NCBI GenBank assembly: GCA_015232575.1
Contig: JADFZL010000003.1
Coordinates: 1-64,000 of the forward strand
Reading direction: 5' to 3'
Source: Candidatus Rifleibacteriota bacterium
Lineage (GTDB): Bacteria > Muiribacteriota > Ozemobacteria > Ozemobacterales > Ozemobacteraceae
Length of the DNA stretch: 64,000 nucleotides
Shown here: piece by piece, positions 1 to 64,000 of the stretch
How the letters are laid out: every line of letters begins with the position of its first letter
Position numbering within the stretch: position 1 is the first letter of the stretch
Notes under the pieces: model-generated
The model's input: the letters and a program-made list of their open reading frames with translations, nothing else
Told to the model about the DNA's origin: nothing
Database searches by the model: none
Made by a program: the position numbers and the translations under genes

Positions 1-386
1 GGATCGATTGCGGAAATATACAATTTAATTGCAATATTGGAATTGGGACTGGTTGTTTTTGTGGCACTGGCTTAACAATTGCTGGTTGTGGTTGGGCAAC
101 TTGCTTTTATAATACATCTTCAAAGTCGATTAAGTGTGATTACACCGATATAAATATCCTTTGCAACATTGAAAAAATGTGTATACAGGCTTGGAAGCGT
201 ATCGGCTCGAATGAATGGGGAATCGGTCCTTATGCAGAAGAAGTATCTTCCATGCTCGGACTTGGAACGCCACAATTCATACCTTCACTCGACGGCGTTG
301 CTTTGCGGGCTATTCAGGAGCTTTCCTGTAAGAACAAATCGCTTGAAGAAAGAATCAAACTTCTGGAAGAAAAATTAGCGGCGTAA
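1..386 (+). CDS. C-terminal fragment of a phage tail fibre/tail spike-like protein (5' end outside the window)
   Basis: Frame 3 is open from position 3 to a TAA at 384-386 with no stop. The Cys-rich segment (CGNIQFNCNIGIGTGCFCGTG...) is followed by ...LDGVALRAIQELSCKNKSLEERIKLLEEKL, which resembles the coiled-coil C-terminus of peptidase S74 intramolecular chaperone domains of phage fibres. Confidence 0.35.
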   Translation, partial: IDCGNIQFNCNIGIGTGCFCGTGLTIAGCGWATCFYNTSSKSIKCDYTDINILCNIEKMCIQAWKRIGSNEWGIGPYAEEVSSMLGLGTPQFIPSLDGVALRAIQELSCKNKSLEERIKLLEEKLAA

Positions 387-456
387 ACGCAACGTTTATG
401 ATATAATTTATACATAAAATATTTAAACATAAAATAAATTACATGGAGGCGTTAAA

Positions 457-783
457 ATGGCACTTAGAAAGACTATTCTGAGATCTGAAAATCGTGTTGG
501 TGGATTGTTTTCAAACGGTTATTTCCGCATTCTGGAATCAAATGTTGACCGCAGAAACAACAAATGGAGAATCCGCGTCGGTGGCTTCGCAGATGAAGAG
601 GCGCGGCGTTTGGCTTCTAACCAGCCGAATATGATGGGCGAAGACCAGCGTATTGTTTCTGACAAATGGTATGAAGCGCCTGTAACAAACAGCACTTCTA
701 TTGCTGACGCTTATGCTTATCTGAAAACACAGCCAGACTTTGCCACCGCTGCTGATGTTCTTGAAGAAGGGCAGGAAGCATAA
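457..783 (+). CDS. hypothetical protein, first gene of the coupled moron operon
   Basis: 108-aa ORF. Its TAA overlaps the next gene's ATG (TAATG at 781-785). No recognisable motif. Confidence 0.4.
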   Translation: MALRKTILRSENRVGGLFSNGYFRILESNVDRRNNKWRIRVGGFADEEARRLASNQPNMMGEDQRIVSDKWYEAPVTNSTSIADAYAYLKTQPDFATAADVLEEGQEA

Positions 784-1745
784 TGAGAAAAATTCTTTTC
801 AGAACAAATGGCGGACTTGGAAAACAGATCATGGCGACTGCAATTGCAGCACAGATCAAGAAACAGTATCCTGATTCGGTGTTGCATGTTGTAACATCTT
901 ACCCTGAAGCCTTCGCACATCTTGATTGTGTAGACAAGTATTTTCCCGGCAATCCACAGCCTTACTTTTACGATGAACACAAGGACTTTGAAATCCTTGA
1001 TGCTGAACCGTATACCGATCTTGAATACCGTCAAGGTAAGATGCACCTGGTTGATGTCTGGTGCAAGAAACTTGGCCTGAATTTCCCGCAAGAAAAGCGC
1101 GGATACATTAACCTTACTTCTGGTGAAAAGGGAATGGCTGCAAAAATGCTCGGCAATATCCCGCAAGATAAACCGATCATTGCTTTCCAGTTCAGGGGCG
1201 GAACAAGTTACTATGACCCTAACGCAGCAAATGACCCGTTACGCGCAAAGCAGACACGCGACCTTGATATCGAAACCGCTCAGAAGGTTGTTAATGCTCT
1301 TATCGCTAAGGGCTGCATCATTCTTCAGATTGGCTTACCCACTGAACCAAAATTGCAGAATGTTTTAAACCTCGACCCGAATAACGTTATTAACCCGCGT
1401 TTACTTTTTGCGCTTCTTGATCGTTGTCAGGGGCTTCTTGCAATTGATTCATTCGCGGCTCATGCGTGGGCAGCTCTCGGAAGAAAAGACAGCGCTGTCA
1501 TTCTTTGGGGCGGCACGAATCCGACAAATCTTTCTTATGCAGGGCACAGCGCCTTAACATCAGAAAAAGGGAAAGATTGTCCGATGCTGCATTGTAATCG
1601 ACCAGAAACCTTTGTTGGCGACTTCGTAGGAAATAACCAGCCGTGGGCATGTCCGAGAAATGGCATCTGCATGAAATTCGACCCGGTTATGATCGTTGAA
1701 GCCGTTATTGGTTCCATCGCTGACAGCGTGAAGGACAAGAAGTAA
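783..1745 (+). CDS. glycosyltransferase family 9 (heptosyltransferase-like) protein
   Basis: N-terminal MRKILFRTNGGLGKQIMATAIAAQIKKQYPDSVLHVVT and C-terminal LLAIDSFAAHAWAALGRKDSAVILWGGTNP match the GT9 signatures (GD...P-rich N-term; DSGxxHlAaAlGtPtvaLfGpT). It overlaps the following ORF by 1 nt. Confidence 0.6.
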   Translation: MRKILFRTNGGLGKQIMATAIAAQIKKQYPDSVLHVVTSYPEAFAHLDCVDKYFPGNPQPYFYDEHKDFEILDAEPYTDLEYRQGKMHLVDVWCKKLGLNFPQEKRGYINLTSGEKGMAAKMLGNIPQDKPIIAFQFRGGTSYYDPNAANDPLRAKQTRDLDIETAQKVVNALIAKGCIILQIGLPTEPKLQNVLNLDPNNVINPRLLFALLDRCQGLLAIDSFAAHAWAALGRKDSAVILWGGTNPTNLSYAGHSALTSEKGKDCPMLHCNRPETFVGDFVGNNQPWACPRNGICMKFDPVMIVEAVIGSIADSVKDKK

Positions 1746-2413
1746 TGTCGAAACAATGCGGAATGGGCATAAACAAAGATGATGCAATGGCTGAATCTAT
1801 CAAAAAACTGTTTGCCGAAAATAGATTCAGCCGTATAATCGAATGCGGAACATTCAACGGATTAGGTTCAACATCGCGTTTCTGTGAGCAAATAAAAGAT
1901 AATCCTATCCCGTTCTTTTCAATCGAAGTGAATACTTTTTATTATGCCATGGCACATCAGAATTTGCGCAAAGCTGGATTAAAGAACCTTGTAACGCTAA
2001 TCAACGGGCTTTCAGTTCCAAGAAATCTTCTCCCGAAAAAAGAAGAAATCGACTTATCAATTGCTTATTCTGACTTCATGAACGCTGAAGACCCGAAACA
2101 GCCTTACCTCGACGAAGTAGATTTCAATGTTCTTGATGACGTTCTTGGAGAATTATATCAGACGGATTATGAGCAAGAAAACGAATTACTCTTTCTCGAC
2201 AGCGCCGGGCACATGGGCTGGATTGAATTTCAGTATGCAATATCTCTGGCCAGAAAGAACAAAACTATTATTCTTGACGACACCAATCACATTAAGCATT
2301 TCAAATCAATGCAGCACATCAGGCAACACCCGAAAATATTCACTATCATTGAAGAGAATCCAGACAGGCACGGTTTTGCAATAATAAAGTATCATCCGGA
2401 GCAAACAAAATGA
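1745..2413 (+). CDS. class I SAM-dependent methyltransferase, Methyltransf_24/CmcI-like (putative sugar O-methyltransferase)
   Basis: IIECGTFNGLGSTSRF (G-x-G-S nucleotide-binding loop) and LFLDSAGHMGW...TIILDDTNH resemble the cephalosporin-hydroxylase/TylF-type O-methyltransferase family. Its stop overlaps the next start (ATGA). Confidence 0.45.
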   Translation: MSKQCGMGINKDDAMAESIKKLFAENRFSRIIECGTFNGLGSTSRFCEQIKDNPIPFFSIEVNTFYYAMAHQNLRKAGLKNLVTLINGLSVPRNLLPKKEEIDLSIAYSDFMNAEDPKQPYLDEVDFNVLDDVLGELYQTDYEQENELLFLDSAGHMGWIEFQYAISLARKNKTIILDDTNHIKHFKSMQHIRQHPKIFTIIEENPDRHGFAIIKYHPEQTK

Positions 2414-3195
2414 TAAAGTCAGTTTTTCTTCTTTCGCTTGTTTTGACAATACCGCTTTTGGTTAATCCTTCAGAAGCAAACTGGAGCGGTATTTATCTTT
2501 CTATTTACGGGAACTGGGTATTTTTGTTGTTAGTTCTTTATGCAAGCTGGTTCTTTATTGAAAGAATCAGACATGAAAAGATGAAAGCCTTTTTCGGACT
2601 TCGGAATAATACCGTAACGGCGGTAATCGGATTGGTTGAAACACCAGAGGACAGAGGTAAAAAGATTCCACTGGTTTCTTTCAATGAATTCAAAATAGCA
2701 CTTTCCATCGGTGAAATCTTTTCCTTCAAGCTATCTCAGCTTGGCGATAATCCTCCTGGCTGGTTAAGCCAGATCGTATTTAATCCAATTGAGTATAAAA
2801 TAGCATTTTCGGAATATCTGAAGAATGATTGTAGCACAATCCTTTTTGGAACAAGGCAATTTAATAAAACTGCTGAACTTGTAGAACGTTCCTTAAATTC
2901 ATTGATTCAAACAGATGTAAACGGTAATGATGAAGCATTTTTCTTCGTAGGCGGAAACAAATACACGGATCTTAATCATTCATTTGTTCAAAGAATCCGG
3001 CTCAAAAATGGAGGCTTTGTTTTTCAAATCGCAGGGAATTCGGATGAATCAACGTCTGCTGCAAGTATTTATCTGAAAAGAAACTGGATGAAACTCTTAG
3101 AAATACATGGTGCAGAAAATGACTTTGCTGTAATTCTGAAAAATACTCCCGGTAATATTTTTGAGTGTGAAAAATTGGCTGCTGTAATGCCTTGA
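2410..3195 (+). CDS. hypothetical membrane protein (two N-terminal TM helices)
   Basis: Hydrophobic N-terminus (VFLLSLVLTIPLLV...WVFLLLVLYASWFFI). Translationally coupled to the methyltransferase. Confidence 0.4.
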   Translation: MIKSVFLLSLVLTIPLLVNPSEANWSGIYLSIYGNWVFLLLVLYASWFFIERIRHEKMKAFFGLRNNTVTAVIGLVETPEDRGKKIPLVSFNEFKIALSIGEIFSFKLSQLGDNPPGWLSQIVFNPIEYKIAFSEYLKNDCSTILFGTRQFNKTAELVERSLNSLIQTDVNGNDEAFFFVGGNKYTDLNHSFVQRIRLKNGGFVFQIAGNSDESTSAASIYLKRNWMKLLEIHGAENDFAVILKNTPGNIFECEKLAAVMP

Positions 3196-3204
3196 GGTGA
3201 AAGA

Positions 3205-3687
3205 ATGAATGTTGTTCTGATGAAAACAAAATCGGATTGTGAAATTGCTGCTATAGCAACGGCTTGCTCTGTCAGTTATGATAGGGCGAAGAAAGCAATC
3301 GCCTGGAAAGATTTGCCAGGTGAGCTTGAAAATCCGATTTATGGCAATCCGGAAAATCTTTATCTGGCGCTTATAAAGCTGGGATTCTGGAAAAAGAATA
3401 TTGTACTTTCTGATCTTCTTTCCGGAAAGGCAACGCCAGGGAAAACCATAGTTCTGATTCACAAGCCTACAAATCCGATTTCTCAACAACATTGGGTTGT
3501 CTGGGCCGGAAAAAACGACAAAGGTAAACATTTATTTTACTGGGGCGATTCTGAAAAGCCAGTAACGGTATCGGAAAAATCATTATCTGATTACTACTGC
3601 AAAGGCTGGCCAAATTGCGCTTTTGAAGTTTATAAAGCGTCGATATGGCAGTTACTTTGGCAAAAGTTTTTAAGATTATTCGAATAA
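3205..3687 (+). CDS. papain-fold cysteine peptidase, C39-like domain protein
   Basis: TKSDCEIAAIATACSV (putative Cys nucleophile) with a downstream QQHWVVWAG (His), typical of C39_2/BtrH-like domains. It follows 2410..3195 by 9 nt. Confidence 0.4.
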   Translation: MNVVLMKTKSDCEIAAIATACSVSYDRAKKAIAWKDLPGELENPIYGNPENLYLALIKLGFWKKNIVLSDLLSGKATPGKTIVLIHKPTNPISQQHWVVWAGKNDKGKHLFYWGDSEKPVTVSEKSLSDYYCKGWPNCAFEVYKASIWQLLWQKFLRLFE

Positions 3688-3787
3688 ACAATTTAAAGGA
3701 GGCTGACATGCTGGAAATCCTTTCAATTTCGTTTTGTGCACTATTTGCAACCTGGATTCGTCTGGAACTATGGTAAGGGACTAACCA

Positions 3788-4108
3788 ATGACAACGTTTC
3801 TTGCAGCACTTGATAAATACTTGATACAGCAGTTTTTAAACAATACACCATCATTAATTTTGCTCATGATAGCAGTTATTTGTCTCGCTGTTATTGTGAC
3901 TATGCGGGTAAACAAGGCTATCAACAAAGAAGGCGAACAAAACAGCAGAATTGAAATCGTTGAGAAACAGCAGCATAAATCAGAACAGGTTATTTCGGCC
4001 TGTCCATGCATAAGTAAAGAAAATGCAACATGGCTGCAAGATAAAGAAAGAAATGGCGGAAAGCCACCGGAAGCGGTGAAATGTCCATTTCAGAAAGGAA
4101 CTGCATGA
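3788..4108 (+). CDS. putative holin (single TM helix, charged C-terminus)
   Basis: 106 aa with one TM helix (LILLMIAVICLAVIVTM). The stop overlaps the ATG of the endolysin (ATGA at 4105-4108). Confidence 0.3.
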   Translation: MTTFLAALDKYLIQQFLNNTPSLILLMIAVICLAVIVTMRVNKAINKEGEQNSRIEIVEKQQHKSEQVISACPCISKENATWLQDKERNGGKPPEAVKCPFQKGTA

Positions 4109-4548
4109 AATCAAAACATTTCAGACTTGAAGAGTTTTTCAGTAAAGATTTTTTCAATAAATGGCACAAAAAGCCAAATTACCTATGGGGATTGTTGGAT
4201 TCAAGATTGCTTATTTCGTGTGAAAGATTGCGCGAAAGATACGGTGTCTGCAAAATTAATGATTGGATTTTTGGCGGTCACTTCAAAGCATCTGGGTTCA
4301 GAGAAGACGAATGCCGTATTGGTGCTGAATTGTCACAACATAGATTCGGGAGAGCTGCGGATCTGAAATTTGAAGGTGTTACTCCGGAAGAAATCAGAAA
4401 AGACATGCGCAAGAAAGCTTCAATGAATCCTGATATGACAACATTTCAACTTATAACTTGCGTTGAAGATGGAACTGATACCTGGCTTCATATAGACGTA
4501 AGAAACCATGACTGCGATGGTATTCTCTGGATTCCGAAAACTAAGTAA
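4105..4548 (+). CDS. endolysin, peptidase M15A (D-Ala-D-Ala carboxypeptidase/L-alanyl-D-glutamate peptidase-like)
   Basis: FRLEEF...SGFR...HRFGRAADL...WLHID matches the zinc-binding H-x6-D...H motif set of the M15/VanY-type phage lysins. The start is chosen at 4105, coupled to the holin. Confidence 0.6.
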   Translation: MKSKHFRLEEFFSKDFFNKWHKKPNYLWGLLDSRLLISCERLRERYGVCKINDWIFGGHFKASGFREDECRIGAELSQHRFGRAADLKFEGVTPEEIRKDMRKKASMNPDMTTFQLITCVEDGTDTWLHIDVRNHDCDGILWIPKTK

Positions 4549-4563
4549 AAAAAAGGAGGCAGT

Positions 4564-4995
4564 ATGCAGGAAATTCTTAATGAAGTAATAAAGGTTGTAA
4601 TAATCGTTATGATTCCAATTGTAGGTAAAATTCTTAACATTCTTGTTGGGAAACTTATTGAATGGGTTGAAAGCAAAACCCACAATGAAAATCTGAAAAC
4701 CCTCGAACATGAAGCAGGTGAGGTTATTCTTGCCGTCGAAGGAAATATTGTATCAGGAGCAAGAAAAGCGTTTTCTGATGGTAAGATAACTCAGCAGGAA
4801 CTTGAAGACATTTACATTGACGCGAAGCATATTGCGACAAATCAAATTAAAGAAAGACTTAAAACTTTTCCGGGGATTTTTGCTGCAAGTGTCGAAGGCA
4901 AACTAACCGATCTGGTTGAAGCTCAGCTAATTAAGCAGAAAACAATTGGAGCAATCGTAAACCCTCGGCCAGCCCAGTCATCACCGGCAGCATAA
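4564..4995 (+). CDS. membrane-anchored coiled-coil protein of the lysis cassette (spanin- or holin-like)
   Basis: N-terminal TM helix (VIKVVIIVMIPIVGKILNILVG) followed by a helical, charged periplasmic region. Its position directly after the endolysin is typical of i-spanins. Confidence 0.25.
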   Translation: MQEILNEVIKVVIIVMIPIVGKILNILVGKLIEWVESKTHNENLKTLEHEAGEVILAVEGNIVSGARKAFSDGKITQQELEDIYIDAKHIATNQIKERLKTFPGIFAASVEGKLTDLVEAQLIKQKTIGAIVNPRPAQSSPAA

Positions 4996-5255
4996 AGCAA
5001 GATGGTGGAAGTCTCGGATTAAAAACCCGTGATGCCTGGGCAAGGCTAAACATCGGAAATCACAAACCCGAATTTGAGATAGGATTCAGCAAGCAGTTTT
5101 AAGAGTTCAAAAATACCTCCATGTTCTCCCCTGGTGAAATCCGGGGGAGTTTTAATTTTCGGAAAAAGTAATCTATTATTTCGGAGTGTGTTAGAGAAAA
5201 TGTTAGAAGTGATTTTACGTGCTCTTGAAACCTGCATCTGATCTAAAAAATAGAA

Positions 5256-5329
5256 TGCGCCTATCTGGACTCGAACCAGAGGCCCCAGGATTAGGAATCC
5301 TGTGCTCTATCCACCTGAGCTATAGGCGC
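5256..5329 (-). tRNA. tRNA-Arg (anticodon CCT)
   Basis: Minus-strand read: GCGCCTA-TA-GCTCAGGTGGATAGAGC-A-CAGGA-TTCCTAA-TCCTG-GGGCC-TCTGGTTCGAGTCCAGA-TAGGCGC-A. It has a 7-bp acceptor stem, D arm, anticodon loop UU-CCU-AA and T-loop GTTCGAGTC. No CCA is encoded. Confidence 0.85.
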
Positions 5330-5458
5330 ACTAACGTCAAACATAATACTTGTTTTTTCGTTGATGGTCAAGTATATTTTAAACTTCCAGACGAAGAATA
5401 TTGCTTACATTGTTAAATAGAAGTTCAGGAAAATAAAAAACTTGCAGGGAGAAATATA

Positions 5459-6421
5459 ATGGTAGAAAACACTTCACAGGAAGAGAAAATAATAATCATC
5501 GGGTCAGGGCCTTCCGGATTAACAGCAGCAATTTATGCGGCAAGAGCTGGATTGTCCCCTCTGTTGATAGAGGGCTTCCAATCTGGGGGGCAACCAGGCG
5601 GACAGCTTATGACAACTACAGAGGTCGAAAATTTTCCAGGTTTTGAAAATGGAATAATGGGACCTGAACTGATTGAAAGAATAAAGGCACAGGCACAGCG
5701 ATTTCAAACTCGTTTTGTTTCGGAAGATATTGAAAAAGTCGATTTTACTTCTAAACCATTCTCACTTTTCAGCGGAAGCAAAACATGGAAAACTCATTGC
5801 CTGATTATTGCCACTGGCGCTTCAGCAAACATTCTTGATCATCCGGCTGTGAAAAAATACTGGGGCAAAGGAATCTCAGCCTGCGCAACCTGTGACGGTG
5901 CCCTTCCTGTATTTCGCAATAAACCTATCTGCGTAATCGGTGGTGGTGACTCAGCCATTGAGGAAGCACAATTCCTTTCGAGATTTGCTTCGAGAATCTA
6001 TCTGATTCATCGCCGGGATAAATTTCGTGCAAGTAAGGCAATGCAGGATAAGCTTTTAAGCAACAGTAAAATTGAGGCAGTTTTTGATTCAGTAATAGAA
6101 GATATTTCAGGCAGTAACTTTGTTGAAATCGTGAAAGTAAAGAATGTCAACACCGGCCAGATAACTGAAATTCAGGCAAAGGGTATATTCATGGCAATCG
6201 GACACACCCCGAATACAGCATTCCTGAATAATTCGCTTGAACTCGACGAAAAGAAATATATCCGCGTTAAACACCCCACAACAGCTACTTCTGTTGATGG
6301 AGTGTTTGCATGCGGAGATGTTACAGATCCACGTTACCGACAGGCAATTTCAGCCGCCGGTTCCGGGTGCTGTGCCGCGCTTGATGCAGAAAAATGGCTC
6401 AGCGAAAAGGGAATTGAATAA
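5459..6421 (+). CDS. trxB: thioredoxin-disulfide reductase
   Basis: IIIIGSGPSGLTAAIYAARAG FAD-binding motif, redox-active CATCDG, and a second GGGDSA NADPH-binding motif. SD GGGAG lies 9 nt upstream. Confidence 0.85.
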   Translation: MVENTSQEEKIIIIGSGPSGLTAAIYAARAGLSPLLIEGFQSGGQPGGQLMTTTEVENFPGFENGIMGPELIERIKAQAQRFQTRFVSEDIEKVDFTSKPFSLFSGSKTWKTHCLIIATGASANILDHPAVKKYWGKGISACATCDGALPVFRNKPICVIGGGDSAIEEAQFLSRFASRIYLIHRRDKFRASKAMQDKLLSNSKIEAVFDSVIEDISGSNFVEIVKVKNVNTGQITEIQAKGIFMAIGHTPNTAFLNNSLELDEKKYIRVKHPTTATSVDGVFACGDVTDPRYRQAISAAGSGCCAALDAEKWLSEKGIE

Positions 6422-8088
6422 AGATCAATAAGTGAAGAATAAAAGGTCTGAATATAATTTATTTCTCTTCTTATACTTTTATTCAGACCTTGATAAATTC
6501 CCAGCTGAAGAAGCGAAAAAAGATCATTATTTGAAATCAGACTCTGGTATGAATAATTATCAGAGCGATTTTTAATGAACACATCCGAAATCCTTTCAGG
6601 AATTTCAAGTAAAAGATAATTTTCCAGATGTTTAAAAATCACTTCATCCAGTGAAAGTTGTGGAGCAAGTTCGGTAATTATGCCTCTCAAAGTGAAAAAA
6701 CTTTTTCTGAACCAGAGTAGTTCGCCGGGAAATGAACAGCCTCCAAGAGCGAGTTTATCGATTATTATCATCGTTTTTTCCATGAAAGAAGATGATTTGT
6801 CTTTTTGTACAACAGAAAAAGCCTGTGCCGTTTTTTCCTGAAGCATTTTCTTTACGCATAAAGAATCACAATCATTTGCCAGTGAAAGTGCCGCTTTTGT
6901 GATGCGGTTTTCGTCATGTGTCAGAATTCCAAGAGCAATCTGAAGAATACCACATCTTTGATCTTTTTTAAGATATCCGGTTTGGCTCCAGTCAAGTAGA
7001 TATATTTGCTTTCCGTCTTTTTTCTGCTGAATAAAAATGTTTCCTGCATGAGGATCACCATGAAATAATGCTCTTTCGTTTGTAGAAAAAATTACTTTTC
7101 CAAAAAGATTCCAGAAAAGTTCTTCAGCAAAAAACGACGCTTCAGAATCAGATAGAGAGTCTCTGTCTATTTTTTTTCCGTTGATTTTCTCCATTGCAGT
7201 AACTTTTTCAGTTGAAAATGGAAGAAGCTTTGGCACTTTAACTGAAGAATTACTATCAAAAAAGATACTTGCACTTTTAAGGTTTTTCTGTTCAACTGTT
7301 AGATCAACTTCAGATAAAAGAGAGGTTTTAATCTCATCAAAAACTTCCCTGTAATGAAAATCTGACAGAGGATAATTGGACCTGTTTTCATCGAAAAAAT
7401 CTGTCAGCTGGTCAATTAAGATTATTTCTTCGCTGAGAAATTGCGTCACACCGGGCTTAACCGTCTTAAATACTCCTTCAGATAATCCAAAGCCGGAATT
7501 TTGAAATGTGAAAGCCGTTACCACGCCGACACTCGCCTCTGCAAGAGGTTTTTCGTCAATGATAAATTCAACAGAATTATTTCGATTCATCTGCATTTGA
7601 GAAAGAATAAAATCTCTGGGCGAGGAAGTATCTGGTACAGAAGATTCCAGCTTCATCAGCCATTTTCGAAAAGAAATATCAATATTGGAATTGCGGGCAA
7701 TAATCTGTCCAAGTTTGTGGATAGTTGGGAGCGAAAAGGCTATTAAAATAAGCCTTTCACCTGCTTCAACTTTCTGATCAAGCAACATTTGATCAATTAG
7801 TATGTATTTAAGGCGATCTTCAGATATTTTCTCAAGAATAAATGAAATTCCGTCGATTGCAATTTGTCTGAAATCAGAATAAACATCCGGAATCAGATCT
7901 TTTACTCCGGCAATTTCTACAAGCTCTTTTGATATCTGCTTACGAAATACTTTTAAATCATTTCCGGCAAGCAAATCATAAAGAAAGGCTTTTCTGCCGG
8001 GGATATCCATTTTATTCATCTGTGGATAAAAAGCAGAGACAGCAGAATAGCGCTCACGCGGAGGAATAGCAAGAATGAGTTCAAACAT
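6334..8088 (-). CDS. ABC1/UbiB-family atypical protein kinase
   Basis: ASVGVV...FKTVKPG and HGDPHAGNIF...LLDWSQTG are hallmark ABC1 kinase motifs. The 3' end overlaps trxB convergently by about 87 nt. Confidence 0.7.
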   Translation of the reverse strand: MFELILAIPPRERYSAVSAFYPQMNKMDIPGRKAFLYDLLAGNDLKVFRKQISKELVEIAGVKDLIPDVYSDFRQIAIDGISFILEKISEDRLKYILIDQMLLDQKVEAGERLILIAFSLPTIHKLGQIIARNSNIDISFRKWLMKLESSVPDTSSPRDFILSQMQMNRNNSVEFIIDEKPLAEASVGVVTAFTFQNSGFGLSEGVFKTVKPGVTQFLSEEIILIDQLTDFFDENRSNYPLSDFHYREVFDEIKTSLLSEVDLTVEQKNLKSASIFFDSNSSVKVPKLLPFSTEKVTAMEKINGKKIDRDSLSDSEASFFAEELFWNLFGKVIFSTNERALFHGDPHAGNIFIQQKKDGKQIYLLDWSQTGYLKKDQRCGILQIALGILTHDENRITKAALSLANDCDSLCVKKMLQEKTAQAFSVVQKDKSSSFMEKTMIIIDKLALGGCSFPGELLWFRKSFFTLRGIITELAPQLSLDEVIFKHLENYLLLEIPERISDVFIKNRSDNYSYQSLISNNDLFSLLQLGIYQGLNKSIRREINYIQTFYSSLIDLYSIPFSLSHFSASSAAQHPEPAAEIACR

Positions 8089-8112
8089 AAGTACCCCCTG
8101 AGTAAAGATTTG

Positions 8113-8751
8113 TCAGAAGAATTCGATATCGTCAGGTTTCTTAATCTGCTCCTGAATTCTTTTTGCCAGTTCTTCTTCCTCGGGTGTAACTTCAAACTTA
8201 ATTTTCGCAGGTATTCGCTTTACAAAAACATCGAACGAATCTGTATGAAAGAAAATTCTTCTTGTAAAGCTGCCGCCAGTATTCTGCGAAATGAGTGGAA
8301 TTTTTTCAACCTGTAAATAATTTAGAACAAAATCAACATTTTTCATTCCAGTACTACTCGACAGTGATGCAGTCGCCAGAACGTGACCACCGCCAAATAT
8401 TTTTGCCTTTAGACATGTTCGAACACCACCGCGCCTGGTTATTTCATTTATAAGTCTTTCCATCGCGCTTATTCCATAACAGGAGTTTTCATCGTATGCA
8501 AAAATATCAGCTTTCCCGGGCAGGAGAATATGATTCATTCCTGCAACTTTGTGAACCGGGTCAAAAAGGCACGCTGAAACACATGAACCAAGAACCGTCT
8601 GCAAAACAACCGGTTTGGAAGTAGCGTAAAAGTCACCAATGGTGACATGTACGACTTCTTTATCCTGCGGTGAAGCAGTGTCTCTTGTAATCATTAAAAG
8701 GTCTCCGATTCTAAAAATTCTTATTATAACGTTCTTCGATTGGAAAGGCAA
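8113..8751 (-). CDS. cheD: chemoreceptor glutamine deamidase CheD-like protein (orphan, with C-terminal extension)
   Basis: VTIGDFYATSKPVVLQTVLGSCVSACLFD...GMNHILLP matches the CheD catalytic Cys/His region. No other che genes lie nearby. Confidence 0.6.
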   Translation of the reverse strand: MPFQSKNVIIRIFRIGDLLMITRDTASPQDKEVVHVTIGDFYATSKPVVLQTVLGSCVSACLFDPVHKVAGMNHILLPGKADIFAYDENSCYGISAMERLINEITRRGGVRTCLKAKIFGGGHVLATASLSSSTGMKNVDFVLNYLQVEKIPLISQNTGGSFTRRIFFHTDSFDVFVKRIPAKIKFEVTPEEEELAKRIQEQIKKPDDIEFF

Positions 8752-8818
8752 TTAATTTTTGTTGCCGGAAATTGATATTTTTTTAAAAATAATTTCTTTT
8801 TTTATGTAAAATTTTGCA

Positions 8819-8847
8819 TTGCAAAATCAAATGTTTGATAGTATAAT
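8819..8847 (+). promoter_or_regulatory. sigma70-like promoter for ackA (TTGCAA, 17-nt spacer, TATAAT), overlapped by the near-palindrome ATTTTGCA-TTGCAAAAT
   Basis: The -35 TTGCAA is at 8819-8824 and the -10 TATAAT at 8842-8847, about 80 nt upstream of the ackA ATG. Confidence 0.35.
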
Positions 8848-8927
8848 CCGTACGAATAACGACCTGTTAAAAATGATAAATTAAATTAACTGGTAATATT
8901 CATATAAATCAGGGACAGGAGAAGGAT

Positions 8928-10205
8928 ATGCAGGAACTACAAAACATGGTCGAACACAAAGAAGGCTTCAAGAATATTCTGGTTCTCAACTGCGGCAGTT
9001 CTTCGCTGAAATATGAGGTTTACAAAATGCCCCATCGCCAAAGTCTTGGAAAAGGATTGATAGAGAGAATTGGCGAAAAAGTTGGAAAGCTTGTTCAAAC
9101 AACAGACAAGGGCGAAATCAGACTCGAACGTCCTATTCCAGATCATGGGGTAGCTATGGAAATCATGGCTAAGGCAGTCGTTGACCCCGAAAAGGGAATT
9201 TTGTACAGCCTGAGCATGATTGATGGTATAGGCCACAGGGTTGTACATGGAGGAGAGAAATATTCTTCTTCTGTTCAAATTGACGCAGATGTTATTCGTG
9301 CCCTTGAAGAAAATATTGAACTCGCTCCGCTTCATAACCCGCCGAATCTGACCGGAATAAGAGAATCTCAGAGATTGTTCCCCGGTTTGAGGCAGGTAGG
9401 TGTTTTCGATACAGCATTTCATCAGACAATGCCGCCAGCTGCATATCTTTATGGAATTCCCAGAGAATTTTACGATAAATACAGAATTAGACGCTACGGA
9501 TTTCACGGCACCAGCCACAGATTTGTATCTGCGAGAGCCATGGAACTTTTGAAGCGAAATCCCGAAAATACGAATGTTATTACGTGTCATCTTGGAAATG
9601 GTGCTTCAATAACCGCAATTGAAGCAGGGAAATCAATTGATACTTCAATGGGTTTTACCCCGCTTGAAGGACTTATGATGGGAACTCGCAGCGGTGACAT
9701 CGACCCGGCGATCATTCCGTTTCTTGAGGAAAGAGGCTACTCCTCAAAAGAAGTTTTGAATATCCTCAATAAAAAGAGTGGACTTCTTGGAATGTCAGGA
9801 ATATCCAATGATCTCAGGGATATTGAGAAAGCGGCTGAAGAAGGCAATCAACGCGCAGTTGAAGCTTTGGACGTTTATGCACAGAAAGTAAGAAAATATA
9901 TTGCAGCATATTGTGCTGATCTAGTCAAAGTTGATGCGATAATATTTACCGGCGGAATAGGACAAAACGGCTTTAAAATGCGCGAAAGAATATGTCATCG
10001 CCTTGAAAATATCGGCATTGTAATGGATTACGAGGAGAACCGCAAGAATCAGTCCAAGGAAGGTGCGGTATCAATGAAATATTCCCCGATAACCATTCTT
10101 ATTATACCTACAAATGAAGAACTTCAGATTGCAATGGACGTATTCGAGATCCTCTTTAAACCAACAGATGCCATGAAACGGCGTTCCACAGACGTATATT
10201 TCTGA
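8928..10205 (+). CDS. ackA: acetate kinase
   Basis: ILVLNCGSSSLKY N-terminal motif, and HLGNGASI and IFTGGIGQN (ASKHA superfamily acetate/propionate kinase). Confidence 0.9.
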   Translation: MQELQNMVEHKEGFKNILVLNCGSSSLKYEVYKMPHRQSLGKGLIERIGEKVGKLVQTTDKGEIRLERPIPDHGVAMEIMAKAVVDPEKGILYSLSMIDGIGHRVVHGGEKYSSSVQIDADVIRALEENIELAPLHNPPNLTGIRESQRLFPGLRQVGVFDTAFHQTMPPAAYLYGIPREFYDKYRIRRYGFHGTSHRFVSARAMELLKRNPENTNVITCHLGNGASITAIEAGKSIDTSMGFTPLEGLMMGTRSGDIDPAIIPFLEERGYSSKEVLNILNKKSGLLGMSGISNDLRDIEKAAEEGNQRAVEALDVYAQKVRKYIAAYCADLVKVDAIIFTGGIGQNGFKMRERICHRLENIGIVMDYEENRKNQSKEGAVSMKYSPITILIIPTNEELQIAMDVFEILFKPTDAMKRRSTDVYF

Positions 10206-10212
10206 TTAATCT

Positions 10213-10240
10213 GAGGGGGCCTCAAGTGCCCCCTCTGCAA
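10213..10240 (+). terminator. GC-rich hairpin GAGGGGGC-ctcaagt-GCCCCCTC downstream of ackA
   Basis: Perfect 8-bp GC stem right after the ackA stop. No U-tract. The stem sequence is shared with the 107-bp repeat family. Confidence 0.35.
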
Positions 10241-10295
10241 AATCTGATGCATATTTTTCAAAAGTCTGATTCAAAATACTGACTTTTGCAGATTC

Positions 10296-10832
10296 CTATT
10301 TTTTTTCGAATTCTTCATTCAGGCTCTGGAGAACATTCCGGTAACCTGTTTCGAGATTATCAACAATATCAAACCCCTTTTTTCTTTCCTCCCTGTCAGA
10401 ATTTCTGCTGACAACACGATATACAACAATATAATCATATAGCGCCTGTCTTAATTTGCTGAGATTTTCCATAACACTTTTTCTTTTTTCCGGAGAATGC
10501 TTATATCGGGAATATTTCTCCAGTGCTTCTACATGCATCAGAAAAGAGTTCTCCAGGTCCATCTTAACTCCGGAAGCATCATCGTAGTCGTTCGGAATCT
10601 TATTTGAAAGACCGTCTAACACTCTTGCCAGCACGAATATGCTATTTGTGTGATCCTTTATCAGGCGAACTTGAAGAATTGTTTCACGAATTTCGCTTGC
10701 ATATTTCCCCGCCTGACTTTCCATGCCTTCCGAAACGGAAGTCTTTGCTGAACCAGTTTCAGCTGTCTGCGAAAATATTGGGGAAACAAGAAACAGATTG
10801 ATCACAACCACAAATGTTACCAATTTACTCAT
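10296..10832 (-). CDS. hypothetical secreted protein
   Basis: N-terminal signal peptide (MSKLVTFVVVINLFLVSPIFSQT). No conserved motifs recognised. Confidence 0.4.
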   Translation of the reverse strand: MSKLVTFVVVINLFLVSPIFSQTAETGSAKTSVSEGMESQAGKYASEIRETILQVRLIKDHTNSIFVLARVLDGLSNKIPNDYDDASGVKMDLENSFLMHVEALEKYSRYKHSPEKRKSVMENLSKLRQALYDYIVVYRVVSRNSDREERKKGFDIVDNLETGYRNVLQSLNEEFEKK

Positions 10833-11183
10833 ACAATTACTTTCTCCTTGTTTGATTCTAATAAGTTAAATCATTTCCATTAGATACGAAGAAAATCAGC
10901 GATTTGTTCCAGAAAAATTTCTAAAATTAATTCAATTACTATGGAAAAACCTGCTGAATCTCTTTCCAGAAAAGAGATTTATGCTTCTTCAATGATTTCC
11001 TGTAATTGGAAAAATAATAATCCATATTAAACAAATGCCTCAAAATCTTATGAAAACTCACTTTTTCTCAGAAGTGTAAAATATGTATTTGCATATTATC
11101 AGAGTTTGTGATATTTTCTTCAGTCATCTTTGCTGATAACACTGAAAAATGAAAATAAACCAGGTAGAAAAAGGCAGAATCTG

Positions 11184-12731
11184 ATGTTTAAATCTGAACT
11201 ACAAGCCAAAATAAATGAATTATTTGATAATGGTGAATTTTCCGCTCAAGTTGAAGTTGAATCTCGCCGATGGTTCTCAAGGATGTTGAAATACTTCAGA
11301 CAAAGCAAGGAGGCAGGTGCCGCAGCTATGAACCATGACAACGGGATTCACTTTATCGGAATTGGTGGTATCGGGATGAGCGGTTTAGCTCAGATCCTTA
11401 TTGAAAAAGGATTTGCCGTATCCGGTTCTGATATCCGGGAAAACGCACAGACAAGAAAACTTGCTGCAATGGGAGCAGAAATTTATTTCGGTCACAGTAG
11501 TCAATGCCTGCCTGAAAGCGTGAAAAGGGTAGTTGTTTCTACAGCAATAGAAAGTGATAATGTTGAGCTTCAAGAAGCGCGCAGAAGAAATCTGGCTATA
11601 TTTCACAGATCTGATCTTCTTGCAGAATTATTTAATAATTTAAAATTCGGAATCGCAGTGAGTGGTTGCCACGGAAAAACTACTGTTACTTCGATTCTTT
11701 CAACTATCTTTTCCGAATCTGCAATGGACCCAACCTGCGTTGTTGGCGGGAATGTCCAGGCTCTTCAGGGGAATGCACGCAACGGACATTCTGAATATCT
11801 TATCGCCGAAGCAGATGAAAGCGATGCGACATTTTTAAAATATTTTCCACATACATCTATTATTACAAACATAGACAATGATCACATGGATCACTACTCA
11901 AGCCTGGACGCAATTGTAAAGGCTTTTGAGGTTTTTGCAAGTCACAATGATCCGGATGGCAGTATTTTTATCTGCCAGGATGATCCCATCGTCAGAAACA
12001 TTGCCCTTCCAGAAGATAGAAGAATTGTAACTTATGGAATTGATAATCCGGCTGATTATATGGCTGAAGATATTAAGCTTTTTCCATTCGGTTCATTTTT
12101 TCGCCTGAAAATCGGTGGAGTTGACAAAGGTATGTTGGAGCTTGCTCTTCCGGGAAAGCACAATGTTCTCAATGCACTTCCCGCCGTAGCAATAGCCCTG
12201 GAAGCAGGAATTTCCTTAGATCAGATACAGGACGCATTGAAAAAATTTCATGGCGCTGGCAGACGATTTGAATTAAAGGGAAATTTCCACGGAATAACAG
12301 TAATTGATGATTACGGTCATCATCCAAATGAAATCCGTGCAACACTTGCTGCAGCAAAATCACTGGCAGCAAAAAGAGTAATGGTTGTTTTTCAACCTCA
12401 CAGATACACTAGAACTCAATTACTTTGCAGCGAATTTGGAAGATGTTTTGAAGACTGTGACAGACTTTTCCTGACTGATATTTATCCGGCTTCTGAAAAG
12501 GCAATTGAAGGTGTCTCCAGCAAATTGATTCTCGACCACATGCCAGTTGCACAACGCAGAAAAGTGAAAATGGTTAAGTCTACAAATGAAGCTCTCTATC
12601 AATTAATGGAAACTCTTGAAGATGGTGATGTCGTTTTCACACTTGGCGCCGGAGATGTTACTCAACTTGGTCCGGTTCTCATTGATGCAATGAAAAGCAG
12701 ATCTGAGCTTTCTGCAGCACGTGCTGTATAA
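11184..12731 (+). CDS. murC: UDP-N-acetylmuramate--L-alanine ligase
   Basis: HFIGIGGIGMSGLAQIL...GSD, VSGCHGKTT (P-loop) and DNDHMDHY are Mur ligase motifs. The start is uncertain: a TTG at 11130 and ATGs at 11184 and 11328 (AAGGAGG upstream) are all possible. Confidence 0.8.
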   Translation: MFKSELQAKINELFDNGEFSAQVEVESRRWFSRMLKYFRQSKEAGAAAMNHDNGIHFIGIGGIGMSGLAQILIEKGFAVSGSDIRENAQTRKLAAMGAEIYFGHSSQCLPESVKRVVVSTAIESDNVELQEARRRNLAIFHRSDLLAELFNNLKFGIAVSGCHGKTTVTSILSTIFSESAMDPTCVVGGNVQALQGNARNGHSEYLIAEADESDATFLKYFPHTSIITNIDNDHMDHYSSLDAIVKAFEVFASHNDPDGSIFICQDDPIVRNIALPEDRRIVTYGIDNPADYMAEDIKLFPFGSFFRLKIGGVDKGMLELALPGKHNVLNALPAVAIALEAGISLDQIQDALKKFHGAGRRFELKGNFHGITVIDDYGHHPNEIRATLAAAKSLAAKRVMVVFQPHRYTRTQLLCSEFGRCFEDCDRLFLTDIYPASEKAIEGVSSKLILDHMPVAQRRKVKMVKSTNEALYQLMETLEDGDVVFTLGAGDVTQLGPVLIDAMKSRSELSAARAV

Positions 12732-12786
12732 GGAAGAAAAAGCTATTTACTGAGCATTGATTTATAGAAATTTATATAAAATAAAT

Positions 12787-12820
12787 TCCCCTCGATGACA
12801 TTCGGGGGGAGTTTATTTTA
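12787..12820 (+). terminator. rho-independent terminator after murC
   Basis: TCCCCTCGA-tgacat-TCGGGGGGA hairpin followed by GTTTATTTTAT. Confidence 0.5.
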
Positions 12821-12881
12821 TATATGGCTTTGACATTATCTCATTAAAATGGTATTTTCAAGGCAAATTTCGGAGATGAAT

Positions 12882-14237
12882 ATGAAAAAAATACCAACAA
12901 TTGCAATTATTGGCAGACCTAATGTAGGCAAGTCTTCCCTGTTAAACCGCATTATCGGCAAGAGACATGCTATTGTAGATCCTACACCCGGAGTAACAAG
13001 AGATAGAAACTACGCTTCAGCGGAATGGAACGGAAGAAAGTTCTTTGTCATTGATACAGGAGGCCTTGATCCTGAAAACAAATCTTCCATACAGAAAGCA
13101 ATAACCGAACAGGTTGATTTTTCGCTTGAAGAAGCAGATGCAATGATTCTTCTGGTAGATGCTCAAACTGGACTTCATGACACAGACAAAGAAATTCTTG
13201 ATCTGCTGAGAAAGAGATCCTGTGGCAAAAAGATATATGTTGCCATAAACAAACTTGATAATCCAACACGTGAAGATCAAATTTATGAATTTTATTCACT
13301 TGGAGTTGAGAAGCTTTTCCCGCTTTCTGCTGTTCATGGCCATGGTGTTGCAGATATCATGGATGAAATCGTTGAACAATTTCCCAGGAATCTTTCTGAG
13401 CATGGCTCTGAAGAAGATATTCCATACGAAAGCAGAATCGCAATCGTTGGAAAACCAAACGTAGGTAAATCTTCTCTCTTCAACAAGCTCGTCGGACAGA
13501 ATAGATCGATTGTTGACGACGTTGCTGGCACCACAAGAGACTCTATTAATTTCACAATTGAACGCGAAGGAAAACTTTATCCTTTTGTTGACACAGCAGG
13601 CCTGAGACGACCCGCTAGAAATAAAGATTCCGTAGAACTTTTTTCGGTCTTCAGAACCCTTGAAACGATAAGACGTTCTGATATTGCTGTAATAATGCTT
13701 GATGCTGAAGCAGCTGAAATAACTGAACAGGACAAGAGAATTGTATCAAATATAATTGATGCTGGTTCTGGATGTGCAATAGTCTGGAACAAATGGGATC
13801 TTCCGGAAAAAACGCCTCGACTCTGGGATGAAATTCTCAAGAAGACTCGTCAGGAACTGCCTTTAATCGATTTTGCTCCAGCTATATCGATTTCTGCAAA
13901 AACTGGCAAACGTGTTGATGACCTCTTTGAACTTCTCGACATTATCAGGGAAAATGGTAAAAAGCGTGCATCAATTCAAAGGCTGAACGAAATTCTCTTT
14001 GAGGCTGTAACAATACAACCACCGCCATCATTTCAGGGAAGAGCACTCAGACTTTCAAATTTGAGACAACTTGACGGGCCTGGAATCGTTTTCAAAATAA
14101 ATTGTTCTGAGCCAAAAGGACTGCATTTTTCCTATCAGAGATTTATCATGAATCTTATCAGGAAGGAGTTTGTGTTTGAAGGTTGGCCGATAAGACTTAT
14201 TGTGCATGGTACCGGAAAAGCAAATGTTAAAAAATGA
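12882..14237 (+). CDS. der: ribosome-associated GTPase Der/EngA (two tandem GTPase domains)
   Basis: IAIIGRPNVGKSSLLN and IAIVGKPNVGKSSLFN P-loops, DTGG/DTAG, NKLD/NKWD and a C-terminal KH-like domain. The start is chosen at 12882 (GGAG 6 nt upstream). An in-frame ATG at 12849 is an alternative. Confidence 0.85.
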   Translation: MKKIPTIAIIGRPNVGKSSLLNRIIGKRHAIVDPTPGVTRDRNYASAEWNGRKFFVIDTGGLDPENKSSIQKAITEQVDFSLEEADAMILLVDAQTGLHDTDKEILDLLRKRSCGKKIYVAINKLDNPTREDQIYEFYSLGVEKLFPLSAVHGHGVADIMDEIVEQFPRNLSEHGSEEDIPYESRIAIVGKPNVGKSSLFNKLVGQNRSIVDDVAGTTRDSINFTIEREGKLYPFVDTAGLRRPARNKDSVELFSVFRTLETIRRSDIAVIMLDAEAAEITEQDKRIVSNIIDAGSGCAIVWNKWDLPEKTPRLWDEILKKTRQELPLIDFAPAISISAKTGKRVDDLFELLDIIRENGKKRASIQRLNEILFEAVTIQPPPSFQGRALRLSNLRQLDGPGIVFKINCSEPKGLHFSYQRFIMNLIRKEFVFEGWPIRLIVHGTGKANVKK

Positions 14238-14914
14238 TTTCATTTTCTAATTCGATAATAGCGCTTGTTCTTGGATATTTTCTCGGTTCAATTCCGTCTG
14301 CTCACTGGCTTGCTAAATATTATTACGGAATAAATATTTTTGAGCATGGCAGCGGAAACATGGGAGCAACAAACATTTACAGAGTGCTTGGCAGCAGACC
14401 TTTTGCTATAACTCTGATGCTGGATATAATAAAAGGTTTTCTTGCAGTTTTGTTTATATCCAGGCTTCCTCATCCTGCGGAAATTGATATTCCAATTAAA
14501 ATAATCGCCGGTTCTGCTGCAGTTGCGGGCCACACGCTTTCATTCTGGGTAAATTTCAGAGGCGGAAAAGGCGTTGCAACTGCACTTGGAGTATTTCTCG
14601 GAATAGCACCTATTTCGAGCATTTGTGCAATGTTTGTCTTTCTATTAGTTCTTGTTCCATCGGGATACGTTTCTCTTTCATCAATGGTCTCAGCATCTTC
14701 GATGCCTTTTTTTATCATGTATTTTCATGAAGGCGGAGCTAATTGGTATCTTCCGCTTGCAATATTTTCATCTTTTGTTGCTGTGTTTCTGATAATAAAA
14801 CACAAAAATAACATTATGAAAATTCTATCTGGAAAAGAACTTTCGCTGAGAAACAAACCATCGCCATCTTCCGACCCAGTACCCGACCCGACTGAAAATA
14901 AAATGGTGAAATGA
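14234..14914 (+). CDS. plsY: glycerol-3-phosphate acyltransferase PlsY
   Basis: LGYFLGSIPSAHWLAKYYYGINIFEHGSGNMGATN is typical of the PlsY N-terminus. Multi-pass membrane protein. Its ATG overlaps the der stop. Confidence 0.8.
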   Translation: MISFSNSIIALVLGYFLGSIPSAHWLAKYYYGINIFEHGSGNMGATNIYRVLGSRPFAITLMLDIIKGFLAVLFISRLPHPAEIDIPIKIIAGSAAVAGHTLSFWVNFRGGKGVATALGVFLGIAPISSICAMFVFLLVLVPSGYVSLSSMVSASSMPFFIMYFHEGGANWYLPLAIFSSFVAVFLIIKHKNNIMKILSGKELSLRNKPSPSSDPVPDPTENKMVK

Positions 14915-14949
14915 TATTGTAAACTCATCGAATGCAGCCAAGCAGGAAG

Positions 14950-15195
14950 TGGGAAGGGCACGAGCCCCTTCTAAAGAAAGCGTATCTTAATGCGGCGAAG
15001 CGGAGAGTGCAAAGCACTCGACCGCGGGGAGTGAGGTGGTCGAACTTGTTCGACCGCCGAGAGGGGGCGCGTGCCCCCTCTAAAAAAAGCATCTTAATGT
15101 GGCGAAGCGGAGAGTGCAAAGCACTCGACCGCGGGGAGTGAGGTGGTCGAACTTGTTCGACCGCCGAGAGGGGGCGCGTGCCCCCTCTAAAAATG
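14950..15195 (+). repeat. tandem 107-bp structured intergenic repeat: two full copies (14983-15088, 15090-15195) plus a degenerate partial copy (14950-14982)
   Basis: Unit: atcttaatgYggcgaagcggagaGTGCaaaGCACtcgaccgcggggagtgaggtGGTCGAACttGTTCGACCgccgaGAGGGGGCgcgtGCCCCCTCtaaaaa. It contains three inverted repeats. It lies between plsY and gpsA and supplies the gpsA SD. Confidence 0.85.
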
Positions 15196-15203
15196 AGGTT
15201 TTT

Positions 15204-16217
15204 ATGAAATTTTCGGTTATTGGGGCTGGTGCCTGGGGAACGACTCTTGCGAATATTCTGGCTGAAAATGGCAACAAAGTAATATTATGGGCAAGGGAAC
15301 CCGAAATTGAACAGTCAGTAAACAATCATCATAGAAATTGTATTTTCTTACGTGAAAAAGTATTGCATTCAGATCTTTTTGCCACAACATCAATAAAAGA
15401 TGCTGTTAATTCATCGGAAATACTTGTTTTCGCTGTTCCTTCTGCTCATTTGAGAAATGTTGCCACTGATTGTCTCAAGCATGTAAATTCATCACTGAAA
15501 GGTGTAATGAATGCAGCAAAAGGTCTTGAACCAGTCTCAGGAAAAAGACTTTCAGAAATTCTCTGTGAAATTATGAATGTTCGAGAATCATCATCAGAAG
15601 ATCGAATTGCAGTTCTGTCTGGTCCGAATCTTGCGCCTGAAATTGCATCGGAAAAAATTGCATCTACAGTTATCGCTTCTCCGTGCAGCGATTTAAGTAG
15701 AATTCTTCAGGAAAGCTTTTCTTCTCCCAGGTTCAGAGTTTACCGTCATTCAGACAGAACAGGTGTTGAACTTGGTGGCACACTGAAAAATGTTTTTGCG
15801 ATTGGTGCAGGAATTCTTGAGGGACTTGAACTGGGAGATAATGCAAGAGCGGCATATTTAACGCGTTCACTTCATGAAATGACAAGACTTGGCGTTTGTC
15901 TGGGTGGAAAAAATACAACTTTTTACGGTTTAAGTGGACTTGGTGATCTTATGGCAACAGCAATGTCGCCTATTTCAAGAAATCATAGAATTGGGAGAGC
16001 GATTGCAGAAGGCAGATTGTCGCAATTTCAGAGTGATTTTGCACTCCAGGCAGTCGAAGGAGTTGAAACAGCAAGAATGGCGCTTGAATGGGGAAAAAAA
16101 CTAACTATTCAACTTCCAATTACCGAAGAAATATGCAGGGTACTTTTTGAAAACAAACCTCCCGTCGAAGCTGCGCGTGATTTAATGACACGCTCACTGA
16201 AAGATGAGGGGGAATGA
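15204..16217 (+). CDS. gpsA: NAD(P)H-dependent glycerol-3-phosphate dehydrogenase
   Basis: MKFSVIGAGAWGTTLA Rossmann motif, and GTLKNVFAIGAGI and GLSGLGDL motifs. The true start is at 15204 (GAGG SD). The ORF-track extension from 15099 is read-through of the repeat. Confidence 0.85.
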   Translation: MKFSVIGAGAWGTTLANILAENGNKVILWAREPEIEQSVNNHHRNCIFLREKVLHSDLFATTSIKDAVNSSEILVFAVPSAHLRNVATDCLKHVNSSLKGVMNAAKGLEPVSGKRLSEILCEIMNVRESSSEDRIAVLSGPNLAPEIASEKIASTVIASPCSDLSRILQESFSSPRFRVYRHSDRTGVELGGTLKNVFAIGAGILEGLELGDNARAAYLTRSLHEMTRLGVCLGGKNTTFYGLSGLGDLMATAMSPISRNHRIGRAIAEGRLSQFQSDFALQAVEGVETARMALEWGKKLTIQLPITEEICRVLFENKPPVEAARDLMTRSLKDEGE

Positions 16218-16246
16218 AGAAATGATATGACTTCGGGAGACAAAAT

Positions 16247-17473
16247 ATGAAAAATTTCATCCAAAAAATTGCTGCAGCTACAATACTGCTTTTATTCCTC
16301 GCATTCGTTTTCTTCGGAATAAAAAAGTTGCAGCCACCTGTTGTAAAAACATCTGAAATTGAAAAAACGGAGGTTCCAAAAGTGCTTCCCCCACAAGAAA
16401 AGAGTGAAGTGAAATCTGTCGAAATTGTTTTCAATTACAACAAACAGGAATACAAATACCCTGATCAGCCAATCCTTGAAATAAAAAAAAGTGAAAACAA
16501 TTTAGTCAGCTCTTCAGTAAGAAAAGAACTGGTTTCAAGTCTTCTGGAGAAACTACCAGATCTTGCTCAGCCGAAAACCTTTGAGAATGAAGTTAAGCCA
16601 TTTTCAAAAAAATCTTCTGCCTACGAGTTTGTAAGCCGAGAGAATGAAAATTTTCTGATTGACAAGGAAGCAACAGCAATCGCAATCGAAAAAGCTGTTT
16701 CTGAAGAACCATCCAAAAGCACCTTCAACGTTACTCCAGTTGTGAAAAGTGCAAATCCTGAAATTGGATTCGAGGCAGAGCGACTAAAAAGAGGCTTCAA
16801 GACAGATCTTTCGTTATTTTCAACATCACATCCAGAGCATGCTGACGATACTGGCAGAAATATAAATCTCGCAATTGCAGCAGCAAAAATAGATGGTCTT
16901 GTTTTAAAACCAGGTGAAGAATTTAATTTTGATAAAATAGTCGGTCCAAGAATAAAAAAGAATGGTTTCAGAATGGCAGGTGTGATCTCTCAGGGAAGAT
17001 TGATTCAAGGACTTGGCGGCGGGATCTGTCAGGTGTCAACTACAGTTTACAGAGCAGCTTTGCTTGCTAATCTTAAAATTACCGAGCGTCATAATCATTC
17101 AATTTACGAGGGAATTCCATACGCAGATCGCGGTCTTGATTCTGCCATATCAATGGGAAGTAAAAATCTGAGATTTATCAACTCACTTTCTACGCCGATT
17201 TTGATGTCCTGCACTTCAGGAAATGGAACGGTTCATATCGCATTTTATGGAACCCATAAACCGTTTGACAAAGTAGAAGTCCGGACAGAAAAGGAAGTAT
17301 CTCATCCCTTCCCGATAAAAACTACCAGAAATCCTAAAGAAGCCAGACCGGGTGTAACTGGCTATACAATTGAATCTTACAGAGTTGTAACAAGCGGTGA
17401 CAAGGAAATTACTGAAAAACTTGGACAAGATCATTATCTTATGTTTCCGCAGGTTGTAACTGCAAGTAATTGA
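16247..17473 (+). CDS. VanW-like domain protein
   Basis: GPRIKKNGFRMAGVISQGRLIQGLGGGICQVSTTVYRAALLANL matches the VanW family core. N-terminal TM helix. Confidence 0.6.
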   Translation: MKNFIQKIAAATILLLFLAFVFFGIKKLQPPVVKTSEIEKTEVPKVLPPQEKSEVKSVEIVFNYNKQEYKYPDQPILEIKKSENNLVSSSVRKELVSSLLEKLPDLAQPKTFENEVKPFSKKSSAYEFVSRENENFLIDKEATAIAIEKAVSEEPSKSTFNVTPVVKSANPEIGFEAERLKRGFKTDLSLFSTSHPEHADDTGRNINLAIAAAKIDGLVLKPGEEFNFDKIVGPRIKKNGFRMAGVISQGRLIQGLGGGICQVSTTVYRAALLANLKITERHNHSIYEGIPYADRGLDSAISMGSKNLRFINSLSTPILMSCTSGNGTVHIAFYGTHKPFDKVEVRTEKEVSHPFPIKTTRNPKEARPGVTGYTIESYRVVTSGDKEITEKLGQDHYLMFPQVVTASN

Positions 17474-17474
17474 A

Positions 17475-27444: not shown

Positions 27445-28962
27445 ATGAGAAAAATCAATCTTTTTCAAGAATATAGCCGAAGATATGAGATAGCCTTGGT
27501 TTTCACCCTGATTGCATTCTTATCATCAAGCATTTCCCTTCTTGCCAGAAGTCCTTATGCCGAAGATTCCAGAGTTCAAATAAAAATTAACGGTGCAGCA
27601 GGATATCCTCAGTCGCCATCTTATGGAAACGACATAATCAGAGAAACCCCAACTGTTATTCAGATAAATGCCGGATCAGGTTCACCGGTTCCGTTAATTA
27701 TGATTCAGGGAAATTTTTCTGATATTCAGATCGTCACACAGGTTCCACAGAATTTTGAAGAAAAAAGACAGAGTGGACAGCAATCTCTTGACGGGCTTAC
27801 GGCTTTGCAGAGCGAAATCAATATTCTGATAAGAACTTCCGCACCAGTACAGGTTAACATTAATATCAACGCATCTTCAACCTTATCGTCGCCATCTATA
27901 ACCGTATCACCTGATCAGGAAGTTCCGGTTGAAACTCAGACACAGCCAGCACCTTCAAATGAACAGTCTTTAAGAGAAACCTTTCAGCAATTGAAAGCTG
28001 CTATTAGTGGCAAAAAACTTGAAGAAGCCGCAAAACTTCTGGAACAGGTAACTTCTCCGATTCTCAATAATTCATATTACACAGCGGTCTTCAGCAATGA
28101 ACTTGGACAAGTTAAAGATTTGTATCAAAAAGCTCTTGAGAATGAAATAAGATATGGAAGTACAAGACTTCTAAGCAAACTTGAATCCGGTCAAACCACA
28201 GCAAGTATTATTGATACAATGTTGTGGACGAAAAAATGGATGGACGCACTGAAAAAAGTATCTCAGAATGAAAATTCACCGGCTTTAAGATTGGGAAATA
28301 ATGCTTTTTATCAGTGCCTCTGGAACCAGATTACCTATGGAACCCAAAAAGTTCTGGCAAGAAAGAATGCCGGTGAAACATGGGAACAGGCCAAAGCAAG
28401 CGTTGCCTGGACACAGACATGGATTGATCTTGCAGTTAGAGTAGGTATAGGCCAGGGCGAGGCCTGGTTTGAAAATGCAAAAAAAGTGTTGAATGAAACG
28501 TGGCCACGTCCAGTTACTCCACCTGCGCCTCCGGTAGTTAATCCACCAGCGTCTGGAAGAACCTGGCAGCATCCGTGTCCGGAAGGTGTTGCGTCACCAT
28601 ATTCAGGAGACGATGGCTGTGACTTTCATGCAACAAGAGGAACATCTGTTTATTCTTCAAGAGACGGATGGATAGTATACAATGACCCAAGCGGACATTC
28701 TCGTCAGGAAACCTCAAGTGATGACACAGGTGCGATAAGAATTCGACACAGCGATGGAAAGCATACATGGTATGCCCATATGTCAGGCAGAGAAACTCAG
28801 TACACCGCAGGGGAGTTTGTTCCTGCTGGAACCAAAATCGGCAGAGTTGGAATAGCCAATTCGGTGTCTCATCTACATTTCAGCATATTCTACTCAGCAG
28901 GCGGCGATGCCGGTGGATTCATGGGACCATTTGAAATTGCCAACATGTTCCGGAATCGCTGA
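27445..28962 (+). CDS. secreted protein with C-terminal M23/LytM-type metallopeptidase domain
   Basis: Signal peptide. The C-terminal CDFHATRGTSVYSSRDGWIV...IRIRHSDGKHTWYAHMSG...GRVGIANSVSHLHFSI fits the HxxxD...HxH M23 motifs. The roughly 350-aa N-terminal region is unrecognised. Confidence 0.55.
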   Translation: MRKINLFQEYSRRYEIALVFTLIAFLSSSISLLARSPYAEDSRVQIKINGAAGYPQSPSYGNDIIRETPTVIQINAGSGSPVPLIMIQGNFSDIQIVTQVPQNFEEKRQSGQQSLDGLTALQSEINILIRTSAPVQVNININASSTLSSPSITVSPDQEVPVETQTQPAPSNEQSLRETFQQLKAAISGKKLEEAAKLLEQVTSPILNNSYYTAVFSNELGQVKDLYQKALENEIRYGSTRLLSKLESGQTTASIIDTMLWTKKWMDALKKVSQNENSPALRLGNNAFYQCLWNQITYGTQKVLARKNAGETWEQAKASVAWTQTWIDLAVRVGIGQGEAWFENAKKVLNETWPRPVTPPAPPVVNPPASGRTWQHPCPEGVASPYSGDDGCDFHATRGTSVYSSRDGWIVYNDPSGHSRQETSSDDTGAIRIRHSDGKHTWYAHMSGRETQYTAGEFVPAGTKIGRVGIANSVSHLHFSIFYSAGGDAGGFMGPFEIANMFRNR

Positions 28963-29037
28963 AAACTATTGCTCTAAAAACAGTATTTTCTCAATAATTC
29001 CAAGTCAATCGTAGATGCGGCTCGACGCCGCTTCGAC

Positions 29038-29460
29038 TCAGTCGCTATCAGAACGACGCATTCTTTCTGGACGAAAAATTCTTGTCCAGATGCTGAATCT
29101 TGAAAAATAATTCGAGTTAAGCTCCGGCGAATCAGGTTCCCACTTTTTCACTGGTTTTGGGGCACTGAGAAGAAGTGTCTTCTTTGCTGGAATAAGGTTC
29201 TCAAGGTTTTCATTGAATTCCAGTTTTGTCATAAGGTTCTGAAAACGATTTTCGAGGGTTTCCATTTTTCGACAAACGTTTTTCAAAAGTGTCTGATTTG
29301 CTACCAGAATTTGAGTTATGTCAATGGCGGCTTCGTCATTGTTTATCTGTACAAGATCATAGTTCTTTTTGTTTTTCCCCGAAACATTTTTTTTATCTCT
29401 GAGTTCATTTTTCATCTGCGTCTCCTTTTCACTTGTCCTGCAATCTTTATGATCGACCAT
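29038..29460 (-). CDS. hypothetical protein (K/N/E-rich)
   Basis: 140-aa ORF with a GCGGC-tcgac-GCCGC hairpin downstream of its stop. No homology recognised. Confidence 0.3.
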   Translation of the reverse strand: MVDHKDCRTSEKETQMKNELRDKKNVSGKNKKNYDLVQINNDEAAIDITQILVANQTLLKNVCRKMETLENRFQNLMTKLEFNENLENLIPAKKTLLLSAPKPVKKWEPDSPELNSNYFSRFSIWTRIFRPERMRRSDSD

Positions 29461-29606
29461 TTATTGATTTTTTTTTATCTTGATTCATTATTTTATTTCA
29501 TGATAACCTTCAACAGTGTATATTATAGCAATTTTCATTTATGAAGCTCTTTTGAAATAGATTTTTCAACTATTTAGTTTAAGGGTGAAAGCGGAGGCAG
29601 TATCTA

Positions 29607-31424
29607 ATGAATAAAATTGTAATTCCACTTATTCTTGTAATTTTTCTTGCGGGAGTAATGTTTATTTTTATGATTCCCAAAAGACCAGCAAAACCAACAA
29701 AAACAACTCCGGTAAAAATCACTCCTGCAGAGACAAAACTGTCTGAAGATTCTCATTTAACGAAGATGAGCAAAAAGGTTTCTGCTGTAATAGAATCTGG
29801 TGATTATGTTGCTGCGATGAAGGAGCTGTCAACGTATAAGAAATATGATAAATCACCCGAGTTCATGGCTTTGGAAGGGTTAATCTACGCAGGAATGAAA
29901 AACTTCCAGATGGCTAGACTGAGTTTTGAAAACTCTCTGAAGCTGAAAAATGATCCGGTCATTCTTTATTCTCTGGCACGAATCCTTGACACAACCGGAG
30001 ATATTGAAAACGCAAATCGTTTATATTATGAACTTGCAAAAATCCCACTTCCGCCAACAACTATGAAGAATGTTCGCATGGGTTGTGCAAATACAGACTT
30101 ACAGCTGGGAAAAACAGAGAATGCCGAAAAGATCTTTTTGAAAGTATTGAGTGAACATGCAGATTGCCTTGAAGCATATCTTGGACTTTTCAGTACAATG
30201 CAAATAACTGGAAACGTCAGAAAATTGTCTGAAATTCGCATTGATGGTGATATTAATTTTTCAAGAAATTTTGAATATGTGTTTAATCTGGGAAAGCTTT
30301 ACTATAATTCCGGAAATATGCTGGAGGCAAAACAATGCTTTTCTGATGCAGCCAGCATTAATCCTGAAAATTCCACACCCTACTATTATCTATACAGAAT
30401 ATTAAGGCAGTCAAAACAAATTCCTGAAGCAGTTAAAGAAATGGAAAAATTTCATGCAAGAAATTCTATTCTTCCATATATATTGTTCCAGGCTGCAATT
30501 GATGCAAGAAATGAAAAGAAAATGTCCACCGCAATGAAATTTTATTCTTCTTCAACCTTGCGGGATCTTTCTCTTCTCGGCAAAGACGATGAAGGAACTT
30601 TTAAAGATATTGAAAAATTTGTTTCTACCTCAGGATCAGCAGAAGAAAAGGCATACTTTGAGGTGTTCAATCTTTTTGTCAACGGTGATGTTGAAGGGGC
30701 AAAGAAATCGCTTATTACTGCAAAAAATATTATAAATGCTGCAAACTTCAAGGAAGATCTTGATAAAATTGAGTATGAGTTGTATAAAAAAACTGCGAAA
30801 GAAGAACAATATAACTCGTATCAGAGTGAACAGAAAAAAATTCAGGAAAATGCTCTTGGAAGATTGAAAGCCATGATTCTGGCAAGAAAGGCTGTTGCCG
30901 GTGACATTGGCAAAACGGACAAACTTGATGAATTGAAAACAAAAGCCTTGAATAATCCGAATGATGATAAACTTCAGTATGAAACAGCCCTGGAGCTTGC
31001 GAAAGCTGGTGACAGAGAAGGCGCTAAAATTTTCTTCAGACAGGCAATTGTTGCCAATCCAGCTTCTTATGAACCATATTATTCACTCGGTAAAATTGCC
31101 AAAAGCGAGGGAAATATCGTAGAAGCAATATCCCACCTTGAACAGGCAGTTAAAACAACCCCGCAAAGCAGCCAGGCTCACTCTTATCTCGCCTCTCTTC
31201 TTCTTGAAAATGGGTATTCCGATATAGCCGTTTCAACAGCAGAAAAAGCACTCTCAGTGAACCCGGGAAACAGCGAAGCACGCGTTGTAATTGCCCGAAT
31301 GCATTTCCAGAAAGGCGATAAGGAACAGGCACTTAAACAAGTAAATCTTGCTTTAAAATTTGATACCGACCCGGAGAGGAAAGCGGAACTTGAAAATTTG
31401 AAAAAACAGTTTTCAGCCAAATAA
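29607..31424 (+). CDS. TPR-repeat protein with N-terminal TM helix
   Basis: N-terminal helix (IVIPLILVIFLAGVMFIFMIP) and multiple 34-aa TPR-like units (e.g. AKIFFRQAIVANPASYEPYYSLGKIAKSEGNIVEAISHLEQAV). Confidence 0.55.
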   Translation: MNKIVIPLILVIFLAGVMFIFMIPKRPAKPTKTTPVKITPAETKLSEDSHLTKMSKKVSAVIESGDYVAAMKELSTYKKYDKSPEFMALEGLIYAGMKNFQMARLSFENSLKLKNDPVILYSLARILDTTGDIENANRLYYELAKIPLPPTTMKNVRMGCANTDLQLGKTENAEKIFLKVLSEHADCLEAYLGLFSTMQITGNVRKLSEIRIDGDINFSRNFEYVFNLGKLYYNSGNMLEAKQCFSDAASINPENSTPYYYLYRILRQSKQIPEAVKEMEKFHARNSILPYILFQAAIDARNEKKMSTAMKFYSSSTLRDLSLLGKDDEGTFKDIEKFVSTSGSAEEKAYFEVFNLFVNGDVEGAKKSLITAKNIINAANFKEDLDKIEYELYKKTAKEEQYNSYQSEQKKIQENALGRLKAMILARKAVAGDIGKTDKLDELKTKALNNPNDDKLQYETALELAKAGDREGAKIFFRQAIVANPASYEPYYSLGKIAKSEGNIVEAISHLEQAVKTTPQSSQAHSYLASLLLENGYSDIAVSTAEKALSVNPGNSEARVVIARMHFQKGDKEQALKQVNLALKFDTDPERKAELENLKKQFSAK

Positions 31425-31506
31425 CAGCACATTTCTATTACACAGCAACTGATCCGCGATTCAGAATTGACAGATTCTTCCGAATTTGTTAAGCTGACTT
31501 ATTATT

Positions 31507-32250
31507 TTGTCCAGGGAGACTATTGTGACTGAATGGGATAACCTGCTTAAATTGCACAATCTTGACATGGAAATCGACCGGGTAACCAAATTGATTACCA
31601 AAGAGAATCATCGTACAGAAAAACTTCGCCATGATATTAATAAAGAGATTGAGCAACTGCTGAAAAATGATTCGACAATGAAAGAGGTTAATCTCAAAAA
31701 AAAGAAGTCAGAAACTGAACTTAATGAGATTAACGAGAAAATTTCTTCTGCTGATTTGAAACTGAAAAGCCCCGGGCTCTCGCCAAACGTCTATATGTCG
31801 CTAAGTCGGGAAATTGAAAGTTTACGTTCAAAGATTCCAGCTCTTGAAAATACAATCCTTACCGATATGGAAAAAGCTGAAAGTCTCAAGAAAGAGATTT
31901 CTTCGGCCAAAAAGCTCACAGATGGAAGAAAACTTCAATTTGCTGATGTAAAAAAAGAAGTTATGGAATCTGTTTCCAAATTAAAAAAAGAAGAAGACCT
32001 TTTAAGAACGCAAAGGAATCAGTTAGCGCTGAACCTTAAAGGGTATGCTTACGAAGTTTATGAAAAACTGCGACTGACTAAAAAGGGAAAAGTTATTTTC
32101 GACCTTGATAAGCCCGGATGTCCGTCATGTGGTTTGAAACTGCCAGGTGGTGTGATTTCTATCATGATGTCTTCCGGTACACTTGAAACATGTCCAAACT
32201 GCGGAATATTTCTTCATTGGACAGGCATTTCCGACGGAGTTGTTTCCTGA
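31507..32250 (+). CDS. COG1579-type coiled-coil protein with C-terminal C4 zinc ribbon
   Basis: Long coiled coil followed by CPSCGLKLP...CPNCG. Genes of this family commonly neighbour rnpB. Confidence 0.55.
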   Translation: MSRETIVTEWDNLLKLHNLDMEIDRVTKLITKENHRTEKLRHDINKEIEQLLKNDSTMKEVNLKKKKSETELNEINEKISSADLKLKSPGLSPNVYMSLSREIESLRSKIPALENTILTDMEKAESLKKEISSAKKLTDGRKLQFADVKKEVMESVSKLKKEEDLLRTQRNQLALNLKGYAYEVYEKLRLTKKGKVIFDLDKPGCPSCGLKLPGGVISIMMSSGTLETCPNCGIFLHWTGISDGVVS

Positions 32251-33176
32251 GTTTGAAAAAGTATATATTTTTTATTATCATATTTTTCTTATCTTCTATT
32301 TCCGCTTCTGTCTATGCTCAGACAGTTGCTTTTCCCGCTTCAGATATTCCACCTGAAACGATTGCACGATACATTCAGGATGAACTGAATCTTGTTAAAC
32401 CTGCGATTAAAAATGAAATTGCACTTGTCGCAAAAGAAATAGAAGAAACACTTACAATCAGAGTTCTGATAAAAACAGAGTATATTGACAATCCTGATAA
32501 GTCATCTGAAAAAGTTGAAGCCTTCTTCTCTGACTGGATTCGCTCCATAGGACTTGAAAAAAGAGGAATTCTTTTTATCGCACTTGTACCACGAAATTCT
32601 CTTCAGGGAATGTTTTTTATTCGTGTCGGAATTGGATTGAAATATCTTATAACCCGCGAAATGGGAGAACGTATTCTTAACAGGGTAATTCTTCCGTTCA
32701 ATCTTGAAAACAATGATGGAAAAGGTTTTCTTGAGGGCATTCTTGCCATCAAGAATATGTTGATTGATGAACTCAAGTTAAACCCTCCTTCAACAGGCAA
32801 GTCTGGTTGGTCTTTCACTATTTCCGGTTTTTTCTGGCATTCAAAGGAAATTGTTCTTGCGCTTATTCTAGCGATCTTTCTGGGATATTTCTTTTTCTTC
32901 ATCGAACGCTGTCCCAAATGCAATGGTCTTTTGCGCATATCAAGTGAGATGCTTAAGGAACCGGAAGCTGATTCGCCTGGTTTGAAGAGAAAAAACTATA
33001 TCTGTGATTCATGTGGTTTTAATCGAAGAAAGAAACAGACTGTTTATTCATCAAATTTTCAGGGATTCTTTCAATGGATATTGGGGAAAAGCCAAAATTT
33101 CAAGGTCACTTCCACAGAACCTCCGATTGAAATAAAAAAAAATCAATCAGATGATGGACATTCACCACCAGAGTGA
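32190..33176 (+). CDS. TPM-domain membrane protein with C-terminal zinc ribbon
   Basis: ...KVEAFFSDWIRSIGLEKRGILFIALVPRNSLQGMFFIRVGIGLKYL...GFLEGILAI matches the TPM (TLP18.3/Psb32/MOLO-1) phosphatase fold. TM helix at FLGYFFFFI, and CPKCNG...CDSCGF. The real start may be the TTG at 32253, giving a signal peptide MKKYIFFIIIFFLSS. Confidence 0.5.
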   Translation: MSKLRNISSLDRHFRRSCFLSLKKYIFFIIIFFLSSISASVYAQTVAFPASDIPPETIARYIQDELNLVKPAIKNEIALVAKEIEETLTIRVLIKTEYIDNPDKSSEKVEAFFSDWIRSIGLEKRGILFIALVPRNSLQGMFFIRVGIGLKYLITREMGERILNRVILPFNLENNDGKGFLEGILAIKNMLIDELKLNPPSTGKSGWSFTISGFFWHSKEIVLALILAIFLGYFFFFIERCPKCNGLLRISSEMLKEPEADSPGLKRKNYICDSCGFNRRKKQTVYSSNFQGFFQWILGKSQNFKVTSTEPPIEIKKNQSDDGHSPPE

Positions 33177-33188
33177 AGTAGAATACAC

Positions 33189-33590
33189 AAGCAGGGTGGT
33201 TGGATGGTCGCGCCTGTCTTCAGTAATGTTTGGCAGGTGAGGAAAGTCCGGGCTCCACAGGGCAAGGGCGCTGGATAACGTCCAGGCTTCGTAAGGGAAA
33301 CCTTGCGGGGACGGAGAGTGCAACAGAAAATATACCGCCTGTTGTCTGCAGCAATGCAGATATCAGGTAAGGGTGAAATGGTGCGGCAAGAGCGCACCGG
33401 GTTATCAGTGATGATATACCCTGGAAAACCCCGCCTGGAGCAAGATCAAACAGGGGGAGGGGTAGCCCGCCCCGTTAAATTGAAAACCCCGGGATGGTCG
33501 CTTGAGGTTGCAGGTAACTGCAGTCCCAGACAGATGACCGTCGCCTCTCACGAGGAACAGAACCCGGCTTACAGGCCACTCTGCTTATTT
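33189..33590 (+). ncRNA. rnpB: RNase P RNA, bacterial type A
   Basis: It contains GGTGAGGAAAGTCCGGGCTCC (P4 5' strand), AGGGTGAAATGGTGCGG (P10/11-12 region) and ACAGAACCCGGCTTA (P4 3' strand). The P1 strand AAGCAGGGTGG pairs with CCACTCTGCTT at the 3' end. Confidence 0.85.
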
Positions 33591-33680
33591 ACTTACAACG
33601 ATGCGCATGGTTTTTAATTTTTATCAAAGCGTCAAGAGTTGGTTTTATCAATGATTTGTTAAATTTTATCGGAGGCAATT

Positions 33681-34688
33681 ATGAAAAAAGCACTGATGAT
33701 TGTTTTTTTTCTTTTTCTTCTTTCTCCGCTCTGGGCAATTTATTGCCAGAATTGCGGAACCGCAATTGCAAATGATTCAAAATTTTGTTCGCAATGCGGA
33801 AAACCGCTAACTGCAGATACTTCCACAAATCAGCCTCTTCCTGTTGCGGAAAACAACAGCGATGTTTCATCATTTAATTATGATTCAGTAAATAATTTTG
33901 AATCAACTCTTGCATCTTCAAATCACTCAGCTTCGATCAGAAATACATCAGGAAGTTGGTATGAAGCTCGGGAAAATTTGAAAAAAGCCGGAAATTCCCA
34001 TAACAGCTTTAATCCTGTAATGAAAAAATTGCATAATCTTTATCAGAAAAAGTATGATTTGCTTGAAGGTTATCATGCTATCTGGGTGGAGTCAGAAAGA
34101 AATCCTTCGAGAACTGATCTTTTATCCCGAAAGGAAAAAATCAGACACCAGATTTCTCAGACCAATGAAATAATAAGGGTATTGAATGAGAATAGGAATG
34201 ATCCGGGAATTTTATCAAGAATTGAGGATATGGAAAAAGGTGCAGAAAAAACCAATGTTGAATATATTGTAACATCACCATACCTTCAGCTTGATGCACA
34301 CAGAATTCCAAAGAATCAACCTCTCTGGGTAATGGAACTGAAAAATGGCTCTGCAAAAGTAATGCACATGGGAAATATCGGTTTCGGTTCTCCGGTAACA
34401 GCCTGGATTTCCATCTATGATCTTGAAAAAAGAACAAGTTGGCGTGCTGACGTTTATCAGACAAGCTATGCCCCATATTTTATGCCGACAACCGTTATAA
34501 TAGAAAAAGAGCCCCCGCCATCAACAGTTGTTGTTTATGAAGACTGCTGGGGACGCCATCGTTATCCTTCCCATTTTGACATGCATTTTGACTGGGGTTT
34601 CGGTAACAGAAGCCACAGAAGTCCAAGAAGCCATAAAGGCAATTCTTCAGGTCACAAAGGCGGTTCTTCAAACCACAAAAGGCACTGA
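33681..34688 (+). CDS. hypothetical secreted/membrane protein with N-terminal double zinc ribbon
   Basis: Signal/TM helix, then CQNCGTAIANDSKFCSQCGKPL. The C-terminus is G/S/H/K-rich. Confidence 0.45.
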   Translation: MKKALMIVFFLFLLSPLWAIYCQNCGTAIANDSKFCSQCGKPLTADTSTNQPLPVAENNSDVSSFNYDSVNNFESTLASSNHSASIRNTSGSWYEARENLKKAGNSHNSFNPVMKKLHNLYQKKYDLLEGYHAIWVESERNPSRTDLLSRKEKIRHQISQTNEIIRVLNENRNDPGILSRIEDMEKGAEKTNVEYIVTSPYLQLDAHRIPKNQPLWVMELKNGSAKVMHMGNIGFGSPVTAWISIYDLEKRTSWRADVYQTSYAPYFMPTTVIIEKEPPPSTVVVYEDCWGRHRYPSHFDMHFDWGFGNRSHRSPRSHKGNSSGHKGGSSNHKRH

Positions 34689-34877
34689 TTTATCTTTTAC
34701 CATACAAATTCAAAGCAATTTTAAATTCTATTTATTAATTGCAACAGAAAGAAACACACGCGTCACTCAGAGCTGATTTCACGGTGACGAATGTGTTCCT
34801 TTTTTTTCCTGCAATATACTGTTAGACTGCCTCTGGGAATGATAATCATGAAAACATATCGGAGGTAGTGATTTTTT

Positions 34878-36428
34878 ATGCGTAAATCGCCTGTTTCTTT
34901 TTCAATATTGGTTTCATTTGTGTTGATTTCATTGTGTGGCTGGACAATTGAAAATCCATCTGAGAGATGGATTGTAAAGTTCCGATCTGACAGAACAAAT
35001 TTGGTTCGAAGCTCTGAAAGCACCAGTCAACTTATTAAGCGTTTGCAGAGTGATCTTGTACAAAACGTAAGAAAATTATCTGAAGCCAGAGCATTTTCAG
35101 AAAGAAATGTTTCTAATTCGACTGAATACCTCTGGGCAGCAAATTCAATCGCGCTCACTGTTTCATCAGATCAGATAAAAGAAATATCTTCACTCGAAAA
35201 TGTTGAAGCTGTTTTTCCGGTTCGATATCGAAAGTATTTGCCCGATATGCCTGTTTCGAAGTCTGATAAAAGGCCTCAAGCACCAAAACATTGGGGTGTT
35301 GCAAAGATTAAAGCTCCTGAAGTCTGGAGTAACTATAAGGTTGATGGAAGTGGAATAATCGTAGGACATATTGATTCTGGAGTTGATGGAAAGCATCCAA
35401 TGTTGGCGGGTAAGGTAATTGCTTTCAAAGACTTCACCAATGAAGCAACACAGGAAGCTTATGATGATCACGGGCACGGCACACACACTGCCGGAACTAT
35501 CTGCGCATCAGATGGTTATGGCGTTGCACCAGGCGCAAAAATTGTTTCAGCAAAGGCTTTTACAAAAGAAGGTAATACCAGCACAGAAATACTGATCAGG
35601 GCAATGCAGTGGATGCTTGATCCTGATGGAAATCCGGAAACAAATGATGCTCCAAGAATTGTAAGTAATTCCTGGGGAAGTCAGCCTGATGAAGATGATG
35701 CAGCATTTTATGCAGTGGTTGAAAATTGGGTATCAGCAGGAATTCTTCCAGTTTTTGCAGCAGGAAATATGCCTTTTGGAGTCACTAAAGTCGTGGATAC
35801 TCCCGCAAGGTTTAAAATTTCCTGGGCGGTGGGTGCAACAAAAACGAATGATGGAATCACATCGTTCAGTTGTCAGGGGCCATCAGAGTGGAACGGCGAG
35901 ACTTATGTAAAACCAGATATTTCTGCTCCTGGTGATACAATTATTTCATGTAAGGTTGGTGGTGGAGTAAAAGAATGGAGCGGAACATCAATGTCCTGTC
36001 CTCATGTTGCCGGTGTCGCGGCTCTCATGCTTCAGGCAAATCCGAAATTGACAATTCCTGAGATCAGAGAAATTGCTGAAAAAACTTCCATTGACAAAGA
36101 AGAACCCGGCAAGGACAACGCTTATGGTTCCGGAAGAATTGACGCTTTTGCATGTATTTCTGAAGTTGTTGCAAAAGCTCCGGTAGCAAATTTATTCGAA
36201 GGTTATATGATGGCGCTCGAAGCAGAAAAGTCTTATCAGATGCTTTCTAATTCATCTCCTTTGGCCGCGCCAATGGCGAAATATATAATCGAAAAATCAA
36301 GAAATCTTGATGAAGGCGAATTCATCTCACTAAAGCACCTGTTCATAAACGATTCTCTAAAATATTCAATTCTAAAACAAGCAGAAACAGCCAGAAATTT
36401 CCTGAAAATCTATGATGAAATTCACTGA
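34878..36428 (+). CDS. secreted subtilisin-like serine protease (peptidase S8)
   Basis: Catalytic triad motifs VGHIDSGVD (Asp), HGHGTHTAGTI (His) and GTSMSCPHVAGVAAL (Ser). Signal peptide. Confidence 0.85.
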   Translation: MRKSPVSFSILVSFVLISLCGWTIENPSERWIVKFRSDRTNLVRSSESTSQLIKRLQSDLVQNVRKLSEARAFSERNVSNSTEYLWAANSIALTVSSDQIKEISSLENVEAVFPVRYRKYLPDMPVSKSDKRPQAPKHWGVAKIKAPEVWSNYKVDGSGIIVGHIDSGVDGKHPMLAGKVIAFKDFTNEATQEAYDDHGHGTHTAGTICASDGYGVAPGAKIVSAKAFTKEGNTSTEILIRAMQWMLDPDGNPETNDAPRIVSNSWGSQPDEDDAAFYAVVENWVSAGILPVFAAGNMPFGVTKVVDTPARFKISWAVGATKTNDGITSFSCQGPSEWNGETYVKPDISAPGDTIISCKVGGGVKEWSGTSMSCPHVAGVAALMLQANPKLTIPEIREIAEKTSIDKEEPGKDNAYGSGRIDAFACISEVVAKAPVANLFEGYMMALEAEKSYQMLSNSSPLAAPMAKYIIEKSRNLDEGEFISLKHLFINDSLKYSILKQAETARNFLKIYDEIH

Positions 36429-36629
36429 TTAAGTGACAACAATAAACCTGTTTTATTAAATACATCAAGCCATGATAAAAAACTCATTCCAGCCCTCTCC
36501 CCGAACTTCCTTGGGAGAGGCGTGGAATGATGGTTACACCAGGTTTACTATCCATCAGATCAGACCCAAAAACAATTTGAAAAAGCATCTTGAAATTCAA
36601 ATGAATTTATGCTATCCTTTATTCTGCCT

Positions 36630-36713
36630 GCCGGGGTGGTGAAATTGGCAAACACGTAAGATTCAGGATCTTATGCCCTCACGGGTTTAGGGGTTCAAGT
36701 CCCCTCCTCGGCA
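36630..36713 (+). tRNA. tRNA-Leu (anticodon CAG), class II with long variable arm
   Basis: GCCGGGG-TG-GTGAAATTGGCAAACAC-G-TAAGA-TTCAGGA-TCTTA-TGCCCTCACGGGTTT-AGGGGTTCAAGTCCCCT-CCTCGGC-A. It closely parallels E. coli tRNA-Leu(CAG). Confidence 0.85.
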
Positions 36714-38880
36714 CTGGAACTCGGAATAAAGCTGACAAAGCAAGTTTCCGAGTTTTGTTTTTTTAGCGTGCAATGGTTTTGCAGTAAAAAAGGTGAAAAA
36801 TATGATGAGTGATTCATTCAATTGCTTTTCTGGAAAATCAAAAAAAAGAACTTCATTCAATGTGCCATATTACTTCATCAACTCCTGTGGTACTTGGCGG
36901 AGCTCTAGTTGTACCAATTGGATATCTTAACAGGCAAAAAATATTGCTGAAAGCTCTGATAAATACTGAAAGACTGTAGACCCTGCTGCAAGAAGTCATA
37001 TTGAACAGCTTGCCATGATTGCAGTAAGACAATCCGAAGAAAATCATGCCTGCAAAGTTGTTGATATAAGTGCATAAAAATGCGGATTATTACATCATAA
37101 CCGCCGGTTCTAGTCAAATTTAATAAGTATCTCTCAAAGTCTCTGGACGAAAAACTCTCAAAAAAAATTACTACCCATGTTCCTATTAGCTTTACTCCCT
37201 TTTATCAACCATACTTAGCCATTTTAGCCATTGAAAGCAATTCTGTTGAGACCTATCTTCAACGTTTGGATTCAACCAGATTCGGAATAGGCAAAGAAAT
37301 TCATTCTGTTCTTATCTTCCCGAAATACTTTATTGGTAAAGCTTTTGATTTGGGTTACAAATGGTATGCTGAAATATCAAAAGAACGAGAGGAGAAGCGA
37401 CTAGCTAACTTCGCTCCAATGAGAAATTTGGCTATTGAAAATAAGTACAAGTACTTTGATTGCTATTGCGGACAATTTACCTCAGGTTGTCTACTCATGC
37501 TCTCAAGCAGAATTGGAGAATAACGAGACTGGAAGAGAAATTATTCTCGATAATAGTGCGATTCAAGCTATCGAAATGAGATAGTATGATCAGACCTGGA
37601 GTCTGGTATCTTTTCCGGCAACTAACAACTTGTTGTCTTAGCTCTGATGACAATCTTCACAGCAGCAACAATGAGCCACCTGTTGGCTATGCTAAAACTT
37701 ATAAAATCACCCGAATAATTCCTCAGTGGTCTTTGCATCAAGAACTCTGTCACATAGACTATCAAAATCTTCATCGGTATACGATTCTATCTGGAAAAGA
37801 AACCTTTCTTTTGCTGTTTCACCAAACTTTTTATCAATTAGCCTTGAGAGAATTTTCCTTCTTTCTTCTGCCATTCCCTTAGCTATTCCTTCAGCAATGC
37901 CCTCAACTTTACCCTCGGCCTTCCATTGAACAGGCCATTGAGCAATTGTTTCTTCCAACATACGTTTTACCTCCTCCAGATCACTTATGTTTACCAAATC
38001 TTTGTTGGGAATACGGTCTTTAAATACCCTTCCGAACCAATGTGTAAATGCTCTTCTAAGAGAATCTTGTGATGGTGAAGAAAGCCATTTTGACAGATGA
38101 CTCACAATTTCAATCATCTCTGCAACTGTACGACTTTTTTCAAAGCGCACCAGTGCTGCAACAAAGTTCTTAAGATCAACTAACTCTGAATCAGCTATTG
38201 CGCCCTCATCAAGAAGCAGATACGACAACTTCGGACGGTATTTTTCCAAACCACGGGGTGTCTGACAAATCAGGTTAAATACATCAATTTCAGCATTCCA
38301 GCGCGTAGAACCGTTATAAATAACCACCGGAAGAACAGGTGGCAGTTTGTCGCCGTATTGAATCAGTTTCGCCTGAATTATGTCCTGATAAAGCAATGCA
38401 ACATAGCCCATTATTCTTACTGCCATGTAGCAGTCGATTGTCGATTGAAATTCAAGCAGCAGGTATATATACAACCAGTTCTCTTTCCAGCGAACGCGCC
38501 AGATTAAATCATCACGACGATCACGATAACAATCAGTAACGTGCTCCGCAGGGAAGGGTTCCAGGGTAGAAAAATCAAGCTGACTAACCCAGTCCTCGTG
38601 GACAAATCCACGAAGAAGGTCTTCAACCATCTCTTTGTGAGAGAAAAGCTTCTTATACGAATGGTCCTGATTGGTCATATTCTCATCTTAATCGAAATAA
38701 TTAGACAATGCAACATGATATTTTCTGAACCATTTTAGTGACAAAGATGAAATACTTGTCTCATATCACATTAGCACAGCAGAGGTCAGTAAAGTTTTTT
38801 ACTCCACACTGCATTCGAATAAAAGCAATCGGGTACTCTTTGATTATGTATGGTTTTGTTCTTGCCGAGTCCTCGGCACT
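36714..38880. mobile_element. about 2.2 kb insertion next to tRNA-Leu, bounded by an 11-bp direct repeat of the tRNA 3' end (TCCTCGGCACT at 36705-36715 and 38870-38880)
   Basis: Exact 11-nt repeat. It contains only an Rpn/YhgA-like nuclease gene plus about 1 kb lacking convincing ORFs (possible decayed remnant). Confidence 0.4.
37707..38678 (-). CDS. Rpn/YhgA-family recombination-promoting nuclease (PD-(D/E)XK, 'transposase_31')
   Basis: The N-terminus YKKLFSHKEMVEDLLRGFV...DFSTLEP and the conserved D...E.K core (LEFQSTIDCYMAVRIMGY) are typical of the Rpn family. Confidence 0.6.
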   Translation of the reverse strand: MTNQDHSYKKLFSHKEMVEDLLRGFVHEDWVSQLDFSTLEPFPAEHVTDCYRDRRDDLIWRVRWKENWLYIYLLLEFQSTIDCYMAVRIMGYVALLYQDIIQAKLIQYGDKLPPVLPVVIYNGSTRWNAEIDVFNLICQTPRGLEKYRPKLSYLLLDEGAIADSELVDLKNFVAALVRFEKSRTVAEMIEIVSHLSKWLSSPSQDSLRRAFTHWFGRVFKDRIPNKDLVNISDLEEVKRMLEETIAQWPVQWKAEGKVEGIAEGIAKGMAEERRKILSRLIDKKFGETAKERFLFQIESYTDEDFDSLCDRVLDAKTTEELFG

Positions 38881-39053
38881 TATATAATGAAAGCCCGCTA
38901 TATTAGCGGGCTTTCGTGCTATTCAGTAGCAGGTGGGGGCGGTTTGTGATACACTAATCCTCACTAATGCTGATTTTATACTGGCTGCAAATTCATTAAG
39001 ACGAGTCCCTCTTCAGCACTGGCCAATTTACATTAAGAAATCAATAGAATTTT

Positions 39054-39344
39054 TTGAGGTATGATATGGATTATCCTTTTGAGGTAAAGCCTCTTTCCAT
39101 GGATGATGGAGGTGGTTTTTTGATTACCTTCCCGGACTTCTCTGATTGTTTTTCAGATGGTGAAACTGTCGAGGAGGCAATCAAAAACGGTGAGGATGCT
39201 CTTCAAGCTACCATTAAAACTTTGAAAGAATTCAATTTTCCTATTCCTCAGCCCGGCTCTGGTGGATTTTCAGGAAAGTTCGTCCAACGAATACCACGAA
39301 CTCTTCATCAGAAACATGCAATTAAAGCAAAAGTGAGAGAGTGA
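39054..39344 (+). CDS. HicB-family antitoxin-like protein (orphan)
   Basis: FEVKPLSMDDGGGFLITFPDFSDCFSDGETVEEAIKNGEDALQ matches the HicB N-terminal domain. The C-terminal RIPRTLHQKHAIKA resembles the ribbon-helix-helix DNA-binding tail. The likely start is the ATG at 39066. No HicA gene was found on either side. Confidence 0.5.
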   Translation: MRYDMDYPFEVKPLSMDDGGGFLITFPDFSDCFSDGETVEEAIKNGEDALQATIKTLKEFNFPIPQPGSGGFSGKFVQRIPRTLHQKHAIKAKVRE

Positions 39345-39418
39345 GCTTGAATACTCTTGTTACAGCTCTTTTGGCAGAAAGCATTGGAAGGCTTGAGATT
39401 GGCAGCCGTAAGTAAGCC

Positions 39419-39643
39419 TTACAGCAATTTTTTGTATACTTCAGGGTCATCAATTGCTTCCTGATACCATTTCATATTTCTCATTGATGGTGAAACTAAA
39501 ACTGCCTCGTAATGCGTTGTTTTTCCATTGACTGTTTTTGCTGGAAGATTTTTGTAATGTTCTCTCTGATCACCTTCCACCATGCGCAATCTGGTTTTCT
39601 TTTTGTCTTCAGATACTGTATAGACTAACGTCTCAATTTTCAT
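39419..39643 (-). CDS. small hypothetical protein co-transcribed downstream of the anti-sigma factor
   Basis: 74-aa ORF that starts immediately after the anti-sigma stop. No motif recognised. Confidence 0.3.
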   Translation of the reverse strand: MKIETLVYTVSEDKKKTRLRMVEGDQREHYKNLPAKTVNGKTTHYEAVLVSPSMRNMKWYQEAIDDPEVYKKLL

Positions 39644-41013
39644 TTTGGTTTTCCTTGTGTTGTTTTGCCTGAAAGAGATTGAAAGAGTTTTTTCATGATA
39701 TCTGAATCGCTTTTTTCTGCTAAATCAAGAGCTGTTTCTTTAAAGCGGTTCTGTATTTTGCAGTCTGCGCCAGCTTTTAGCAGGATCTCAGCGATTTCAA
39801 TTTTTCTGTTTCTGACAGCGAAATGAAGTGCAGTATCGCCTTCTTCGTTGGCAACGTTAACGTCTGCACCTTGAGATATCAGGCGCATCAGCAGATCTTT
39901 CTGTCCTTTTTCAGCTGCCTGAATAAGCAATTGAAGTTTGAGTTTCGGCTGCTCGTCTGAAGCAGCGGTTCCTGTAATTGTTTCAGAAGCAGTTATGGTT
40001 TCAGCTATTGCACTGTTGGATGCAGTTGAAGTAGCGGAAGCATCTGATGCATCAGATGCCGGTTTTGAAGTAGAAGTATTATCAGTCTGTTTAGTCGAAG
40101 TATTCTGTACAACCATGGTTTCAGTAGAAGCAGTGTTGGAATTACTTTTTCTTTTCCCGGTTTGATCAATATGAGCATGTTCATTGAGAGAAAGGTTGAA
40201 CATGTTTCCAACTAATGGTTTTACATTTACTATGCCGGACTTAACTTCAATGGCTGTTTCTTTATCATCTGAAAAAGCAATTTTAAAAGATGAATTTGAT
40301 GCCACAATACTTGCATTAAGAGTTTTAACCTCAAAGTTCTCATTAAGCTTTTGAATAGAAACATCAATTTCACCTTTTTCGATCGAAACAAACCTTTCAG
40401 CAATTTCAAACCCGGTGTTGTTTACTTTGATATCAATTTTATTGTCTACCAAAATGTGTCCATAACCCTGGCATCTTAAGTGTGCGGGTTTACTGGAAAT
40501 ATTGTGCTCTTTCTGTTCAAGTTTTACTTTTTCAGAGAAAAATGTTCCAGCAATAATTGCATACTTTACAGGTTGCGGCTTTATTTCAATTGTAGAGCTT
40601 TCAATGGCTGGTGCACTTAAATATCTGAAACTAATAACAGCACCAGCAAGGAAGATCGAAATAGCAGTGAAAATGATGAGCGGTTGAATCCAGTTATTTC
40701 CTGTTGCAGGCTGTTGAATAATATCAGCAACCCTTTTGTCTGGCTGCAGGGGCGAAAGAGTCGTTTTAATTTCCTTAAAATAGCCGGTCAATTCAGAGTC
40801 AATTCTGGAAAGTCTTTTAAAGAATGCTGAACAGCTTTCACATCTTTGGATGTGTTCAAGATCTTCTGATGCAGGCGCAGGAGATCCGTTGTTATCTGTC
40901 ATTCTGGCAGCAATATCCTTGCGTTTTTCGCATTTCATCTTTCTTTCCTCGTTTTTTGTGAGCGTGTAAAAGGAATCAACTGTTAGAATCCGCGTCTTCA
41001 AGAAGCTCTGCAA
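39640..41013 (-). CDS. anti-sigma factor: N-terminal zinc-finger anti-sigma domain, TM helix, S/T-rich linker, C-terminal ankyrin repeats
   Basis: Cys/His cluster (HIQRCESCSAFF), TM helix (LIIFTAISIFLAGAVI), a T/S/A low-complexity stretch, then LMRLISQGADVNVANEEGDTALHFAVRNRKIEIAEILLKAGAD (ANK repeats). It overlaps the sigma gene by 38 nt. Confidence 0.55.
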   Translation of the reverse strand: MQSFLKTRILTVDSFYTLTKNEERKMKCEKRKDIAARMTDNNGSPAPASEDLEHIQRCESCSAFFKRLSRIDSELTGYFKEIKTTLSPLQPDKRVADIIQQPATGNNWIQPLIIFTAISIFLAGAVISFRYLSAPAIESSTIEIKPQPVKYAIIAGTFFSEKVKLEQKEHNISSKPAHLRCQGYGHILVDNKIDIKVNNTGFEIAERFVSIEKGEIDVSIQKLNENFEVKTLNASIVASNSSFKIAFSDDKETAIEVKSGIVNVKPLVGNMFNLSLNEHAHIDQTGKRKSNSNTASTETMVVQNTSTKQTDNTSTSKPASDASDASATSTASNSAIAETITASETITGTAASDEQPKLKLQLLIQAAEKGQKDLLMRLISQGADVNVANEEGDTALHFAVRNRKIEIAEILLKAGADCKIQNRFKETALDLAEKSDSDIMKKLFQSLSGKTTQGKPK

Positions 41014-41527
41014 TTCTTATGCGAGCCTGATGAAGGTCACTTCTTACTGTTCCATCCGGAAGATTCATTATCCTTCCTATTTCCTGTGAATTAAATTCCC
41101 AGAAGTAAAACATGAATACAATTTCCCTTTGTCGCTCAGGCAATTTTTCTAGTGCTTCACCAATAATAAGTTTTTTTAAACTTGCATTCTCATTACCTTC
41201 ATGAGAAATTTCATTGTTCAACGTCAGAGTCTGATTTTTTTTCGGATACTTTCTCAGATGATCAAGAACAACATTCCTCAGGATTGCCATCAACCAGTTC
41301 TTAAAGTTACTATCTGGTCTTAACCTCTGAACATTCTGAAATACCTTGATGAATGCTTCCTGTGTAAGATCTTCAGCTGAATGCGAATCAATGCCCCAAC
41401 TTGAACGAACATAATACCTGCATAAACCTGAATATCGATCCATCAGGAGTTTAAAGACATCTTTCTGTCCCGAAAGGAATTTATTGATTAATTCCATATC
41501 ATCGGATGCCATTAATAATAACTCCAT
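40976..41527 (-). CDS. ECF-type RNA polymerase sigma-70 factor
   Basis: Region 2 (LMDRYSGLCRYYVRSSWGIDSHSAEDLTQEAFIKVFQNV) and region 4 (LPERQREIVFMFYFWEFNSQEIGRIMNLPDGTVRSDLHQAR). Confidence 0.75.
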   Translation of the reverse strand: MELLLMASDDMELINKFLSGQKDVFKLLMDRYSGLCRYYVRSSWGIDSHSAEDLTQEAFIKVFQNVQRLRPDSNFKNWLMAILRNVVLDHLRKYPKKNQTLTLNNEISHEGNENASLKKLIIGEALEKLPERQREIVFMFYFWEFNSQEIGRIMNLPDGTVRSDLHQARIRIAELLEDADSNS

Positions 41528-41697
41528 TTTCTTTATTATTGTTGAAAAAAGTTGTATACTGGAAAGTTAATTTATTTTCTATCACGTAAGAGACTATTTT
41601 AGCAACGAAGAAAAAAAAATATTTTTTTTCAACAGTTTGTTTTTTTTCTTCGTTTTAAGATTTACAGTTTTCAAAAAATATTTTTTTTGGAGGAAGT

Positions 41698-42585
41698 ATG
41701 CGCAAGGTTTTAATGGGAATGGTTGGTTTCTTTTTTTGTGTATCGCTTTGTTGTTACGGAACTTCGTTGGCAAATTCTGATGAAACTCTTGGCCGCGAAT
41801 TGGAATTTTCCAAGGCAGCGGGAAGTTTCTGGGCATTGAATGATCTGTTGCTCAAATCAGAATGCGCTGATCAGAAGGTTTCTACTCAGAGCAAGTATGA
41901 AGCAGAGTTGAAAAATTACAATGATTCCATTGATAGACTCAGTAAAAAGCTTCTTGCGAGCTGGAATTCAAATGATGGATTCCTTGCCGATTTCAGCAAT
42001 TTCTACAAGTCTCTTCCGGTAGAAGCCAGAAAAGCTTTCTATCCTGCAATTGAACCTCTCAGAAATGAGATTATTCTCAATTCATTTGAGAATTCGGCTG
42101 AAATGAATCGCCTTCGCGAATATTTTCCCGGCTACGGATATTCTGAACCCGGTTATAAATATCGCAAGGGAAGAGAAATTGAACGTGAAGCAAAAGGTAC
42201 TACATGGCAGGATGAAGAACAGACTGTTTCTTCCAATATGAACATTAACCTTACTGTAACACTTGATGTTTTGAACATTCTCAATCATTGGCTTAAGCTT
42301 GGAAATATTGCAAATCTCGTTGTTCACAAACAGTTCCAGACCACCTATAACGGGGCTCCGATGTTTGTGTTTAACGTTTCCTTTTCTCTCATGAAAACAA
42401 TGGTAACAAAGAGAAAAAGAAAATATGAAGTTAATAAAATCTGGTTCGAACTTCATAAGTCAAAAACTGCATGGGGAACCGACGGTGAGTGGGAACTCTG
42501 TGGAAAAACTTATGAAATCATCCAGGATCCGACTGGTGACGAATTTGTAAGCCAGATCGAAACTAACACCACAACCCCCCAATAA
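41698..42585 (+). CDS. hypothetical secreted protein
   Basis: Signal peptide (MGMVGFFFCVSLCCYGTSLA). No known motifs. Confidence 0.4.
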   Translation: MRKVLMGMVGFFFCVSLCCYGTSLANSDETLGRELEFSKAAGSFWALNDLLLKSECADQKVSTQSKYEAELKNYNDSIDRLSKKLLASWNSNDGFLADFSNFYKSLPVEARKAFYPAIEPLRNEIILNSFENSAEMNRLREYFPGYGYSEPGYKYRKGREIEREAKGTTWQDEEQTVSSNMNINLTVTLDVLNILNHWLKLGNIANLVVHKQFQTTYNGAPMFVFNVSFSLMKTMVTKRKRKYEVNKIWFELHKSKTAWGTDGEWELCGKTYEIIQDPTGDEFVSQIETNTTTPQ

Positions 42586-42921
42586 TTTGTTGGAAAGACT
42601 TGCATGGACACGGTCATAAGGTCGTGTCCATGTAATCTGAATTCACCTCCTGTTGTGTAGTTGCACTTTTCCGACATGCAATTGCATTAACCTAATCAAT
42701 TCTTTTTTGTCGCGCACCTGCTGTTGAAAATTCTTTAAGCAATTTGAGATGCATCATCGCTGAATTTAATTCCTGGAATTATGATTTATTAAATTAAGCC
42801 GTTTTCTGGCGGTGTTCTACGATCACTTTTTGTGACACCATACATTCTTTTGCGGCAGCAAATAATTGATCCCTTTCAGTAAAGCTGGTTTCTCTGCCAA
42901 TTTTACGAGCTGTAAAGTTGG

Positions 42922-44334
42922 TTGTTTTACATAATGGAGGCGTTTGTGAAAAAAAATAGAATAAAAATTTTCATTTTTATTTCTCTGGTTATAATAATAT
43001 CAGCAATATCCTCGCAGTTGGATGCTTCACAAAAGCATTTGACGATGATGATTTATATGAATGCTGACAATAACCTTGACCCGTATGGTCAGGAAAACCT
43101 CAAGCAGATGGCCGAAGTTGGAAGCAATGAATATTTCAATGTTGTGGTTCTGTGCGACAGAAGAAATGCTCCAGCTTCACTTATATATGTTGAAAAGAAC
43201 AATCTTCGTGTTCTGAAGAACCTCGGAGAAATTGACATGGGCAGCTATCAGACCCTTGTCACTTTTGCACGAGAAACGATTGCAGCTTTCCCTGCAGAAA
43301 AATACGTACTTGAAATCTGGAATCACGGTTCCGGGTGGCGTAATTCTCCGGAAAACCCTTCTTACAGGGGAATTTCCTATGATGAAGCTTCCAACACCCA
43401 CATAAAGACTGAAGAGCTGGATACCGCTCTTGGCATGATTAATCAGTATCTTGGTAGAAAACTTGATGTTCTTATGTATGACGCGTGTCTTATGCAAATG
43501 GCAGAGGTTGCATGTATCATTAAAGGAAAAGCAGACCTGATCGTTGGTTCAGAAGATAACGTTCCAGGAAGAGGTTTTCCCTATAATAAGATTCTTGGAA
43601 ATTACATTCCTAATATGAGCATGTTGGAATTCAGTGCAATGGTTGCCCGAACTTACGTATTAAGCATTATGACCGGACCAGACCAGTACGCACCGGCAAC
43701 CCTTTCGGTTCTTGACGGAAACAAAATTGATGTTATACAGCAGGCTCTTGAATCATTCTGCAGTATTGTCATTAAGGGAAACTACGGAATGCAGGTCAGA
43801 GAAGCTCTCAGAAGAACTCAAAAGTTTACTGTTCCTGACCATCGTGATCTCAGGCACTTTCTCATCAATCTCAAGAAACAACCAATTGATATGAATCTTT
43901 TCCAGGCGATTGAGAAGCTTGAAAGTGCTTGTTCTCAGGTTATTCTTGTGAATGAATTTAATAATAATTTCATGGCTATGGCAGGTGGAATTGCTGTTTA
44001 CTTCCCTGATATTGCAACGGATTACAAAGTAAATTACGACAATGCCGCTTTTTCAAAAATTTCGAACTGGGATGACATGGTTCGTGATTCTTATCGAAAA
44101 GCTGGCGTAAGAGATATCGTAATTTCTGCATTGAATGGTGATATGGATTTACTGAAAAACTTCGTTGCTGATCAGAAATCAAAATCAGAAAAAAATGCCG
44201 CATTTGATTGTGAATTTTGCAATCTTCTTGCTGATCAGTTGAATTATGAAGCCTTCTGCGAAAATTCAGCTGCTAGTTCTGTTAAATTTGAAATTGCACG
44301 TTTTGCATGTGAATTGAAAGGAATGATCAGGTAA
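42922..44334 (+). CDS. clostripain-like cysteine peptidase (peptidase C11)
   Basis: MMIYMNADNNL, WNHGSGW (catalytic His) and LMYDACLM (catalytic Cys) are the C11 hallmark motifs. Signal/TM at the N-terminus. Confidence 0.65.
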   Translation: MFYIMEAFVKKNRIKIFIFISLVIIISAISSQLDASQKHLTMMIYMNADNNLDPYGQENLKQMAEVGSNEYFNVVVLCDRRNAPASLIYVEKNNLRVLKNLGEIDMGSYQTLVTFARETIAAFPAEKYVLEIWNHGSGWRNSPENPSYRGISYDEASNTHIKTEELDTALGMINQYLGRKLDVLMYDACLMQMAEVACIIKGKADLIVGSEDNVPGRGFPYNKILGNYIPNMSMLEFSAMVARTYVLSIMTGPDQYAPATLSVLDGNKIDVIQQALESFCSIVIKGNYGMQVREALRRTQKFTVPDHRDLRHFLINLKKQPIDMNLFQAIEKLESACSQVILVNEFNNNFMAMAGGIAVYFPDIATDYKVNYDNAAFSKISNWDDMVRDSYRKAGVRDIVISALNGDMDLLKNFVADQKSKSEKNAAFDCEFCNLLADQLNYEAFCENSAASSVKFEIARFACELKGMIR

Positions 44335-44338
44335 AAAA

Positions 44339-45955
44339 ATGAGAATAAAATTATTTGTACTTTCAGTATTATTTGTATTGTCAGTTTCTATTTCAGCTTT
44401 TGGTGTTGGAAATTCCGATAGAAAAATTGATCCGGATACCAGAATAATAGATGCATTTCTCTCTAGCTACAGAAGCACCGGAAATATTGAGTCCATTTCA
44501 CTTCAGGATTACGGGAAAAGATTTTCCAGCATTCGCGGAGAATTGAGCGAGTCTATTTCAATTGACCCTGAAAAGGCAGCATTGAATTATGTTTATCAGA
44601 TGCCAGAAGTTTTTAATCTTCCAGTAAGTTGCAGAAACTGGGAAATTAAAACTGAAAAGATTAACGACGGAAAAGCCAACCATGTTGTACTATCAATGTC
44701 ACTTAATGGTGTCAAGACTTTTCAAAATACAGTTGAATTTCACTTCTGTTCAGACAATGTAATCAGATTAATTAACGGATCTTTTTCCCCATTGGATGAA
44801 GTAATATCAGAAACAACAATCACACCAGAAAAAGCTGTTGAACTCGCTGCTTCATACATCGGAATTTCCGATTTGAAAACATTGCGTATTCCAGCCGCCT
44901 GTGAAAATGTATATTTTGTAAATGATAAAAAAGCATGCAGTTCATGGTTTGTTAAACTTGCCTCACGTGAACCGCTCGGAGATTTTGAAGTTGTTGTTAA
45001 TGCTCAGAATGGCGAAAAACTCTTCCTGGTTAATCAGATGAATTTTGCAGGAATAACCGGAAAAGGTTCAGTGTATGTAACTAATCCGAAACATTGCCAG
45101 CCGACGACTGAAGATCTTCCATATTTAACCGGAAATACTCTTACAGGTCCTTACTGTCAGATTATAAATGGACGCGGAAGTGTTTCTACCAGCAGCAATG
45201 GTGAATATATATTTGATATCACAAACACTCATTTTGATGAAGCCAATGCATATTATCACATAAACAAAATTCACGATTTCTTTAAAGTAATGGGTTTCAA
45301 TAATAATGACAGATCTTTGAAAACAGTTGTACATTTTTCTGAAAATCCTGATAGAGCATACTACAGCCCGCAGGAAGATAAAGTAGTTTTCGGTGATGGC
45401 GTTAAATATGCTGATTTTGCAATGGAAGAAGCTATTATTTATCACGAATATGCTCATGGTACTTTGAGAAAAATTCTCAACATCAATCATTCAGGAGAAT
45501 CAGGTGCTATTAATGAAGGCCAGGCTGATTATTTCGCATGCACCATCAGCAATGATCCAATCGTCGGTGAATGGGGAAATTCAAAGGCAGGCAGCTATTT
45601 CAGAAAAATAGAGAACGTTCTTCATTACCCTGAAGCTCTTGTTTATGAAGTTCATGCAGATGGAAGAATCTGGGGCGGATGTCTCTGGGATCTCAGAAAA
45701 GTCCTTGGTGCTGAAGTAGCTGATGTTCTGATTCATAAGAGCATTTTCTTCATCAAAATTGATTATGCTACTTTCTTTGACGCATATAATGCAATTCTGG
45801 CAGCAGATAAAGCCCATTTCGGCGGACAATATGAATCGCAGATTATTTCAGTATTTCAGAAGCGCGGAATCACAAAACCCCGTTCGGATTGTGTCGCATA
45901 TAATTCCGAAGAACTTGCTTCAATGAAGAAATTTGCTGTTGTTCATGGTGATTAA
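44339..45955 (+). CDS. secreted zinc metalloprotease (HEXXH; thermolysin/M4-like or related zincin)
   Basis: Signal peptide. AIIYHEYAHG (HExxH) with a downstream GAINEGQADYFA (Glu/Asp third ligand region), as in thermolysin-like enzymes. Confidence 0.55.
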   Translation: MRIKLFVLSVLFVLSVSISAFGVGNSDRKIDPDTRIIDAFLSSYRSTGNIESISLQDYGKRFSSIRGELSESISIDPEKAALNYVYQMPEVFNLPVSCRNWEIKTEKINDGKANHVVLSMSLNGVKTFQNTVEFHFCSDNVIRLINGSFSPLDEVISETTITPEKAVELAASYIGISDLKTLRIPAACENVYFVNDKKACSSWFVKLASREPLGDFEVVVNAQNGEKLFLVNQMNFAGITGKGSVYVTNPKHCQPTTEDLPYLTGNTLTGPYCQIINGRGSVSTSSNGEYIFDITNTHFDEANAYYHINKIHDFFKVMGFNNNDRSLKTVVHFSENPDRAYYSPQEDKVVFGDGVKYADFAMEEAIIYHEYAHGTLRKILNINHSGESGAINEGQADYFACTISNDPIVGEWGNSKAGSYFRKIENVLHYPEALVYEVHADGRIWGGCLWDLRKVLGAEVADVLIHKSIFFIKIDYATFFDAYNAILAADKAHFGGQYESQIISVFQKRGITKPRSDCVAYNSEELASMKKFAVVHGD

Positions 45956-46142
45956 TATGAGCTGAATTTTGCATGTAATCTCATTTTTGGAAAGCAAATT
46001 GAGATTACATGCAAATGAAGTGCAAGCTGGGTGTTTATTAAAGTTATACGTAATTTGTTCAATCGACGTATTAATTGGGACCATTGTTAAATCAGAGAAC
46101 TTTTATCAAGTATAATGCTGTAAAACGTCCTGGAGGAAATTA

Positions 46143-46991
46143 ATGAAAAAAAATATAAATATTATTAAGATGATTTTAATTCTGCTGGCGGCGTTCGTCT
46201 GCCAGACGCAAATCCTTTCAGCTATTCCATACAATGCTGGTATTTATGTGGTAGATCTTGATATTTACAATAAAAATATGTTGTTGATTCCGTCAGCCTA
46301 TGCAAAATGCAGCTTAAAGGATGATGTTATAAAGGTAAAAGTGCTGGCCCCCGGATATGAAACCAAGAAATTTGAAATTGCTGCCGGTGGTGGACAGACT
46401 TATTTCAAAAGAGATGTTGTACTTGAAGATATTCGAAAACAGATTGTAGTTTACAGTTTTATTGGTGAACCCATAAAATCGGCTTATTATGATGATCGAC
46501 AATTCGGATATAGCCCGAACGACTATGGGCTGAGTGTTTATGTTCCTAAAAAAGCATGGCCGAAACCTTCTGACACGGGTATTAAAATAATTGAAGATGT
46601 CTGGGGTTCACAGATTAATTATACGTGTAAAATTTCTTCTGAGATGTCAGACTTTCACGAAGCCAAGTTGACTATTCCGAGAGGCTATCTCATGACATCT
46701 GGAAAAAGGCTTTTGGTAATGATTGACACCTCTGGTTCTATTCCTGATAATGAGGACGAACCAGAATTGGATGACACAGAAATTGCACGAAGTGTTCAGA
46801 TGATAAAAATCGCTGAAAATGAACTTATGAATTCAAAAGATTTTTCTTCAGAAATTTTTTCAGAAAATCTTTTTAATAAGATTGGTTATAAACGATTGCT
46901 TCAATATTCCCAAAATGGTGGTGACTTGACTGATCATCTCCGAAAAAAAGTTAAAGATGCAGAAAGGTTTAATTCTCTTCATAACGAGTAA
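46143..46991 (+). CDS. hypothetical secreted protein
   Basis: Signal peptide (MILILLAAFVCQTQILSA). Unknown function. Confidence 0.4.
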   Translation: MKKNINIIKMILILLAAFVCQTQILSAIPYNAGIYVVDLDIYNKNMLLIPSAYAKCSLKDDVIKVKVLAPGYETKKFEIAAGGGQTYFKRDVVLEDIRKQIVVYSFIGEPIKSAYYDDRQFGYSPNDYGLSVYVPKKAWPKPSDTGIKIIEDVWGSQINYTCKISSEMSDFHEAKLTIPRGYLMTSGKRLLVMIDTSGSIPDNEDEPELDDTEIARSVQMIKIAENELMNSKDFSSEIFSENLFNKIGYKRLLQYSQNGGDLTDHLRKKVKDAERFNSLHNE

Positions 46992-47224
46992 TTTTTACAA
47001 GCCCATTAAAATCATCCCTTTTATCCTGAATGTCGTGATTTACGACATTCGGGATTTTTTAATGATTTGTAGTGAAAGACCATCTGAAATTCTTTGTTAA
47101 TAATTGGCAATACGTGGTTTAGAATCAGATACCACCTAAAATTGAAAATTTTATGATGCACTAATTTCAATAAATATGCTATCCTCTTTTTTTATGTTAA
47201 AGAAATTTTTTTCAGGGGGAAAGT

Positions 47225-47425
47225 ATGTCCAGTTGTCCAAATCAGAATAAAAACATGAAGTCGTGTAATTGTACTTACGAACCATGCTCAAGAAAAGGTT
47301 TGTGTTGCGAATGTATTTCATATCACCGAAGAAGCGGTGAACTTCCGGCGTGCTATTTTTCACCCCAGGGTGAGAAAACATTCGATAGAAGTATCGACAA
47401 CTACCTGAAACATCGCGGAAAATAA
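47225..47425 (+). CDS. small conserved Cys-rich protein (66 aa, 8 Cys)
   Basis: [50 protein letters not shown] 5 nt upstream. Resembles a widespread clostridial-type small Cys-rich family of unknown function. Confidence 0.5.
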
Positions 47426-47456
47426 GTATTGATACTATTGTAAAAGGATAAAATAA

Positions 47457-48170
47457 ATGAAGTTTTCGAAAACCTTGTTGCTGTCGGTGATTTTTGTTTT
47501 TATTTTGTTGACTGCAGTAAATGCTGATGAAAGAGGAAATGAATATAAAGTATGGTTTGATTCGTTCCTGGCAAAATTTCAGGACTCGTTTACACCTCCA
47601 AATTCAGTGCAGAAAGAGGAGCTTGATGATTTGCTGAGAATAAAACCTGCATATAATTCCGGAATTTATTATAATCTCTGGTTTGTACAATGCTTCTGTA
47701 TGTATGTTGAAGAAACCTCAATAACTTTATCGGCTGGTGAAATTGAGAAATTCAAATATGTTTTTTCTGCAATGCCGCAAACAGACGGTAGTGAACAGTA
47801 TTACACCTTTTATCTTGATTATATTCTGAAAAATCTTGATGAATTTATGCCTGTTTTGAGCGATGCAGAGATTGCTTTTCTTGCATATTTTATCAAAGCA
47901 AAACCTTCTTCAACAGGAGCTGATTACCAGACATGGCTGAAAGCTTACATGGAGCTGAAAGAAAGTTATGGTTCAAGTTTGTCTGAAGACGAAAAGAAAG
48001 CTCTTAAATTTTTAAATGATATCAAACCAGTTGAAAATGGTGGATCTGATGATGTTTTATTTAAAGTTAAAAGGGAAACTCTGTTGAAAATCAGAAATAT
48101 GATTCAGAATCAGCAGCCAAATTCTGCCATTGAAGAAATTAACCGAATTCTTTATCAAAACGGGAACTGA
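47457..48170 (+). CDS. hypothetical secreted protein
   Basis: Signal peptide (LLSVIFVFILLTAVNA). No motif recognised. Confidence 0.4.
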   Translation: MKFSKTLLLSVIFVFILLTAVNADERGNEYKVWFDSFLAKFQDSFTPPNSVQKEELDDLLRIKPAYNSGIYYNLWFVQCFCMYVEETSITLSAGEIEKFKYVFSAMPQTDGSEQYYTFYLDYILKNLDEFMPVLSDAEIAFLAYFIKAKPSSTGADYQTWLKAYMELKESYGSSLSEDEKKALKFLNDIKPVENGGSDDVLFKVKRETLLKIRNMIQNQQPNSAIEEINRILYQNGN

Positions 48171-48240
48171 ATTTTTAACCACGGATTACACGGATTATCA
48201 CTTTGAAGAATATGTATCAACTCAATATTTTGGGGCAATT

Positions 48241-48271
48241 CGAACAACGCGGCATTTTGCCGCGTTGTTCG
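48241..48271 (+). terminator. perfect 13-bp hairpin CGAACAACGCGGC-atttt-GCCGCGTTGTTCG
   Basis: It shares the core ACGCGGC/GCCGCGT with the hairpins at 20871 and 23731. No U-tract. Confidence 0.35.
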
Positions 48272-48411
48272 CAAACTGCTGGAATCCGCTTTTACTTTTC
48301 TTTGAAACAAGTTATTGAGTAGGTACTGGAATATATAATTATTATGTTTAACAAGTTTACGTAATTACACACATTATTCTTGTTACTATTATAGGAGTCT
48401 TTTGGATAGAA

Positions 48412-49635
48412 ATGGATATTACAAAATATATTCTGGCATTACAGCACTTGATGGCGATGTTTGGCGCAACAGTTCTTGTACCAATACTTACCGGACTAAA
48501 TCCTTCAGTCGCTCTTGTCAGCGCAGGAATCGGAACTTTAATATTCCACTATTGCACTTCATATAAAGTTCCGGTATTCCTCGGTTCGAGTTTTGCTTTT
48601 ATTCCAGTAATTATAACGGTTAAGGAAATTTACAAAAATGATTTGACATACGCACAGGGTGGAATCGTTATTGCAGGATTTCTATATGTGCTTTTTGCTT
48701 TCTTTATTGTAAAATTCGGAACAGAAAGAACAAAGAGTTTTTTTCCTGCACATGTTACTGGACCAATGATTGTAGTAATCGGTTTAAAATTAGTACCGGT
48801 GGCTTTGGGAATGTACTCACAGAACTATATTCTTGCAACAACAACCTTCACCGTTGCGATACTGATTAACTTTTTTGCCAGGGGTTTTCTCAGGCAATTG
48901 TCAATAATTATCGCGGTTTTTACAGGTTATGTGTTGGCTTTATCAATGAATTTAGTTGACACAAGCATGATAACTAATGCTGCCTTTTTTTCGCTGCCTC
49001 CATTTTCATTTCCAAAATTTGATATGGGAGCGATTATTATCATTGCCCCGGTAGTTATAGCAGTTTTCATGGAGCATATTGGCGATATTACTACAAATGG
49101 TGCTGTTGTTGGGGCTGATTTTATTAAAGATCCAGGGTTAGACAAGACTCTGATGGGTGATGGTCTGGCAACTATGGCAGCAGGTTTTATTGGCGGTCCA
49201 GCCAATACAACTTATGCTGAAAATACGGGTTTGCTTGCAATGACAAAAAATTATAATCCGGCGATTTTAAGAATAACAGCAATATTTGCTATCCTTCTGG
49301 GCCTTGTTTCAAAATTTGGATACATTATGCAGAGTATTCCAGCACCTGTAATGGGCGGAATAAGCTTGATACTCTTCAGTATGATTTCTATCATTGGTGT
49401 AAAAACAATAAAAAACAGCGATTCCAAAATGAATATGCAAAATATTATTGTCATGGCAACAATTCTGATTATTGGTCTTGGTTCGGAATTTATTGAAAAA
49501 AAACTTGGATTCTGCCCTGGCATAGTCGTAAATGAAAATATTAAAATTACGGGTTTAAGTTTTGCAGCATTTCTGGGAGTGGCATTAAATAAAGCGTTTT
49601 CCTCATTTACTACTGCTACTGTTACGAATTCGTAA
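48412..49635 (+). CDS. uracil/xanthine permease (NCS2 family)
   Basis: LQHLMAMFGATVLVPILTG and 12-14 TM helices typical of UraA/PyrP nucleobase:cation symporters. Confidence 0.7.
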   Translation: MDITKYILALQHLMAMFGATVLVPILTGLNPSVALVSAGIGTLIFHYCTSYKVPVFLGSSFAFIPVIITVKEIYKNDLTYAQGGIVIAGFLYVLFAFFIVKFGTERTKSFFPAHVTGPMIVVIGLKLVPVALGMYSQNYILATTTFTVAILINFFARGFLRQLSIIIAVFTGYVLALSMNLVDTSMITNAAFFSLPPFSFPKFDMGAIIIIAPVVIAVFMEHIGDITTNGAVVGADFIKDPGLDKTLMGDGLATMAAGFIGGPANTTYAENTGLLAMTKNYNPAILRITAIFAILLGLVSKFGYIMQSIPAPVMGGISLILFSMISIIGVKTIKNSDSKMNMQNIIVMATILIIGLGSEFIEKKLGFCPGIVVNENIKITGLSFAAFLGVALNKAFSSFTTATVTNS

Positions 49636-51528
49636 TTTTATTGCTGGTCCGAGAAAGTTTATTTTTTCGGGGATGTTTCTTGAATTGCAGGAATGCAAAT
49701 AAATTTTATCTGGATTATCCTGAGAATATATTTTCAATTGGCACTCCTGCATTCTTTCAGCAATTTGATTTTCATTGTTCAGTTTATCAATAGGGATTTT
49801 TTGAGTATTAATTAATTGTCCCGAAGAGTTTATTGTCTCTGCAGAAATTGAAATATTTTCAATCTTTTTTTCGACTCCAAATAAGATTGATTCAATGTAC
49901 ATATCCTTATTCTTGCTTATGTTTTTTATGAAATCATTTAATTGAAGATTTATTTCCAAACTGGAAGTCTCACAAATAATCACACCATCCTGATTTTTCA
50001 TAAACCCTTCCCGACAGGATAGTGAGTTTATGGGAATACTTTCTGTAATTCCTTTGCAGGAAGCACTTTTTTGGTAAATACGGTAGGGTTGAGCACCAAA
50101 TTGGGTAACTTCGTAACTTGTTTTTATGAGTTCATAGCCTTCGTTTATCTGAAGGCTATGAGGAATAAAGCCAAGAAATGTTATCCATTCTGGTTTATGT
50201 TTTTCAGCTATTTTTTCAGTGTTCAACTGGAGATTTGTCGCTTCACGTGAATTTAAACCTGAATAATCAATACAATATCTTTCTGATTCACGAGCTATAA
50301 ATCCATGACCTGTCATAAGTTTGTCTTTGTGATGGCTGTTGTTTCTTACAAATCTCCCAATTGAAATTAATTCAGTGATTGAATTTTCAAGTAGACATAA
50401 CCTTATGTAGGACTGATCTAAGACAAATGGTATTTGAAAAACGGTTAATGTCGAAATTAATAAAAATTGTGGCAGAAATTTTTGCTCTTTAAAAAGCTTT
50501 TTAAATAATTGAAAGGCGAGAAGAAGAATTTGAATATTAATAAGCAGTTCAGGAAATGCGTAATACCAGCTCATCTGTTCATGCGGATTATAAAAACAGT
50601 ATAAAGCCAGATATCCGATTAGACAAAACATGAAAGAAAGATTTTCAATTATTATAAAAATTCGTTCTTTTCGAAAAGCATAAATATTGCACAAAAGTAA
50701 AAATAATAATAGGAATAAAGAGTCCTTTATCAGCAGAAAGTGATTTAAAAACGGAAACAAAGTGTTTGAAGGGTGGGGGTGGAAAAATAATTTTGAATAT
50801 ACCGTCTGAGGAATTGGGCTTCCAAAAATGAAAAAGCAAATAATTATCCAGACGCCCAGGAATGAAAAATTCCATTTGAAAAGAGTTTGCAGCCCATTTT
50901 TAAGTTCAATTCTTTCATTTTCAAAGTAATCAATTAGAAGGAAAAGTAGCACACAAATAATGAATACTGGTACCGAGTCAAGTTTTGAAATAATTGAAAT
51001 TGCCCCGGAAATGCATAAGAGTGGAAAATTTCTTTTTAGTAGAAATACAAATTGAGAAAGCATTATTCCGATGTGTAAAGAAGTTTCAAGCCCCTGCTTG
51101 ACATTTATTATCAAATCGGTTGTACAAAAATACAGCCATGCTGCTCCAAATATTGGAATGAAATAGCCTTCAGAGTGAAATCGCAAAATCTGAATTATCA
51201 CAAGAATAAGAATTATTGATCCGATGAAATTGCTTGCAAACAGTGAATTCAATGGACTCAAGAGGCCGGAAAATGTTAAAAGACCGGCAGAAATTCCGTG
51301 AATGAATCCTGAAATTCCAAAAATAGGGCCGTCTTCAATGTTGTATGTGTAAAAGTAACCTTTCTGGAAATTATCCATATATTTAAGAATAATTCCACCG
51401 TCATCCAGAATTAGTGAAGTAGGCCAAATGGCGAAAAATATAGTCGATAAAATTATTGACCAGAGCAGATCGTAGAGAAAATGTGATTTAAGAATTTCCA
51501 TTTTTTTATGCAATTTTTTAAAACTCAT
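49603..51528 (-). CDS. large polytopic membrane protein, possibly a GT-C-fold (GT39/ArnT-like) glycosyltransferase
   Basis: About 400 aa with 11 or more hydrophobic helices, followed by a roughly 240-aa soluble C-terminal domain. The architecture is suggestive only. Confidence 0.3.
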   Translation of the reverse strand: MSFKKLHKKMEILKSHFLYDLLWSIILSTIFFAIWPTSLILDDGGIILKYMDNFQKGYFYTYNIEDGPIFGISGFIHGISAGLLTFSGLLSPLNSLFASNFIGSIILILVIIQILRFHSEGYFIPIFGAAWLYFCTTDLIINVKQGLETSLHIGIMLSQFVFLLKRNFPLLCISGAISIISKLDSVPVFIICVLLFLLIDYFENERIELKNGLQTLFKWNFSFLGVWIIICFFIFGSPIPQTVYSKLFFHPHPSNTLFPFLNHFLLIKDSLFLLLFLLLCNIYAFRKERIFIIIENLSFMFCLIGYLALYCFYNPHEQMSWYYAFPELLINIQILLLAFQLFKKLFKEQKFLPQFLLISTLTVFQIPFVLDQSYIRLCLLENSITELISIGRFVRNNSHHKDKLMTGHGFIARESERYCIDYSGLNSREATNLQLNTEKIAEKHKPEWITFLGFIPHSLQINEGYELIKTSYEVTQFGAQPYRIYQKSASCKGITESIPINSLSCREGFMKNQDGVIICETSSLEINLQLNDFIKNISKNKDMYIESILFGVEKKIENISISAETINSSGQLINTQKIPIDKLNNENQIAERMQECQLKIYSQDNPDKIYLHSCNSRNIPEKINFLGPAIKLRIRNSSSSK

Positions 51529-51578
51529 TATTTGAGGTACTTGAAGAATGTAACAAATATAGAATATAATACCATATT

Positions 51579-53516
51579 ATGAATATTATTTTTGAAACTG
51601 GATTTTGGTCTTTAAATCATGATTCTCTTGAAATAGACCTTCGGGAGATTAGTTCTGCGGCAGAAAATGCTTTTAACGAAGAAAGAATACCATTTTCCAG
51701 AATAAGAGCATGGTTGAGTTCCTTCAGGCTTTCTTTATACGTTGAGGGTGTTCCAGCCTGTCAATCTGATTTTTTTACTGAAATAAAGGGGCCAAAGGCA
51801 AAATTTGCCTACGACATTAATCATAATCTTACCCCGGCAGCAAGAGGATTTGCTTTATCTCAGAACTGTGATCCATCAGCCCTTGTTTCCAGGGAAATAG
51901 ATGGTGAGAAATACCTTGTAGCAAGAAAAACAGTTAAAGGACGCTCTGTAGCTGAGCTTCTTGCGAAAATATTTCCCGTAGTGCTTTCTCAGATTTCCTG
52001 GAAGCGAAAGCCATGGGCACAAAACATGATTCTTCCGCAACCACCCGCCTATATCACGGCGGTCTTCGGATCTGAAATTATTCCGCTGACCATTGATGAA
52101 GTCCGCTCTGGAAGAGAGATTTTTATCAGAAACAGGCGTGAGCTGAAAAAAGTATCATTGGAATCTGCTGATGACTTTCTAAAAAACATTTCAGATGAAG
52201 GATTTCCAGCGGAGCCAAAGGATCGTCAGAAGATATTCGAATCAAAAATGCAGTCGCTGGTTGATAAAAACCATCTCCTGGAAAAAAATACAGACTCTTT
52301 TCGCAACATAGGTTTTTATTATGAAAGACCATCATTTTTTTCTTTCAAGCTTCCCGAAGATAAATGTTGTTGTGTTGCTGCAATTTGTCCTGGAGAGTTT
52401 CCGAAGATGGTATATCTTGAAACTAACAAAGGGAAACAGATTTCAGATTCTATCGTGCCATTTGAGGGAACAGACCCTTCTGAAAAAGAGCTTGCCGCGC
52501 GTGCTTTTCTTTTGCAGAAAAGATATGAATGTCTTTCTGAAACAATAAATCGGAGTTTTATTTCAAACCGGGCTCATTATTCTGAAAAATTAAAAGTCCT
52601 GCCATCGGCTTTATTGAATGGCTCCTTGTTTGATGAAAAAACAGATCTGGAAAATATTCTTGAAAGAATTGCCGGAAGAACATCTTTGCTTTTTGGTCAG
52701 GTAAAAGAGTTGAGTGATTTTGTTGAAGCCTACTTTTTTCTCAAAGCTTTTCCTGAGTCGGAATGCATTTTAAAGAATCCCGATTTGAAAATCTATCTGT
52801 TCGAAAAGTATGATTTTTTAAAAATCCTTTCTGATAATATTTTAAACTGTTTTACTTTTTCCGAAAACACTGTCTTTACTGGCTTAACAGACCGTGAGCA
52901 CTTTTTAATCATGGGAATAATGTTGCAGAGACTTTTCTTTGTTTCTTCCAGAAAGAAAAGAGAGCGTTATGCGGAAGCTTTGTTTGATTTATTTTTTGAA
53001 AAAACATTACCTGGTGATTTTTTGCCCTTTTTCGAGCAGTCTTCTGAACATTTTGATGAGTTAGAACTCTGGATGTCTATATTTTTTAAAAAGCTTGCCC
53101 TAAAATCAGAAATCTTAAACCAATCTGTATCATTCAGGAAGATAAGAAATTCTAATGCAATTCAGTTATTGAATTTTTTCTCCAGACGTTCAGATTTTCA
53201 ATCAAAATATTACCCATTCATTCGGGATTTGACTAAAAATATTAATAGTCATTTGGCACCGGTAACTGAAATAAGCCCTGAAACATCAGATCACACAGCA
53301 AAAATAACCGAAGTAACCGATGCTTCAGATTTTGACAGAGTTACATTTTTATTATCGCTTGAAAAAGAGATTGAAAAGGATGATGGAGAAATAATAAGTG
53401 TACTTGACTGGCTGATATTTAACAAAGCCAGAATAACCGCACTGCTTGCGGAAAAAGAAACAGATTCCAAAATTCTTTTAAAAGTTTTGGATTTGCTGTG
53501 CAAGTTCAATTTATAA
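51579..53516 (+). CDS. divergent glycine--tRNA ligase beta-subunit (GlyS)-like protein
   Basis: The N-terminal 200 aa follow the E. coli GlyS pattern: [25 protein letters not shown] vs [45 protein letters not shown] vs [27 protein letters not shown]...GSEIIP vs KLMRWG...LGDKVIP. There is no glyQ nearby. Confidence 0.4.
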   Translation: [645 protein letters not shown]

Positions 53517-53575
53517 ATTTTTTATAAATATTTCTTGCCCCCGCAGACTGATTCATGGTAAATCCTTAACGAAAT

Positions 53576-56080
53576 ATGAACCACCAATGGTTTCAAGGAG
53601 GAAGTGACTTATTCATGAACAAGCCAGAAGAAGGTATTTCGCAGCCGCCATCGCATTCGACATTCCAGGAATCACGTTCGGTATATCCACTTTTGCCGCT
53701 TAGAGATGTCGTGGTTTTTCCATTTATGGTGGTTCCGCTGTTTGTTGGACGGAAAAAGTCTATTCGTTCGATAGAAGAGGCAATGTTGCGTGATCGCAAG
53801 ATTGTTCTCTGTGCACAGAAACAGGCAAAAACGGATGATCCTGACGTCACCGAACTTTATGAAACCGGTACAATCGCTGAAATACTTCAGCTGCTCAAAC
53901 TGCCCGATGGAATACTGAAAATTCTGGTTGAAGGTACCACCAGAGTTAAAATTACCAAGTTTGGGAAAAGAGAAGACTTCTTTGAAGGCGAAACAGAAGA
54001 AGTAACTGCGACTGACGAAAAGAGCATTGAAACTCAGGCTCTTATGAGAAATGTCATAGGATTTTTTGAACAGTACATTAAATTAAATAAGAAAATTCCT
54101 CTCGAAGTAATAATGGTAGCAAATAATGTTGAAGAACCAGGTCGTCTTGCTGACATTATTACTGCTCACCTGACTTTGAAAGTTGAAGAAAAACAGGAAA
54201 TTCTTGAAGCATTTGATCCAAAAGCAAGACTGAACAAGATTGCAAGCATTCTCAATCGTGAACTTGAAATAATGATGGTTGAGAAAAAGATTCGCGGCCA
54301 GGTTCGCAAGCAGATGGAGCAGATACAGAAAGAGTATTACCTTCGCGAGCAGATGAAAGCCATTCAAAAGGAACTTGGCGAAGGTGAAGATAGAATTGAA
54401 GAAATGGAAGAGCTTAAAAAGGCTATTGCAAAAGCAAAAATGCCTGAAGAAGCTCGTGAAAAAGCTGAAAAAGAGTTGTCTAAATTAAGTAAAATGCCGC
54501 CGGGTTCAGCAGAAGCGACCGTGTCAAGAAATTATGTTGACTGGCTTATTTCGCTGCCATGGGCGAAATCCACCAAAGATAAAATTGAAATTGACAAGGC
54601 AGAAATCATTCTTGATGAAGATCATTATGGTTTGAAAAAAGTCAAAGAGAGAATTCTTGAGTTTCTTGCTGTCTGCAAGCTCAAAAAATCACTGAAAGGA
54701 CCAATTCTTTGTCTAATTGGGCCTCCCGGTGTAGGTAAAACATCTCTCGGACGTTCTATCGCACGTTCCATGAATAGAAAATTCGCCCGTATTTCTCTCG
54801 GTGGAATGCGTGATGAAGCTGAAATACGAGGACACAGAAGAACATATATCGGTGCTTTGCCAGGTCGAATTATTCAGGCTTTGAGAGATTGTGGAACAAG
54901 AAATCCGGTTATTCTTCTTGATGAAATTGATAAAATGGGAAATGATTTCAGAGGCGATCCGGGTTCTGCATTGCTTGAGGTTCTTGATCCAGAACAAAAC
55001 TCAACATTTTCAGATCATTTCATTGCAACTCCGTTTGATTTATCAAAAGTTCTTTTTCTGACAACTGCAAATGTTCCGCACAGTATTCCGCCGGCTTTGA
55101 AAGATCGTCTGGAAATTGTTTTCCTGCCAGGGTATACAGAAGAAGAAAAAGTTGAAATTGCAAAAAGATATCTTCTTCCCAAGCAGAAGGAAGCCAATGG
55201 AATAGATAAAAATAAAATCGTGTTTGAAGATGAAAGTGTTCGTCAGATCATCAGACAATATACAAGAGAATCCGGCGTCAGAAGTCTTGAACGTGAAATC
55301 GCTGCAGTAAGCCGGAAAATTGCGCGCAAACTTATTTCCGTAAGCAAACCTTCTGCAGAAGAAATTTCTGTTACTCCAGAGTCTCTGAAGGGCTATCTTG
55401 GAGTTGCCAAATTTCATTCAGATAAGAAGGAAGAAAAACACGAAATTGGAATTGCCACCGGACTTGCCTGGACAGAGGTTGGAGGAGCTATTCTTCCGAT
55501 TGAAGTCGTTATTATGCCAGGGCGCGGAAAAATTACGCTCACTGGAAGCCTGGGAAATGTAATGAAAGAATCAGCAATGGCTGGAATTTCATATCTTCGT
55601 TCTCATGCTGAAGAATTGAGAATGCGTCCGATTAATTATGATAAAATTGATCTGCATATTCATTTCCCTGAAGGCGGAGTTCCGAAAGATGGTCCGTCAG
55701 CAGGTATTACAATTGCTACTGCAATTTATTCTGCATTGAACGAAGTTCCTATCAACAAAGATTTTGCAATGACCGGAGAAATTACACTCAGAGGAAAGGT
55801 TTTGCCCGTTGGTGGAATAAAAGAGAAACTTCTGGCAGCGCACAGACATGGAATTACAAATATTATTCTTTCGGTTGATAACGAGAAAGACCTTGAGGAA
55901 ATTCCGGAAGAAATTAGAAATAATCTGACCATAAGTAAAGTCAGGAATGCCTCTGAGGTTCTTAAACTAGCTCTGGTTGGTGAACCAAAGCAGACCCCGC
56001 TTGTACTGAAGGGGTATACAGAAAAGAAAAAAAACGATAAAGATATGTCGTCAGAAAAGGATTCAGAAGATGACGCTTAA
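53576..56080 (+). CDS. lon: ATP-dependent Lon protease
   Basis: Lon N-domain (LPLLPLRDVVVFPFMVVPLFVGR), AAA+ P-loop GPPGVGKTSLGRSIA, and the protease motif DGPSAGITIATA (Ser) with catalytic Lys downstream. Confidence 0.9.
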   Translation: MNHQWFQGGSDLFMNKPEEGISQPPSHSTFQESRSVYPLLPLRDVVVFPFMVVPLFVGRKKSIRSIEEAMLRDRKIVLCAQKQAKTDDPDVTELYETGTIAEILQLLKLPDGILKILVEGTTRVKITKFGKREDFFEGETEEVTATDEKSIETQALMRNVIGFFEQYIKLNKKIPLEVIMVANNVEEPGRLADIITAHLTLKVEEKQEILEAFDPKARLNKIASILNRELEIMMVEKKIRGQVRKQMEQIQKEYYLREQMKAIQKELGEGEDRIEEMEELKKAIAKAKMPEEAREKAEKELSKLSKMPPGSAEATVSRNYVDWLISLPWAKSTKDKIEIDKAEIILDEDHYGLKKVKERILEFLAVCKLKKSLKGPILCLIGPPGVGKTSLGRSIARSMNRKFARISLGGMRDEAEIRGHRRTYIGALPGRIIQALRDCGTRNPVILLDEIDKMGNDFRGDPGSALLEVLDPEQNSTFSDHFIATPFDLSKVLFLTTANVPHSIPPALKDRLEIVFLPGYTEEEKVEIAKRYLLPKQKEANGIDKNKIVFEDESVRQIIRQYTRESGVRSLEREIAAVSRKIARKLISVSKPSAEEISVTPESLKGYLGVAKFHSDKKEEKHEIGIATGLAWTEVGGAILPIEVVIMPGRGKITLTGSLGNVMKESAMAGISYLRSHAEELRMRPINYDKIDLHIHFPEGGVPKDGPSAGITIATAIYSALNEVPINKDFAMTGEITLRGKVLPVGGIKEKLLAAHRHGITNIILSVDNEKDLEEIPEEIRNNLTISKVRNASEVLKLALVGEPKQTPLVLKGYTEKKKNDKDMSSEKDSEDDA

Positions 56081-64000: not shown

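Follow-up and report, generated by a model that had tools for sequence, protein, structure and literature searches.

The region between positions 457 and 3687 is best explained as a nested mosaic with the order fibre -> [A -> B -> [C -> D]] -> E -> holin -> endolysin, lying as an accessory island within the late operon of a lambdoid Riflebacteria prophage. The product of B is a divergent GT9-fold glycosyltransferase that retains its nucleotide-sugar-binding residues. Translationally coupled to it is C, a class-I SAM-dependent O-methyltransferase as judged from its motifs, and the two genes form a recurrent viral pair. On the basis of gene context and analogy, we tentatively propose that the two enzymes are expressed late and glycosylate and methylate the phage's own fibre, as an analogue of TibC/Aah (BAHT). 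The sugar-adding and methylating enzymes of this locus may thus decorate the virus particle and not the host surface. A preliminary description had taken the five genes for a single moron operon that remodels the host surface glycan, a reading that is only partly supported.

Gene order and transcription at the fibre-lysis junction

The window analysed is a stretch of 64,000 nucleotides from a 558-kb contig of a Candidatus Riflebacteria MAG, and the locus is at the tRNA-Arg edge of the prophage. The features from the fibre to the prophage boundary are as follows.

3..386, + strand: C-terminal end of a giant tail fibre (tblastn and jackhmmer matches to fibre C-termini)
457..783, + strand: A, fibre-associated small protein of 108 aa (homologues in relatives, phrog_18037)
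783..1745, + strand: B, divergent GT9-fold glycosyltransferase of 320 aa (GT-B fold, resembling GT9 structures most)
1745..2413, + strand: C, class-I SAM-dependent O-methyltransferase (Methyltransf_24/3-like) of 222 aa, assigned from family motifs and PDB profile matches
2410..3195, + strand: D, orphan membrane-anchored protein of 261 aa (hydropathy, homologue search)
3205..3687, + strand: E, stand-alone papain-fold cysteine peptidase (C39/PeiR-like) of 160 aa (fold, conserved Cys12/His96)
3708..3776, + strand: F, hydrophobic ORF of 22 aa heading the lysis cassette (sequence, hydropathy; strong Shine-Dalgarno AAAGGAGG)
3788..4108, + strand: G, single-TM protein of 106 aa (TM segment 15-46), predicted holin or spanin-like lysis component
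4105..4548, + strand: H, M15-type endolysin (phrog_894 endolysin, 2.7e-20; Peptidase_M15_3, E 0.0011)
4564..4995, + strand: I, protein of 143 aa with N-terminal TM segment (hydropathy 1-33), coiled-coil tail and strong SD; predicted holin or spanin-like protein and final gene of the late operon
5126..5159, + strand: intrinsic terminator ending the late operon (9-bp stem with 7 GC pairs, plus T-run)
5255..5330, - strand: tRNA-Arg(CCT) (ARAGORN, ORF list)

The ORF list and the junctions read from the sequence confirm the five tightly coupled plus-strand genes described earlier. TAATG joins A to B (781-785) and B to C (1743-1747), ATGA joins C to D (2410-2413), and a 9-nt gap containing a GAGGTG ribosome-binding site lies between D and E. 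The flanks were also correctly placed, with the end of the giant S74-type fibre on the 5' side and the holin/M15-endolysin cassette, including its phrog_894 endolysin, on the 3' side. Phage late operons are usually tightly coupled, so the coupling of A to E is in itself not unusual. Across related loci the fibre-lysis junction is visibly a variable hot spot, and the view of A to E as one module does not hold there: A goes with the fibre, E is constant even where B is missing, and C-D is a further insertion within the island.

The product of 3-386 matches the C-termini of fibres of 1781-2227 aa that carry Peptidase_S74. Its distal tip is rich in Cys and Gly, and after the tip comes an S74-type intramolecular chaperone, whose Ser...Lys(+5) autocleavage dyad is intact (TSSKSIK in the cleavage-site alignment); the fragment contains 7.9 % Cys. 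A was counted among the five genes of the preliminary description and left out of the four products described. Its homologues (30-34 % identity) are directly 3' of the fibre in loci L001-L003, two paralogues occur in loci L004 and L008, and in relatives A comes after the fibre genes and before B. The order fibre -> A -> B is kept in the close clade. The phrog_18037 family that A matches is annotated as of unknown function.

D had been called a small membrane protein. It is 261 aa long; by hydropathy, two hydrophobic segments at the N-terminus precede a cytoplasmic domain of some 200 aa. We found 76 homologues of D among 1.8 billion representatives and no copy in any of the related loci compared; Pfam, PADLOC and the PDB gave no match, not even to the family as a whole. 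D is best explained as an orphan that arrived together with C.

E is the fixed fibre-to-holin gene of the lambdoid lineage, whether B is present or absent, and in related loci it is always directly 5' of the holin/endolysin genes. It is best explained as a member of the lysis cassette, separate from A-D. Its earlier description as C39-like stands at the level of the fold, which is papain-like with conserved catalytic Cys12/His96, but not at the level of the Pfam C39 profile, which matches none of 48 family members. E further differs from the Peptidase C39 domains of bacteriocin ABC exporters (PCAT1, ComA) in standing alone without an ABC transporter; no double-glycine substrate was identified for it, and the neighbouring A family has no conserved Gly-Gly. 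The nearest structural match of E is a viral cell-wall endoisopeptidase. Like PeiR, PeiW and PeiP (C71), whose fold it shares, E is virus-encoded and placed with lysis genes, although it has no sequence-level similarity to these pseudomurein endoisopeptidases. The host being bacterial, any wall substrate of E would be murein and not pseudomurein. A C-terminal amphipathic helix distinguishes E from both the C39 and the Pei enzymes. E is probably an accessory peptide-stem hydrolase, although the cassette already contains an M15 endolysin.

In loci L006 and L216 a homologue of G occurs after E and before an Amidase_2 endolysin. The longest ORF for H begins at 4081; translation probably starts at the ATG at 4105, where the start of H and the stop of G overlap as ATGA.

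The terminator at 5126-5159 is the only strong one from the fibre to the prophage edge. No intrinsic terminator sets A-E apart from the holin/endolysin genes, the stretch from E to G has no structured element, and no promoter within A-E is convincing. A perfect extended -10 (TGATATAAT, 399-407) upstream of A makes separate expression of A-E possible, but such elements are no more frequent in the window than chance predicts (3 found, 2.5 expected). Rho-dependent termination may occur ahead of the lysis genes. Integration probably took place at the tRNA-Arg(CCT) gene, where prophage and host meet; host genes (trxB and others) lie beyond it.

The glycosyltransferase B and its partners

The GT9-like assignment of B in the preliminary description survives in its fold and not in its profile. 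By structure comparison the GT-B fold of B is nearest to known GT9 structures, but no Pfam family matches at E<=1, Glyco_transf_9 (PF01075) included, none of the 120 B homologues listed has a precomputed Pfam domain, and the family profile reaches WaaF with an E of only 0.095. The C-lobe donor motif has the form IDSFAAH...LWGG.NP, and IDSFAAHAWAALG...LWGGTNP aligns with DSGLMHVAAAL...LYGPSSP of WaaF. D222, S223 and H227 are kept in 138 of 138 aligned homologues, and R159, Q136 and G139 are likewise invariant among about 140. In the N-lobe, the first Rossmann strand comprises residues 3-7, and the N-terminal loop reads GGLGK; K14 aligns with D13 of WaaF, so that Lys replaces the GT9 catalytic Asp. 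This position is Lys in 126/129 homologues, and its equivalent in S-CAM3 gp154 is Arg. A loop-rich insertion in the C-lobe, before the last helix, carries the cysteine cluster CX4C...CX5C (C266, C271, C290, C296), all four cysteines being present in 33 of 34 close-clade members and in 2 of 32 distant ones.

C, previously described as Methyltransf_24-type, holds as a SAM O-methyltransferase by its motifs and family profile. The Pfam Methyltransf_24 match is below threshold (16.4 bits, cut-off 26.3, E 0.017), and the profile hits only 2/32 family members, the best at 4e-6. SAM motif I (E33-x-G35-T36-x-x-G39-x-G41) and the acidic E61 at the end of beta2 are invariant, the family invariants being ExGTxxGxGxT, E61, LDSAG and LDDxxHxKH. 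The family profile matches PDB O-methyltransferases (3ntv, 2e-7; YrrM, 1e-5), COMT-type enzymes among them. Taken literally, the profile searches fail both the GT9 and the methyltransferase assignments; structure rescues them. The neighbouring glycan genes indicate that C is probably a sugar O-methyltransferase: its homologues adjoin B-family and GT2 glycosyltransferases, and one is inside a large glycan-synthesis cluster.

Adjacent B and C genes with a 4-nt overlap occur in at least six other viral contigs, often with a sulfotransferase gene next. The B family as a whole occupies more than 170 viral loci, where it is placed in structural modules, and some of these loci are lytic phages and jumbo-sized contigs. 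Among 157 instances, a sulfotransferase neighbours B in 61 (mostly as the next gene), APS kinase in 22 and an FkbM methyltransferase in 26, 13 of the latter being fused to B; some members adjoin ADP-heptose synthesis genes. The recurrent pair, and the adjacency or fusion of B to methyl- or sulfotransferases, support the earlier suggestion that B and C jointly make a methylated sugar. The lytic T4-like cyanomyovirus S-CAM3 carries a B-family member (hhalign 98.9 %) between two tail-fibre genes, in a cluster that also holds ADP-heptose synthase, GmhA (phosphoheptose isomerase) and a carbamoyltransferase.

Phage fibre or host surface as the target

B is located directly 3' of large, Cys-rich, adhesin-like fibre proteins. 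Within the close clade, fibres contain 2.4-5.6 % Cys (5.7-15 % distally) where the phage has B and 0.3-0.8 % in related phages that lack it, in a comparison of six fibres with five that possibly share ancestry. Family-wide, the median Cys content is 2.24 % in large proteins up to three genes upstream of B and 1.14 % in other large proteins of the same loci (p 2e-11), and Cys reaches at least 2.5 % in 40 % of proteins upstream of B, compared with 3 % in viral loci without B. The upstream proteins carry beta-roll repeats resembling the UspA1 head, and B is tied to Cys-rich beta-roll proteins in cellular loci too. Because B tracks such fibres, the virion is indicated at least as strongly as host LPS, and the host surface glycan named as target in the preliminary description is correspondingly weakened.

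Under the tentatively preferred reading, B would act late in the lytic cycle, transferring a sugar in the cytoplasm to the Cys/Gly-rich fibre tip or to protein A. The donor would most plausibly be ADP-heptose and the sugar heptose. C would next O-methylate the added sugar, with sulfotransferase as the counterpart in other phages, and progeny would bear glycosylated fibres. Precedent would come from the GT9-fold autotransporter heptosyltransferases TibC/Aah, which glycosylate an adhesin encoded alongside. Against fibre glycosylation, B has no TibC beta-barrel, and Lys stands in place of the GT9 catalytic Asp.

The observed gene arrangement could also be caused by lysogenic conversion or superinfection exclusion, a live alternative that we consider less probable. 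At the inner membrane, B would add its sugar to the host LPS core or to another surface glycan; methylation by C would follow, and the fibre's receptor would be masked in lysogens. The best-known examples of the GT9 fold are the LPS-core heptosyltransferases WaaC and WaaF, and characterised GT9 enzymes act mostly on LPS core, although the replaced catalytic Asp of B tells against such a role. Position beside the fibre and near the att site, here tRNA-Arg, is classical for conversion genes, as in P22 and epsilon15, and the variability of the junction agrees with it. Seroconversion genes also classically adjoin tailspike genes and co-vary with fibre specificity, so the correlation of B with Cys-rich fibres would fit a modified host receptor too. 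One C homologue adjoins lipid A and Tol-Pal genes, and the extended -10 upstream of A, at its chance frequency, could serve a lysogen. Without a terminator between E and the holin/endolysin genes, however, lysogenic transcription would enter the lysis genes, so the expression in lysogens needed for serotype conversion is doubtful. The membrane proteins that define gtrABC/oac modules are the GtrA flippase, the GtrB bactoprenol glycosyltransferase, GtrC and the Oac acyltransferase. None of these has a Pfam or NCBIfam match in A-E, and D has no known domain. Serotype conversion is further weakened by the spread of the B family through structural modules of lytic and jumbo phages, the T4-like cyanophage included, and by its tie to Cys-rich beta-roll proteins even in cellular loci. 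Contigs assigned to different phyla carry close B homologues (47-58 % identity), a spread that a single LPS-core acceptor would not readily explain.

Remodelling of the host envelope during the lytic cycle is unlikely. B and C would modify new LPS or envelope glycan late, sparing progeny from trapping on debris and blocking superinfection, and the late-operon placement and the presence of B with nucleotide-sugar and PAPS supply genes in lytic phages are consistent with this. Such genes are interpreted as host-surface modifiers in the cyanophage literature (PMC12801897). The genes come at the far end of the late operon and close to lysis, so that new LPS would have little time to surface, and the specific tie to Cys-rich fibres would be unexplained.

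Very improbably, B has the GT9 fold but no catalytic activity, as in the plant NDH subunit PnsB1, and helps, together with A, to assemble or fold the Cys-rich fibre, C, D and E being unrelated morons that came to the same hot spot by chance. The missing catalytic Asp, the joint gain and loss of A and B with the Cys-rich fibre type, and the occurrence of C-D and E each without the others fit this, but the residues of the donor site do not vary among about 140 homologues, and recurrent fusion or adjacency to methyl- and sulfotransferases and to ADP-heptose/PAPS supply genes makes sense only for active sugar transfer.

Comparison with known glycosylation systems

Like gtrABC/oac modules, the locus has prophage-borne glycan-modifying genes close to a tail fibre or spike and an att site; it differs from them in lacking their defining proteins and in being embedded in a late operon, 5' of lysis genes. 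With WaaC/WaaF and other GT9 enzymes (PDB 2h1f, 1psw, 3tov), B shares the C-lobe donor motif, D-S/T-x-x-x-H followed by G.(T/S).P, and a soluble, cytoplasmic character. Unlike these enzymes, B has no Pfam Glyco_transf_9 match, has Lys14 where they have the catalytic Asp13, conserves other N-lobe residues (H88, E115, Y77, W93), contains the additional four-Cys insertion, and is viral and tied to fibres instead of LPS clusters.

Virion glycosylation systems resemble the locus in having glycosyltransferase genes in or beside structural genes; theirs act on virion proteins and belong to families other than that of B. In chlorovirus PBCV-1, the single protein A064R is both a glycosyltransferase and a sugar O-methyltransferase, a combination that the B and C pair and the B-FkbM fusions would parallel. 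The mycobacteriophage and chlorovirus systems are not known to include a GT9-fold enzyme, a sulfotransferase partner or a target in the tail fibre. Glycosylation of the mycobacteriophage capsid and tail tube is one such virion system (Freeman et al. 2023, as cited in PMC12619734).

TibC has a GT9-like fold, an N-terminal beta-barrel (residues 1-97) and a four-Cys iron finger that touches the adhesin it modifies, and the genes of the two proteins are neighbours (PMC4358343). B differs from TibC/Aah (PDB 4rap) in being about 90 residues shorter, without the barrel, and in its Cys spacing (CX4C...CX5C, against C339/C342/C358/C370 of TibC). Its Cys cluster is confined to the close clade, and its presumed substrate is a phage fibre where theirs is an autotransporter. 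Near the C-terminus of its C-lobe, B has a four-Cys insertion that may correspond to the metal finger of these enzymes, and, like them, it is encoded near a large, repetitive, adhesin-like protein, here a fibre that would be the counterpart of their beta-solenoid adhesin.

Gene order between the tail fiber and the lysis genes

The left edge of the window lies inside the prophage, and five ORFs, here called A to E, are found there between the end of a giant tail fiber gene and the lysis genes.

Features of the fiber-lysis region (A to E from the ORF list)
3-386, + strand, C-terminus of the giant tail fiber, matching the ends of Peptidase_S74 fibers of 1781-2227 aa
457-783, + strand, A
783-1745, + strand, B, divergent GT9-fold glycosyltransferase
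1745-2413, + strand, C, class-I SAM O-methyltransferase
2410-3195, + strand, D, orphan membrane-anchored protein
3205-3687, + strand, E, C39/PeiR-like cysteine peptidase
3708-3776, + strand, F, wholly hydrophobic 22-aa ORF (MLEILSISFCALFATWIRLELW) between E and the holin-like gene
5126-5159, strong terminator, the only one in the region

As read from the sequence, A and B are joined by TAATG (781), B and C by TAATG (1743), and C and D by ATGA (2410), with a gap of 9 nt between D and E. The F ORF is followed by a one-TM protein, an M15-type endolysin (phrog_894 match, 2.7e-20), a second TM protein, the terminator, tRNA-Arg, and host genes. The five-ORF feature of the preliminary description is confirmed. 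B is 100 % identical to HQM10_05040 from a Candidatus Riflebacteria MAG (558-kb contig). The Shine-Dalgarno site of F is among the strongest in the region, and no counterpart of F was seen in the related loci inspected.

Some related contigs have the order giant fiber, A, B, E, holin-like protein, endolysin, with C and D missing. In other relatives, E (46-58 % identity) directly follows the giant fiber without A or B and is itself followed by homologues of the one-TM protein or the endolysin. Because relatives carry A-B-E without C-D, or E alone after the fiber, the gene order indicates a nested region, fiber -> [A -> B -> [C -> D]] -> E -> lysis genes, in which E is a constant of the phage lineage. 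A-like proteins also come after fiber genes and are sometimes duplicated. The GC content is 45.9 % for A and B (GC3 of B, 0.45), 39.2 % for C, 36.4 % for D, 38-39.5 % for E through the second TM protein, and 38.9 % for the host, differences that agree with a mosaic region. Judged by GC, the A-B block may be a later acquisition or come from a source other than that of its neighbors. The original view of A to E as one operon is therefore only partly upheld, given this nested mosaic, the absence of C-D in relatives, and the independence of E from A and B.

No intrinsic terminator or structured element was found between E and the lysis genes, and promoter and terminator scans of positions 1-5500 gave no enrichment. 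Since there is no terminator before the lysis genes and no convincing internal promoter, A to E are most simply predicted to be late transcripts. A perfect extended -10 (TGATATAAT) occurs at 399-407, 50 nt upstream of A, in partial overlap with a weak hairpin downstream of the fiber stop codon. This motif is at chance frequency in the window (3 found, 2.5 expected), and we rejected a moron promoter at this site.

Protein families of the region

B has no match in Pfam, NCBIfam, or PADLOC. The donor motif in its C-lobe, IDSFAAH...LWGG.NP, can be aligned with the WaaF motif, and these residues are invariant in about 140 homologues. Lys14 is at the position of the catalytic Asp in the N-terminal Gly-Asp loop and is Lys in 126 of 129 homologues; the N-lobe has invariants of the family's own (Y77, H88, W93, and E115). 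The B family is a GT9-fold family that is invisible to Pfam. A four-cysteine cluster, CX4C...CX5C (C266, C271, C290, and C296), is complete in 33 of 34 members of the close clade, which holds the nearest relatives of B, and in 2 of 32 members of the distant clade. In TibC, a four-Cys iron finger inserted in the catalytic domain helps to recognize the adhesin substrate (PMC4358343). BFVD contains phage proteins of the same fold, uncharacterized, under the names RfaF or Aah/TibC.

For Methyltransf_24, C falls short of the Pfam threshold (16.4 bits against 26.3); a few members of its family match Methyltransf_24 or RMNT_CmcI. The family carries class-I SAM motifs, and its profile matches solved cation-dependent O-methyltransferases (2e-7). 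D has two hydrophobic segments at its N-terminus and a domain of about 200 aa on the cytoplasmic side. A search of 1.8 billion representatives gave 76 homologues. Pfam, PADLOC, and PDB yielded no match for D, at the family level included, nor did the metagenome scan or tblastn against isolated phages return a hit. C, D, and E had no hits in 50,697 deposited phage records. A defense function for any of the three was rejected, as PADLOC gave no match for the proteins or the D family. At the level of folds, the assignments first proposed for these proteins (GT9-like glycosyltransferase, methyltransferase, small membrane protein, papain-fold peptidase) have proved largely right.

None of the 48 members of the E family matched a profile. 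E has an invariant D11-C12 and H96. PeiR, PeiW, and PeiP belong to the lytic enzymes of viruses (PMC4592898, PMC6189367), and E is best read as a putative lysis-module cysteine peptidase. A stand-alone C39/PeiR-like enzyme fixed beside the holin would be an uncharacterized component of such modules. Two other roles for E were rejected. One was that of a trans-acting protease freeing a degenerate S74 chaperone, as the Ser...Lys(+5) autocleavage dyad is kept in the window fiber and in the fibers of relatives. The other had A as its double-glycine-leader substrate (RVGG, residues 13-16), but members of the A family do not share the Gly-Gly, and E is also found where A is missing. The proteins of about 110 aa that precede distant B genes resemble A in position only (hhalign probability <1 %).

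Distribution of the B and C families

The B family is largely viral, with relatives in 172 IMG/VR loci. Among GTDB genomes, 66 loci have a member as well, many of these in Flavipsychrobacter or Chitinophagaceae MAGs that each carry several. Within four genes of 157 B instances, we counted 61 with a sulfotransferase, mostly as the next gene (Pfam 8e-16), 22 with an APS kinase, and 26 with an FkbM methyltransferase (Pfam 4e-19), which in 13 cases is fused to B. A protein of at least 450 aa lies within three genes upstream of B in 88/157; those that can be annotated are tail-spike, virion structural, or S74 fiber proteins. Upstream of B in cellular loci are unknown proteins of roughly 1200 aa and NHL-repeat proteins sorted by the T9SS. 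The lytic Synechococcus cyanomyovirus S-CAM3 has a true member of the B family, gp154 (hhalign 98.9 %), located between two tail-fiber genes. The gp154 cluster (NC_031906.1, 103664-116428) also encodes ADP-heptose synthase, phosphoheptose isomerase, an NDP-sugar epimerase, a Nol-like carbamoyltransferase, and cysteine dioxygenase; all but the enzymes are annotated merely as hypothetical.

The C family is found in 58 IMG/VR loci, in at least six of which a B-family gene directly precedes C with a 4-nt overlap, often with a sulfotransferase next. In about 30 others, C is among glycosyltransferase-like genes between a fiber-like gene and apparent portal or head genes, which had no Pfam match and were judged from sequence. 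One homologue is inside a large glycan-synthesis cluster, and another is beside lipid A and Tol-Pal genes. Because of these neighbor patterns across viral loci, we conclude that a GT9-like enzyme paired with an enzyme that caps the sugar forms a module that recurs in viruses; B-C in the window is one version of it. The B family is wired to methyl- and sulfotransferases and to genes that supply nucleotide sugars or PAPS.

Twelve Flavipsychrobacter/Chitinophagaceae MAG loci (L091, L095, L097, L098, L100, L106, L110, L117, L124, L125, L144, and L153), several per genome, encode B-family/FkbM fusions of about 545 aa, in many cases with a sulfotransferase next. The fusions adjoin NHL-repeat proteins sorted by the T9SS and Cys-rich proteins, about 1200 aa long, whose repeats resemble the UspA1 head. 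These loci may be a cellular adhesin-glycosylation system or unrecognized prophage regions. A 590-kb ENA contig (L155, 1-16666), probably from a giant virus or jumbo phage, has a C-family methyltransferase in an extensive glycan-synthesis cluster, amid GT47, GT2, GT25, two FkbM, and Methyltransf_14 genes, with inteins splitting a methyltransferase and a DegT aminotransferase. A phage contig carrying B and E has a polysaccharide pyruvyl transferase, a further sugar-capping enzyme within the lysis cassette, between phage lysozyme and Amidase_2 (L004, 13058-14077; L005, 7243-8262).

Cysteine-rich fibers and the proposed acceptor of the sugar

Cys and Gly are extremely abundant in the distal tips of the giant fibers, as in LCVCGAVCATSG...CACDGC...CNYTCACGCLCVGY. 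Such tips occur at 3-386 in the window and in related loci (L001, 4272-9617; L002, 2917-9600; L003, 4136-9550; L008, 327-6653; L011, 88-6189). Cys reaches up to 15 % just ahead of the S74 cleavage site, an odd composition for a protein that folds in the cytoplasm.

Fibers accompanied by B in the close clade contain 2.4-5.6 % Cys overall and 5.7-15 % in the distal 300 residues, compared with 0.3-0.8 % and 0.7-1.0 % in fibers of related phages without B; the window fragment has 7.9 %. Across the family, the median Cys content is 2.24 % for large proteins encoded up to three genes ahead of B, against 1.14 % for the remaining large proteins of those loci (Mann-Whitney p 2e-11, with loci that are not independent) and 1.22 % for large proteins of viral loci without B. 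At least 2.5 % Cys is found in 40 % of the B-upstream proteins, the richest having 5-7 %, versus 3 % in loci without B. STIGGGxxN-type repeats in the Cys-rich proteins match the beta-roll head of UspA1, a trimeric autotransporter adhesin (E 9e-14 in one viral and 2e-9 in one cellular protein, values to be taken with caution for repetitive sequences). The B family tracks this unusual class of Cys-rich, adhesin-like tail fibers.

From the folds, conserved sites, synteny, and associations observed here, we infer that B would glycosylate the fiber (or A) in the cytoplasm and that C would then O-methylate the sugar added by B. We prefer this reading, tentatively, because late timing, occurrence in lytic and jumbo phages, and the link to a fiber class suit virion assembly better than lysogenic conversion, and because GT9-fold autotransporter heptosyltransferases modify an adjacent adhesin. 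The link of B to a particular class of fiber protein is seen in phage and cellular loci alike. More speculatively, the B family could define a system, widespread among environmental phages and so far undescribed, that glycosylates virions and has a cellular counterpart in Chitinophagaceae. Its GT9-fold enzyme, related to autotransporter heptosyltransferases, would glycosylate Cys-rich fibers, perhaps through S-linkage, and a methyl (C-type or FkbM) or sulfate cap would follow. The phage-encoded APS kinase would supply PAPS as the sulfate donor, and the capped sugar would tune receptor binding or shield the fiber.

The preliminary description had the operon adding a methylated sugar to a host surface glycan. 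That proposal is plausible, as GT9 enzymes typically act on LPS, tailspike genes are classically flanked by conversion genes that co-vary with them, and the fiber/lysis junction is a variable hot spot. The predicted late timing and the fiber link nevertheless favor the virion, as does the presence of the B family in lytic and jumbo phages, and we regard host-glycan conversion as rather unlikely. Remodeling of the envelope during the lytic cycle is improbable, and a role for B as a non-catalytic chaperone is very improbable.

The usual interpretation of glycosyltransferases in phages is that they modify DNA or convert the host serotype. To our knowledge, glycosylation of virions is established in no more than a few mycobacteriophages and chloroviruses. 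We found no paper on this module, and nothing relevant in the literature on phage GT9 or sulfotransferase genes tied to tail fibers. If the fiber is the acceptor, the module would represent a new mechanism affecting phage host range and evasion of immunity or defense, and a phage parallel to bacterial adhesin glycosylation. With a host glycan as acceptor, it would be a conversion module of a new type that lacks Gtr and Oac components. The feature in the window appears to belong with the known glycosylation systems of viruses and adhesins, as a variant of them.

Follow-up and report, generated by a model that had tools for sequence, protein, structure and literature searches.

The window (the whole 64-kb stretch of DNA analyzed here, part of a metagenome-assembled genome, or MAG, whose proteins carry the prefix HQM10) contains plsY (14234–14914; Pfam G3P_acyltransf) followed by gpsA, whose ATG lies at 15204 and whose product is 100% identical to MBF0406711.1 (Pfam NAD_Gly3P_dh). 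The spacer between the two genes holds a tandem array (14956–15193; Table 1), for which Tandem Repeats Finder (TRF) returned a period of 107 nt, 2.2 copies, 94% matches and a score of 425; the tandem 107-bp unit described there by the first-pass annotation is therefore real. The array opens with a diverged, hairpin-3-like partial unit that had been overlooked. The element has a core of about 85–89 nt and measures 107 nt when its 5′ extension is included; a motif TTAATGYG..AGCGG aligned 5′ of all three full window copies. The GC content of the repeat is 66% versus 39% for the window and the genome, and GC-rich islands are otherwise limited, within the window, to the RNase P RNA and a small number of coding stretches. 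All window copies lie on the + strand. A 15-mer linker motif occurs six times versus 0.04 occurrences expected from shuffled sequence, and a 20-mer from hairpin 3 occurs three times per strand versus none expected. The array units are not identical (C/T at 14993 versus 15100, unlike tails, and a diverged first partial unit), making a trivial assembly duplication unlikely. Furthermore, the 107-nt units run head to tail, and the 18–20-nt linker between them is itself repeated, leaving no unique spacers; the array is thus not a CRISPR, as had been noted.

Other structured or repetitive features of the window were recorded separately. The RNase P RNA, of bacterial class A, was located at 33192–33587 (+, 268.6 bits), and tRNA genes at 5256–5329 (−) and 36630–36713 (+). 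Several tandem-repeat matches between 56720 and 57271 derive from the ~220-aa, Q/N/P-rich low-complexity C-terminal tail of a 421-aa YihA/EngB GTPase homologue (56070–57335). Two AT-rich inverted repeats look like intergenic terminators: one at 23706–23768 (29-nt arms, 86% complementary), which is found where two convergent ORFs end and whose span includes the final 15 nt of the minus-strand ORF, and one at 12773–12824, a short way upstream of der, with 23-nt arms that are 91% complementary.

We then considered the anatomy of the unit. The three hairpins proposed by the first-pass annotation exist and are larger than it described: hairpin 1 consists of GAGUGC-AAA-GCACUC with an outer GCGG/CCGC stem (the outer stem in the window copies), hairpin 2 of 10–11 bp around GGUCGAAC/GUUCGACC, and hairpin 3 of 9 bp, AGAGGGGGC-GCGU-GCCCCCUCU. 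They are connected by the purine-rich linkers GGGGAGUGAG and GAGA, which are invariant and Shine-Dalgarno (SD)-like, and an A-run closes the 3′ end. The array fold was calculated at −144 kcal mol−1 (z = −9.8), and a single unit was predicted to form three stem-loops with a stability of 45–55 kcal mol−1 (about −50 kcal mol−1). The + strand folded 3–7 kcal mol−1 better than the − strand because the wobbles are G-U and never A-C, a weak hint from the predicted folds that the + strand may be the folding strand. The 3′ arm of hairpin 1 with its linker (CTCGACCGCGGGGAG, 15017–15031) is identical at 13 of 15 positions to the arm and linker of hairpin 2 (TTCGACCGCCGAGAG, 15049–15063), and this likeness is repeated in unit 2; the unit itself may have been born of an internal duplication.

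Near 63 kb, the first-pass annotation had reported an additional copy in which GCGC/GCGC replaces GUGC/GCAC, and this copy is present in front of a GT4 glycosyltransferase gene (Table 1). Its tail, AAAAAAGGAGCCGATATG, is found again after a copy termed La on a related contig (see below). Two details had escaped notice here: 2–3 more compensated positions, which lie in the outer stem of hairpin 2, and a degenerate partial copy further upstream, which lacks a stable fold (z = −0.1). The divergent spacer that precedes the GT4 gene (62749–63100, 352 nt) also carries a promoter-like TTGAAA-17-TATAAT site on the + strand; if used, this site would put both the partial and the full copy inside a GT4 leader of ~300 nt. 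On the minus strand, an ORF listed as 62053–62931 has its true start at 62748, with AGGAG 10 nt upstream and a lipobox signal peptide, and so starting it matches the 231-aa NCBI protein HQM10_05305.

Table 1 Features of the repeat copies and their surroundings. Positions refer to the window unless the JGI contig L126 is named; R1 is the covariance model built from the copies.
Feature	Position	Strand	Evidence or detail
Diverged partial unit opening the array: hairpin-3-like stem-loop GAAGGG..CCCTTC and tail TAAAGAAA	14951–14979	+	Direct reading, alignment, TRF array
Linker / 5′ extension of unit 1, GCGTATCTTAATGCGGCGAA	14980–14999	+	Alignment
Unit 1 core	15000–15088	+	R1 match 14999–15087, 118 bits; pair counts
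Unit 1 hairpin 1	15000–15025	+	
Unit 1 invariant linker GGGGAGTGA	15026–15034	+	
Unit 1 hairpin 2	15035–15058	+	
Unit 1 hairpin 3	15060–15081	+	
Unit 1 A-run	15082–15088	+	
Linker / 5′ extension between units 1 and 2, GCATCTTAATGTGGCGAA	15089–15106	+	Direct reading, alignment
Unit 2 core	15107–15193	+	R1 match 15106–15194, 117.4 bits
Unit 2 hairpin 1	15107–15132	+	
Unit 2 hairpin 2	15142–15165	+	
Unit 2 hairpin 3	15167–15188	+	
Unit 2 A-run	15189–15193	+	
gpsA ribosome-binding site GAGG; ATG	15195–15198; 15204–15206	+	Adjoins array, outside aligned core
Putative promoter site TTGAAA-17-TATAAT	62765–62793	+	Consensus match, 11/12
Degenerate partial copy: hairpin 1 3′ arm, CGACCGCGGAGAG linker, decayed hairpin-3-like segment	62883–62930	+	R1 10.5–10.7 bits
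5′ extension of the 63-kb copy, TTAATGCGTAT	62992–63002	+	Alignment
Full copy 3	63003–63091	+	R1 115.8 bits; 92% identical to array unit
Copy 3 hairpin 1	63004–63029	+	GCGC/GCGC variant
Copy 3 hairpin 2	63039–63062	+	Outer stem GAG/CUU variant
Copy 3 hairpin 3	63064–63085	+	
Copy 3 A-run	63086–63091	+	
GGAG; ATG of the GT4 glycosyltransferase gene	63092–63095; 63101–63103	+	
La	L126 4165–4295		Partial unit beginning in hairpin 2 3′ arm, then full unit; period 85 nt
Lb	L126 11160–11259		Hairpin 3 3′ half, then full unit 11171–11259 directly abutting
ATGs after hairpin 3	14990, 15097, 15204, 63101		
ATGs after hairpin 3, L126	L126 4306, 11283		

We compared five full copies, three from the window and two from L126, in an alignment of 89 columns that represents two near-identical genomes. 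Across it, 71 of the 89 columns are invariant, and the core (columns 5–83) contains 11 variable columns. Eight of these constitute four base pairs that changed on both sides and still pair: U-A/C-G and G-C/A-U in hairpin 1, and G-C/A-U/U-A and U-G/G-C/C-G in the outer stem of hairpin 2. One further column records a G-C to G-U change, and the last two, both in Lb (the second L126 locus), are a position in the hairpin-1 loop and a position in the outer stem of hairpin 1, which is paired in the window copies alone. The proportion of paired cells was 95%, with one cell broken (G-A in La). Covariation was 0.169 versus a shuffled mean of 0.078 (0 of 500 shuffles reached the observed value) and at most 0.052 for slid partners, with n = 5 sequences. 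Hairpin 3 and the core of hairpin 2 show no variation among the five copies, so they are uninformative on covariation. These results agree with the first-pass claim that the hairpins are kept by compensatory mutations, with four double-changed pairs and covariation above both the shuffled and the slid controls. The accompanying claim of selection on secondary structure was carried by the compensated pairs as far as structure is concerned, but not as proof of selection on RNA, because hairpin-templated repair can yield compensated changes in one step; in perfect DNA palindromes, such changes can arise via quasi-palindrome template switching. Invariant linkers combined with mostly compensated stem changes are a pattern seen more typically in a functional RNA than in a selfish repeat undergoing decay.

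The two further full copies lie on L126, a JGI contig of 17.3 kb and 42% GC (sample 3300076802) that was assembled independently of the window, and which we reached via a protein-database search with the element translated in all open frames, leading to the spurious ORF P0121. The GH57 product of L126 clusters at ≥90% with HQM10_10060 of the window's own MAG (97% identity across 523 residues, then 89% across the following 88), and by these protein identities L126 comes from a close relative of the window's organism. At La, GH57 homology ends at residue 733 of 875, precisely at the start of the partial element, and the GH57 gene is intact (875 aa) in HQM10; the element therefore sits at a break in the L126 strain of a gene that is unbroken in HQM10, an insertion polymorphism. 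On the other flank of La, a murQ homologue aligns to residues 148–298 of 298, with its first 147 codons missing. The L126 GH57 gene is also frameshifted near codon 645 (3900–3930), and both it and the murQ homologue (4239–4760) look like pseudogenes. The La junction could be a deletion between two insertions or a chimeric metagenome assembly across two element copies; with either origin, element sequence must adjoin both broken genes. Lb has a minus-strand gene on either side and is antisense to both; 5 nt separate its end from the stop codon of a gene for a dockerin/EF-hand protein.

Several regularities emerged from the copies taken together. The five full and four partial copies are all direct, with no inverted pairs. 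Partial copies always retain the 3′ end, and each full copy has a partial copy upstream. Array periods vary, being 107 nt for the window array and 85 nt for La, with 1.15 to 2.2 units per array. The element is found on the G-rich strand of both contigs (GC skew +0.04 and +0.03), which would fit a strand-specific single-strand-DNA mechanism but, at n = 2, carries no weight.

The first-pass annotation held that every full copy has the same, sense orientation and immediately precedes a start codon. At three of the four loci, the element is indeed in sense and right before an SD-ATG, and within the window a start codon is adjoined by the last array unit and the 63-kb copy only. Lb is antisense to both of its neighbours, so a rule of always-sense leaders fails; the start-codon rule also fails at La, which is the junction of two truncated genes and whose ATG opens only a 17-codon ORF, no real gene. 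An ATG is located 15–18 nt past hairpin 3 in 6/8 copies, including copies where no gene starts. The annotation had further proposed that the element donates the ribosome-binding site. GAGG at gpsA and GGAG at the GT4 gene lie outside the aligned 89-nt core, so that this does not hold for the core itself; what stands is that the tails following the core fall into pairs, AAAAAAGGAG-N5-6-ATG being common to the GT4 copy and La, and GTTTTTAT(G/C) to the gpsA copy and the 62.9-kb fragment. The former tail suggests that a translation-initiation context can travel with the element.

Since the element is open in several frames, it gives rise to spurious ORFs and N-terminal extensions. A 372-aa version of gpsA starting from GTG 15099 (15099–16217) is such a spurious extension, and both the JGI 126-aa hypothetical protein P0121 (L126 3911–4291) and the called start of the murQ fragment (L126 4239–4760) are generated by the element. 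Two coding or promoter roles were considered and rejected. A leader peptide is not conserved, because the 5′-extension ATG begins a 14-codon ORF in both array units but a different frame in copy 3; were the TAAAAT of the A-run an outward promoter, the SD sequence could not be accommodated.

We then examined the range of the element. gpsA and six neighbouring window proteins have no second member in their 90%-identity clusters, and the nearest other gpsA genes, on the contigs L119 and L120, are 68% and 64% identical, respectively. The orthologous plsY-gpsA spacers of these two other Riflebacteria are without the element, consisting of 178 nt of unrelated, AT-rich sequence in L119 and of 4 nt in L120, and the linker motif is not in either of the two 21-kb loci. 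The array is therefore not a conserved gpsA leader or attenuator, as the first-pass annotation had considered. With filters off, model R1 found no further copy in the 64-kb window, and at E ≤ 10 it found none in ~143 kb (~115 kb non-redundant) from five other Riflebacteria assemblies. Rfam returned nothing at gathering thresholds, the best match by E-value being Chlorobi-1 with 15.5 bits versus a gathering score of 50. Scanning 185,579 species genomes for AGCRCTCGACCGCGGRGAG gave at least 118 stretches; among the matches listed, none contained the rest of the element, and all were in high-GC genomes, mostly in one conserved Solirubrobacterales gene. The 21-mer AAAGCRCTCGACCGCGGRGAG had 5 matches in metagenome contigs, all in unrelated high-GC sequence; this query is blind to the L126 variants AAAGTGCTCG and AACGTGCTCGAAC, and the invariant GGTCGAACTTGTTCGACC and GAGAGGGGGCGCGTGCCCCCTCT are better queries. 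Viral contigs gave 0 matches for two invariant motifs, plasmids and phages gave no blastn match to the element, and a HMMER search with the minus-strand array translation recovered only three long repetitive proteins, which we took as low-complexity noise. Two closely related Riflebacteria genomes thus share the element, with a minimum of four loci between them, and, judging from the Riflebacteria DNA compared, it appears to be confined to HQM10 and its close relative.

Considering these observations, we favor, with moderate confidence, the interpretation that the element represents a new family of lineage-specific, insertion-polymorphic, GC-rich composite small interspersed repeats and not a dedicated gpsA leader. 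Its class is most likely that of the REP/BIME, BOX, NIME and MITE-like elements. Copies would spread or duplicate by a DNA-level process acting on the hairpins, for which candidates are transposition in trans, e.g., by a single-strand-DNA tyrosine transposase, and hairpin-provoked breakage, slippage and recombination. No terminal inverted repeats, target-site duplication, GTAG or conserved CGTC tag were seen at the four loci, and no transposase was found. Sense copies inside transcripts, as expected for the plsY-gpsA spacer within the row of genes der-plsY-gpsA and for the GT4 leader (the latter depending on use of the promoter-like site at 62765–62793), would place three stable stem-loops just 5′ of the ribosome-binding site. 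There, by analogy with the REP, BIME, ERIC, Correia and BOX repeats, they would most probably serve as a barrier to, or a target for, RNases and as a spacer uncoupling the downstream cistron. The relative expression of plsY versus gpsA, and the expression of the GT4 gene, would then be shifted as a side effect, with no dedicated switch; in general terms, the co-transcribed hairpins probably affect mRNA stability or translation. Since the stems covary and the linkers are invariant, the element may reasonably be viewed as a candidate for recruitment of a repeat to an RNA-level role, which, from four loci, we put forward as a hypothesis.

The strongest competing explanation, which we nevertheless regard as unlikely, is a cis-regulatory RNA, i.e., a protein- or ligand-binding leader 5′ of the ribosome-binding site that would control translation or stability of the envelope genes gpsA and GT4, with tandem units providing cooperativity. 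Such a leader would account for the covariation of hairpins 1 and 2 and the invariance of the single-stranded linkers, for the presence of G-U without A-C pairs together with the better fold of the + strand, for the sense orientation of both window loci abutting an SD-ATG, for the promoter-like site upstream of the GT4 leader, and for the common tail with which an initiation context seems to travel. However, the element is absent from the gpsA leaders of other Riflebacteria and from ~115 kb of their DNA, one L126 copy is antisense and 3′ of a gene while the other is inside broken genes, and partial copies and variable periods are unexpected for a riboswitch-like unit. Rfam offers no match, and compensated changes are also possible by hairpin-templated mutation without RNA selection.

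A further scenario, to which we assign a low probability, joins mobility and regulation: a mobile 5′-UTR cassette, in which a structured RNA with invariant, SD-like linkers carries its own A-run, Shine-Dalgarno sequence and ATG context, so that sense insertion would put the downstream gene under one trans-acting RNA-binding factor or a ribosome-standby mechanism. If this were true, the element would be a transposable post-transcriptional regulon tag, and gpsA and the GT4 gene, both of envelope biosynthesis, would be co-controlled. In a weaker variant, an RNA intermediate could have served in the copying, which would explain copies that are 3′-complete, 5′-truncated and A-rich in the tail.

Termination or attenuation of transcription between plsY and gpsA is, in our assessment, very improbable as the role of the array. 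Very stable GC-rich hairpins between co-oriented genes would be in keeping with such a role, and some BIMEs attenuate transcription (PMC3049150), but neither strand has a U-run behind any hairpin: UAAAAA comes after hairpin 3 on the + strand, the T-run precedes hairpin 3 on the − strand, and terminator scans were empty within the element on both strands. Moreover, a start codon comes immediately after the 63-kb copy, so a terminator at that place would shut off the gene. Finally, an assembly or binning artefact, whether through collapse or duplication of a repeat or through the joining of foreign GC-rich DNA to the MAG, is scarcely credible: the source is a metagenome-assembled genome and the element has 66% GC versus 39% for the genome, but the copies occupy two distant window loci and two loci on a JGI contig that was assembled independently from another sample, the units differ by point substitutions and tails, and each window locus is bordered on both sides by ordinary host genes whose NCBI protein accessions run consecutively.

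If the element is the composite interspersed repeat that we favor, it would be the first small interspersed repeat family for the candidate phylum Riflebacteria; to our knowledge, such repeats have been described almost only from cultured Proteobacteria, Firmicutes and Cyanobacteria. It could be of use as a strain-typing marker, may cause contigs to break or to be joined chimerically when MAGs of the group are assembled, and may also give rise to spurious ORFs.

Several known kinds of structured DNA and RNA were compared with the element. Readings as a group II intron domain V, an integron attC site or a tRNA-like structure were rejected, since the helix geometry or core motifs of these differ from those of the element and Rfam returned no match. 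Riboswitch-like and tandem-aptamer leaders resemble it in that structured units stand in tandem immediately before a ribosome-binding site, their stems covary and their joining regions are conserved; unlike them, the element is not kept at orthologous loci (it is absent at the gpsA genes of L119 and L120), occurs antisense (Lb) and inside broken genes, has truncated copies and belongs to no Rfam family, and conservation of the riboswitch type was thus rejected.

The nature of REP, BIME, ERIC, Correia and BOX repeats, and their effects when co-transcribed, have been described (PMC3049150, PMC3733652). The first-pass suggestion of a REP/MITE-like element proved apt for the class of small interspersed repeats, though not in the strict sense of either term. 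A REP is a single 20–40-bp palindrome with a GTAG or CGTC tag, typically found in inverted pairs, and REPINs are mobilised by RAYT (PMC3733652). Like REP/BIME, the element consists of GC-rich extragenic palindromes with compensated changes, arranged in mosaic clusters, often between co-oriented genes and occasionally inside genes, and plausibly transcribed; REP/BIME affect mRNA stability or attenuation (PMC3733652). In contrast to them, it combines three unlike hairpins in one 85–107-nt unit, and all its copies are direct. GTAG or CTAC is absent from every copy, GACG (the complement of CGTC) occurs in the L126 copies only and is not conserved, and no RAYT gene was seen within 64 kb of genome; a strict REP, BIME or REPIN was rejected on the tags and the three different hairpins.

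MITEs are defined by 15–30-bp terminal inverted repeats and target-site duplications. RUP, Correia/NEMIS and ERIC repeats resemble the element in being 70–300 bp long, non-coding, highly base-paired and located beside or within genes, and they are able to change the expression of their neighbours (PMC3049150, PMC3733652). Unlike MITEs, the element has termini (GAGAG and CCCTCT) that share at most 5 nt, and its only inverted repeats are the three internal hairpins. With terminal inverted repeats absent, a MITE by definition was also rejected. No target duplication is visible; (T)TAATG/TATG, which may belong to the unit, is present on both sides of the window units, and partial copies flank the full copies upstream.

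The closest organizational parallel is BOX of Streptococcus pneumoniae, a composite boxA-boxB(n)-boxC repeat of strong structure that is limited to one species and its nearest relatives, is co-transcribed with its neighbours, occasionally disrupts genes, and differs in insertion sites between strains (PMC3049150). The two are not similar in sequence; BOX has ISSpn2-like terminal inverted repeats, of which none was seen in the element, and the element is GC-rich in an AT-rich genome, with partial copies that are 5′-truncated and not module-deficient. They are alike in measuring less than 200 bp, in having distinct sub-modules of variable tandem number and strong structure, in their narrow lineage, in the occasional disruption of genes and in strain-variable insertion sites. 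The element thus displays a BOX-type composite organization, with three modules, 1.15 to 2.2 units per array, a narrow lineage and strain-variable insertion, and has no homology to BOX. Since the strict REP and MITE tests fail and the organization is common to BOX without its sequence, the comparison points to a new family of a known kind.
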